A stretch of 64,000 nt of DNA from Pseudovirgaria hyperparasitica (lineage: Eukaryota), in NCBI GenBank assembly GCA_010093815.1, contig ML996565.1. One strand, given 5' to 3'. The position numbers and the translations under genes were made by a program. Of this stretch, positions 1 through 64,000 are shown piece after piece; within the stretch, counting starts at the first letter, position 1, and each line of letters opens with the position of its first letter. Below the pieces are notes generated by a model. The model did not search any database. It saw only the letters and a program-made list of their open reading frames with translations, and had not been told where the DNA came from.

Positions 1-843
1 CTGAATGCACGCAGGCAAGGCACGCACGGACTGGGTTGACGGATATATAGACCATGTAAACGGCCATGCATAAGGTGCTCATAATACCATGCATATCTAT
101 CCATGCGAGTTATTACGGTCATAATAAGCAGCAAATTTGAAGGTCGTGGGTGATAAGATACGGCTTATTGCTCAATTTTGTATGTTAGAGTGACGAATTT
201 CGGGATTATCCTGGGGTTGTTGAGGTCCATGGAGGAGTTGATGGGCAGGCCGGCAGCGTGCAGTCTGACTCTGACAGAAAGAGTCGCAAGTGGTGTTGCG
301 AGTGTCGGATCGGATCCCTTACGAACAAAGAGGTCACGTGTGATGCATACGATGATTGACGTGGACGAGCATACCGATACCGATGGCAGAGATGATCGAT
401 CGTAGTGTAGCAGTCATCAAGTCGATTTTCAGATGAAGATGATGACGATGACGATGCAGATGACGATGTGGTGAGATGAAGAATGTATATCATCATCAAG
501 CTAGATGCTAGCTATTGTGACTATATGTCGCTACAACAAAGGCTTGTGAGGGTGGAGTGAATGCAGTTGCAGCCTAAGGTGGAAGGAATCAGCGCAAAAG
601 GTGGAAGGAGCGAACAGGAACGGGGACAAGGACAGGGACAGAAAGGGGCAGGTGCAGGTGGCGCCATTGCAAGCTGCAGCCGGGGCGCCATGCCTATTCG
701 GGGATGGGTCCAGGGGTTGAGGGTACGGGATTGGCTAAGGGTCTAGCGCCCCGCAGCTCTCAATCTCAATTTTAGCGTGTGGGTCTTGTTTTGTGCACAA
801 TTCACCTTGGCACCTGCACTCTTCTTTACACTTCTCTGGCAGG

Positions 844-903
844 CACACACACACACACACACACAAACAGGCAGGCACTCAGCACACACACACACACACA
901 CAC
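844..903. repeat. Two (CA)n microsatellite tracts
   Basis: cacacaca runs at about 844-864 and 882-903. Confidence 0.95.
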
Positions 904-1176
904 ATGATGCACCATCGCACCTTCCCTACTTTCTCGTGGTCATGTCACCAATTACACCAATCCAGAGGCAGCCATGACCATCTTCATCTCTCAGCCCGTC
1001 CGGCCACATGCACCAACCACACTGCACATGTCTACTGTCCACCTTTTTGTGATAATTAGTTAGTATCGTAATTATATGGTGGAGAGGAACAGGTACACTG
1101 ACTCGATGATGTTATAATATACACTTCTGTCATGGATGTCAAGCAAGGAGTGCAACAGATAGATACCTAAGGGGTC

Positions 1177-1206
1177 AGAGAGAGAGAGACAAGACAGACA
1201 AGACAG
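1177..1206. repeat. (GA)n / GACAA simple repeat
   Basis: agagagagagagacaagacagacaagaca. Confidence 0.8.
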
Positions 1207-1884
1207 GCAAAACGACCTGAATCGTTGTGCCAAATCCGGATAGCTCTCCATCGGCCGTCAAGCTCGTTTAAGCACGAGACACCCCCACTTTGTCCCCTCA
1301 GGCACCCAATCACGTCCGTTGAAGCTGTCTACTACTGCTTTAGCTATACTTGTACTGTTGCTATACACTCATGCGCACCTTGCACACCTTGCGCCCGTCA
1401 TGTAGTAGTCTAATACTAAGCTGCTGCATTCACTCTTCTTGCGACCGCCTACTTTTCCTTCTCTTCAACTCCGACTTCTAATCATCCTGCCATCTACTAC
1501 TCCTCTCGAATCTTACATCAATTCGCCGACACGTTGTCGTCACTGTTCATCATTTGCCAGCGCGCGTGCCGGTAATACCTCTAGCCCTATCATCCTATTC
1601 TCCATCACGGCGGCAATCTGGTTGATCTACTCCAAATTTCCTCCTCAACCCAATCTGATTGGATACTGGCCTGTTCAATTTAGCTGCGAGCCCATTTCTC
1701 CCCACTGGCCAGCCCTGTCCACGCCACCGCCATCGACCAAACAAACATCTAATACCTACTGGGATCCTCCTTACACATCCTGTCCTAAGCTCTTTCTTCA
1801 ACTGCTCTCGCCACGCTCGTTCTCGGATGCTTCATACTGCAACAACTTTCTTTTCTTGTGTGCGCGACACCAGAGCAATCAAAT

Positions 1885-4410
1885 ATGCTGGGCTTAGGAA
1901 GATGGAGGAACGCGGCACCGCCTACGCCTACTGCTGCTACTCATGAAGAAAGGTCGTCGAGCACGTTACCGACTATCAAGTGCTCTGATTGCGGCATCGA
2001 GATTGAGATCTCCAGACTGGCAGACCACCTCTGTGTGCAAACTACAGAAGGTAATTCCAGCCGCCAGCTCACAACTTGGCCTATCAACTAAACAACTAAC
2101 CCGCTACCAATAGAGCCAGAAACGTATGAGCCCTCACCACCTCCTCCACATGCCAGACCGGCAGTTCCTCGCTCAGAAACCATGGACTCGTTCGTTGCAT
2201 CGAATCGCAAATCTTACGGTCTCTTGCGTCCTGGTAGACAAGCACCACCGAAGATAGACCCGGCCGCTGCTAGTGTGTAGAGAGGATATCCCTATCATGA
2301 AGCGCTGCTAACAACTACAGACAAACCATACTCAAGACCTATGGCGCCCATCACGCCAGTCAGCGACTACAGCGGTTCGAGAAGTGTTTCTCCTATGATT
2401 TCAGGAAGCGGCCGCAAGACTCCCATGCGTAGTGTCACCAGCCCTATGCCTCGACCATACAGCCCTCCTTCACCGGAGCTCAACTCGAACCTCGACTGCG
2501 CTTTCCCGCCATGGCCAACGATGGGCAGTCGAAGTAATACTCCAACGGGCGTCAGGCCGCGGGACAGGAAGCCGACCGATCCAGGTACCCGACTGGCACA
2601 GCCTCAGTCCAATGCAATGTACGCACCCGTCAGTCCACGATTCGACGGCGGCGCCAATGTGTTGAAGCGGATGGACAACATTTCACCAGGCCCCTTCGAT
2701 GGCAGGAAAGGGAGCTTTGATCGGAGACCTTCAGCGACCACGACGGATAACACAAGAGTGGATAGCCCACAAGCTGGACCAGACGAGCACAATTCGCCTG
2801 CGAAAAGTATACGCAGTCGCTCGCATTCTACCGGTTCGAACAATTCAAGGCGTTCAAGAAGCTCTGTCCGTTCCACCGGCTTGCCAAATGGCCCGAAAGC
2901 AGGTTTCAATCTACCACCACCACCACCCCCGCCGCCGGCAGATGACGATGATGACGATGATCATCCTTTCGAAGGCATCGACAAGTTCCTCAGGCGTGTG
3001 CGCGATGAGGAGCCTTTGGATGTTCCAAAGCCTTTGAACACGATTGACCGTTCCAAAACCTTTCCGGTGCCAGCTCAGGAGGACCGGGCTGCTTCCTTAC
3101 CTAGAAGACCATCGGAACCTGCAGCGCGCTCAAGAGCATTAAGCAACGCGACAATCTCTTCTGTGTATTCTTCCGACTCGATTGAAGCGCCTCCAGTGCC
3201 TCCGATGCCCTCTCTGAACAATCTTTACTCCTTGGCAACTTCGAAGCCTGGAGCTCCAGTCACCAAGCTTGCGCCAGCTTCACAAATTCCTACTCCGAAT
3301 AGCCCCGCCGAAAGCTCAATGCACACATCCTCTGAATCAGTTTCTTCTGGTGGATCCATGTCAGGATTTGACGCACGCAGTGTCAGTTCTGTATCCAGCA
3401 TTCATGAATCCGAGTCTGGAGGTCCCGAAAAGATTAGCCGGGCAAGAAAAGAAAGTGATCCGACGCGGGGCCAATTGCAGTCTCCAACAAGTTATGGTTC
3501 GCCCCCTAAGAGACTGCCTTTGGGAGTGCAACCAGGCGTGGTTCGTACGAATGCCCCGGACAACATCTCCCTTCCCAATCCTCCTGCGATACCTGCAACC
3601 GTCGAGGAGCTTCCGGAATCTCCAATGGACCCAGCCATTCATAGGGGAATCATAAGCCAGCAGCGACCATCTGTATCCAATGGAAGTGGCCGACCAGTCA
3701 ACCCTGCCACATACCCAATACCACCTGCTCTATCTCCACCTGAAGAGGTTCCTGCTAGGCCTTCACCCCTTGTCCCAAACTCGGCACCCCAGAATCCTCA
3801 GTCTTTTCATCCTCAGCCTCCCGCCGCTTTGCAGCCACGCGGCGCACTTCCTCCACGACTTGATTCGCGTAATGCTGCTCAGCTTCCGAAAAGGCAACCT
3901 CCAAACGTCACTCTACCTTTGCCACCACAAAATGAAGGACTACAACGGAAACCCACGAGTGGGAAACGACCCAAATGCCGCGGTTGCAACGAGTCCATTG
4001 TTGGCAAATCCGTGAAAGCAGCCGATGGTCGTCTCACTGGTCGCTGGCACAAGGAGTGCTTCACTTGCAAGACCTGCCGGCAACCATTCCAAACGGCCGA
4101 CTTCTACGTTCACAATAATGCACCCTACTGCGAGCATCACTATCACCAGATGAACAACTCACTCTGTCAACTCTGCAACCGTGGTATCGAGGGCCAGTTC
4201 CTTGAGACGGACAAGAAGAGAAAATACCACCCGAGGTGCTTCATGTGCTCACACTGCCGCATTCCCCTCAAGGACGACTATCTCGAGTTCAACGGCAGGC
4301 CGTATTGTGAGCGCCACGCTCAACACGCTGCATCCCAGACTTCGATGCTCGGGACGGGTGCACGCCGGTTCCCAGAGCGGAGGACCACTAAACTCATGAT
4401 GATGATGTGA
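1885..4410 (+). CDS. LIM-domain protein, paxillin/Pxl1-like, with Pro/Ser-rich N-terminal region
   Basis: Exons 1885-2050, 2114-2272 and 2321-4410 join in frame through GT..ctaac..AG introns. N-terminal CxxC..HxC motif (IKCSDCG..DHLC). Two C-terminal LIM domains (CRGC..WHKECFTCKTC..YCEHH; CQLC..YHPRCFMCSHC..YCERH). Confidence 0.9.
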
Positions 4411-5233
4411 GGGTCTGCACGTACAACCACTTTACCTTCGATTCACACTACATATTTGGCGATCTATTTACCTACCAGTAAACGACTGGTGGGCTGTTCA
4501 CTACAAAATTTCTGGAGTCTATCACGCTTGTTTACGACATGACCCCATGTTCGCGGCAGGTCGCATCCATTTACGCTGTCCGCATATATTCCCGCATCTC
4601 AGAAGGCGTTTTCAACTTGATACATTTCGCTCTGCGCGCATAACTTTTTTGCGGCACTTTTGAGCCCTGCTCTTGAGCACATTCTGTTTCGGCGATGTTG
4701 GCCATTTGATATACCCCTCTACTTGGCTATTGCAGTCACTGGAATTCAGTCATTTGACGCTATTTTCGATTTATATCTGACTCGACGAGTCCAGCCATAT
4801 TTTCCAACCTACACATGGACACGACGTCCCATTTCCTATGTTGCGAGACCCTTGTCTGAAGCTCTAGTAGCTTTTACTTTCTTGTATACACGTAATGTCT
4901 TGATCGTAGTGTATGAATCACAATCGCGTTGAGCGTATAGATAGTATTATAGACTGATACTTGGAATACAACCGTGCTCGTGTCTTGAATAAGAAACATG
5001 AATTGCGTATACGAAGCTTTGAGCCCACTGGCAGGTATTCTTTGATTCCAATGTCCTCATGCCCGGGACCGGGAGGCCGGGAGCGTTAGCCAGGCACGAG
5101 CCAGGGACAGGGTCCAACCTCTGCCAAAAAAAAAGTCGCAGAGAGCTGTGAGCGCAAAGCATCATTGCGTCCGTTGTCAAGACTCAGTCCGCATCAAACA
5201 ACACTCTCTTCATCTCGTCCTATACCGCCCACT

Positions 5234-6539
5234 ATGGCGACCTCCACAGACCCAGAAACCTCTACCGACAACACCTCCCGCGATGCGTCCTCCACTTCCT
5301 CTACCTCCCTTCCGAAACACCAATCATCCGCCACCAGTCGCGCAAAACCACAACCACATCCACATCCACAACCACAATCACAACCCCGTTCAACCTCCTT
5401 CTGGCGCATCCCAGGCCCCCTCAAAACCCTCTTCGAAGCCGTGCCCCTCCACACATATCCCGCGAACCCACTGCCTCAGCGCGCCGCTCAATCCCTTCTC
5501 CGGCGCAGACGACGCCTCTCCTCCTCCTCCTCCTCCTCGCCCAGCAGTACACCCGACGCAGCACCACCATCAACACCTTCGCTCTGGCTCTGGATCAACC
5601 CCGCTGCCACCGATCGCCTCAGCTTCAATCCTTCCTGTCTGCGATGGCAGGCCTACCTCGCCTTTCTCCAGATCCCCGTCGTTCTCGTGCCGTCAAATAA
5701 CCACGCCAGTCCGTCCGGCGCGCTGCCGTTTTTGATATCCAACACAGATAGTAGCAGTAGTAGCGGTGGTGGTGGTGTCGTGCCGAGTAATAAGCTGCGG
5801 CGATGGGCGGAGGAGAATAGCGCGGTGGCAGACGGCAACAATAACAACGAGGACGAGGATAATGATGATCCTACGGCAGCAGCGCAAAAGAGAGAAGATG
5901 ATGCGCGACACGAGGCGTACATCTCCCTCGTCGAGACATCCATCCGCCGAGCCTGGGTTCGTCCTTTCCCCCCTCCCCCTTTCCATCCCACCCCAATCAC
6001 TGCCGAACAAACAAACAAACAAACTAACTAACTAACCCACCCACCAGCTCTACACCCTCCACCACACCCCACTCTTCACCTCCCTAACCCACCCCCTCTA
6101 CATCACCCCCGCATCCCAATCCATCTTCATCCGCACCGCGCTCTCCCACCAATTACGCGCCGCCGCAACAGCCGAACTCCTTAAATCATCCACCACCACC
6201 ACCACCTCTACATCATCTACATCCACAACGGAAGGCGGCATAATCGACGCAGAAGAGATCTACACCCGCGCAGACGAGGCGTTTGAGGCGCTAGAGCGTG
6301 GGCTGGGCGGTGAGGAGTGGTTTTCGGGCAAGGCGCGGCCTGGCTGGTTGGATGCGGTTGTGTTTGGGTATACGGGGTTGGTGCTGAGGGGGGATGGTGG
6401 TGGTGGGGATGATGAGGGGAGAGGGGATGGGGAAGGGGATGGGTGGAGGATGTTAAGGGAGAGTAGGCTGGGGCAGATGGTTGAGCGGAGAGACGGGTTG
6501 AGGAGGCATCGGGAGAGGATTGTGCGGGGGTATTTCTGA
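5234..6539 (+). CDS. Mitochondrial outer-membrane SAM complex subunit, Sam35/metaxin-like
   Basis: Motifs PLHTYP, SFNPSCLRWQAYL, SNNHASPSGALPFL, IRRAW|LYTL and a GST-C-like end (AFEALERGLGGEEWF..PGWLDAVVFGY). Intron 5957-6047. Confidence 0.85.
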
Positions 6540-6940
6540 GGGTGGGTGGCGGGGGAGGGGGTTATAGGGGAAGGGGAAGAGGAAGAGATGGATTGAGGAC
6601 TCGCTTGTAAGATATTTCTGATGAGAGTTGGGGGGTGTTGTCGTGTACCTAGGTAGGTAGTGCAGTGTACGAAGGCAACGAACCTGCGAATGTACACGCT
6701 GCGTAATTACGCTAACGAGAAGAAGAGCCTGATTGTACTACATATATGGATATGTCCATATATCCCAAAGAAAAACCGTCCACTCATATCATACATGGCC
6801 TTATATGCACCACCCACTGTTGCCACCGCATCTAGGAACCCCAATGCACAGAAATCAAACGATAATACGCCTTTGGTGTTTAATTGTTCATGGTACTTAC
6901 CGTGCTAATCATGTCATGTCATACATAGCATATCAAGTGT

Positions 6941-7035
<95 letters not shown>

Positions 7036-7045
7036 NNNNNNNNNN

Positions 7046-7141
<96 letters not shown>
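6941..7141. repeat. (GACA)n tetranucleotide microsatellite spanning an assembly gap
   Basis: Perfect gaca repeats on both sides of 10 N at 7036-7045; true length unknown. Confidence 0.98.
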
Positions 7142-7514
7142 CGTCCAACAACCAACAATCTATCATATTGCAAAGTAGGCTGTACGTAAATAGATGTATA
7201 GATAGGCAGAGATAACAGTACGGTAAAGATACATACATACATCCAGGCAGAGAGCCAATTCCATCAGCCATCACCCATCATGGAAAATGAGTCAAAACGC
7301 CCCGAGTTATGTATAAACAGATAAACTCCCATTTGTTCCCCCAAAGCTCCAACCCCCTGAACCTCCGTAAACCAACGCCGAAACCCGGCCTCCGTATTTC
7401 CAAAACGCCAGAAAACTCTACTTTCCAATTCGATTGTGCGTGTGCGTGTGTGTGTATGTGTGTGTATATGGGTGCGGCAACTTCTCAGGCAGTAGGCGGT
7501 AGGCAGTAGCCGTC

Positions 7515-9765
7515 TCAGCCTCTCCGCTCAATGGGCAAGGGGAACCCGTTTGCGTCTGCAGCCGACGCAGCGAGCGCTGTGGCGAGAGGGTTCTGCTGGG
7601 CGGCCATTTCGCGGATCCTGTTGAAGAGATGACTGTTTATAGGTTTTAGTGCCTTATTCACTCTTCGAAGATTACAATTGGGAAAAAGTGTTCAAAGGGG
7701 AAGGAAGTGCGTGTTTGACTAACCTGACAGGAAGCCGCGTCCGCTTCTCCTCCGACATCAACAGGTCTAGCTTCACTTGCTGTTCTCGCTGGTGGTTCTT
7801 CACGTGGCCCTTGATCAGCTGCTGGGAGCCGTCCGAGCTCGCGCCGTAGACGCGATGGGAACAGCCGTCGAATGTGCAGTTCCAGACGTTGCCTGGAGCA
7901 TTCGCTTGGAACGATGATAACGGCGTCGATATTATTGTCGACACGTACTCGGCACCAGGCGGCGAAGGGACGTTCGGGTCAAAGTTTAGAGGGATCTGTT
8001 GGTTGGCCAGCTGCTCGGGCGACGAGAGTTCTGACAGTGCGGACTCGCTGCTTTCGTCTTCGTTTTCGTTTTCGTCTTCTTCGTCGTCGTCTTCGTCAAA
8101 GTCTGGCACGTTCGCTGGTGTTTCGGGGTAGGATGGGAGGTCGGAAGCACGCCTCTTGCTAGGAGGTGACTCGTCGTCAGAATCTAGCGGTCTCTTGCCA
8201 GGCGAGCTCAGATCCATCGCATCTTCGAGTTCTCCATCAGAACCCGATAAATCTTCTGACGCTCGTCCTGCTGGATGTGCCTTCATACGCTTCGTGCCCT
8301 TGGCTGATGTCGAGGTTTTAGGTCGCAGGACCGACAGGCGTCCATTCTTCGGCCGGCCGGCCCCCTTTCGAGCGCGTGACGATGCTGCCAGCAAGTCATC
8401 TTCCTCTTCCTCGTCCTCTTCCTCGTCTGGTTCGTGATATTCCTCAACAGGCTGTCTTCTAGGTTTCAGCTCCACTTCGTTGACTTTCCGGGCCGTCGCT
8501 GCGGAGATAGTCGCCTTGCTCAGCTCCTTGAAAAGAGAAATCTTGTTCCACGCTATCTTGCAGCTTCTCTTTGCAGCTTTGTGGTCCATCATGTATCGCA
8601 CATTGGTAGCGTGGGACCGAATGTAGTCCATCGCTACGTCTTGTTCGTCAATCTCGTAGCGTTGGGTCATGATCTTGGCAATATTCGCTATGGACATGCT
8701 TTCAGGTCTCAATGTCTTCGAGACCTCCGCGCGTTGTATGACCTCCCATATTACATGCGCACGGAACCAGTTGTTGTCTTTCTTGGGCGCTTTACTCCTG
8801 GTTGGCTGCTTTGACATGCTTGTCCGTGAAGGGTCTTCCGAGCCCTTCTTATTGTGTTGGCTTGTCCCCGGAGGGCAGTCGTTGTTCGTAATCGATTTGA
8901 GGCCGGACTTATCTTGCATCTGTTGGTAATCATCCTACAGCAGAGGTCAGCTAGCGGGCCCAAGGTAACGGACTTGTGATGCGACAGAGCAATGGCGGTA
9001 CTGACCGGGAAATGTTGTCGGAGATGTGTGCGTAGTCCGAGCCGTCCCCAATGAATTCCTTCCTTCCCGTTGATCATGGCCAGCATGAGGAAGTGTCGGT
9101 GCCTGTAGAACCTATCGCGTGCCTGCTCGATCGTGGAGCAATCGTTATCTTCGTCTTCCACAAACTGCCAAACGGTCAGCTGAACTCACTCCCTTCGCCA
9201 GCATGGGGTACTAACTTCGCGGAAGACCATCTCTGCACTAGGTCCTGTCGCACCCTTCTTTACACTTGCGTAGATGTCTGCGGAGAACCATAGAAGCTCT
9301 ATACACTCCTGCATATCGAGATGTAGACTTTTGTATGCTCTTCCTGGCTTGATCTTGAACCACCCAGCCTCGCCGGCAGCCCAGAACTGTATGGCATTGG
9401 GATCATCCTTGTCGTCGGGGTCCTCTCCGTATGAGAACAACATCACATTCTCGACCTTCAAAGGCGTCGACTTGAAGTACTCGGGCCGTACAACTACCGA
9501 GAGACAGTTAGCACAAAGCTCTGTTTGTCATGATCAAGGGCGGGTTGGACTTGCGCAGCTTCTGTTGCTTCCTTGAAACTTGTTCTAGGTTGCCAGTGAC
9601 GGTGACCGGTTGCATGGCATCGGCCATGAGCAGACTTCGTAGCTCTCCAGTCGTAGCATCGCGAACTTCTGCATTGTTAAGTGTGTAGAGTTCCCAGTCA
9701 TTATTATCCTTCAAGGTGGGGTCTTTGGGCTTCAGGACGTTGCACTCCGCGATAAAATTGGGCAT
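7515..9765 (-). CDS. RFTS/DNMT1-RFD domain protein with C-terminal zinc-finger-like motif (Raf2/Dos2/DIM-7-like heterochromatin factor)
   Basis: Five exons; introns 9494-9554 (GC-AG), 9165-9215, 8935-9005 and 7633-7723, all frame-consistent. N-terminal VLKP..DWELYTLNNAEV..SLL.A...PVTVTG and FWAAGEAGWFKIKP..Y resemble the fungal RFD domain. Acidic/basic linker, then CTFDGC..H..H. Confidence 0.75.
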
Positions 9766-10002
9766 TATGAACAAGTGAGAAGCATTGTAGTAATCCAGTC
9801 AGCCGTATACAAAAGGAACAGCAAGAAGGTATTTAGTAGACATGAGCGCTGCGACGTGCCAATGAGCCGTGAAGGTCGCGCGTGCGCTAGAGACCGCGTT
9901 CTTAGCGGGGTTACCCTACTAGTTCAGCCTTGCTCGCGTTCCATTGCGTCCACTGAAGTTCACCAAGCTTCACTCCATACATTTCCTAATTTACAGAATG
10001 CT

Positions 10003-10856
10003 CTAGGACTTTTGGATATTCTCCATGTTCTGCAGCGCCTTCTGGACCAACGATGTTGCATCTGGGTCTGGGCATTTCGCCAACTTCCGGAATTCGTCCT
10101 TCCAGACATTCCATCGATCGTTGTTAAACCCTCTCCATTCCTCATCCTTGAACTTCCTCCCTGCCTTCGCGAGCTTCCCATCGAACGCCTTCTCTGCCTC
10201 CGATAGTTGCCAGATCTTCTCGGCGCTGTAAATCATCCACACGGCAGCAGCTCGTATCGCGCCGTATCCAGGTGTTTCCTCCGGCGCGTCATCTTCAAGG
10301 GCTTCGCGAAGACTCCACAGAGCATACAAGGAGAAATCCAAAGTGTCATCGGCATCTCCAGCTGTGGACATATTCGTCAAACGGGCCAAAAATGCGTTTT
10401 GATTAACATAGGGTGTCTTCGATGCCTCGTCAGCACCGGGTTGCTTTGGAGCTATCTTTGATCAGGATCGACACTCGACATTCAAGACTGATTATACTTA
10501 CAGAAGCCCCAGGCTTCGCGTACTTGCCAACCGAATGTTGGAAGATCTGTCCAGATCGAGCCGCCTTCATGGCTGATCGCGCCACCGCTGCTGGATTTCA
10601 AGGTCTCCTTGCGCAACCGTGTTACGAAATCAATCAGATGTGACTGCTCACTGTGTGTGGTGTTCTCGGCCACAGTAAGGATAGACTTCCATTCGTAGGC
10701 AAGAGCGTCAGAAATTTCGTCTTCGTTACCATTGCCTGCTGCCTTTCGGAGTGGCTCGGTAAACTTCTCCAGCGTACCGGCAGCATCAGAACCGCCTGCA
10801 CTGAACTCCTTCAGCGCAGTAAATTCTGAACGGCTGTGAATCTTTTTCGATGACAT
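10003..10856 (-). CDS. DUF3632-family fungal protein
   Basis: IWTDLPTFGWQVREAW, NQNAFLARLT, YALWSLREALED, AAAVWM and GFNNDRWNVWKDEF are typical of DUF3632. Intron 10452-10501. Confidence 0.8.
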
Positions 10857-12152
10857 TATGTCCGAAAAGGCTGAAACGTTGTAAAAATGTGTTGCGTGTC
10901 GCTTTCTAAAAGTAGCACCCTTAAGTAATTGTGGTGTTTGTCGAAGGATTCGAGGGGCGACTGTCATGAACGAGTATGTCAAAACGAGACAATCTCTACT
11001 CGGACTTGATTGCAACTCACAGCTGTCTACTACTGAACACTTAAACAACGAATGTTACGTCACTAGTCTAGGAAGAACGCCGAATGTCTTTCATTGATCT
11101 ACACAGCGGCTTAAGCCTTCTGATTTGTCCACGCCTTCGAATACCTTGTATTCACTTCCAGGGCACGATCGACATGGCTGGGTACGTCGCTAACAAGGGT
11201 CCATATACTCCACTTGAGCGAAACAAAAAACTTCGCGTCCATCGAAGGATTCCTCCGTTGGTCAACAATTAGGATAGGATTGTCTCTTTACCGGCGAGTG
11301 AGGTTTACTCAGAAATCGAGCTTGGATTGGCACTACCTGTCACACGATTTGGTCATGACTTGGCCAACGGCCAACACGGCGATGGGTCTGTGGTATAGCC
11401 TTACAGTTCCACAGAAGGCGAAGCCCGGAAGAGTCTATATCGCTATATCGAGTCCAATCACAGACAGGGTTGCGGAACGTGCATTAAGCTTGCGATATGC
11501 TTTCTTGTTTCAAGGTCTGAAGTCCGCCTCTGATAAAGAAGCCAGCAACCAATCGATTCTCTCACCGAAACATGCGTCAACTTTGAACTGCCGTTTTAAG
11601 TCTAGCGTCCGCTGGTACTGCGGGTACAGGCCAAGGATGAACCCAACACGAACCGCGATCTTAGTCGAGCTTCCTGCATAAGGATTCACGATTTATAGAT
11701 ATATTGGACGAAAGAAACGTGGTGGCGCCACTTCGTACATGTGTCGCAGCCAAAACATATCATTTGACCCCTGGCATGATAAACACTTTAGTTCCTCCGT
11801 TGATCGCATCTGCTCCCCCAAAAAGATCAACAACCATCCAACGAATACTTTTTGTTTAGTGTAGAGATCTCCAGGGACCTTCCACATCCATGGATCGCTC
11901 CCGAGCAATCCTAGGAATGTCACGATCACGATCCAATAACATGGAGATAATGCGAACGTTGATGCTGCCAGGAGGAGTTTCAGCTTAGCGATGGGCTTGG
12001 GCTTGGAGAAGGATCCTACGGAGAGATACATATAAAGACCACAAGATGGGATGTCTTAATTGTACCGGTCTTCAGTACTTCTCGACTCAAGCCTAACCTC
12101 AAATCACTACCGCTTGTCTTGTCATTCTTGCTTCCCGTCATCAACCGTCACG

Positions 12153-12592
12153 ATGCTCGTATTCAAGGCCTTTCTCGCTCTTGTCCCTCTCGTCGCCTCT
12201 CTTCCCGTCGAGCTCGACACCAGAGCCGGTACGACATGCGGTGGTGTCTTTTACACCTCGTCTGAGGTGTCTGCTGCCTCCAACCAAGCGTACAACTACT
12301 ACAAGAGCGGAACCCAGGTTGGCTCCAACAACTATCCCCACGCATACAACAACTACGAGGGGTTTAACTTCGACGTCTCTGGTCCTTACCTTGAGTTTCC
12401 CATCAAGAAAGGCGGTGTTTACACTGGCGGTAAGATGGATTTTCATACTAAGTTACGATCGTTGGCTGACCAAAACTAGGTTCCCCTGGCGCTGACCGCG
12501 TTGTCATCAACACCAGTGGAGCGCACGCTGGAGACATCACGCATACTGGTGCAAGCAGTAACAACTTTGTTGGCTGCAGTGGCACGAGCTAG
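12153..12592 (+). CDS. Secreted guanyl-specific ribonuclease (RNase T1/N1 family)
   Basis: Signal peptide; catalytic His/Glu/Arg/His in [23 protein letters not shown] and ITHTGA; two Cys. Intron 12430-12479. TATA-like tatataaa at about 12030. Confidence 0.95.
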
Positions 12593-13842
12593 ATACAGTA
12601 ACTGCTTACACATGGCGTTGGTTTTGACTTCAAGTTGGTGGGAGAGCATTTGAGAACTGTACATAGGTTTGGACGCTGGAAGCGGCCTCAAATACATAGT
12701 ATGCGTGCTTAAACAAAAACACGTGCACACACTCTACCAATTCGCCAAATACGATTTCCGTCGACTGGAAGAATTACATGTGACTACGATGAGATAACAC
12801 TGTGTGAAAAATGTCGCGCCTTCAACTTGCGGTACTTCGAAGCCTGGCTGTATTGAGAAGACATGACTATGTTTTGTGTCACTTTAATCCGAAACACTAA
12901 AAGAAGCCAAGATCTGTGATCACAAGCCTTCTACAACATATATACAACATCGAGTCTATCATACTAATGAATGCAACAGCTCTCAGAAGGGTCTATATTG
13001 AAGTATCTGACAAAATCCCTGTGAGAGCCTAGCGTAAAATGATGGATACAGAACAACCATTCATACCCGTACCTCTTAACCTTCTCTCAACCTCATACGA
13101 GTCTATCGGACACCCGACTCCATACCACTGTCAGCCACTTCGACGTTAGCGTTCCAGCATAAGTTATTCGCAGATCCGAGGCGTCACGCCTTGACTTGCC
13201 GAGACCGGAAACTGCTATTTGGGGTTCGTCATGTGTACCTCACACCCACCGCAGATCTCAACTATCACCCGTATCAGCACCCTGTTTAGACGTGTCAAAA
13301 CAAACCACGTTAGCCTCGTACCCCGCAGAGTACAGCTTATGCTCCTCAATCGAGCACCAGATGCGTGTTGCTAAAACCTTGTGGGGCTCAGTATATCTTG
13401 GCTCCTTCCCCATTTGGCACATTGCAACATGCGCTGGAAGCCCGACACCGGCGTGTGGAACAATATGGTTCTAAGACATTGCAGAGCTGCTACTTTGGGT
13501 ATATCAAGTTGATGTCAAATGTCAGATACCCTTTACCAGCTCCCGATAATGAGGGTTCGGTGCAGAGGTTGATGTCGAATGTGTCGGACGTAATGGTTCC
13601 ACTTGCGCACCGCTGTGCCGTGCGAATACCATGTTGGACCAAGAGTGGTTCTCATGCACAAGTGTGTATTACGACGAGTAGTCTTGGACCGAATCAAGTG
13701 TGCCATAAGTAAGATGTCTCGTTCTCATTTCATGCCCTTCCACTGAGCACTTTCCAGATTCTACTGAGCAGCTCCTTTTTCGCTGTATATCAAGATATCG
13801 TCAGAATAGCTTTATCGAGGACACATCAGTTCTTGCTTATTC

Positions 13843-14840
13843 ATGTCGATTCCAAGTACGGAAGGCGAGGCAATTTACGACGTACCAGGCACAGGCAAGA
13901 CATGTAAGACGTGGTTCAAAGTCTATGGTGACCTGAAGTCCAATGTTCGACCATGCGTCTTACTTCATGGGGGTCCTGGCATGGCCCACAATTACTTGCT
14001 ATCCATGATTGATCTCACGACAATATACGGAATACCAGTGGTGTTCTACGACCAGCTTGGTTGTGGCAGGAGTACGCTCCTACCAGAGAAGAGGGGTGAC
14101 ACCTCTTTTTGGACCCCTGAATTGTTCCTGAACGAGTTGGAAAATCTCATAAAGCATCTTGGCATCACGACTTACGACGTTTTCGGGAATTCCTGGGGAG
14201 GTATGCTTGGTGGCCAGTATGCACTACGGAGACCCTTAGGTCTCACTCGACTGATCGTTGCTAACTCGCCCACCGATATGCACACTTGGATCACTGAGAC
14301 CAACAAGCTGCGTAACGAGCTGCCTGCTGAAGTGCAGGAGATTATAGCCAAGCACGAAGCCGATGGCACTACGGACAGTGAGGAGTATGAAGCTGCGATA
14401 TTTGTGTTCTACAAGAGACATGTCTGCCGGGTAGATCCAATGCCTATACCAGTCCTGGACACTTTCGACGTTCTCAAACAGGATGACACTGTATATACTA
14501 CAATGTAAGCTAAGCTCTACATTCGGCCGGATCGCGCTGCATGAACCTATAGTTTAGTTTCAGAGCATTGCTTTAACACAAAAACAGGAATGGCCCCTCC
14601 GAATTTTGTGTTGTTGGCGGCCTCAAAGACTGGGTGATCACACCCCATGTCCACGACATCAGCGTGCCCACAATGCTCATAAATGGCGCATACGACGAGG
14701 CCACAGACGAAGTTGTAACGCCCTGGTTCAAAGAATTGAAGCATGTGAAATGGGTCAGTTTTGCCAAAAGCAGCCACATGCCGCACTGGGAGGAGCGAGA
14801 GCGATTCATGAGAGTGGTAAGTGGGTTTCTGAAGGGGTAA
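13843..14840 (+). CDS. Proline iminopeptidase / L-amino acid amidase (alpha/beta hydrolase, S33 family)
   Basis: LHGGPG, YDQLGCGRS, nucleophile GNSWGG, MNGPSEF, GAYDE, SSHMPHWEE. Intron 14505-14587. Confidence 0.92.
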
Positions 14841-16379
14841 GTACCGGTGATCAGCATATAGATAGGCGTAAGCGGCTTTACCATGTAAATAAACTCATTG
14901 ACTATGAGGTCGACCAGAGACCAACAAGCAGTGGACCACAAGATGAAGCCTGAAGCGTGCATGTTTGAGGTCTTCATCCTAGAAATGGCAGTCTTGTAGT
15001 TAGTGCTGCTCAAGAGTTATGATTGACTTACAGCACAGCCGAGGAATAGCTTAGATAGAGATGGAACAGCATCGGAGCATCAAATTCGCATTATTTGGGC
15101 AATATACTAATTTGCCATCTCTATCAGACGCCTTCTACTACAAAGTTTTGAGACCGGCCACAGTATGCGCCGGGCGATGTTCGCACAATAGAATGTTGCT
15201 CCAATCGGCCAGGCAGCAACACCAACGATATGAACTTGAAACCGATATGTAATTTCTCGCCAGTGCAACTCGCTTGCGCCTCGCTGCCTTCTCTGTGACC
15301 GGTCAGCACCGCCACACATATTCATGCGAGGCTGGCCAATTAGGGATCCATTGTTCGATTACTATGCAGGATGCTGCAGGAGTGCGCTGTCACTGGCTGC
15401 ATTTTCTTACGAAATGTGGAGTAAATGGCCTGAAGAATGGCCTCAACCACGAGGCGATTCCCGTGCGCTACCTAAAGGCAGACTTAGGCTTCAGTGAGTG
15501 CGGGTCGTAATGTTGAGAAAGACAGGCCTGAGGAAATATGTAATATATCGGGTTGGTCGCTCACTCTATGGTCACGGTATTCAGCTCTGCTTGTCTTCAT
15601 CTGTTTTGCTCTTATTAAGCTTCGATTGTCTCGTCAGACATAGCATCAAAGGCTTTAGCTATTTTGGACATCGTTGACTCCCTTGATATTGCTCATGCCC
15701 TACACTTGTCACTTGAATTACAGCCATTGGATCTTGACACGACGTTACTATACTGATCGGCGCGCTGTTTACGTCTCACCATACAGCCAAGAATGGCTGT
15801 CCAAGAAGAACCGCATCAACTTCATGGCTCAGCTGAGATTCGAGTCGCAACTCGCGTGTTGCAGATCGCAAAATATATTGTGACAAGCTTGAAAGCACAG
15901 AGGGGCTGGTCCAATCCAGCGTTGCATGAGAGAGAAGCCGCGTCAGTCAGTCATGAGGCTCAGCCAGAGCTTATGAGAGGTACCTTCGAAAACCATCACA
16001 TGGACACGGACTGGAAGTTGTCGAAGCAAGATCATCGTTACCGAAAGCATAATTCCGATGCATATCGAGTTAGAAAGGCTTGTCCAAAGAAGTCATCTGT
16101 GATGACCAAGAGCAAAGTATCAAGAATAAATAAAATTGAGTGGGAAGACTGGTAAGTTATCAGGTGATTTCGAGAAATGGAAAGAGATGTTGACAAGGAT
16201 CAAGGACACAAGATATTGATGCCCAGATGTGCTGTTTTCCACAAGGTCCACTTACCAACACCACAGTAGATGGAAGTCTGTTTGCTTCCGGACAAGTGAA
16301 TCCAGATTGGAGCTCACTTACTTGGGTCGAGCTTGCGAGGCTACTCGTATTCATTTACGATGCTCTTGCGACGCTTCAG

Positions 16380-18770
16380 ATGAACCTGGGCAGCAATGAT
16401 CGCCTCGTCAGCAGTGGCGACGAAGTAGTACACAGCCACAATGTCCACGCGGACTTATCCTATGTGGCCAAAATGGAGTATCTGTTGCTGCATTATCGCG
16501 ATTCGATGATCGAAGCCCTGATTCGCAAGACGGTGGAGCTTGTTGCCAGTATGCGATGGCAGAAACTCCAGAGAAGCCTGAGGCAGGAGCTCGACTGGCA
16601 GTGTCGGAGGTCTGTAGGTTGGTTTAGTGAATATCCCAACAATCAGAGGCCCAAGTGCACGACTTGGCCATGGAGTATCAAGCCATCCTTAGCAGTGCTC
16701 TGGGGCGTATGTTTGAAACTGACATTGTTCGCGACAAGTGAATGCTAACGCGAGCAGGTATGTTGGATGTTCTTTGACCGACCGTATGAACAATTCACCT
16801 ACTCAGACCCGGCACCGGCCCAGCTTGTTCACTTGAACCCGGCGGTGCCAATCGGGAGGATATTTCAACAGAGTGATGAGCTCAGAAACTGGCCGCCGCC
16901 TCAAACAAACGCCTGTAAGTCCGCCTTCAATAGAACACTGGATAGTCCAGAATCCAGGGATAGTTCAGGCTGTCACTGACAATGCATGATCGTGTACCAG
17001 ATTTAAACTATGGACGCCAGATCTTAGGCGTATCGTCTTCGGAACCTGAATATAGCGAATACAGCGAAGATGGCAGACATCGCGGAGTGGGATGGCAGAT
17101 TCCGGACGAAAATTGGATGAGGAGGGGCACTGCCACATCCCCGTCCACACCGACACCTACCACGCCCATCTCCTACTTGCCCAGGCGCCAAGAATCAGAG
17201 CAATATCATGGTCAAGGTTCGTGACAGTCTCCTGTTTATTTCTTGTTACTTCATCACTCATCTCGTCTGGTGACTCATCTAATTTGCTACTGCCCGCAAT
17301 TACGCGACTGGAAGCCTACTTTCTGGACTCTGAAGCCTTAGGCTCGCCGTCGCGGCTACTAGTCTGTGAGACAACGCTGACAGTAGGCAGACAACACAGC
17401 TGGAGGCACACATAACCACAACGACCGCCTACAAAATCGAGCTGGAGGGCGCCACGTAAGAGCAACAGCAACAGCCATCAACGTTTCTCCAACGCATTAC
17501 AAGTCGAACGCGTCGACACGGCTCAGCCATAATAATAGTCATCTCAGTGGAAGCTTTGACCACCTGCCAAGCAACGATATTATTAATGCCTCGTCGCCTG
17601 GCCACCTCGCCACCGAGCCTCTCACTCTACTCCATCATCAGGCAGCAAACCCGAACGTGCCGGAGCTTCGAGTCAACGATTTCGAAGATATATACGAACC
17701 CTTTTCGCCGCCTGAGCCATTTCATCGTCCACTAAACTCATACAACAGTCCTCGCGACTTTACGTATAACACCAGCCCCTTCCAACCCGAGATGGGCGAC
17801 ACTCAGGAGCAGTATCAACAACAACAACACATTATGAACGCGCATGCTCCACTACAGCCCAGTAATAGCCAGCAGAATATCCTGAGTCCGGTCAGTATCG
17901 CGATGGATCCGGAGCAGAAAGCCGCACAAACATACATCGAACGGCCAGAGTCGCGCTCGAAAGATTCGGAACACAGCGGCTCAGAAAATGCAGACGGGAT
18001 AGATTACTTCCCACGAAGGAATCATGCGTATAAACGGCCAGAAGACCCACCACGGAATGCCCAAGGCAGGATGGTCTGCAAATTTGCAGATAACTCGAAA
18101 GAATGCACCAATCTTGTTTTTGATCGCAAGTGCGAATGGAGGTACGTTTGTCGCCAGTAAGATCCGTTTAAATAGTCAAAAACTAACATATTGCAGCAAG
18201 CACATGGATAAGCATGATCGGCCCTACAAATGCAACGCGCGAGGCTGCGAAAAGCTTCGTGGCTTCACGTACTCGGGAGGTCTCTTGCGCCACGAGCGCG
18301 AAGTTCACAAGATGCACGGCGGCACAAAGAAATCACTATACTGCCCACATGCAGACTGCAAGCGCAGCTCTGGTTCAGGCTTTACGCGTAAAGAAAATCT
18401 TGCCGAACACATCCGGCGCGTTCACAGGACCTCTTCGGGGGGCACGGACGTCGGCAACACAACACAACTCGGTGAAGATAGTGTCCTCGAGAGTACAATG
18501 GTACATAGTCCAGATAATGCGCAATGGGACGGCCAGAATGGTGATCCGGCCATGGACGGTGTAGATCCACAACTGAAAGCCCTCGACACGGAACAAGCGC
18601 GAAAGAGAAAGCGCATGTCGGCCACAGCAACGGACGTGGATGTAGTAGGCGTTGCGGAAAGCGAAGATCTGCGCGAAGTCATCAGGAAGCTAAAGCTGGA
18701 GAATCAGCAGAAGGACGAGCGGTTACGAAAGTTAGAGGAGACAGTGGCAAGCCTTCAATCAAGGCCATGA
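16380..18770 (+). CDS. C2H2 zinc-finger transcription factor, probably with an N-terminal extension carrying a hydrophobic LWGVCWMF motif (start uncertain)
   Basis: Zinc fingers (CKF..C..FDRKCEWSKHMDKH, YKCNARGC..GFTYSGGLLRHEREVH, YCPHADC..FTRKENLAEHIRRVH) and a C-terminal coiled coil; intron 18142-18196. Upstream exons join in frame through introns 16707-16757, 16915-17000 and 17217-17390. The zinc-finger part is near certain; the 5' extent is less so. Confidence 0.75.
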
Positions 18771-20082
18771 ACATCACCACAAGTGTGTCTTAATGTGGCC
18801 ACGAGCAAATCTGGATATCGCAATTACCTCCTACTCGTGTACCTTTTCGTCTTGGAATGTTACCCCCCGTCTCTATATATGCATAGCCAGGAGTTCATGG
18901 CACGGGAGAACTGGGGTCGGGGTCTTTCGTTCAGTCGTGCGCACAACTTTCTCGAGAACTCGATTACGATGTCCCTTTCGTTTGTTCCTCTTTCCGTACG
19001 ATTCAGATTGTTCAAGAACAATCCCATTTCTGTCCGTGCTTTCGGCTCATTTTCTTCCTTAGACTGTATAGCATCCACCTGTATTTTACCTCGTCGAATC
19101 CCTCAAGACAGTCGCTACCGTTATGTCTTCTACGTACCGTTTGGTGACAATTTGTTGGTTTATGCTGATGCTGAAGTCTAGACATCCAGGGGTAATCTAA
19201 GGCCACGTTGCCTCATATCCAAGGCTTCATTTCTGCCTGGTGCCACCTCGCGCCATTCCTCTAACATTGAATCTTGCTGCCTAATAGTATCAGATTCCAC
19301 CGCTCGGAAACAGGTATCCACATTCGATGACCATGTTTGCTTGTGAGACTTATGGTGTGAGTCACGCGCCCATCTAAGCATCGTGGTTTACCCGGAATGG
19401 TGTGATAATCAGGCGCTAGGCAATCGTTATCAAGGGACGGATGCTTGGTGTAATATGCTTATTTTGTACCTTGTACAACGGGATCAGGGATGGGCTTCAT
19501 GTTGGGAGGCGAAAATAGTGGTATTGATGAACCACGTGCTCGAGTACGTGGCAGGGGCCTAATATGCTTCGTACACTCTATGTAGGTAGATACACAAGTA
19601 TAACCTTGGCTTTCCCATCAAACTGAACTCCTTAGATGTCTGCGCTGTTGATGCCTTCGGCATTTACACTTTCGTAGTATCGAGTGCCTCATCACCGGGT
19701 AAGCTTCCTCAATAGGAGCATGTCTGCGGTTCGTTATCAGGGATGTATTACGGGTTGCCACGGCAAGCTTTAGCTTTCTTTGCATATATTTAATAGTGAG
19801 ATCCATGCGTCGAAGAGTCATACGTCGTGTATAGCAGCTCATTGGCAGGACGAGTCGCCTCTGTTTGCCCCCGGTGGCGATATCCACAGAAGACATGTGA
19901 TATCGTGCGTTAGCGTGTCATATGGACGCGTGGGCGCGCGATTTTTTTGCTTGTTCTTGATATTCATCTGCGTCTTGATCTGTGGTTTGATCAGTGAGTG
20001 GATCTATGCCCGGCTCGAGGCTGGTGGCCTTCAGTGTGGAGCATTGGACTCGCTACCCAGTCTTGACGCCTAGGCTCTGGTT

Positions 20083-21890
20083 TTATTCCGAGTGAGATCT
20101 GATCCCAACCCCATCGATGGAATGCTTCGAGTCACTGGACTTTCTGCTTATCTGGTCGCCTCCCTCGTTGGCCGTGTCTGTCACCAGGTCCACCTTTTCT
20201 CGTCCGGCGTTTGAAATGCTGCCTGATTCAGCATCAGCTGGCTCGCGTTGCGCAACGGCTACTTCGTCTGGCCGTGTAAGACCCTTGTCCTTGACTAGGA
20301 AGCATGCAAACAGGCAGACGCCCATGAACGGGGCGAGCATGATGAACACAGCGCGGCTAGCAGCCACGTACGACGCAATGATTTGCTGCTTTTGTGATTC
20401 GCTGAATTTACTGTAGTCTGGGGTCGAGTACGTTGACGCTGCCAGATACTTGAGATCGGTAGGGAGATGGGACTTCAAGACGTTCTGCAAGACAGCTGCT
20501 CCGCTGGCTAATGCTATGGCGCCGCCGGAGCTCCGCAAGAAGTTCCTGTTTGAGATGACGACGGCGCGCTGTGGTTTGGAGCAGTGTGCTTGTAGTGCAA
20601 CGATGGTGGGCTGGAAAGTGTTACCTGAGCCTAGACCGATTGCCATAAGGATGAAGACCATGGCTACGACAGGAAAGTTTGTGTCGAACAAGATGGTGAG
20701 TCCTGAGCCGAGGGTCCATATAAAGAAGCCAGACCATAGTACTTCGCCGTATCGTTTGAAATGCGAGATGTATCTGCCGGACGCGATCGAGAAGAATGTC
20801 TGCGTAAGAACGATAGGGAATGTCATTACAGCTGATCGCATTGGGCTAGAACCATAAGTCACTTTCCAAACTGACTGACAGAATGATGCTTACCTATAAC
20901 CCAGAGCATTCTGGTAAAACAAGGGCAGAAAGTATAAATAAGCATAGTATACTGCCCCAAAGAAGAAATTCTGGATAAGCAGTGCTGCCACGGCTGGATT
21001 TGTCCACAAACTCAGGGGCATCATCGGTAGTTTGGCAAATTTCCACTCGATCAGCACAAAAGCGATCAGAGATAGGCCTCCAATTGTCAACATCGATATC
21101 ACCATAGGACTGTCCCATGCAAAGTATGAGCCACCACCGGATATCGGTATCAGCAAGAAGATCACCGCGATTGATCCAGATAATAGTCCTGCAAAGTCGA
21201 TCTTCTGGATTGTCTCTTTGTAGTTAACCGTTGGCATGTTATGCGGTAATAACAACCAGGATAGTCCGGCACAGATGATGGACGTCGGGCAGAGGAGATA
21301 GAACAGGCCTCTCCAGGTCGACCGCTCTGCAAAAGCAGCGCCTAGTACTGGGCCAAGAACATTGCCCAGTCCAACCATCGAACCAAGAATTCTACAACAG
21401 TCAATTACAAATCCTTTTGAGGGAGGTATACATCTTACCCCTGGTACTTTCCGCGCTCTTCTAGGGTGACGATATCGCTGACAATCATCATCGCCAGGCT
21501 TGTGATGCCTCCGTTCGCAACTCCAGCAAGACCTCTGAAGATATATAGCATCGTTGCACTTTGACTGAGGCCACAAAGCAGGTCGCTGATTGCAAGGAGG
21601 ACCAGTGCGCTTACGAAAACTATACGTCTCCCAAACAGATCAGAGAAGCGCCCATATAGGACCTGGAAGACCGTGTTGGCAATCAAGGCGGATGTGCCAG
21701 CCCAAGAAATGGTGTTCTCGGCATTGAGATCTCGTGCAATGGTAGGCAGAATGACACCAATGCCGTTCTGGTCAATAAAACATATCAACAGAGAGACGGC
21801 AAGCACCGAGAAGACGATAAGCAATTGCTTGCGTGGCAAAAGGTCCGTCTGGTCATGAAGCGTGGCTTCGACATCTTTATTATTGCCCAT
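20083..21890 (-). CDS. MFS drug:H+ antiporter (DHA2-like, about 14 TM segments)
   Basis: Motif A (YGRFSDLFGRR), FRGLAGVANGG, SDIVTLEERGKYQG, GPVLGAAF and many hydrophobic helices. Introns 21392-21438 and 20846-20893. Confidence 0.93.
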
Positions 21891-24830
21891 TTGTTCAAGC
21901 TCTTTTGATGCGATTTACGTCAGGATATTAATGTTCTGACATGGGTAACAACCCTTCGTAGCGAACAGACGGTAAATATACATGACATCAACATGGTACA
22001 CAGCGTTGAACTCTTCTTCAGACAATCTTTGCAGCTCGGCAAGTTTGAGCCGATCGTCTCCACAAACCAATTGACCACCCTGTCGAAGGTCGACACATTG
22101 CACCGAAGAAGTATGGCGTCTCCATCCATGATGGTAAAAATTCGTGCGAAGCGTTATCGGCATGCCGCAGTTTCGGCATCTGTCCGTCAACCGCTACCGG
22201 CGCGAGTCGTAGAATCAGAACTCTCTCGCGGTTGGTTGAGTGCGTTTGCTTGCTAAGCACAAGGCCTAACATGTCCTATAGTCCAGCATTGTGTTAAGCG
22301 AAACCGGTATCTCGGAGTCATCAGAAGATCTGAAGATAGTTGTTGCGCATAGCATGCTGGCCGATGGTCTCGGGACTCCGATGGAGTCATAGGGATCCAT
22401 ATTCACTATGGAGAGAGAGCAAGGAAAGGAACTTCGTGCACGGACCACCGATTGGCTTTAACCGCGATGAGATGCCGATGTTTTTGCCTTCCATCTCGGT
22501 CAATATCAACGGTTGATGTTTTGTCAAGCTTTCAAACAGACCTAATAAGCGGCTTAAGGGCGACTTGACGACAAATTACTAGACGACTGCAGCTGCATGA
22601 TCAAGCTCTTTATTCCGAAGATCTCTGGTTTCCTCTCTATGCCCACGCAGAGATACCTGCCTACCATAGGTACTCTTCTTGACAGATCACCGTTGGGTCA
22701 TGAAGGGACGTCTCAGAACGTGATATTACATAACACACCGGTCCTATGCCTTCTTCTTTTCCAGAAAAGTATGGCATTTAGTCGATGATGCGTCCATCTT
22801 TCGGTGGAGGGAAGAAGAGTACCACAGTTACGGCCTTGTGCGACAATTGACACACTTCTTTATGAGCATGCGACCCGCCTGCAAGGCAGTTGGTAGTAGA
22901 CAAGACACGACGTACTTCCGAGTTCCAAGGTTTATGAATGTCAATTCACACGAAGGGCTAGCATCTCCCCGACGCTGGAAGGCTACGCATACTTCGATCT
23001 GCCGACCGTCCAAGTATGACCGCAGCGCAAAACGGCCCGAAGAGTCTTCTTCAGAAGATCATAAGATTGACAACATCCTATTATATTCAAGTTGTAACCA
23101 TCGACAAGCTTCCGTCTTCATTACTTCGTGTTAATGCTTTGCATTCTCATTATGTCGGCCTACAGCATAGAAGTTGCAACATGACCTCGCCGTATCTACA
23201 TGCCGTACTTCCAGTCTTACAGATGACCTGATCTGACAATATGTAGTACTTCCTAATTTTCCACTGCGCGGGGATACATAATACGATTGCAACACTTACG
23301 CGGGTCGTCGGACGTAAATTACGAAAGAATCCAGATCCGCATATCATGGCTATTCACAAATGTATCTCGATTTAGCGTCATTGAAGCATTCTCCCAGAAC
23401 CCGACGGACTGAGGAAAGCTGTAAACATCACCACATATCATTGTCTCCCAATCGATAACAACTTGAATATATTGTTGCTCGAAGGTAGCTAGTATCTCTA
23501 AGAATGACGATCCCCACCGCATCAGGCTTCCTCTCCCAACAATCAGTGTGGTCTGTCTGCATGGTACCCTGGGCATTCGGTGCACGAATACCTAATTTTG
23601 GCAGATCTTTTAAAATCCTTCGTGGAATTGCCAAGGCGCCAGACATGCAAATCAGGTAAAATCAGGTAAAATCAGCCAAAGAGCAATCTTAACCTAGGCA
23701 GATCCCAGTCGTACAATACTGTATGGTGTGGTATTTGTCGACAGGTTGTCTAGAGCATCAATCCTTACATGAAGAAGCTTCTTCGGGTTTTCGATCCTAC
23801 TGCAGACACGTGTTGTTTGGTTGTATTACCTTCTATCTGCCATAATACATGAATTTGACCTTGATCAGTCTCGTCGTACCAACGAGGGGACCTGCACGTT
23901 TCTCCCGAGGGTCCCAGCTTCGTCCGTGTGTGATCCTTCATGTTGCAGCAAGTGGTAAGGTGAACGCGTGTCTGTTCATGCCCATTCTTGGGGCCAAGAG
24001 CCGTTATAACATTCATGCATCCACGATGTAGCCTCAGCAGAAAAATCTTATCACGAGATCGGGTCCTGACTACCAGAGGAAGATAGCAGCGTTCGCTAGG
24101 CAGTCCTCTATGGGAAGCTCATATGGGCTGCTACTATTATTAAACCGCAGTTTTCAATTCGTCTACGTTCTGCATGATAAATTCTCCCTATAGCATCACT
24201 TGGGATTCAGTAGTACTGAAGATCGGGCTTGCAAACCAACGCAACACATGTGATTCGCTGATCCAATCGATGCAATGAACCATCATGTATACCATGCTTT
24301 CGGAGCCGATGGCATAAATAGCCTCGTGGAGCACTGGAAGCCCGTCACGACATCCTTTTTCCAGCTTTCTGGACCAACCGCCAAGCTATAAATATTTCAC
24401 CGGTCTTGTCGCACTGCTGCTCACATGCGAATTGCTGACAGCTGCAACGTGGAAGGATAATAGTCGTATCGCAGATGCCGATATCGTGACTATTGAAAGA
24501 TGACATATACGAGAACTTGGCTGCGTCTTTGCAGATCTTCAGGGTGGCTTCAGTCCATAGAACCGTTGTGTTACGAATAGCCCCTGTCGTTCCAGAACCG
24601 CGTTGAGGCTGGGTTCAGTATCATACGATAATATACACGACAAGCACATCATGCGATGGAATCCTTGCCTATTACTTGGAGCTTACATTGGGATGCGAGG
24701 CTAATTTTCTATAACACTTATATGAAATCAGCTGCTCAACTCTAATGCCTATATAGCTGAATCGCATTCGCGGAGACACTTTTCTCAATCTACGATACTC
24801 AACCTCAAGCTTTAGTTCGTTTCTTCAAGG

Positions 24831-26721
24831 ATGGTTTCAAGCTCGCTTGGGATCTTTGCTGTCGTAGCATTTATTACCAGTGTTGTATTAGGCTCTCCCA
24901 ATCCGGTATCCAATGCCCGACGACAGCAAAATTTCCTCGCCGTTACAGGAGCAACGGTGGGTGGCACGCAGCCTCGCATAGAGATACGCGATCTCAAATC
25001 TCAGCCTGAAGCATGGAACCTCTTCCTCCTTGCGTGGGCAAGATTCCAGGCTATGGATCAGAATGCGCGAAGTTCATATTATCAAATTGCTGGTATGTGC
25101 CATGTGTCTACTCCCCTGTACTTACTGACAAAGCTTGAGGTATTCATGGCCAGCCGAATGTTGCATGGGATGGCGTGCAATCCACAGGCGTGACGAACGC
25201 TGGATACTGCCTCCATGGGTCTAATTTGTTTGGTACTTGGCACAAACCCTATCTTGCACTGTTCGAGGTAGGCTGTTGTTGTCGATATTCATCGTGATCA
25301 AAACTCACAGTCAGGGGTAACAGCAAGTCCTGAGTCTTCGGGCACGCGAGATCGCAGCTGAATTCCCAGCGGGTGCCAAACGTGATAGATATGTCCAAGA
25401 GGCCGCAAAGCTGCGTTTGCCATACTGGGACTGGGGCCTCGAGTCGTCGAACCACGACGTTCTGCCAGACGTCATGACAGATGCCACCGCTAGCGTAACG
25501 TTTCCAAACGGCACAACCACCGATATACCCAACCCGCTTCTTCGCTACAGCTTCCATCCGCTCCCTCCCAATGTCTTCAGCTCTCCATGGAGTGATCGCA
25601 ATGTCACATGGCGCACTTCTCCAACGGAGGCTGACGACATCGCGGCCATCGAATCACGGCTCAGCGGGGAGAACACCAACATCCGCACGACGCTCTATCA
25701 GATTCTCACACAGTATCAAAGCTTCAACCAGTTCAGTAACACCGGTAGCGAACAGAGCTTGTACGGCAGTCTAGAAGGTATCCACAACAATATCCACAGC
25801 ACATTCAACGGGGGACACATGGGCGCCGTTCCTGTCGCAGCATTCGACCCGTTATTCTGGGTCCATCACGCAAACGTAGACCGCATCATGCACATCTTCA
25901 TGAAGTTATATCCAGACACCTACGTCACCCCCTACGAACAAAGCATTCCCTCGTTTATGGCAAGGCGCGGCCAAGTATACAATGCCGGAACACGTAGGCG
26001 CCCCTTTCCCATCCTATCCCCCCAATCTCCCGTCTTCCTAACGCATCTCATAGCACTCTGGCCCTTCCATAGCACTTCCTCCGGCGAATTCTGGACCTCG
26101 AACTCAATTCGCCCGACAACCGTTAATCACTACACCTACCCGGAGCTCGCCGATAACCCGTCCAACGAAACGCTCAAAGCCCGCATCAACGCCCTGTACC
26201 GCCCAATGGCCACATCTGTGGCATCACCAAACTCGCGTGCTGCTCCGCGCGCATATCTCGCCGTCGTCGATGCCCCGCTCACGCTCGCCCAGGATGACGC
26301 CATGGGTGGTATCTATTCCATCGACATATTCCTCGGGCCTGGCACAGCCTCCTCTCCGCCGCTCCGCTGGCCGACCGATAGCTCATACGTTGGCAGTACG
26401 GTTTTCCTGGGGAACGCACGGGGTGCGCAGGGAGACGTGGTGCGGAACAGTGTGGAGTTGACACAGGCGCTAAAGGAGAGGTTCGATAGAGGGCAGCTGA
26501 GTGCGTTGGATCAGGACAGTGTTTTGGCTTATCTGAAAGATAACTTGAGCTGGCGAGTGGAGCAGGAGGGTGTCGAGTTGGATGTTGGCAGTGTGAGCGG
26601 GCTGAGGATTAGCGTGAGGAGTACGGAGGTGAGTGAGGGTGGGGATGGGTTCCCGAAGTTTGGGGACTGGAGTGAGCATGGGGAAATCACTACTGGAAGG
26701 CCGGGTGGTGTCAAACTCTGA
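24831..26721 (+). CDS. Secreted tyrosinase (type-3 di-copper) with C-terminal domain
   Basis: Signal peptide; CuA site GIHGQP..GYCLHGSNLFGTWHKPYL; LRLPYWDW; CuB site EGIHNNIH..GGHM..AAFDPLFWVHHANVDR. Introns 25093-25139, 25268-25323 and 25994-26052. Confidence 0.93.
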
Positions 26722-26929
26722 AGGACAGCTAGAGCTATGATTTTAAGAAGTGCGTGACGAGAGACATTGTCCTTGATTCGATCTCGTAGTATACAGTCCG
26801 TAGTAGACTTCCCACAGGCAAATATAACTGTAGCGACATGCCTACGCACTCCCATTCTTCAAAAACCAAACAGAAACAACACTGCTGCCTGATTCACCGC
26901 TAAAATCGAGGTCGTCGAAAATTCAACAA

Positions 26930-27051
26930 AAAATCAAAATCTACAATCCAGTGGTATTGAACCGCTGGCTTGTAGGAACCATAAGTTGTATGGAATTTGT
27001 CTTTGATCACAATTAAGAATCTGCGCGTTTATGACTTTACACCATTAGTGC
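26930..27051 (-). ncRNA. Putative degenerate tRNA-like / Pol III element
   Basis: Minus strand has an A-box-like TGGTGTAAAG with D-stem GTGT/ACGC, a B-box GGTTCAATACC inside a long hairpin, then TTTTGATTTTTT. The acceptor and anticodon arms do not form properly. Confidence 0.35.
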
Positions 27052-27943
27052 TGCTGACTGAAAGTGTAGATATTTTGTTAAATTATATAGTCAGTCAAAA
27101 GTTTCAAGAATTTGGATGTCAGAGGGGGACGGAAGATGAGTACTTGATTGCGTGATTGTGTCACAGTGTTGAATTTATTTCTGTCTTGGGCTTGTCTTGT
27201 TCACTTGAGTCCCTGCTTGACCTGTGCACAGCGAAATGACATAGTTTTTGACAGCTCTTCAGATTCAGACTACCAGCAGCAGTAACACCTAATTGAAAGG
27301 GCTTGCACACCTCCATTTTCCATCTCTATCTCACCACACGACTATTTTCACCGTAATCAAACCCGATATTTCTCCCTCAACCTCCATCCACATAGCGCAG
27401 TAGCATCACAACTTGCACACAATTAAACCCTTCCCAACGCCACGCTCTCACCAAACCCGTATGCTAAGACTCAGATAGATACTACTCACTATTTCTTACC
27501 TACCCATATGGCTACACACTCAGAATCAATGACCTCGCACGATATCATCTGCGTACTTTCTTCTGTGTATTCATTCATGCACAATCGCGCATGACATGAC
27601 ATGATATGCGCGACAAGGGAGAGGGTGTCTCCGAGCAAGAAAGAAAGCAAGCAAGCAAGCATAGTCGCTTCCCCGTGCTATGCTCAAATTCCAACCCGTC
27701 CATCCATCTACATCCCACCCTTAGTCCCCATTAACCCCATTTACCCAACGCCCCAACGCCAGCATCCATCTCGAGCATGAACAAGCCGTTCCACAAAACC
27801 ACCCCCTTCCACCCCCACATATCTAAGCCGGAGCAAAGCGCCTCAAGGGGGTGGATCTAGGTCGCACGTGGAGGGCACGTGGAGGCCTATTCCATGTCAG
27901 TCTCGAAACAGTTGTACGTGTTGTTCATTGGTGGAGTGAGTGA

Positions 27944-27982
27944 GAAGGAAGGAAGGAAGGAAGGAAAGAAGAAGAAGAAGAA
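27944..27982. repeat. (GAAG)n/(GAA)n purine microsatellite
   Basis: gaaggaaggaaggaaggaaggaaagaagaagaagaagaa. Confidence 0.9.
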
Positions 27983-29111
27983 GTAGATGAAGAAAGGATC
28001 TCGGAAGGATCGATCGCTAGCACGTGAAAAAAAGAGAACCACTACGGTTTGATGTCCAGTCGGATAAAGAAAGGCGGATGGTTTGTTTCGGCAGAGCCTT
28101 CGTGGTCTGTTTGGGATTTGTAACTTGTGATTGATGAATGGATTGGGATTGTTGGATCGGGATTGATGCTGGTCCGTGGGCTTGTTTCGGAGATCCTTCG
28201 TGGTTGTTGTAGTGGATGGATGGGATTGATATTGTGGGGATGGCAAGAGCGCGATATGGAGACTTTCGGTATTTTGTCGTTCGTGCAATGACTGTGACGG
28301 ACCGACCCATGGACGGCCTGGCGATAGGTAGTGAGCTAGAATGACAGCATGCTGTGCATGTTTCATCTCCTCAAACATTGTGTCTGTGGGGCGGAGAAGT
28401 GCGAAATGCTGAAACAGGTGTGGCCTAGCTTGATTGCTGAGAGGAGGATCTATCCTGCTCAATTTGCCTCACATATTTCATTCGGCGTACACGGTAAAAC
28501 ACGGGTGTTACAGAAGATAGAGAATTAAACGACTATTCATTTGGTATCAGACAGGACATCCCGACGTCCCCAGAATGAAAGGGGACGCTTCACTCCGTTT
28601 CCACAGGCTAGCTAGCACAACAGTCAATCTCACCGTCTCACTTCGCTCAAGTATACAGATCGCATATTAGTAGATCGAAAATTCAGCCCTGACCACTCTC
28701 TATCACAAGACAGTACAGTGGCGGTCTAAGAGAAGGGCAAGGATACCTGAGAAACGAGGCAAGCTGATTGTGAAGATTCCCTGTTCCCAGTCAAATGCCC
28801 TCCATATATCGTTTGCCTTGCGTTGCGTTTCCGTGTCGTTGCGGGATAAGGAGGTAACAGGGAGAGATAAGAAAGATTCAGATTTTCGACAGAACGCCAG
28901 TATATGAGTATAAGAAACCCGCCGAATGCGCGTACGCAGATGATCTCGATGATGGCATATGAGAATGGGTAGGTTCGTCGTTATTGCTGCAAGTCGAAAG
29001 CCCCTAGGATGGTCCCAGGAAATGTGAGGATATGAGAAATTACAACCGCTGTATTGTCTTCGTAGTTTATTACTTTTCCAACGTGGCGCGTTTATCGTCG
29101 CTTGGCTTGTA

Positions 29112-30363
29112 TCATATTAAACCGCACATTCTAAGGTTCTCTTGGATTATGATATCTATGAATCATCAGTCGTGTTTCATTTGGGACAGGAGGGTAATGA
29201 CGTACCGTTGACAGCAGCCATAACGAAGCGAATCTGCATGGTGTCGGTAGCACATGTAAAGTGCGTGTATATTTGCTTGGTCTCATGTTGATTAAGGGAG
29301 ACAAAGCGGTTCAGGATATAGTCGCAAGCCGCGGCATAATCGGCACCACCTTCGTAATCGGGGAAGTAGTTCTTCATTGGACTGACCGGTAGCTTCTCTT
29401 TGAATCGATCGATCTTATTGAGAAAGAGAATGATGGAAGTCTTGACGAACCATCTTGAATTGCAGATGGAGTCGAATAATGTGAGAGCTTCTTGCATACG
29501 GTTGACAGTTTCATCCTCGAAGAGAAGCTGGTCGTATTCGGAAATGGCGACGAGGAAAAGAATGGTTGTGACATTCTCGAAGCAGTGGATCCACTTCTTT
29601 CGCTCAGATCGCTGACCACCAACATCGAACATGCGGTATGTCAAGTCACCGATGATAAAGGTAGTCTCAGTGATACCGGTCGTCTTGACACGCGACCGGA
29701 GAACATCCTGATCGTTGGGGATGTAATCGGGAGCCGCAATACGCTCAATGGAATCAAAGTAGCTGAGATTTGGGTCAGAAATGCGCATCCGGGCGATTGA
29801 AAATTGGTCTATCTGTGGGGATGTGCAAGAGAATAACTCACTATTTGGCGGAATCATTGAGTTGGTACTCTCGTGACCGACTGAAACACGATTGAACGCC
29901 AGCGTCTTTCCAGAGAACGCTAATGGCGTTACCGACCTCTGGCGGAAGGCTTTCACCTTCAATCTGACCTGGCTGCATGAAGATAGTCTGGACGTGGTAC
30001 TCGGCGCGCTGGTCGTCTAGGGGTAGCTCTAGTGACTCCATAGCCTCGAGAATCACCCTGATAGATGCCACTGTGTTGCTGAAGATGATCTCCTTGAAAG
30101 ACTCTCGCTCATCCCTTGAGTAGCCGCCTTCGTGGATAAGCTTCATCTGTTTCAAGATGGTAGACTTTCCAGATTCACCAGCACCTATCGTTCCATCAGT
30201 AAGAGCTCCGAAGCATTCGGTAGTAGCGCGAATGGCAGTACGCACCGAGAAGAAGCATCTTAATCTCATTTCGTTGCATCATCTTATCGCGCTTGAGCTG
30301 ATTTTCAATCTCCTCATTGCGGGCCTTCCCCTCCTTCTCTTCTGTGCTCATGCCACAACCCAT
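29112..30363 (-). CDS. fadA: Heterotrimeric G-protein alpha subunit, group I (FadA/GpaA/Gna-1 type)
   Basis: MGCGMS N-terminus, GAGESGKST, RSRVKTTGI, DVGGQRSERKKWIHCFE, FLNKID, TCATDT and a C-terminal CGLI. Three introns at about 30186-30244, 29765-29823 and 29156-29205. Confidence 0.97.
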
Positions 30364-33300
30364 TGTGATTGTGTTTGTTGATTCTTTCGTATGATGAGGA
30401 AGGTGGCAGTATAGAGATGAGTGGAGCCGTGAAGGACCGGCAAGTGAACGGACTGCTGCAAAGCGATAGCGTTAGCAAGGACTTTGTCCGATATTCTGAT
30501 CAGCGCTGCAGCCGAGCGATATATATGCACAAGTAATTGCACAAATCATTGAGTAGGACCGGTTACAATTGGGGATAAATGCGAAGTGGTCTGGCAGATA
30601 CTGAGTGCCTTGACCGCAGGCGTTCAGGGGATGAAGCAAGGGAACAGGGTCGCGATGATAGCTGCAGGGACTTACATGAAGCAAATTTGACAGACGCCTA
30701 ATCGCAAAGAGCAAGCAGTAATAAAACTGGCTGGCGGTGAGTTTGGTGATGGGAAGAGACGGTGATGAAGCTGCAGTTGGTGTAATAGTACGGTAGGACT
30801 GAGTGGACAGGCTGGTGCGAAGTTGCCAGCGGACGTGTAAGCGACGGCGTACCAGACAGCACAAAGGGTATCTTTGAGGGCGAATGTGCTGCTTGAACGA
30901 GACAGAGATGATTGAGGCTCTCTGTGATGTAACTCGCCAGGCTCTGATGCGCAAGAGAATGAAGAAGAGTTGATGATGTTCGGAGGGAGTAGAGCGAAGA
31001 AGACGAACGGGCTTGGAGTTGTTCAAGGAGCAAGTAGAGCGAGTAGGGCGAGTAGGGCGAGTAGTAGTGTGAAGGGACGTCTTGGTTGGCGATGGGATTG
31101 GATTGGTAAGGGCCTGTGCCTACTAGCTGTCGGGTACTAAACTGCCTAAAGAGCTAGCTGAGGGGTGGGTCCTGGGCTAGGGAGTGCACTAATAAGAGCC
31201 TAGGTAGTTCAGCGAACCTACGTTTTTTAGGGGGAGGCAGAGGAGGAGGCTGGGTGGGTGCTGGGGCCTGGCGCGATTCGCGAAAGCGAGATGCGACGAC
31301 CACTTGAAGCCTCGAAGCTGGAACACTGGCTTGTTGCTTGGCGTGTCCGTGTGTGTCTCGGGCTGGCCAGGTGCAGGTGCTGTGTGCTGGTCCAGGTTAC
31401 AGTCTCCTTATCCATCTCATTAGTTACTATTACACTACTTATTTCCTCTCTGTTCTCGCTTGCTTGTTTTTCGGATTGGTTTGGACACTGGCCGCATTGG
31501 GTAACGCTGGAGGAGCACATGGTGATTGCATGCTCCCTATCAATCTGACCACTCTTTGGGAGAGAGAATGGACTGGGCTCTCTTGGTGGAGAGAGCAGGC
31601 TGAACTCTACTACCACTGAACCGACAAACTCTTTCATCGATTCAACACTCAACACACCAACTACACCCACTTGCTCTCAACACGCTTTGCTCGAGCCTTT
31701 GCCACCCGTTCGGCATAGTGCAATTATGAGATATGATGCCCTCACACGCTACATTGCATAACACAACACCCTTCCATCCTTTGCTGATCTCACACCAAGC
31801 ACCAGAATCCTTCATCTCATTCACCTGCCAAAGATCAGGATGATAAGGCCGTAACAATCGAGGGCTCAAGACGATGCCTGGGGCTGAAGATACTCAGCGC
31901 CAGGCCATCGGCCGGGATCATAAATTAATAATAGACGGAGTCGAAGAGGACGAGCCTTCTCATTTGCTGGCTCCCCTTAGCGAAACCCTCCGATCAGCAC
32001 GGCGTCGCGCATCCTAACTCCCATTCCGCGGCCTCATATACATTGCAAACCATTTATTCCAACATCTATCCCGGCAATATACTCGTTTCGTCACCGCTAG
32101 TTCACCACTCTCAGAACGTTATATGATACTAAGACGGTAGCAAGAGCCTAATTATAGCTTGGTCCTACCCAAGTTTCGTGCAGTGTTCGGATGACCCGGC
32201 GTTTACGTTCTTCGGCACAAGTCAGTGCCTCTTTTTCATCTCCCGCCCTTCTAGAATCTGACTAGAAGTGGCCCCAATGAGCAGCCTTTTGTCTCGACTT
32301 CGATCGCTGTTTAGCTCGGTCGTTGAGACGTCCAGCTTATGTGTACTTCTCACATCCTTTGCATTGTGTGGCAATGTCATACTACCAGTCTCCATGACCA
32401 AACAACTAATTATGTTGTGGTTGAAGGCATCTGCATTGTGAGACCGCCCTCAATCGGAGTTGGCAGTATAGGGAGCAGTTTCCAATAGGAGAATACCCCT
32501 GGAGCGTGGCACTCCCAAGCTGCACGAAGCTTGACGTGATGGAGACGAATAAAAGACAAACCATGATTCATTTTCTCGGAACGCGATCGTTTCCGTCGAT
32601 TGCATCCACTTTTTCCCACTCTTCTTTGGGCTAGAATGTCCCGTCCGATCGTTGCTCCATAAACCGATCCTATACTATGGGGTACGTACCATCCTCCATG
32701 ACTCGCCTATACTGAAAGGCTTCATCGTAGTCAAAGTATGAACGACTGTACCTGGCACTGCTCTCAAGCCAGCCAATTTCCCCGACTCAGGCTGCAAACA
32801 AGCTACAGCTTATTCCTTAGTTTGCCGGTAGCACCCAATCGCTGTTTGCCCTACGACTTCTACACACGTTTCTCCACGAGCCGCGTCACATTCGGTTGAT
32901 CCCGTTTGTCAAAGGACTGGCCTTGCAGCTTGCATGAATGCACATCTTGCGTTGGAGTTCTGTTACATATCATGTATAGTGCCCTTGTCGATAGGAAACT
33001 CGTACTTCAGCTGACCTCTTACTCGGCAAGAGCTCACATCATGTATGTGACCTGAGTCTCGTGCATATGTACCTCTCATACAGAATAACGATCTTCAGCA
33101 TGTTGGACACGTCCACAAACTGACACATCGGGGGCCAAACTGGCCTCCACATAACACGCACTCATTGACAAATACCACATTGCGTCGTTCGACATGTCAC
33201 CTACGTCGAGCGATCTACACAGGTCTTGTTGGAATATCAAAGAGGCTGCAGCATTTGCGCTCGACATACTTCGCTATACATGATCTACGAGACAAAGACC

Positions 33301-34431
33301 GCGTTTGGGATACCGGTATGTTCTACGGCACATGCGATTCACGCCCATGGGACCGTACCGCATTGTTTGAATCGTTCTCAAAATGATCAAAGATAAGAAT
33401 TAGTTCAGTTTACGAACAATTAGACATCCAGAAGTTTCGGTCGCGTGTAGTCCTTTTGGCATTTTGCACAAGCAATCAGCGCTGAATCGAAGATGAAAAT
33501 GTTCTTTTTTTTCGGCCCCGCCGCGGTACCCGTCTGATCTTCACGGACGGGCGGGACTGACGGACAGATGCAATGCATCTGTAATACCGCCTATCAATAG
33601 CTGATGTCGAGCAGACTAAACGTCCAACGCTGTACTCACAGAGACCGAAAGATGGAAGTCATTGGCACTTGACTAGACGTCAAACACGTGAACAAGACTT
33701 CGGATCACCAAAAATGGTTCTGCGTCAGTGTGAGAGGAGACGGCATGTTGAATGCATGCTTAGCGAAGTCTTCCACCTATCCATGTCCTCTACGTATGAT
33801 CCGACACATCCCGACTCTCGACTGTACACTGTGCTCCAGTCTATCGGCTTTGTCGTCAAGTTTTGCGGTAGATTTACTGTTCAGGGAATATATCCAGGTA
33901 GGTAGTCATAATTTTTCTCCAGATTTACATCCAGACAGACTGCTGTAACTCACCAGATATCGATATATCTTTCTTCGTCTTCGCTACGCATCACGTGCTC
34001 CACTTTCCACGAAATGGTTTGAGGTGCAATAGAGACCTGTTTTGTTTCAGCCTGCTAATCTACGCGTTATGTGAAGGTATGATGTTCTCGCTGCTGACTG
34101 CCGGCTCTGTAGCACTTGTTATAAACAGTCATGCAATGCAATGCACCATGACTTTTCGCCACGTCCTATAGCTGAAGATACGTAAAATTAGAACGTGCAT
34201 AGCATCCATCCATCCGTCTCACAAGTCACAAAAAGTTCTTCGCTGCTTCTCGCCCCTGCCTCGGACCTGGAGATCGCCTTGGTGCTTCACAGTGTTATTG
34301 TATCCGAATTCGTCGTCGACATCACATTGAACTTTTGCTTTCCAACTTTTCAGTTCACCGTGGTTGGCTATCCTATTTATGGGTGACCGCGACTAGCTAT
34401 TCCCAGATAGCAAGCACGCTGCAAAATTAAG

Positions 34432-35085
34432 TCAAACAGGGCTGATCGCAGCCTTGGACGCGCGATCTAGCGCAATTGCGCACATGGCCTCAATCGCCTC
34501 CTCGCGTTCCTTGACTATATCGCCACGCGCAATTCGAGCACGCATATCTGCCAGAATATCCGGTAGCGGACGCCCGGCAACGAAGACCCTGTGTGCTCAT
34601 AGTTAGCAAACCTTTCTCTTTCTCTCCCTCCTTCTCTACTCCTAACCCCAGGTTTGGCAGCAGGCGAATAAACAAGCAAGCAGACCAAAAAAAGGCACTC
34701 ACACATATCGCAACCCCGGAAACGCATCCTCATACCGCGCATTTAGACGCTGCAACTCAGCCTGATCGCCCGTCAGACTGCCTTGCTCGCCCTTGCTCTG
34801 ACCCTGAACGCCCTTTTCGCCGAGGCGGGGGTGGCTGCCGAGAATTTGCTCGAGGGTGTGAAGGTGAGGTGGGGACGTGAGGGCGCGGGTGGCGAGGGCA
34901 AGCAGGGTGGTGCGGATGCTTGATATGAGGGCTGGGTAGGATTCGAAAGGTGGTGATTGCGGGAGTGGGGTGAGGAGGGTGTGGAGGGCCTGGGAGGGCT
35001 CGAAGAGGAGGGAGAGGACGGTGGTTTGGGTAGGTGTTGGGAGGAGGGCGAGGTGAGATATTGGTGGAAGGGTTGGGGTTGTCAT
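34432..35085 (-). CDS. OHCU decarboxylase (purine/urate catabolism)
   Basis: LSLLFEPS, ILGSHPRLG, SKGEQGSL, LNARYEDAFPGLRYV|VFVAGR, AMCAIALDRA. Intron at about 34589-34702. Confidence 0.88.
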
Positions 35086-35254
35086 GATTTTGGTTCTGGG
35101 GATGAGCAGATGGGTGATGCGATGGGACTTGTTGATGTCGCTGGGTCTAGATGGCGGCTTTGGGATGAGATGGGAAAGAAAGATGCGATCTCGAGAGAGA
35201 ATTCGAGACGTTCAACGCGAATTGCGAAGGGCTCGTTTATAGGTGATCTGGTCG

Positions 35255-35268
35255 GCGGCGACCGCCGA
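35255..35268 (-). promoter_or_regulatory. UaY/Ppr1-like site TCGG-N6-CCGc upstream of OHCU decarboxylase
   Basis: gCGGcgaccgCCGA about 170 bp upstream of the ATG, next to a TATAAA (minus strand, 35236-35241). Confidence 0.55.
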
Positions 35269-37096
35269 GGTGGAGTCTTTGGACTCTCAGCAGGATGAAG
35301 GAGATGGTTTGCGTATGTTTCGCGTGTCTGAAATCTACATCTTGTTAGCTGTAATATTGAAGATGTCGTATATCGCGCAAGTCAAATGAAACTTTCCAGG
35401 ACGGAGTACAGAAAAGATGGAAACAGCCATGAGAACGCAATGGGCTCCGACAACACTACATTCGAGACAACAAGGACAGTCTCATGCCCATCCAGCAAGA
35501 CCCGTCAGAGCAGAGCACTTCCAATATCGAATCGCAAGATCATTCAAGAAGCCAAATCCGCATCAGATCACAACGTTGACCTCGAATTACGTCCTCAGCA
35601 CTTCAAATGCACCAACAACCCACCATCTCAACCACCACCAAGCTCTTTATCATCTCCTCGTGGATCAACATACCACACCACCTCCATTTCCATATCCCCC
35701 TCCTCTCTCAGAACAGGAAACTGTAAATCTGCCAAAGAAGCCTCAGCACGTACCTCGAGTTCCGCTCCCAGCGGGATAGATGACGTGCCCCTCGCAGCAC
35801 GCAAAGTCACCAAAATTAAACCCCCTTACACTGACACACTGACACACAACGCGCAATCACCCTTCAATCAAAGAGTCCCAGACATCCGATGTTAATCCGA
35901 TCTCGTCCTCGTCCGAGGTTGCAACTGAAGCACACATCCGAAGCAGTTCTGGCCATCGAACACCACACTCGTTACAACTTACCACGCTCACGGGTGTGCG
36001 GCCCAAGAGGGGCGTTCCACGTGCCCCCTGGTGGTCCGCCGCATCCATTGTGGCACACCTCACGCGCATCCTTACTTACCTGGCTAATGAACAGGCAGTA
36101 GTCGCGCTACCCTAACTCACAGAACCCACCTAACCAAATCCACTATACCAAACCACCTACCTATGTAGGTAGGTACATAGTATTAATAGATAGGTGCCAG
36201 GTACTAGGTACGTTCACCTGGACACATGGAGTTGTAATTTGATATACATAGTAGTCAGAGCTAGGCAGGTACGTAAGTAATGTAGTAATAATTACTGGAC
36301 ACACACACACACAAAAGACAAGCTATCCGTGCTACCTATCGGTTGCTTCGTGTTCGGCTGCTCGGTCTGTCTGTCGGTCAGGAGTCGGTCGTATGCATAT
36401 ATCTATACATATACATATTTATGGCTCTACCGCTGCAATGGTGCGATACGTAAATGCTGGATTGAAGGAAAGCGATCGAGGCGCTGTGGTTGGAAGGCCG
36501 GGGGGAAGTGAATCGGATATACCGTTTATTAAGGGGGGTCAGGCATGATAACTAGGCACTTGAGTTGTTGGACGTGATTGTCTGCGGTATCCCTGGCGGC
36601 AAATGCCTTCTCGGACGAGTTACGAGAAGAGGCAGCAGCGTCAGCAGCAGCAGTATATTGTTGATTGATGACTAGATGTGATTGTGATTGTGATCGGGCT
36701 CGTGGGCGATGGTTGGTGGTAGTGATGATGGGAGCTTTTGGTAGGGGAATCCTGGAGGCCGGCGGATGCCGACGAGGTTAGGCTTGTGGGTATATTTGAG
36801 TATGGGGAGGGTATATTTGAGTATGGCCGAGACGGCACAAATAGGGAGGCACCCCAAAGTGGCATTATTATGAGTCGGGTGACTGTGTAGTAGCTACAGG
36901 TAGTATAGATACAGATGAGGAAAACTTCAGTGTCCGCCTGCGCCGCCTGTCTTGTAGAAACTCTTACCTACGCCGATTCTGAATGCCGCTGAAATACTGT
37001 CAGGAAGGCATTTTTGAGACATGTAGGACATAGGATGTGCACATTGTACGCCGCCCAATAACTTAGAAATTGCGCAAACACCCCGAAGCCGGATCC

Positions 37097-38080
37097 TTAG
37101 TTGTAGTAATCGAACCTGACGAATGCGAAACTTTTTTGCCGTTCCTTCTCACTTGAAATGTCTGCTTGTTGCTCTGCACTTGCATGTTGCTGTGTGGTCT
37201 GGTGTCTCAGGAGGTCTACCGATGTCGTCTGCTCCATCAACGCGGTCGTCTCTGGACTTGCAAACGCTTCAACGGAATCGTGGTCAACCAGTACAGACTC
37301 GCTTACACGATTAACAGTATCGTGATTCTCCTGTGATGGTTCATCTGTGTCCCCAAATGACCACGTGCATCCTCCGTCGTCGTCATCATCACCATAGTCT
37401 TCCTCCAGGTCTAGTGCATCATAGTTCGAAAGCCCAAGCGGGGACGGTGGCAGTGGGGTATAATCTCTCCTGGGTACCTGGGGCGAAGGACTCTTCTGAC
37501 GCAAGGCAGAGATGTTTGGGTCATTTGCATCTTCTCTTTGTATACTGGGCCCGCGAACAACAGCTGGTTGCGATACAAAGTTAGGCGACAGCACCGGTGA
37601 GAGCCCGCTCCTCTGAACAATAGGATGAGTCGAAGTATCCGGAGCACCATACAAGAATGTCTGACGAAGTACCTCCTGGGATTGGGCTGGTAAGATGGGT
37701 GGTGATATCTGACGTTGGCGTATACGATTGAGGATAGCTGCCTTGCGGAGGAGTTCACGACCTGTAGATTTCTGCTTGGCCCAGACGGCGATCTTGGAGG
37801 GCCCACGGTCGACGATATTCGTTGCGGGATAGGAGAACGGGAGTGATAGACGGGATGTAACGAGGAAGCGTCGGAGACGTCGTTTCTTTTTGCCTGAACC
37901 GGACGAATGCTCGCCATCGACATCGGCTACGGCTCGACAACGTTTACGAGGTATTGTCGTGTGATTTGGAGGTGGAAAATGAAGCTTCGGTTGAGGGCCG
38001 GGGGCTGTGAAGGAGAACACAGACATGGTGCTCGGAGGAGCAATATTAGGTGTCATGGAGCGCTCAGAAGTAACGGCCAT
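37097..38080 (-). CDS. Hypothetical fungal protein, probably nuclear
   Basis: Intronless 327-aa ORF. Basic NLS-like block DVDGE..KKKRRLRRFLVTSRLS.PFSYPATNI..SKIAVWA and PSPLGLSNYDALDLE resemble an uncharacterised Pezizomycotina family. Confidence 0.75.
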   Translation of the reverse strand: MAVTSERSMTPNIAPPSTMSVFSFTAPGPQPKLHFPPPNHTTIPRKRCRAVADVDGEHSSGSGKKKRRLRRFLVTSRLSLPFSYPATNIVDRGPSKIAVWAKQKSTGRELLRKAAILNRIRQRQISPPILPAQSQEVLRQTFLYGAPDTSTHPIVQRSGLSPVLSPNFVSQPAVVRGPSIQREDANDPNISALRQKSPSPQVPRRDYTPLPPSPLGLSNYDALDLEEDYGDDDDDGGCTWSFGDTDEPSQENHDTVNRVSESVLVDHDSVEAFASPETTALMEQTTSVDLLRHQTTQQHASAEQQADISSEKERQKSFAFVRFDYYN

Positions 38081-40369
38081 GTTGTTTGGCGTTTCAGGTC
38101 ACTCCTTATGATAGTTATTGACATCCTTCTCCACACTTCGAAATGGTCGTGTGCCGCCTTCGGTCATATATTCTTTCATAAGCCAGGTTTAGTTCCGGCT
38201 CCGGAGTATGAATCGACGAGAGGAGTGTATAGAATAGACAGTGGCCGGCGTGAGAAGAATTTACATATCAATGATGTAGCAAATGTGTAATGTAGAGACG
38301 TTGGGATGTGGGGTTAGGGAGGAGGAACTTGCATATTACGCCGAAAGGCAGAAAAAAGTAAAGGTATAGAGAGCGACATCTCATCTAATAAGAGGACAGT
38401 AATCAAGCAGGGAATGAATGTATAAAAGGAGCGGAGAGAAACTGGGGGGCGTCCCAACTGTATGGAAGTGTGCGGAGAAACCATGCCCAAGCGCAGGTGA
38501 CGAGCATAGCGACCATGGATTCGTACGAATGCAAGCCCAAGGAACGCCCAGTTGGTCGTAGGGCGCCCACTGCGTTCAGAGCGGCAGAGCCTCCTATGAC
38601 CTAGACAATTCTAAGCTCGTCAGGCGCCTCTTTGGCACGGAAAGTTTTGCTTCCAGAAGACCAATTACATGCCAGATCTTCTTCCTTCATGGCCATTTGC
38701 CGCTTGGCAAGTCCTTGCAAGGCTGACTGCAGCAGCGTCAGCAAAGATAGAGTCAGTTCTTTCACCACTATTATTTATCGCCTTCAGAACTTGTAGGCTT
38801 ACAAGCACTAAGCATGCCCTGCCAAACTTCGGCCACTGACATGGATCGTAGTTCCAATTGCAGAACAAGGCCAAGTGCTGCAAATGCACTGAGCAATGAA
38901 TCCCAGCCATCGACCCTTGAGCTGAGCACAGCAAGTGAATATGTACGACCTCACTGGTGTTGCGAACCAACGTTTGCATTTTTGTTTAGTAAGTAAGACT
39001 GTGCCGTAGATGGGGCATGACCGCATGCCCTCCTGTCATCAGTCCTTTCACAATACAAGTCCCTTGTGTAGGTGCAGTCATGGTTCTACGGCACAGCTGT
39101 CTTGAGGGGATGTTGAAACCAACCCTGACTGAGATCAGCAGGGCGAGACCAGCTCGATCATGCCGGCACGTTTCGTTGTAGCATTAAGGACTGAGCAGTC
39201 TCCAAAGACTGTCACAGAGCCCACACGAGTGGCTGTCTCCCATGTCGTCACGTTGCTTGTTATTAATACCAGAATGCCCCTCTAGCAACAGCGTCAGCGT
39301 TATTGCAGATCGCGCCCGGCGGAATTCAATATCTTCTTTACGTGAGGCAGAAGGTCTTGCTCGGCCGAGGCGCAGCTTGAATACAGGCACTCTGCTCTGA
39401 CGTTTGACGTCTCATCCGGAGAAATTTTCCATCCAACGCTGCCCATTTCTGGAGTTGCTGAGCTGAGGACACGCCAGCAAGGCAAAGGGCTGACCAGTCA
39501 GCTTGCTGATGAGAACGCCGATTCAACACACAGCAGCCGCCCTGGCCAAAGCGGATGTAGAGCTGGACGGGACTGGGGGTGGTATTGCGGCGTATACATG
39601 CAGGATCATGGATGCGATCTGTCCTTCAAGCGAACGATTCTCGGCACCAGGTCTTTGCGGGGAAGGGGTACCTACATACACGCACCACACGGTCCCCACG
39701 CATGCACAATTTAATGAACTTTTAATACATACCGCGCGCTTCCCGCTGCGCCTAGCAACATATACATATATATCAACTCTACAGTCTTTCCGTCGAGTAT
39801 GTCGCTCTGCGTTACAATGTGACGAATGTTGTCGAGCAGTCCCAGGGATCGAGTGGTGAGGACTTGGCGCTACCTTACTTCGAGCGATCTTTGCTCGATT
39901 GTCAACGGACCGCCTCAATCTGCAAAGGCAACACACGGGGTCAAATGATATTATGCTCAATCTCATCTAGACATATGCGGCCAAACTTGAGCAGATCTGC
40001 TTTCGACACCGAGGTAAGTTAAGCGTAGTCAATGCATGGACCATATCAACCCCTTGCCAGGTAAGGCTATCTATAGTTAAAGGAGCACTGTACTAATCGC
40101 TGCACAGAGCTTGAGCGAGCATGCAGCTACATTGTCATCGCGCATTGTGTCATCGCAGCAATGCCTCTACGCAATATCAAATCTATAAGCCTTCGCAAGA
40201 GATTCCAACCCTCTGCGCTTCATCCAAATCGGCGTTTGACGTAGTATGTCTATGTTTGTATCCCCCCAAATGGCATGCTTGTCCGTTTAGATCGACAAGC
40301 TCTACAAAATTCGAAGTATCGGCGTGACTCGGAGCATGTACAAAGGAAGAGATTCGACCTTTTCGTGCG

Positions 40370-41522
40370 CTATAATTTCTCTTCGACATCCTTGCTCAAT
40401 ATTCGATCTTCGACCTTGCGCATCCATTTGTTGGTCTGTTCTGCAAGACTCAGCGTGAGAATCTAAACGCGTTAGCTTGGACTTCTGTCTGCGCAATTTA
40501 AGACCGACCGTATGCGGCAATATCCGAGCCAGATGCGCCGTGAACCCCTTGTACAACGAAAACACTCCCTCAGTCTTTACCGTGCGTGTTAGACAGTCGA
40601 ATGCGCTGTTATAAAGATTTCCCGTCTGGTTGTACATTCGGGACATGACAGTGTCGGGCGGATGCATGACACAGCACACGACGAAACCGCTGGCTGTACT
40701 GCTGGCTAGGTGCAGAGCTGGTCCTTCTTCCATGCCTAGATGTTTTACCAAGCGCCTCTTTGCGAAGAAGTAGGTCGGGAGCTGCACAGAGCTGCCGAAT
40801 CCAGTACGGATCATTGCAGGCCCCACCCCTCGGTACAAACCTTTCACGCCTTCGCCTTTGTAGATTTGTGTCATGCCATCCCATGCATTCTTGTATTGAT
40901 GTTGTGTACCGACTGGAAGGAAAGGCGAATATGATTGGAGACGTGTTTTCACGAGGAAGAATGGTGATCCAGCCATTGCGCCCAGTATGCCTGAAGCAGC
41001 GCCAGAAAAGATGTTTACGCCAAAGGACTGTACGGTAGGATCGCGGAATATAAGGGTCGTTATGCTTTGGCGAAGGGGTTCATAGAAGCCTAAACGGCAT
41101 CCGTTCAGAGTCATCTGATAGATATACTTCGCGAGAATTCGACGTCAGCTTTGCGCAGGAAATGTAGTTCCCCTAGTGTTCGTACCGCACATGAAAGCCC
41201 TCGTAGTAGCCCTTTTATGCCTTCATTCTTCGTGATCACTCCAACGCCGTGAAGTACACCCTTATACATCCGAGGAGCTTCCCCTTTGGCTTTGAGTTCT
41301 CCCTGTAACTGTAGACTGCTCTTTCGTCAGCCGACTACGACCTCGTGAGGACAAGCTGCACCGACCGAATCTTGACCGTCTCGAATCCATGAGTGACCGT
41401 GACTGCACCACAAGCCGCAACACCACCGGCGATGAATGCCCTACGAGTCATTAGAAACGCATACTCCTTCGCGCACCTATTTTAAGGCGGATGTGGACAA
41501 CACACCCTAATGTGGTGGACAT
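40370..41522 (-). CDS. OAC1: Mitochondrial oxaloacetate/sulfate/isopropylmalate carrier
   Basis: MSTTLG|AFIAGGVAACGAVTVTHGFETVKIR, LQLQGEL, LNGCRLGFYEP, GSPFFLVKTRLQ, HPPDTVMSRMYNQ, ARILPHT; four short introns. Confidence 0.92.
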
Positions 41523-41731
41523 GATGAGGCCCGAAGCCAACGGAGTCGTGAACAACCAGAACGGTGTTTTCAGTAGTAATTGATGGCTCCGAATATATCT
41601 CTGCGATTACAGTGACTCTTGCGATTCGTACAGAATGTTGACAATGCTCCGGAGACGCTGGGAGCTGAGTGTGCAATTGATGACAGAATCGTAGGATGAT
41701 AGCTTGGCGAGACACTTTTGTGTTGCGCTGA

Positions 41732-41741
41732 CCGACTTCGG
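41732..41741. promoter_or_regulatory. Leu3/LeuB-type site CCG-N4-CGG in the OAC1/SWD2 divergent promoter
   Basis: CCGacttCGG about 210 bp upstream of the OAC1 ATG. Confidence 0.55.
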
Positions 41742-41973
41742 CTTTAGACTTTCGACCCTAGGCCGCGGCTACTGACGTCGCCAGTCTTACGCGCCAATTC
41801 GCCTAAGCGCGGGAGCACGCGTGTATCATGAATCCTGCTCCGTTTGCATCTTTCTCCGAAGCATGCCCCCAAAATAGCTTCATCACACACACTAAAGATC
41901 CTCGAGATGCCACATTAATATACTGGAAGCTGTTATACCTCTAGACGGAGGTATCTGGACACTCACATCATTC

Positions 41974-43130
41974 ATGGCGGCAGGACCACAAGCTAGCGGA
42001 GCTCCTCCAGCCCAGAAAGTGCAAGATGTGATAACCACCTTCAGACCTCATCGTGTATGTTCAAGCTTGTCTGTGTCCAGGGGAGCCATCTAACTAGAGG
42101 CTCGCAGCGCTTTAGGACAGAACCAAAATGCAACATCACATCCATAGACTTCGACGACACAGGCGAACTCGTCATCGTGGCGCGAGACGACGACACTTTA
42201 CAACTCTATAATTTGTCTCAGGGGAAACATGCGAAAGAGCTGAAATGCCAGAAGTATGGAGTCCACTTGGCTAAGTTCTCGCATCATTCTCAGAGCATCG
42301 TCCATGCCAGCAGCCGCATTGACTCCAAGAAATCGGACGTTGACAACCATGCCATCCGTTACCTGACCACACATGACAACTCATACCTCAGATACTTCCG
42401 CGGTCATACGGATACAGTTACTTGTATTGCACTATCGCCATCAAGTGATGAGTTTCTGTCATGTAGCAAAGACAACTCTGTTCGATTGTGGAACTTGAAG
42501 TCAAGCAACTGTCAAGGCATGCTGAAGTTACACGGCGCATACCTCGCCGCGTATGACCCATCTGCTACGGTCATTGCCATAGCCTCTCCTGCAACATCAT
42601 CGGTCCTTCTCTACGACAAGAACAATTACGACAAAGCCCCATTTGCTACGTTTGATCTCCAACCATTCGAGAGGGTGTACACCGAGAAGTCTATTGGTCG
42701 GGGCTGGACAAAGATTGAATTTTCAAATGATGGCAAGAGCCTACTTGTAGCGACGAACGGACTTGGCCATTTCGTTCTGGATGCGTTCGAAGGTAACCTG
42801 ACACATTTCTGCATTCGCCGGGGGAAAATGAGTGGGCGTCGGGCACCAGGAGAATCGGGTGACGATTCACGGCCGGTCGGTCAAGGTGATGTCTGCTTAT
42901 CACCAGATGGGAAATTCGTGCTTGGAGGAAGTGGAGAAGAAGGCCTGCAAATATGGGATATAAGCTCTACAATAAGTGTCACCGACAAAATGTTGATGCC
43001 CCTGGACAAAATACCTGGCCCTGGTCAAGGAAGAGCATCTGTGGTGGCATACAATCACAGATTCAATCTGATATGTACCGCAGATAAGGATCTGACCGTA
43101 TGGTTGCCTGATCCTGATGCAGCGGACTGA
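41974..43130 (+). CDS. SWD2: WD40 protein Swd2/WDR82 (COMPASS and CPF subunit)
   Basis: ITSIDFDDTGE, KYGVHL, IRYLTTHDNSYLRYFRGH, SKDNSVRLW, EFSNDGKSLL. Intron 42055-42107. Confidence 0.92.
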
Positions 43131-43746
43131 AGGGTGAAGAAATCCTTAAAAATCAGGCGTTCAGGGCAGTAGATAAAAGGTTTCGGTTCATCATGGCTAC
43201 GTATACCCTGATATGAGATGATTATTTTCTTTACCTTCACATTTCTTCGGTTTTTCAAAGATGACGCGGAGTCATCTTCGTTCATAACTCATCCCGACTT
43301 CACAGCATGTGCTACTTTATTACCTATTGTCTTTCCCGTCAAGTCACAATACGATATACGATTCTGCTCCCATACTTTAGGATCCCTTGCGTCGGCAGCC
43401 GTCGAGAACTCACTTGCAACCACTGTGTCCACCAGCCACCCAAGAGCGTTATTCAGCCAAGTTTGCGCATAAATCAGAGCATCCTGGACCAACATCCTTG
43501 TCGTTTAGCATCTTTTCTGAATAGAACAAGTTGGTAAATTACTGAATAGCCCAACGTCTAGACGGAGATAGTCGTGATAATAAACTGGAAGCCACTCGCC
43601 CCTGACGGTCTTCATCTTGATTGAAACTCGGTATCCACGATCATAATTCCCAGTCTAGGACAGCAACTTCAGGTCTCCTACCAAGCGCACCTAACAATTG
43701 GGATCACCAACCAGAAGTACTCCATATCCATTCATAAAAACTCAAA

Positions 43747-44959
43747 ATGCATTTCATCGAACCAGAAGATATCTCTGACAGCGAGTCATCGTCTGGCGTA
43801 AGTATTGCATCACCCAATTGAACACTCCCGCTAATGTTTCAGGGTGTCGATCTCCCCCTTGAGGCATTCGAAGAAGACATATCTGCCAAAGACAGAATTC
43901 ACAAGTTGCCCCGGAATGTCAAAACCCTCCGTGCAATCCGCATACATTATCTTCCGCGACTCAGCCGTCGCCAACGCTGCCAGATAGGCAGCAGACTTTG
44001 CGAGCTGTCTAGTGCGTTCGACACTGTAGACCTATCGAAAGGCACCGATGAAGGCACTGCGCTTGGTTATACTGTGGAACCTGTCCCGAAGCTGCGAGCA
44101 CAAATTCCAGATGCATTGCTCTACACAGAAGACATGATAGAAAGAGGCTGCCCTGTAAGGGGCTGGTCCGACATGAGCACCCTTAACCGCTTCCTTTTCC
44201 GCTTCGAAGAGTACTTCTCGTGCGACGAGTTGATCAAGGGGCTGAACAAATCCATACTCGTCACAATTGTACGCGCCCTCTCTACAACGCTTCCTCACTC
44301 CCTCTTTCCCTCCAACACACATCCCGCAATGCTAACATCTAAATAACAAGGCCAAAGTCGACCGAGTCACCCGCCAGATCACCATCTCCGAGCAATACGC
44401 CGCAAACCTCTACTTCCTTTACAACCACGACCTCTTCCCGGAAGCTTTCGACGAGCACGGCGAACGCCGCACACGCGCCTCCTTTCTCGAAAGCCATTTC
44501 GAGCCCTTCGCCGCAGACATCACGCACACCCTCAGCCGAGCCGCCGCCGACATCGAGGCCCTGCGCCCGTGCCTCACCACCCTCAAATCATACGCCGAGC
44601 TACTTAGCGTGCCCTCGTCCGAGATCCAGCGCCTACACTGGAAACACCGCGAGCAGCTTAACGCGTATATGGTGAAGGTGGATGAGGAAATTGCGCATCG
44701 GGCGCGGCATTATGGATTGCTTGTGCTGTATGCTGTGCAGTTGGAGCTGCGCAGAGAGAGGTTTTTGATGACGGAGAAGAGTGTGTTGGATGGGTTGAAT
44801 AGGATGATGGCGGATGCTGTGCGTGTGAGGGTGTTTATGGCGGAGATTAGGGGATGGGTGGAGGAGGGGGGACGAGTGGGTTGGGTGCATGGCATGGTGG
44901 AGAGGGCGAGGGAGAAGGTTGTCAGTGGGGGATGGATGGGTTGTGGGAATAGGTTTTGA
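43747..44959 (+). CDS. Hypothetical (orphan-like) protein
   Basis: Three exons (43747-43797, 43843-44267, 44351-44959) join in frame through canonical introns with ctaat/ctaac branch sites; no family recognised. Confidence 0.65.
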
Positions 44960-46922
44960 TGGCAATCGTTCGCTATATGTGGACAGGGCGTGCAAGATCT
45001 TAGGTCTTTTGGGTTTTCACTGGGGAGTTGAAGGTTGCTTTGTTTGCAACGCGATCGATGGCGTTCACGGACTTGGGTTGATGGCACTTTGGGCTCTCTG
45101 GTTCCGCTGCTATTGCATATCTCATAGTATGCAATATCTCGGGTGGTGCATCAATATCTACATATTTCATTCTATTTCGTGGATATATTCACTGACCTGC
45201 TTTGCATATACATGCTGTCCTCCTATGATTCCTTCACAAAGTTCCACATGATAGGGCTGAGCTATCTGAAACGTGATAATTACTAACTTCCTTGCTATGT
45301 ACGGTTTATCTTGAACAGTCTTGTTGCAGTGGAACATACACTACCTGGATGCCCAAGAAGTCATGATCTCATTCTCCTCACAAAGCAGAGCAAAGTGCAG
45401 ATCCTAAACCAGTCGCCATCGCCCATCCCGCCATTCACAATAACACAAGCCTCAAGAGGCACGAATGTAGCAGAAGAGCAACCCAATGAATACAAGTTGT
45501 AATGATTTGCGAGCATTATTGGCGCAGTCGCAGTCAAAGCATGTCAATCGATGACATACATCCCTTTCGCACGGTTGGGCGTCAATACGACAAAACCTCG
45601 TGGCAATCACCTGCATAACCGCGCCCCTTATCGTGTCAAAGTTTGCATAGTCGAAAGGTTGATGGTGAGGCGGAGAAGGAGATCTCGGGTATCAATAGGT
45701 AAGAGTAAAAGAGAGCTAGACGTTTAGGTGCGAGACGCAGGATCTCCGGGAACGGGTAGGACCGACAGGGGGCTGTGGTGTGCAGAAATAGCGGGCAGGG
45801 GCAGAAAATAGCGGGAGGGGCAGCCTATTGCGAGCTGGTTTGGGGCGTCCAAGGGGGAGTGTCAGGGGGTTTGTTTGCTGCCGGTTCGGCGGGAGCGTGG
45901 CCGCCAAGCTGGAGGGAGGCAGCCACAGGGGCAGCTATGGGCTTGTGCTCGGCCTCGACACTCTGCACATGAATTCACCTGGAATACAGCCAAATAATAC
46001 AATAGTGAGTGAGTGAGAGAGGGAGGGAGAGAGTGTTCGGCTTCTCACAAGACTTCAACTCGTCGCCATGCAAGTGAAGGCATGAATCTTGCTTGTTTCG
46101 GATACAAGCAAGCACCAGCACCAGCACCAAAGTCAGCGTCAGCCATACATACGCGCCATCACAGACAGCGCCAGGGCGCCTGGACAGACTTGACAACTTG
46201 ACACACTTGACAGGCGTGGCAATTGTGCTTGATACTTTTTCGTGGACGCCTCAGAATGCAGAGTAGGAAGCAGACGTGGACAACTGATGTCGATGTGGGA
46301 ATGCATCAGCAGATGGGTGACATGAGGCAGGAAACACGGCCGTTGGATACGATGGAATATACTTTTACTATAGACATGGACCAGGTTCGAAACATGGCGA
46401 GCCTTTAGCAGTGACAGTGAGCAGAGCCGAGGAGAAGTGTATCTAGTAGTACTAATTATGTATGGATTTCAGGGATTTCAAACAAGGGACCTCCCTTTCC
46501 TCTCCCTCCAAGGCTCAGGGCATCAATAGCGCTATCCCTACACCACAACTGGCACTGGCCAGCACAGGCCACTTTTTGCCCTCATAGCACCCACCGCTTC
46601 CCGAACTTCGAACTTCTTTTGCTTGTCATCCTGTCTGCAAAGCTATCACTATCCCCTCAAGCCTCGCACTTCAACACTCCTCTCTCTGCAGAGGTCTGAA
46701 GGCCATTGTTATTACATTCGACACGCTGCGGACTCGCCGTCGATGTCAGTATTCCTCCCCCACCCTTCTCGACAACCTCGATAGCCCCCGATGCCCTCCG
46801 ATCCTCTCTATATCACTATCCAGTCTCCGTACCCCTGATGAGCACGGCCCTGTCACACACGCCGACATCCTTCTTTCATCAAAACTTCGGAGGACCCTGC
46901 AGGTCTTGAATGAGTCTGCAGC

Positions 46923-49900
46923 ATGGCTCTGAATGGTCTCGATAATCCGAAATTGACTGAAGCCTACCAGTCTGCGCTGTCCGAGGCTGGCGGTTGGTAA
47001 GTCGCACCCGACTTCTGCTGCGTTGCGCATCGTCTAACCATTGTCTTCCTATCGTACAGGTTTCTTTTGCGATACGTGTCACGCGACGAGATAGAGCTCT
47101 TGCAAAATGGAACTGGCGGCCTCATTGAAGCTCGGAGTGCTGTCGCTTCCTACGAGAAGCGCTCTCCTCTGTATGGCTTTCTGCTATATCGGCGCCGTAA
47201 GGTGCTTATAAAATACATACCCGAAGGCACTTCGCGACTCTTACAAGGTGGGTTCTAAGATTTGGCCAACATATTTAGCTATCAATTGACAATCAACCAG
47301 CCCGTGTCTCGGTGCATTTTCAGGCCGTCACCGACAAGTTCTCCCCGTACGATTCAATATTTCCCATCAGTGCCCCAGAAGATCTCAATGACATGACACT
47401 TACTGCTGCTTGTGCTCTACACACGGAGAAGCCTCCTGGATCTTCGCACGCAGCTACGCCTTCACCCCGGAAAAAGTTGGATGAGATTGCTGAAGATGCT
47501 GAGGAGACAGAAGAGACGGAGGAGCCAGTAAAGCCAGAACCAGCAGCTAAAATCGCTCCGCCGGCGAGCCTCAAAAGCGAAGTTAATTCGCCATTGACTC
47601 CGCTCACGCCCAACACAGAGCTCCTTAGATCGCCACTCGAAGGGACCGCACCAACTCTGCCTTCACCTGTAGAGTCTCGTGCGGAGGACGTTTCGCTCAC
47701 AATCATAAACCCTCTTGAATCCTCCGATCGTCGACCAAGCGATGCCCCACTTCCACTCTCGAGAACGTCGACGATAGCAAGCGGTTACGACTACGAATCG
47801 CGAGCATCGTCCCAGACCGTGCGTCCATCGGCGTATGATATCTTCGATGTTGGAGCGTTTGCGTATAAACCAAAAGTGAGGCTTGGTCCACGACCAAAAC
47901 AGACTCCAGATACATCTGATGGGAGGCCCAAGACAGCCGGTGCTAGACCGGTATCTACTTTACCGGCAGGCTTGAAGATTGCGCCTCGCAATACCAAAAC
48001 TACGTCAAAAAAAAGAGATTCTGGGGCTCCGCCGAACATTGCACTACCGCCTCCGCCTCCGATTCCTACAACGCCAACATCTATGTACCAACAACATTCG
48101 CCCATGAGCGTAAGATCTCTACCTGCAGCTGTACATAAGTTGGGATCACCTGGCGTTACACAAGAAAAGCAAAGACTCATGAAGGCTGTCGAGATGAGAA
48201 AGAAACAGATGAAAGCGAAGCAGGAACGGGATGCAGCCAAGGCGGTGGCGGCGGCGGAAGCCGCAGCAGCAACACAAGGCGCTGCGCCGGTTGAGGAAGA
48301 AATCGAGCCTAGCCCCTCAGTAGCTGGTGTGTCCCCACCTCGAGTTGTAGTGAGTCGCCATTCCGAGGTAGTGGAAAATCCTCCGAACGTATTAGACGAG
48401 GCCATATTCCACGACCAAAATGCGCGTCGTGATACATCAGAATTAGAGCGAGACGGTTCTGAAAAGCTCGAACCAGAGTTGCAGGCACAAGAAGTCGTGA
48501 AAGAGAGGGAACTAGGAGGGGTCTCCACATCACTTCTTGACCAGCGAAAGTCCGATTCTGCTATTGAGTTGCAAGCTCTAGAATCCGAGGAGCAAAGTTC
48601 CATCGCTACGACATCATCCCCGACATCGATACAAGGTTCGACAACGGATCAATCTACACGGCCGTCATCACTTTCTGAAGAAGATATTCTTCCCTCTAGT
48701 GTATACGTGCCTCCTCCTAAAATTACCGAGACGACAATTGAGCAAGAGAATACGTCTGCACAACTGGACGGCGAGCCGTCACCCCGTAAATCGGTTGACA
48801 GCTCACCAACTGTTGTACCTGAGGAGGGATCTCCAGCCCCATCCAATGCACCGTCCGAAGTACGACACATAAGTCTGCACGAGTGCCCAATTTCGGAGAA
48901 TAAAACAGCGTCCAACTTGTCACCCGAAGATCCTGTGCGAGGGCGGGGCCGAAAGAAGCCAAATCTCACATTGGAGCCATCTTCGTCGCACTCACGAGGG
49001 CCAGGCACCTCTTCATCAACTCGTCGCGAGAAGCGTCACGCGGTTATTCGATCTCAGCTAGGCACTGCAAGTGCTGACAATTCTGACAACGATTCACTCT
49101 CGGACGAAGACTTCATGGATGAGCTCCAAAGTGCCACAGTCCAAGAAGCCAAACCTATCTCTGTCTCCAAGTCTCCCATCTCACCTTTCTTCTCGAATCA
49201 ACGCAAAGGTTCAATTGCAACGCCGATATCCATCATGAGTAGACCTGGGTCTAGCCCCGATGATGATCGACTGGGTCCTAGGCGCACAGCTTCTGGTCGC
49301 GGTGTTCTTGAAATCGCTCGTTCATTTTCAGGTGGCTCTGCTCATTCCAATCTAGAGCACACGCCCGTCACTACTAAACCTCATGTTTCTACTGGCATCT
49401 CGCAACGAATCAAAGCTTTGGCAGAGCAGTCTAGTCGGGATTCAGTCGCGAGTGTCGGCGGATTATCGATCAACGGAGAGCCAAGCAGCGGCACTCCGCT
49501 CCAGACCTCGCAATCTCCGATATCACGAAAAAATTCAGTGAACTCAATAAACACTGTCAGGCCTACTAGGCTTGCTCCTTCCTCTGTCGCCCTATTCCAG
49601 TCAGCGACTTCAGCGGAATCAAAGAACTCGATGGCTCCTCCCGCCCGCGAAACAGTCCATGCGACCGTATACAATGTCGAGCAAAACAGCTACAAGCCAG
49701 ACTCAGTCTCCGTCACCGCACGTATCATTCGAGATGACAGGACCAAGAAGCCTGACCTATCAGTACCGACGGAGCACTCGCCACTTGAACTCCATCAAAG
49801 CCCGCTTATCATCGATCATCAGCCATCAAACAGCCAAGACATATCCAGGTTAAACACCCACTCCCGGCCCAATACAATTGCATCGATGCCAGTTTCGCCG

Positions 49901-50610
49901 ATATCTACTGGGTCGAAGGAATCTTCTACCCCTCTTCCTCCTCGATCGTCCTCGGAGACAGGCTGGCGGTCTCTAGGGAGGAGGAGCGACGCAAAGTCAC
50001 CTCCACCGCTTCTTCGGAATCGTTCAGACGTCAGTCTTGAAGCCCATGACGAAGAGACTAAAGATAAGAAGAAATCAAGAACCAGCCGCTTGATGAAGCG
50101 CATGTCCTCCAGTCTTTCGAATGCTTCTCGAAAGAGTCTGGCTCAAGTCATCAGCCCTATTTCAAAAGACGAAGACGCGGTATCCGAACAGCAACAGGAA
50201 CTGCCCTCAGTCCGCGAACCGCCGCCGGCCATTGAAGTTGGCGATCTCAACGTTCAATTCCCTGACACACTGCTTTGGAAACGCAGATATGTCGAGATAG
50301 ACAGCCAAGGCAATCTTGTCATGTCTGTCTCCAAGACGAATGATAATGTGAGGGGCGTAACGAAACGATTCCACCTCACCGAACTTCACTCGCCATACAT
50401 CCCAGACCTGGAACGGCAAGAACTGCCCAACAGCGTCATGTTGGATTTACTCGATGGCTCTACACTCCAATGTGCCTGCGAAACGCAAGCTGCGCAAGTC
50501 GATGTGTTCCGAGGTGAGCCAAACTCCGTACCAATGTGTTTACGACAACATCTAACAAATCTTTAGTCCTCCGTGAAGCGCACAACGCCTGGCTTACATT
50601 CAGCCAATGA
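46923..50610 (+). CDS. Large protein with N-terminal ADF-H/cofilin-like domain, disordered middle and C-terminal PH-like domain
   Basis: MALNGLDNP..EAYQ..GGW|FLLRYVSRDE..PLYGFLLYRRRKVLIKYIPEGTSRLLQ|ARV, and C-terminal LNVQFPDTLLWKRRYVEID. Introns 46997-47059, 47248-47300 and 50514-50565. Confidence 0.8.
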
Positions 50611-51266
50611 ATCAATTCAACAGCACATCTTGGACTTTAGCGTGTAGTTTCCAAATATGTCCAGCTCCCGACTAGCTTTTCAGCATTGTTCCCTTCCACT
50701 TCTTTCTACTACATAATCATCACGTACGAACACATGGCAGCGCGCTTTCTCTTGATTTGAATAACACGGTTTTGGTATCTGGCAAAAAGGTCCCGATGAA
50801 AGCCAAGACGGCGGTTCTCTTTGTTTAGCGGGAACTACAAGACAGTTTATCTGTCTGAAAATGGCGAGATTGCGCAAGCGTATGGATGGGGAAATACCCG
50901 AGGGCATTGGAAAAAAGGTGTATAGGCATCTTTGTGTAGCTATATACAAGTGAGCGAGAGAGAATGAGCGCTGCATGCAACGAAACGACCAAATAGAAGT
51001 TGTATTTGCAAATATCAGTACAAGTATCGAAAAGCGAATTCTTCTTGACTATAGACTTTCAGCCCTATGGAGGGAGCTTGGGCCTCTGGCCATGTCTCCC
51101 ACCTAACCTCCATGTCCACTTCCGCAATGTCAATACACACCTATACTCTATCTACCCAACTAGACACCACGCCTCAGCAATCGCACTCTCTTCTTTCGCA
51201 ATTCGAAGGAACCTCTCTACCGCCACTCGTCCCCAACCCTTCAAGCAATTAAAATCACATACCACA

Positions 51267-52108
51267 ATGAACCCCGCTCCGCCCGCCCACGCCCACGCAC
51301 CCTCCCTCAAAACCCCCCTCACAACCGCACAGCAACAGCAACAGCTCGCCGCAGGACGCAATGTCTCGCCCTCCCCAGGCCTCCGCTACCCAAGCAACAA
51401 AAAGACAATCTACGACCGCAATCTGAGCAGGAGCAAGAACGCGGAACTCAGCCGCGCCGCATTCGGATATCTGTTTGTCGAGATGATAGGCTATGCGCAG
51501 CGCCGCGTGCGAGGCGTTGCTGATCTGGAGAAACGGTTTGTTTGTCCCTTCGTTGCCCTTACTCTACCCTGGTGCTACTCGTTCTTCTCCCCCTGGATTT
51601 CTCCTCGTTGAAGCAATAGCTAATTCCCCTCTCCCCCAGGCTCAACGCACAGGGCTACCCGCTCGGCCTCAAACTCCTCGACCTCCTCCTTACGCGCTCA
51701 CCACTACCCAGTACCTCGCCCTCGCTGCGACCCACGCGCATCCTCCCTCTACTCCAATTCATCACCACGACGCTCTGGAAACACCTCTTTGGCCGGCCTG
51801 CCGACGCGCTGGAACGCTCCGCCGCAAACGCAGACGAGTACATGATCTCGGACAATGAGCCGCTCGTCAATACGTATATTAGTGTACCTAGGGAGATGAG
51901 CCAGCTCAACTGCGCGGCCTATGTGGCTGGGGTGATTGAGGGCGTGTGTGATGGGGCCGGGTTTGCGACGAGGGGAGTGAGTGCGCATTGGGTTGGGGAA
52001 GGGGGAGGGGAGGGCGGAAAGGGGATGTGGCCAGGGAAGACGGTTTTCTTGATTCGGTTTGCGGATGAGGTGTTGGAGAGGGAAGAAATTTTGGGGAAGA
52101 ATGGCTGA
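51267..52108 (+). CDS. TRS31: TRAPP complex subunit Trs31/TRAPPC5
   Basis: IYDRNL, AFGYLFVEMI, LEKR|LNAQGYPLGLKLLDL, LWKHLFGRPADALE, YISVPREMSQLNCAAYVAGVIEG. Intron 51536-51639. Confidence 0.93.
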
Positions 52109-52980
52109 ATTGGGGGGCTAGATGGGGGATGCCAGTCAGTCGTGAAGAGTTGATGATACCCGTTAGATCAGACCTGTGCTGGGATTTTTTCTTTTCAAGG
52201 CTGGAATGGATGATGATATGACAGCATGGGGGATAAAGACGGCTTGGCTGCTCTCCATATGCCCGCTCGCGCCCAGTAGGCCATGGCAGCTGCCAGACAT
52301 TGGCTGTAGAAGCAGTTCGATACATGCGCTGGAACGATGACACGCAGATCAGATAGATCTGGCCTATAGTAAGCCCTCCCTTGCTCCAATCTATTTTGCA
52401 GCCCTGTTCTACGAAGTGTGTAGACCATATATAAGGAACCTCGAAATTCCATCTTTTCTCTAACATGAACCAACCTCGTAGTCAGCAAAGATTACGAGGT
52501 CAGTTAGCTCTCACAATCATCATGTTCACATACTCGAGATTCTATACTTGACTTGCGTAAAGCCCTATGGCACCATAATTCATTTGTCGTCTATTCATGC
52601 TTCGGCATAAGCCTTGGTCCTCGGCTCCTATCAAGCAATGAGTGGTTCTTAGGACGACTCCCACAGTAAACTCCCGCGGTACAAACGAACACCATAAAGG
52701 GCAGGGTCGGTGAAGGCCAAACCACTGCGAGCCAGCCATTGGTGTATGAGTGGATTAGCACAAGAGTGAGCCATCCAAATCTGCATAGGTCCCTTTTGCT
52801 TATGAACAGAACGCCTTGAAAACATGATTTACGAGAAAACAATTCGCGGTTGTCACGATTTCTTGCTTTTCTAATGGTTTTGGCGTGACTAATGCCAAAG
52901 AAGCAGACTGGACCCTTATAGCCATCTAGGTATGCGCATACCTGTTGCCATGCGTTTGAGGTATCGGAGCGTGTCCTGGA

Positions 52981-54437
52981 CTAGGCCTGGGTAATGATGT
53001 CGGGTGTATGCATCTCGACAGCTTCTTCGGTAAGTGCAACGCCACCTTCAACCTCAACCTCGCCACTGGCATTGGAGTGAATTGATGGCGCCTCAATGTT
53101 CACCGCCCCTGTGGCCGGATATGTCGGGTGGCACGCGAGTGGATTCTGCAGGCATCCCAGACCTAGACCGTCACTTCCAGTGCTCTTATCGCTGAGCCCG
53201 AAGAGAGACTCCAGAGCATCTTGCCACTTTGTAGGGGGCCCTCCCATAGTGGATGAGGACGCCGAAGGGTGGAATCCCCTCTGCACCCCGGTTTCAACTT
53301 GATGTTGACGGAAAGCTTTGTCGCCCTCTGTCTCCATGCCAGTGCAGCTGGTGGCAGGTTCAGTATTCACTGATGAGATCGACGCGCTGCGATTAGCCTT
53401 GAGGATGCCGAGTGGATTTCGATAGCTAAACCGACGTCCGATACGGTTGACAGACTCGGTCGATTCGCTTGTGAGGTCAGTAGTGCTCTTTGAGCGATAG
53501 AGTACTGAATCATTATTGTCTGGTTCGCTATCGGAAAAGTAGGAGCTAGATGTCAGTCCGCTATGTCCACTTGAGGCTTGCGCATCACTGCCACGAGGAG
53601 GTATGTCACGCGTCCACTTTGTCCAATTCATATCCCTCAAAACTGAGGCATCAATGATGTGCAACTCGTCCTTCTCGGTGACAGGTTCGTACTCCCCCTT
53701 GAAGACTCCCTCAAAGGACATGTAGACTCTGTCACGGAAGTAGTATCGGCAACGGGCGCAACTAATGAGACCACACCTTTCTCCACGACGCTGCTGATAG
53801 CTTGAGTATCTGGACGAGGATTGGGATATGGGCGATGAATCTCCGGAGCGATCTTTATACATGCCTCCCTCGGCAGAAGTAGCAACCGGCTGCATAGAGT
53901 CTTCGCGGGCGGTACTGTCAGCCCTCTTGATGCTTTTAGTCTTCTTCTTTTTTCTCTCCCTCTGATTGATGGCATCAGCCATGAATTCATTGACTTGCAT
54001 CTTGTCTTCTTTCAAGATTCTGATCTGATCCGGTGTATACTGACCAGCCTCGGCAGCTTCGATGACAAAGTCGCTCATGCCGATGTCAGTCAGTTCCTCC
54101 CTCAGAGTCTTCGGGCCTTCCGAAATTGTGTTGGTGGCCCAAACAGAGTCGAGTGCGAAAGGGTAGTTTGGTTCCGTTTTTTCCTGATGATCGTCTTGGC
54201 GACACTTATACACGATGCCGAGGGCAGGTGGGAAATGGCAGATTTGACATATGGTATCCGGTTGATAGACACGGTCCATGATGATGTGAGTGCACTGTGG
54301 TCTGACAGCCGTTCTGGTTGCATGTCGACGGACGGTCGGGTTGACGGCAGAGCTCTGCAAAGCATTATTAGTACCATCTTGGTATAGGAAGCTCTTACAT
54401 GTTGCTGGTCAAGGAAAGAAAAAACAGGTCCTCGCAT
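52981..54437 (-). CDS. Hypothetical protein with Cys/His (zinc-binding-like) motifs
   Basis: Long open frame with CTH..M.R.Y..CQIC..LG..YKCRQD, CARCRYYFRDR and C-terminal GVALTEEAVEMHTPDII. Putative first exon 54437-54399 with a 43-nt intron; start uncertain. Confidence 0.7.
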
Positions 54438-55919
54438 AAATACGTGTTGTGTGTAGATTGTGATACCAATGGTGCCAAAAATTTGCGTAAACCATATTTT
54501 GAGCGCTCGACGATGATGAGGTCGCCTCTATTGACTGGACGTGGACGTGGACGTACGTATTGAGACATGTGTAAAGCTTTTTGGACGCGTGCGCCCTCTA
54601 GTATGATAGCGGAGGACAATATGAGGGACCTAAGAGCTGTTTCCTTGGTCTTCGAACGTTTCAAAGTGGGCATAGCAGTGCCAAGGACAAGGTGAAGAGC
54701 GACAGTCCAGAGACTACGTCGAGAGAGGCTGTATGTCGAAGCAATATGAAGGAAGAGTGCGAAAATGGAAACGGGTGTAATAGGAAGGTGGAGAGTTGTG
54801 GGCGTTAGCCATGCGATGAGGTAGCTGACCCGCGATGGCGGTAGTAATGAGGTGAATCCACAAGTGAATGAAAGGTTGCTACAGTGTTGATAAGAAGACA
54901 CACAAAAGATCAAGGGAGATGTAAATGTGATGAAAGTGGCGATTCACACGGCGCGTATTTGCGTGAGAAGAAATTGATGAAGTGAAATGGCAGGCGCGTT
55001 GGGTGCAATGCGAGCCCCTATCTACACCCAAGCTCTTGAGATGAACAGCACGACCTCATACACTCACTCGTGAAAGACTGTGTCAGCACAGTACATAAAC
55101 AAGACGTAGGCTTCACCTGATACAACACGTTTGAAGGTAACTCTCATTGTCCATTCACACATGCAGCGAATAATGAGATACGTAAAGGAAGACACCAAAG
55201 AACTCAGATTGGAAAGGTTGGGATCCTTCCCTGTTACAGATGAAATGCCATGGCATGTTTAGAAGAAAGAGCATGAGAGGCAGAAGTGGTAACAAATGGG
55301 ATTATACAACCTCGGTCTGGAGGTATTTGCGACCTACCTGGAGTGTATTCACTTACGGCTATGTCGTGGTTGTTATATCAGTACTACATCTCGGTCATCG
55401 GGCTTAGGATGGATGAGTGCTACATATGAGTAAAGTCATTATTGTCAGGAGTAATTATGACTCTCCTGTGTTGAATCTTTTTCAATGTTGGAGACTGCTG
55501 CATGTCATCGTTGAAGAAGTAGGATAGGAGGCTGGCGAAGGCCGATCAGAAAGACAGTTCTAGCATCATCGGAAGTGCCCGAGGTTCTTTGTTGTTTGGA
55601 CGCGGCCAATGGCAGCTCACTGGCTGCCCTGTCTGCTAAATCACTGCCAAATCCTGCTATTTCTGCTAATTCTGCTAACTCGGGGCGGGCGTTGGCGTTG
55701 CAGGGTGTTATTAGGGGAAAACAAAACACGAGTCGTGCGCGACACGACTGCTGCCCCATCAACCGCTTGTCCCTCGCTCGCCTCATCACACTCCGCTTCA
55801 CCAGCTCACCTTTATACCTGTTGCCCACGTCGTCGCCATTCGTGCGACTCCGATCGTCTACACGCGCATTAACGCCTCTGCTGCATCCTGAGACCTGCGT
55901 CTGGCTCTCCATCCCCGCA

Positions 55920-56794
55920 ATGTCGGTCAAACTCGAGAAAGAGACCGTCAAGACGACCGCAGGTGTCAAAGCTCCTGATGTCAAGCATGAGAGTATTGCG
56001 CACGAACTTGGCGAGGCCCTCACCAAGGGTGGCGGCGTCAATGGCTATCTAGGTGTATGTTGTCTATCTTTCGTCTCTAGTCATTATATGAGCTGTCGCT
56101 GACCGCTTTCTGCGCAGGCCTATCTCCAACAGCTTCAGTCAAACCCTTTGCGCACCAAGATGCTCACGTCTGGTACCCTCTCCGGTCTACAAGAATTCCT
56201 CGCATCTTGGATTGCCAAAGATCGCAGCAAGAATGGAACATATCTCACTTCGAGAGTCCCCAAGATGGCTCTTTACGGAGCCTTTGTCAGTGCTCCCCTG
56301 GGCCACTTCCTCATCTCCATCCTGCAGAAGATCTTCCATGGCCGGACCAGCTTGAAAGCAAAGATAATGCAAATTCTATTTAGCAACCTGATTGTTAGTA
56401 CAGATCAATACTTGACTGAGGTATGATATTAACGTGTTTCCAGATCTCCCCCATTCAGAATTCCGTATACCTGGTCTTCATGGCCATTATTGCGGGCGCT
56501 CGTACTTTCCATCAAGTTAGAGCAACAGTCAAGGCTGGCTTCATGCCAGTCATGAAAGTCAGCTGGTGCACTTCACCCGTTGCCCTTGCTTTTGCGCAGA
56601 AGTTTCTCCCGGAGCAGACCTGGGTCCCATTCTTCAACATCGTCGCATTCGTGATCGGCACTTACATAAACGCTCATACCAAGAAGAAGAGATTGGCTGC
56701 CCTGAGAAGGAAGGCATACGGAGATGGAAGGACCGATGCCCGGACTAGTGGCAGACCCGGCGATGATTACGACAACAGACCTCGATACGGCTAG
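55920..56794 (+). CDS. Mpv17/PMP22-family peroxisomal membrane protein
   Basis: YLQQLQSNPLRTKMLTSG, YGAFVSAPLGH, FAQKFLPEQTWVPFFN. Introns 56054-56117 and 56394-56443. Confidence 0.9.
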
Positions 56795-57807
56795 GCGGTG
56801 CGAACTTGGATGGTTGGCGGGTGGTGGCAAAGGTCTTGGAGTTAAGAGTTGTGCATACCGAGCATGAACTTATGGTTGGTCTAGGGGCTGCGATAGTAAT
56901 CTCACGACCAGGGCCGTGGGGAATACTCAAGGCAAATTGATCGGACGGGGAACTGCAGATACTCGGGAAAGAGCATAGAAATGTGTGATAAAGATATATC
57001 GCATTTGTTGTGCAGCTTTTGCAGCAAGGAACTCTTTGTATACTCGATCTTGCTTGGAGGGCGCACTGATGCGACAATTAAGATAACGAAAACACTTTAT
57101 GAGATTGAGAAGTTCGGTCACACACTACAAGCTCTTCTACTCTGGTCGCTCCCCGGATTCGACCGTGATGCGTTACAAGACTCTGTAATCTCCTCGAATG
57201 AGATGTCGGGGACGAGTACACAAGCTATCGTATCACTGACAGTACTAGCAGATAGCACTGTCTACTGAGCTGGCTAACAGGAAACACAGCATTGGTCCGA
57301 TCTACACCCGCTTACACTGCGGCGCGATCCATTACTCCATGTTGACTTGTGCTCGCTAGCATGTTTGCTTCGACTAAAGAGCGGGAGGTATATATGCCAA
57401 TTCTGATTGCTACATGACATTCGCTGACCGAAGTCAAGGCTGTCTAATTGCTGCCACTACGCGATGTACACGACATCGCTGCGTCCCGATGTCCGAAATG
57501 TTTGTGCGCGTGACCTGTGTTCATAGCCTCATGTCACCATTAACGTCAATATGCCAACCGTCTAGCTTTGACAAACATCGATCGTCAGCTCGCTAGGCAC
57601 CACAGTCATGCCATACGAAGCGTCTACTCGAATAGCCAGCACAGTTTCGATAGCTGACAGGGCTCGACAAACGTAATTTCCAGAGTTGGGCCTTTCATAG
57701 GCGTGCTTTCATGTGTGTCGAGAAGGTGTATAAATTACTGGGCTAGTGGAGAGGATAGAAAATTCCGCAATTTCTCAAAGCTTCAAGTACTCATACTTCC
57801 AAAGAAA

Positions 57808-59718
57808 ATGTATCCGGGACTGTCCAAGTCTTTAGTGCCACAGGGCTATCATCAAAGACGATATCCTGCATACTATCCTCCTGCTACCAGTCTGACACGT
57901 TATGCTAGACCTCCATTTGCACAAGACTATCATAAGTACAAATCCCAGTCCCGGCGAAAGCGGCCAGGTTCGCGTCATTCCATGCTGAAAGATTGCAGCC
58001 TGCCCTTTTCTGCCACGCCCAGCTGGAACATCGACTATGCCACCGCCCAGCTCATCGACCACATACATAAGACCGACACGAACAATGCAGAGAAGTGCAA
58101 GTCGGCGATTGGAGACTGCTTGTCAAGCTTAGCAAATGATGGAAGCATGTTCGAAGCATTCGAGCTCCTGGATCATGCCATCTTTGATAACAAACTGAGA
58201 GGCGCAGTGTTCATGGCATGGACAGACGTTCGCCTGAGCGGATATGCTGCGACCTATGCGCCTGGAGTAAGATTCCCCCGCATTGCCATTCTGCTTGACA
58301 GTGAGTTCAGCAGGGTGAGAAATGCAGGTGTCTATCTTTCGACGCTGCTTCATCAAATGATACATGCATACTTCCTGGTTACATGCGTACCCCCATCTGA
58401 AGGCGTGAAGGACGCACGATTGGATCACGGTAAACACTTCCTCAAGATCTGCTCAGTCCTTCGGGATCTCAGTGTCCAAGAAAAAGACCAGACAATTCAG
58501 CCTGACTTCGGTGCGGTCGTCATGAAAGATGTACCTAACAACAACAACCCCTGGGCTATCACCATGTTTGGATCGCCATCAACCTTCCAGCACCGTCATC
58601 ACCACCACGACTTTTACAGCCGCTTCAATGACACCATCACCAAAGATACCGACGGCAAGCAAAGTAACTGCGGCTCCAAGCCCACCGAAACAGTCCAACA
58701 AGCCGATATCGACAAATGGTACACATCCACCTGCGAGCCCCTTCTCAAAGCAAAATCCTGCCAAGGCCCAAACACAAATGTCCTCGCCAAAGGCAACAAA
58801 TTAGAAATAAAGCCCCGCGACACCTTCGCAGAGCCCATCCACGAGTTCATACTCGACGACAAACCAATCGCCTTCCCGTGCTCCGCCCTCAGCCGCTACC
58901 CTCAGTCCAAAAAACTCAAACGCATCGTCCCTATCCCAAAGTCCTGCCCAAAGGAGACCTTCTTCGCCCTCACAGACTTCATCACCACGAGTACCTATTC
59001 CCCCGATCTATCCTCCTTCCCCTACCGCACCACCGGCTCAGCCCCTATCATCCTACCACGTTCCCTTGATGCCGCCGCTCAAGCACACGCCCTCGCACAC
59101 GTCCGCGTCGCAAAACTCGCGCTAGCCCTCCCATGCCCAGAGCTCGCCACCGAAGCCCTCAAGCGCCTCCATGACCTGCCCGACATCCGCGAGGACGCCG
59201 TGGTCGTCCTCGACGAGATCTACTCTGCCAGCCTAGCATACGGCAAGGTCGACAAGGACAAAGGCTATGCGGCGCCGGAGGGCCTGCGCGCTTGGGTTCG
59301 CCATTTGCTTGCGCGGGAGCCGGAGCACGCGGGGCTGGGTCTGGCAAATTGGGATGTACTGGCGTGCGAGCCTGGGTTCGCGAGGCTGATGCGCGGAAAT
59401 GCGGAGTTGGGACAAGATGTCGAGGTTGTGGAGGGTATGAGGGCGCAGAGAGCGTACGCGCGCGGTGGTGGTAGTGGTGGTGGCCCGCTTGATGGGTTTG
59501 CGTTTGGATTGGGCCAGGCGTTGCCCGGGGTGGATGTGTATGCGGCGGAGAGGCTTAGGGAGATCAGAGCGGAGGAGAGGGCGGTGGTTGCGAGGGCGGA
59601 GGCGCTGGGTGCGTTGTCGCCGCCATCAGGATATGAGTATGGGTTTCGTGATGAGCCGTTCTTTCCGGCGGCAGGGAACTATGGATCGTACTATCATCGG
59701 AGTGAGAGGTTTCCCTAA
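57808..59718 (+). CDS. SprT-like metalloprotease-fold protein (HQxxH variant) with C-terminal BTB-like region
   Basis: Intronless 636-aa ORF. FELLDHAIFDNKL..V...W, TLLHQMIHAYF and DHGKHF match the SprT layout. ETFFALTDFITTSTY and HVRVAKLA..L..PEL...AL resemble BTB and post-BTB helices. Confidence 0.7.
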   Translation: MYPGLSKSLVPQGYHQRRYPAYYPPATSLTRYARPPFAQDYHKYKSQSRRKRPGSRHSMLKDCSLPFSATPSWNIDYATAQLIDHIHKTDTNNAEKCKSAIGDCLSSLANDGSMFEAFELLDHAIFDNKLRGAVFMAWTDVRLSGYAATYAPGVRFPRIAILLDSEFSRVRNAGVYLSTLLHQMIHAYFLVTCVPPSEGVKDARLDHGKHFLKICSVLRDLSVQEKDQTIQPDFGAVVMKDVPNNNNPWAITMFGSPSTFQHRHHHHDFYSRFNDTITKDTDGKQSNCGSKPTETVQQADIDKWYTSTCEPLLKAKSCQGPNTNVLAKGNKLEIKPRDTFAEPIHEFILDDKPIAFPCSALSRYPQSKKLKRIVPIPKSCPKETFFALTDFITTSTYSPDLSSFPYRTTGSAPIILPRSLDAAAQAHALAHVRVAKLALALPCPELATEALKRLHDLPDIREDAVVVLDEIYSASLAYGKVDKDKGYAAPEGLRAWVRHLLAREPEHAGLGLANWDVLACEPGFARLMRGNAELGQDVEVVEGMRAQRAYARGGGSGGGPLDGFAFGLGQALPGVDVYAAERLREIRAEERAVVARAEALGALSPPSGYEYGFRDEPFFPAAGNYGSYYHRSERFP

Positions 59719-62700
59719 GTCAGGGCGTGGGAGAACTCATGTGTAGAATTCTCATACTTTGGAGGGCATAGAGCACGAAGATTGGGGTTGGTATGATCCT
59801 TTTCTTGTTTCCACCCCTTCGACACGAGATGCGAGCATCCTACTGCTGATTAGACAGCCATGGGAAGGTTGGCCCTTTATTTCGTCCATAGGATGTACGT
59901 GATGAATGGAATATCCTCATGATACATCATACAACTGCATGAATCAAAGGGACATGCTTCTCATAGTCTGCTTACACTACTGTATAGTATTGTTCCAGTT
60001 CTTGTCTCCATGATAAAGGAAGATGTATTCAGTGAGGTAAATGACGAAATCTGTTCCGTGGCTTTACACCTTGTTGGCTACATCCAGGAGAGGTTATGCG
60101 ATCTCGGAAGACGACTAGAAGGATGTCTAATAGCCCGTGATCGCATCATGTCACACCCAGGTCAGAAAGTTGGGTTGAAATTGAACGCGACAATCCGAAA
60201 TTATCATCACGAGATAACAGAGACCAACTTTGACCTTGACGATCTGAGCAAGGGACGAAGGTCGGGTTTGGGACCACACCATCCATAAGTGAAAAGTAGT
60301 AACGCATGAATGTGCTAGGGATATTTTCGCATGCGGACATGTATCATAGCTTTGGAACGAGGCATAGGATATGCCTGGCTGGCCTTGCGTACTATTCTGC
60401 GTACTGATTGAAACTGTGACAGTGCGGCAAAATACGACTTGGAGAGATGTGGCATAGTATGATCAATAAGAGTACTTAGGAAGGATTAAAGACTTTGCTT
60501 CAGACTTGGAAAGAAACAGTAGGAGAGGTTGATGTAAGCTCCGTTCGTCAGTCTTGTGAACGTGTACTTCGTCTCGGACACAGCATCCCGGGGCGGACTG
60601 TAGCGAATAGAGGTAGAGAGTTGCTATGCGTGTGGTTTTACATGGAACAAAACATGGGCACGGAGTGGTCGACTATGGAGGATCCACGTCTGGCGGCATG
60701 TCTCCAGCAGCTTCATAAGCATTGTATTGCGCGACTTCGGATGGCAAAATGCTCACAGCCAGGCTCTCTCTCTTGCAATGGGTCATACGGCAGAACAACC
60801 GATGCCGTCGCTGCGAGTACAGTGCAGATGCAAGTCTGAGTAATACACAACTTAGGCCTCGCCACAACTCACACCTCTCTATTGCTCATTCGACATATCG
60901 TCATGCAGGTGTAATCAGGATCGGACCGGCAAGCACACCGAATAGTGCATGTCAGCGGTATGTCATCCCATACACCCCGTACGTTACGATGCATCTGCAC
61001 GTCTACACTCATGCAATCAAGCCCAACGGACGCTTACGTGTTTGTGCCTTTCTCACTCCGCCAGTGCCTATGTCTGGGGCTTCCTCGTCAGGCAACGGAC
61101 ATAGTACCGCGAATGACAGGGTGAAATGTGAACAACATCGTTAGTAGGAGTCGTAGCCTGCGACCATACGTAATAGCTGATGTTGCAGGGCAATGGGGTG
61201 GTATAAGGACGGGACGGTCCCAAGAAGCGTGGGCTGGATATCGCCAATCAGCCAGCCATGGCACATTCCGGGGGGCCACAGAAGCAAACGGTATACGAGA
61301 CAACGTCCTAACGTAAAAGCAAAGGTTTGACGTGGCGTTTGACGACGGCAGACTAAATTAGGAAGCTGGGTGTGCATCTATTATTATGCATGCAACGGGG
61401 AATGCCACATGAGGGCTTCCAAGATTTACGAGATTGCAGTGATATGGCGATACTCTAAAGAAATAGAAGTAGTTCCGGGACGAACAGTGAATTGTCTGGG
61501 AAGGGATCTCGCTTGAGATGGCAGGCAGAGGCGACAAGATGGTCATTCGGCCCTGCAGCCGTGAAGAAGGGTCAGCTGTTGGCATGCTTTTTATCATGCA
61601 TTGCGGTGCACGCGAATATCAGGGCGATCCAGGGAAATGCACTTGAACGGGCATGATGCCCATGGGTGGGGGACATGTGAGAGAGCATGACCAGGCGGAA
61701 ATACTGGCAGGATTCAATCTTGGAACGTATCCCTTGTACAAGCTACAGCGTGTTCAGTGCAGCGTCGTTTGATTGCGGAAGGCTGTAGCCACATCGTGAC
61801 GAACTCCGAACAATTTCGCTCCCAGTCTGCAAAGTCCCTCACGGCGGCGACGACGTCTGGCCCCCTAGCCGTATCCCTAGGTCGCAAGCTGGTAGTGCAG
61901 ATCCACAGCACTGGTATTAGACTGTTTTCCTGGGCGCAGCTGGCGCGTCCTGACCTTTGAACGCTGTTGGAAGTGGAAAAGTCTAAAAAGAACAGCAAAT
62001 GGCGGTCTGTTCCCTTATTTGCAACTCTGGCTTGGACAGGACCCGGGGGCAGGCCACAGTCAGCTAAGACGCCTGGTTCGGGACTGGCCGCCCCGGTACA
62101 CGCAGTGGCGCTTCATGCATGATGCATCATCGTCGAGTAATATGCTATTTCGGATTGCGACGTCAGTCTCGCCGAACTCGGGGTAGTTTACCAAGACATA
62201 CGATCCTATCATTCTGTTTATATTCATTTCAAGGACCACGTGAAGGATTATTGGGCTGCTACTATTGTAGCTGTTGGTGTTTGTCCAGCAATTCGTCGAA
62301 TCAGTTGCATACATAATCAAGGGAAATACCCAGTTAGGGGATATAGAGTGGTGGTGCATACCAAACTTCCGAGTCCGTCAGGCTCGTCGTAGCATTTGGC
62401 AACTCCGTATCGGCGAACCACGGACCACGAGACGAAGACGAACCTTATGAAGCCACATCGGTGGATCAACGGGCCCTCCTAGGTTGGCCGGCTTGGATCT
62501 AGGCAAGTCAACGTCACAACAGGTGAGTCGTCAGCATGCTACGAGTAGTAGCCATAATGTGTGTACTGCGATTCGTATCATGCGATTGCTGGTCGAAGCG
62601 GGAAATGCGGCTTGGTGCCTGCATGCTGGGTCGCGTCAGTGTGTCGCCGGCCAATATCATCAGGTCAGGGTAGATGATACCGCCGACACAACAGGGGCTA

Positions 62701-64000
62701 AAGATCGAAGTTGCACGTCTGGTCAGGGGTACAAAGATGAACGTCGACAACCGAGGCGCTGGGATCAGTCGGATGGGGATGCTAGCTGTTATTATTGGGT
62801 CAATACGGCAGTTTATGGAGTAGGCGTCCATGTCCCGACTATGATGACAAACAGCATCAGCGTGTCCGTCTCCGTCCAATGCACGAAGCATATCCGTCTT
62901 GCTCCGTATCACAGAGTTGGTATGTGTCGTGCGGATCCATGATCAAGACTCACGAGGGCATAGGACCGTTGGCTGTCCACTAGGCAGTGACACTACTGCA
63001 GGCTGCTCACTCTAATATCCTGCTAGAAGTAGTATAAGACCGTCGATCGGCTAATTACAGGTGACATTTATCGCAGCAGCCTGTAGACAGATCTGCGATA
63101 AGTGGAGCAGAGCCTTGCAGTTGAAAAATGTCAGGAAGACGGCAGAGAATCGCGGGTCAAGGCTGTTTCCTCTGGACTACTCAGTTGACCATTACTACAC
63201 TCCTATCTTGTTGTATAGTCTCGTTCCGAAAGACTATACGTTTCGAGAGCAAAAATTGAGGTCTGGTAGTTGGGGATGTGAACGTGTGTATCATGAATCT
63301 AAGCGACGCTGAGTCAGTCTGATGGCTTTCCTGCACCTATTTTACCAATAATGAATCGAGGAGTCTAGAGCAAAGGCAGATAATACTGGTTGTTAAGACA
63401 TGCGTGTTGCCGGTCACAAACTTTCATTAGCCACCCGCCAAGTTCCTTGAGTCGACGCCTTCTCCGCGCGGTGTCTGACAAAACCAGTTAAGTATGGTGT
63501 AGTTGGCGGGACGTCCTGGATGCCTGTGCTATCATGCATGCTACAAGCAACGATGCGGCGCGGTCTTGATCGCGCACTTGCGAAACAAGGCGACATTCTT
63601 GACCGCTTTCACAAGACCGGACACTAGCATTGAGATTGGTCGCCGTCTCGGATTGCCCTGACACGAGCGCGGGAATCGTACATGTGTTGCTAGGGGGTGC
63701 TGGTAAGTGACAAAGCCGCACATACCGCAGCTGTCTAGAATGTCCAGGCCAGTAAACTAGGCCTTGTAATCCTAGGTTTCGTTTTGCATGAGAACAGCAC
63801 CGAATAATCGTGGCATGTATGTGCTCAGCCTCGCGGGGACGTCACGCAACAAGGCTATTCATCCCAATTCTGGTTTCTATCCCCAGCTTTCATAGCTGGT
63901 TTTTATTCTACGCCTGTTCGACCCATGTATGATGGTGAGCTACCCTTCGACTGCCCCGAGATCATACGTTGTGCTCGCACGAGGCCTCCGTAACAACAGG

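Follow-up and report, generated by a model that had tools for sequence, protein, structure and literature searches.

Positions 15793-18770 of the window, by which we mean the whole stretch of 64,000 nucleotides of Pseudovirgaria hyperparasitica DNA that was analysed (contig ML996565.1), very probably hold a single ordinary gene of six exons, whose 852-aa product belongs, as the local orthologue, to a widespread group of C2H2 proteins of about 800 aa, and in which the acceptor of intron 4 ends at 17390. The gene lies on the plus strand, contains five GT..AG introns and reads through 2559 nt of coding sequence to a single terminal stop. An earlier note, made from the letters of this DNA, had joined an upstream open reading frame to a downstream zinc-finger frame, and contig junctions together with conserved, collinear orthologues bear out that the two are one gene.

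Exon structure and the acceptor of intron 4

Contigs covering the locus were available from two runs, X1 and X2, which derive from one sample within one study, have no library type on record, and contain 93% and 87% of the sampled words. Because their contigs skip canonical GT..AG introns, both runs were treated as RNA-derived. Every X1 and X2 contig over 15000-19500 matches the window at 99% identity or more, and each of the five gene introns is skipped with GT..AG ends in contigs of one or both runs. Contigs of this type cannot phase junctions into one molecule, nor can they prove that a junction is absent. The parts of the gene are given below, with the shorter side of a contig junction in letters.

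15793..16151, plus strand: exon 1, with the start ATG at 15793; residues 1-119 plus 2 nt
16152..16204, plus strand: intron 1, 53 nt, GTAAGT..AAG; contig skip in X1 (side 255) and X2 (side 28)
16205..16706, plus strand: exon 2, helical N-terminal domain and first half of the hydrophobic motif; orthologue tblastn matches
16707..16757, plus strand: intron 2, 51 nt, GTATGT..CAG, branch GCTAAC; contig skip in X2 only
16758..16914, plus strand: exon 3, which begins with the other half of the motif, VCWMFF (16758-16775)
16915..17000, plus strand: intron 3, 86 nt, GTAAGT..CAG, branch CTGAC; contig skip in X1 and X2 (side 30 each)
17001..17216, plus strand: exon 4, Ser/Thr/Pro-rich and poorly conserved; ends in phase 1
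17217..17390, plus strand: intron 4, 174 nt, GTTCGT..CAG, branch GCTGAC at 17376-81; contig skip in X1
17391..18141, plus strand: exon 5, disordered middle with conserved short motifs; finger 1 from 18077
17792..17794, plus strand: internal in-frame ATG (M546); a 307-aa finger-only product if used as a start
18142..18196, plus strand: intron 5, 55 nt, GTACGT..CAG, branch CTAAC; contig skip in X1 and X2 (side 255)
18197..18770, plus strand: exon 6, completing finger 1 and coding for fingers 2 and 3 (to 18425), a basic KRKR stretch and the C-terminal helix

At the 5' end, the earlier note had begun the open reading frame at MEYLLLHY and had suggested that a further exon might precede it. MEYLLLHY is internal, at residue 210, and the added exon (15793-16151) and its intron (16152-16204) are real, the junction from 16151 to 16205 being found in contigs of both X1 and X2. 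ATG 15793 was taken as the start of the protein because the start of the orthologues matches there: their N-terminal consensus, MA..KVLQ.., lines up with the start in the window, and M1 is at least 90% conserved among 63 sequences. A stop codon is located 5' of this ATG, at 15754-56.

Introns 1, 2, 3 and 5 have strong donors (GTAAGT, GTATGT, GTAAGT and GTACGT, respectively), and the two canonical introns followed by a phase-1 donor, GTTCGT at 17217, are present as previously placed. Intron 2 divides the coding sequence of the hydrophobic motif, the first half of which (..PWSIKPSLAVLWG) is coded at 16653-16706 in exon 2. Its contig skip has a side of 30 letters and a placement that is ambiguous by 7 nt; in orthologue proteins the string LWG|VCWMF runs unbroken across the site of this intron. 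Intron 5 interrupts finger 1, after ..KCEW. Within exon 6 the long C-terminal helix occupies approximately 18657-18767 and the stop codon 18768-70. As a side observation, the finger exons show a greater contig depth than the upstream exons. This contrast was not used as evidence, since each depth value averages a whole contig and the 4.6-kb contig extends past 19500.

Intron 4 deserves separate treatment, since it was here that a choice between three acceptors had been proposed. The branch site GCTGAC (17376-17381) and the AGs ending at 17383, 17386 and 17390 are all located as described in the earlier note. The rebuilt translations agree with it as well: acceptors at 17384 and 17387 yield proteins of 421 and 420 aa, both ending in GRQHSWRHT, while an acceptor at 17391 yields a stop-free frame into the finger frame and the full 852 aa. 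Across the intron 4 region, 60 GT..AG pairs keep the frame open, so that this intron is not fixed by sequence alone. The contigs select exactly 17217-17390. The junction joining 17216 to 17391 occurs in X1 only, in one contig with a depth of 54.1 and a shorter side of 28 letters (plus 2 ambiguous ones).

The clustered AGs had been read as alternative acceptors, the choice among which would decide whether the full factor or an N-terminal protein of 420 or 421 aa is made. Part of the expected pattern exists, as there are three AGs and the first two frames do stop after GRQHSWRHT, and minor junctions could have gone unnoticed since contigs lose rare variants. However, when junctions were sought as the earlier note had proposed, the 174-nt skip to 17391 was the sole one seen; neither the 167-nt skip to 17384 nor the 170-nt skip to 17387 appears in the X1 and X2 contigs, which cannot prove absence. 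AGs very near a branch point get bypassed, and the positions within this gene follow that pattern. Measured from the predicted branch A, the used AGs of introns 1 to 5 are at +11, +9, +21, +10 and +10, four of the five thus falling at +9 to +11, whereas the first two AGs of intron 4 are at only +3 and +6, for which reason we judge them probably unused. Near-branch AGs in intron 1 (+4) and intron 2 (+6) likewise gave no junction. A three-way acceptor switch is extremely unlikely on this evidence. In the single-gene model, splicing of intron 4 would use the acceptor that ends at 17390, both preceding AGs probably being too near the branch point for use.

Linkage of the N-terminal domain and the fingers in other fungi

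At E<=0.001 the last exon matched 396 of 2437 candidates among the longer proteins. The 120 of these that were listed are mostly 650-870 aa in length and belong to Dothideomycetes, lichen-forming Lecanoromycetes and Geoglossum, with a best identity of 57%. When orthologues were compared with the window by tblastn, all ten tested aligned with 16206-16784 (E 2.7e-16 to 6.5e-25) as well as with the finger exons. An HMM of the N-terminal domain (E<1e-5) matched 89 of the 120 listed finger-exon homologues, and a motif count among the same 120 found both a WGVCW-type and an FTYSGG-type motif in 87, the finger motif only in 29, the N-terminal motif only in 2 and neither in 2. The linkage of the N-terminal motif exons to finger genes in relatives, which the earlier note had offered as a check, is thereby borne out (10/10 by tblastn, 87/120 listed with both motifs). 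What does not hold is the notion of a special fusion: with the N-terminal domain carried by 89 of 120 listed homologues, this is rather the standard architecture of a C2H2 group of about 800 aa. For a specialist there is nothing surprising here, and the gene is an ordinary addition to a known protein group.

Of the 31 listed homologues (of 120) without the N-terminal domain, only P0075 (809 aa) exceeds 659 aa, and all seven named Sordariomycete entries among the 120 fall within this set. As such, finger-only genes or gene models exist elsewhere. Searching in the other direction, a full HMMER scan (phmmer) for the N-domain exon gave 255 matching proteins at E<=0.001, 34 of them at E<=1e-10. A word-index search of the longer proteins with this exon gave 1 match among 1427 candidates, a result that is uninformative given the 255 found by the full scan.

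A further set of 17 library ORFs was drawn from the listed N-domain matches of at least 400 aa in which the N-terminal motif is present and the finger-2 motif absent. Ten of the 17 run unbroken from the N-terminal motif and end at or just after ..KCEWR, which is consistent with an intron at the place of the window's intron 5 in other fungi.

The window protein was aligned with 53 orthologues of 740-900 aa. Conserved blocks among these 53 comprise residues 261-300 (48-61% identity), residues 621-740 (48-94%) and the last 30 residues of the protein. In the hydrophobic motif, W, G, V, C and W are invariant in 63/63 sequences, and the 12 Cys/His finger ligands are likewise invariant in 63 aligned sequences, all of them being present in the window translation. 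Exon 5 holds the short motifs P-x-[IL]-R-V-[TN] and the Met of ATG 17792. Upstream of this ATG, P502 is conserved in 52 of the 53 orthologues, R505 in 41 and P521 in 47, and we therefore regard the stretch before ATG 17792 as coding rather than as a leader.

This conservation bears on whether the locus could instead comprise two units, an upstream N-terminal gene and a finger gene with its start in or beyond intron 4 and ATG 17792 as its initiation codon, with the junction from 17216 to 17391 an occasional read-through. Such an arrangement would fit X2, which lacks that junction and whose 4.7-kb contig (record 13) begins at about 17342, 49 nt inside intron 4. It would also fit the finger-only public models, which are about 300 aa long in several Dothideomycetes and 340-510 aa in Sordariomycetes, and the occurrence of Met at position 546 in 42 of the 53 orthologues. 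ATG 17792 is indeed the first in-frame ATG of the finger frame, as the earlier note had it. However, the 17216 to 17391 junction is in frame and has canonical signals, and ATG 17792 is preceded by 135 open codons that lack an ATG and contain conserved motifs. Between 17217 and 17800 the only ATGs are 17586 and 17792, so a transcript beginning at 17342 would first meet 17586, which is out of frame and opens a 49-aa upstream ORF. The domains are also fused in 89 of the 120 listed homologues, and the ten library ORFs noted above are unbroken from the N-terminal motif to finger 1. Taken with these points, a pair of separate genes is very unlikely. The conservation of Met 546 may come from a motif, from the way a disordered region aligns, or from an internal start that is itself conserved.

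Parts of the 852-aa protein and comparison with known factors

The single-gene model gives a protein with a helical N-terminal domain (approximately residues 150-260), the hydrophobic motif (275-293), a long disordered middle and, after the fingers (641-738), a basic stretch followed by a long C-terminal helix. The invariant motif at residues 275-293 has the consensus ..PW[ST]IKPSLAVLWGVCWMF[FY]. The fingers form three tandem Cys2-His2 units. Matches of the fingers to the local Pfam copy are sub-threshold (PF17017, 18.9 bits against a cutoff of 27; PF00096, 10.8 against 25.2), and searches of that copy with the six exon translations and with four orthologues returned nothing above the cutoffs.

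Among Dothideomycete orthologues are P0002 (Parastagonospora nodorum HBH69_094040, 804 aa), P0014 (Zopfia rhizophila K469DRAFT_682341, 851 aa) and P0004 (Lophiotrema nucula, 834 aa). They are described as 'C2H2-type domain-containing' or hypothetical, and none of the listed entries gives these orthologues an experimental name. Pfam PF26176 and PF26177 are assigned to them in the collection; these assignments come from its precomputed list for the orthologues, and the models are absent from the local Pfam copy. A literature search found no mention of PF26176, PF26177 or the finger-2 motif string. The orthologues and the window protein share the order of an MA.. start, the N-terminal domain, LAVLWGVCWMF, the middle, three fingers and the C-terminal helix, together with the motifs P-x-I-R-V-T and Y-x-M-G within the disordered middle. 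Identity to the window is 49-57% over the last exon and about 30-35% over the N-terminal domain. However, finger 1 of the window protein has an insertion, being C-x8-C where most orthologues have C-x4-C, and its middle region is divergent from theirs.

AlphaFold2 (AF2) models were examined for orthologue P0014, using the 63-sequence alignment, and for exon 2 of the window, using a 79-sequence alignment. In the P0014 model the N-terminal domain (100-245) has a pLDDT of 80-96, the finger region (approximately 650-757) forms three strand-plus-helix units with block-mean pLDDT of 73-96, and a long C-terminal helix spans 815-850 at a pLDDT of about 90, whereas values stay under 50 for the invariant motif and throughout the middle region. 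The beta-beta-alpha fold of the fingers is thus a predicted one, modelled for P0014 and not for the window's own protein. The model of exon 2 has a pLDDT of 79 and consists of two long helices; a Foldseek search of it against the PDB returned no match at E<=0.001. For the N-terminal domain, the best match of the orthologue model in a VIA wide search was Ctr9 (Z 7.9, 85 residues aligned, rmsd 2.6), a score in the range that the tool regards as common for helical bundles. The ESM Atlas gave no usable feature match, and its structure rows were at TM<=0.45, so that these searches led to no fold for the domain.

The earlier note had read the hydrophobic motif as a possible tether to a membrane or organelle. 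Kyte-Doolittle values over 19 residues, a simple method, reach a maximum of 1.32 for the whole protein, inside the helical domain, and 1.08 at the motif, compared with the usual threshold of 1.6, and windows of at least 1.6 occur in only 2 of 54 family members. The hydrophobic run of the motif is approximately 13 residues long. The protein has no transmembrane segment by this measure, which speaks against a tether. Membrane-tethered transcription factors of fungi are of the SREBP/Sre1 type and the Mga2/Spt23 type. Both differ from the window protein in DNA-binding class, and the window protein has no segment at the hydropathy threshold. All that is shared with them is the idea of the earlier note, a hydrophobic segment combined with a DNA-binding domain.

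Among solved chains, AEBP2 and TFIIIA are the best sequence matches, yet at E 0.045-0.07 they are not significant. Like the window protein, they have tandem C-x4-C...H-x3-4-H fingers, and outside the fingers there is no similarity. Judged from its parts, the product would be a nuclear, sequence-specific DNA-binding factor that probably pairs through the C-terminal helix. The N-terminal domain with its motif would then serve as a protein-contact or regulatory module rather than as a membrane anchor. The gene also highlights a widespread N-terminal domain without a local Pfam family and a strictly invariant WGVCW motif.

Probable antisense splicing, possible alternative products and the public gene model

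The top match in the N-domain scan was a public protein of the same fungus, P0122 (XP_033605227.1, hypothetical protein EJ05DRAFT_471733, Pseudovirgaria hyperparasitica, 274 aa). It shares its start codon with the gene described here and is 100% identical to it over exon 1 (15793-16149) and over 16257-16610. However, P0122 removes 107 and 112 nt with CT..AC ends and is then out of frame to a stop at about 16836. Unlike the 852-aa model, it includes neither the invariant motif nor the fingers. The two skips are as follows.

16149..16255, minus strand: second antisense-type skip, 107 nt, GTAAGT..CAG on the minus strand; P0122 only
16612..16723, minus strand: antisense-type intron, CT..AC on the plus strand and GTCAGT..CACTAAC..CAG on the minus strand; X1, X2 (side 30) and P0122

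Skips with CT..AC ends are GT..AG introns on the minus strand, and they point to splicing of an antisense RNA and to an error in the public annotation. For the 16612-16723 intron the minus-strand CACTAAC sits 11 nt before the CAG. The 107-nt skip at 16149-16255 is absent from the X1 and X2 junctions, and these two runs may not be independent of the evidence behind P0122. The simplest reading, to which these signals point, is that an antisense RNA covering the gene's 5' half is spliced and that a plus-strand ORF was called on it.

The antisense signal also enters into a reading in which the same gene has regulated isoforms, through retention of intron 4 (giving 413 aa, or decay), modulation of the full-length mRNA by a spliced antisense RNA over exons 1-3, and an internal start. 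If intron 4 were retained, translation would reach a TGA at 17222-24 and yield a protein of 413 aa ending in GQGS. In X1, an unspliced contig (record 5, 17187-17418, depth 44.6) is found alongside the contig with the spliced junction (depth 54.1). The CT..AC junction from 16611 to 16724 is present in both runs and P0122 adds the second skip; donor, branch and acceptor signals on the minus strand are canonical, and Met 546 is conserved. Possible isoforms are, as such, a finger-only form from ATG 17792, which the earlier note had also raised, and an N-terminal-only product through retention of intron 4. However, unspliced contigs may be pre-mRNA, and the conserved Met is maybe part of a motif or partly an effect of the alignment. 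In fungi, retained introns and antisense RNAs often occur with no known function attached to them. We consider regulated isoforms of this kind unlikely.

A stronger version would be a locus with three outputs, governed by something other than the choice of acceptor, in which a spliced antisense RNA over exons 1-3, retention of intron 4 and M546 set the ratio of full-length to finger-only protein and in which ..LAVLWGVCWMF.. holds the full-length form at a membrane or partner until release. The holding would be achieved by, for example, lipid modification of the invariant Cys. Such an elaborate scheme is a long shot.

As a single gene of six exons, the locus gains most in annotation. The 852-aa gene model is better than P0122, a 274-aa chimera that was the one public model found for the locus. 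For the finger exon, no public protein of approximately 100% identity was present among the matches listed in either length class, so the analysis turned up no public model that covers the fingers for Pseudovirgaria hyperparasitica. The species is named as a mycoparasite, and an annotation pipeline is given, in PMC7082219. The main value of the 852-aa model is that it restores a conserved transcription-factor gene in a parasite of rust fungi, and the locus provides a concrete case of antisense splicing misleading gene calling.

Antisense-type introns and a possible antisense RNA over exons 1-3

Two introns of antisense type lie across the 5' part of the gene (15793-18770, plus strand, six exons), both reading CT..AC on the plus strand:

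16149-16255, minus strand, antisense-type intron, skipped in P0122
16612-16723, minus strand, antisense-type intron, skipped in the RNA contigs of both runs, X1 and X2, and in P0122

Donor, branch and acceptor signals on the minus strand are canonical for both. Because one of these skips is found in the X1 and X2 contigs and both are found in P0122 (XP_033605227.1), the 274-aa public gene model at this locus, we suggest that exons 1-3 are covered by spliced antisense RNA and that the public model is chimeric.

Within the same region, intron 2 has as its donor the heptamer GTATGTT, with which exon 3 also opens (window 16707-16765), and this repetition leaves the intron 2 junction in the contigs ambiguous by 7 nt. 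The intron, 51 nt long, is divisible by three, yet contains an in-frame stop.

Homologues in other fungi

Many library ORFs from other fungi, among them P0130, P0158, P0183, P0188, P0192, P0240 and P0263, end in ..KCEWR. Their shared end suggests that the intron within finger 1 (18142-18196 in the window) occupies a conserved position, and that in the species concerned the stretch from the N-terminal motif to finger 1 would be intron-free. The N-terminal domain and WGVCW motif are absent from all seven named Sordariomycete protein entries among the matches listed (P0081, P0082, P0086, P0087, P0103, P0116 and P0117; 340-511 aa).

The in-frame internal Met, M546 (17792-17794), is kept in 42 of 53 orthologues, within disordered, otherwise weakly conserved surroundings with the local pattern Y-x-M-G-N.

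The 3' end and downstream neighbours

Exons 5-6 are carried by an RNA contig of 4.6-4.7 kb (window 17389 to past 19500). It overshoots 19500 by ~2.6 kb, heading toward minus-strand ORFs at 20083-21914, and may reflect either convergent genes with overlapping 3' ends or an assembly merge.
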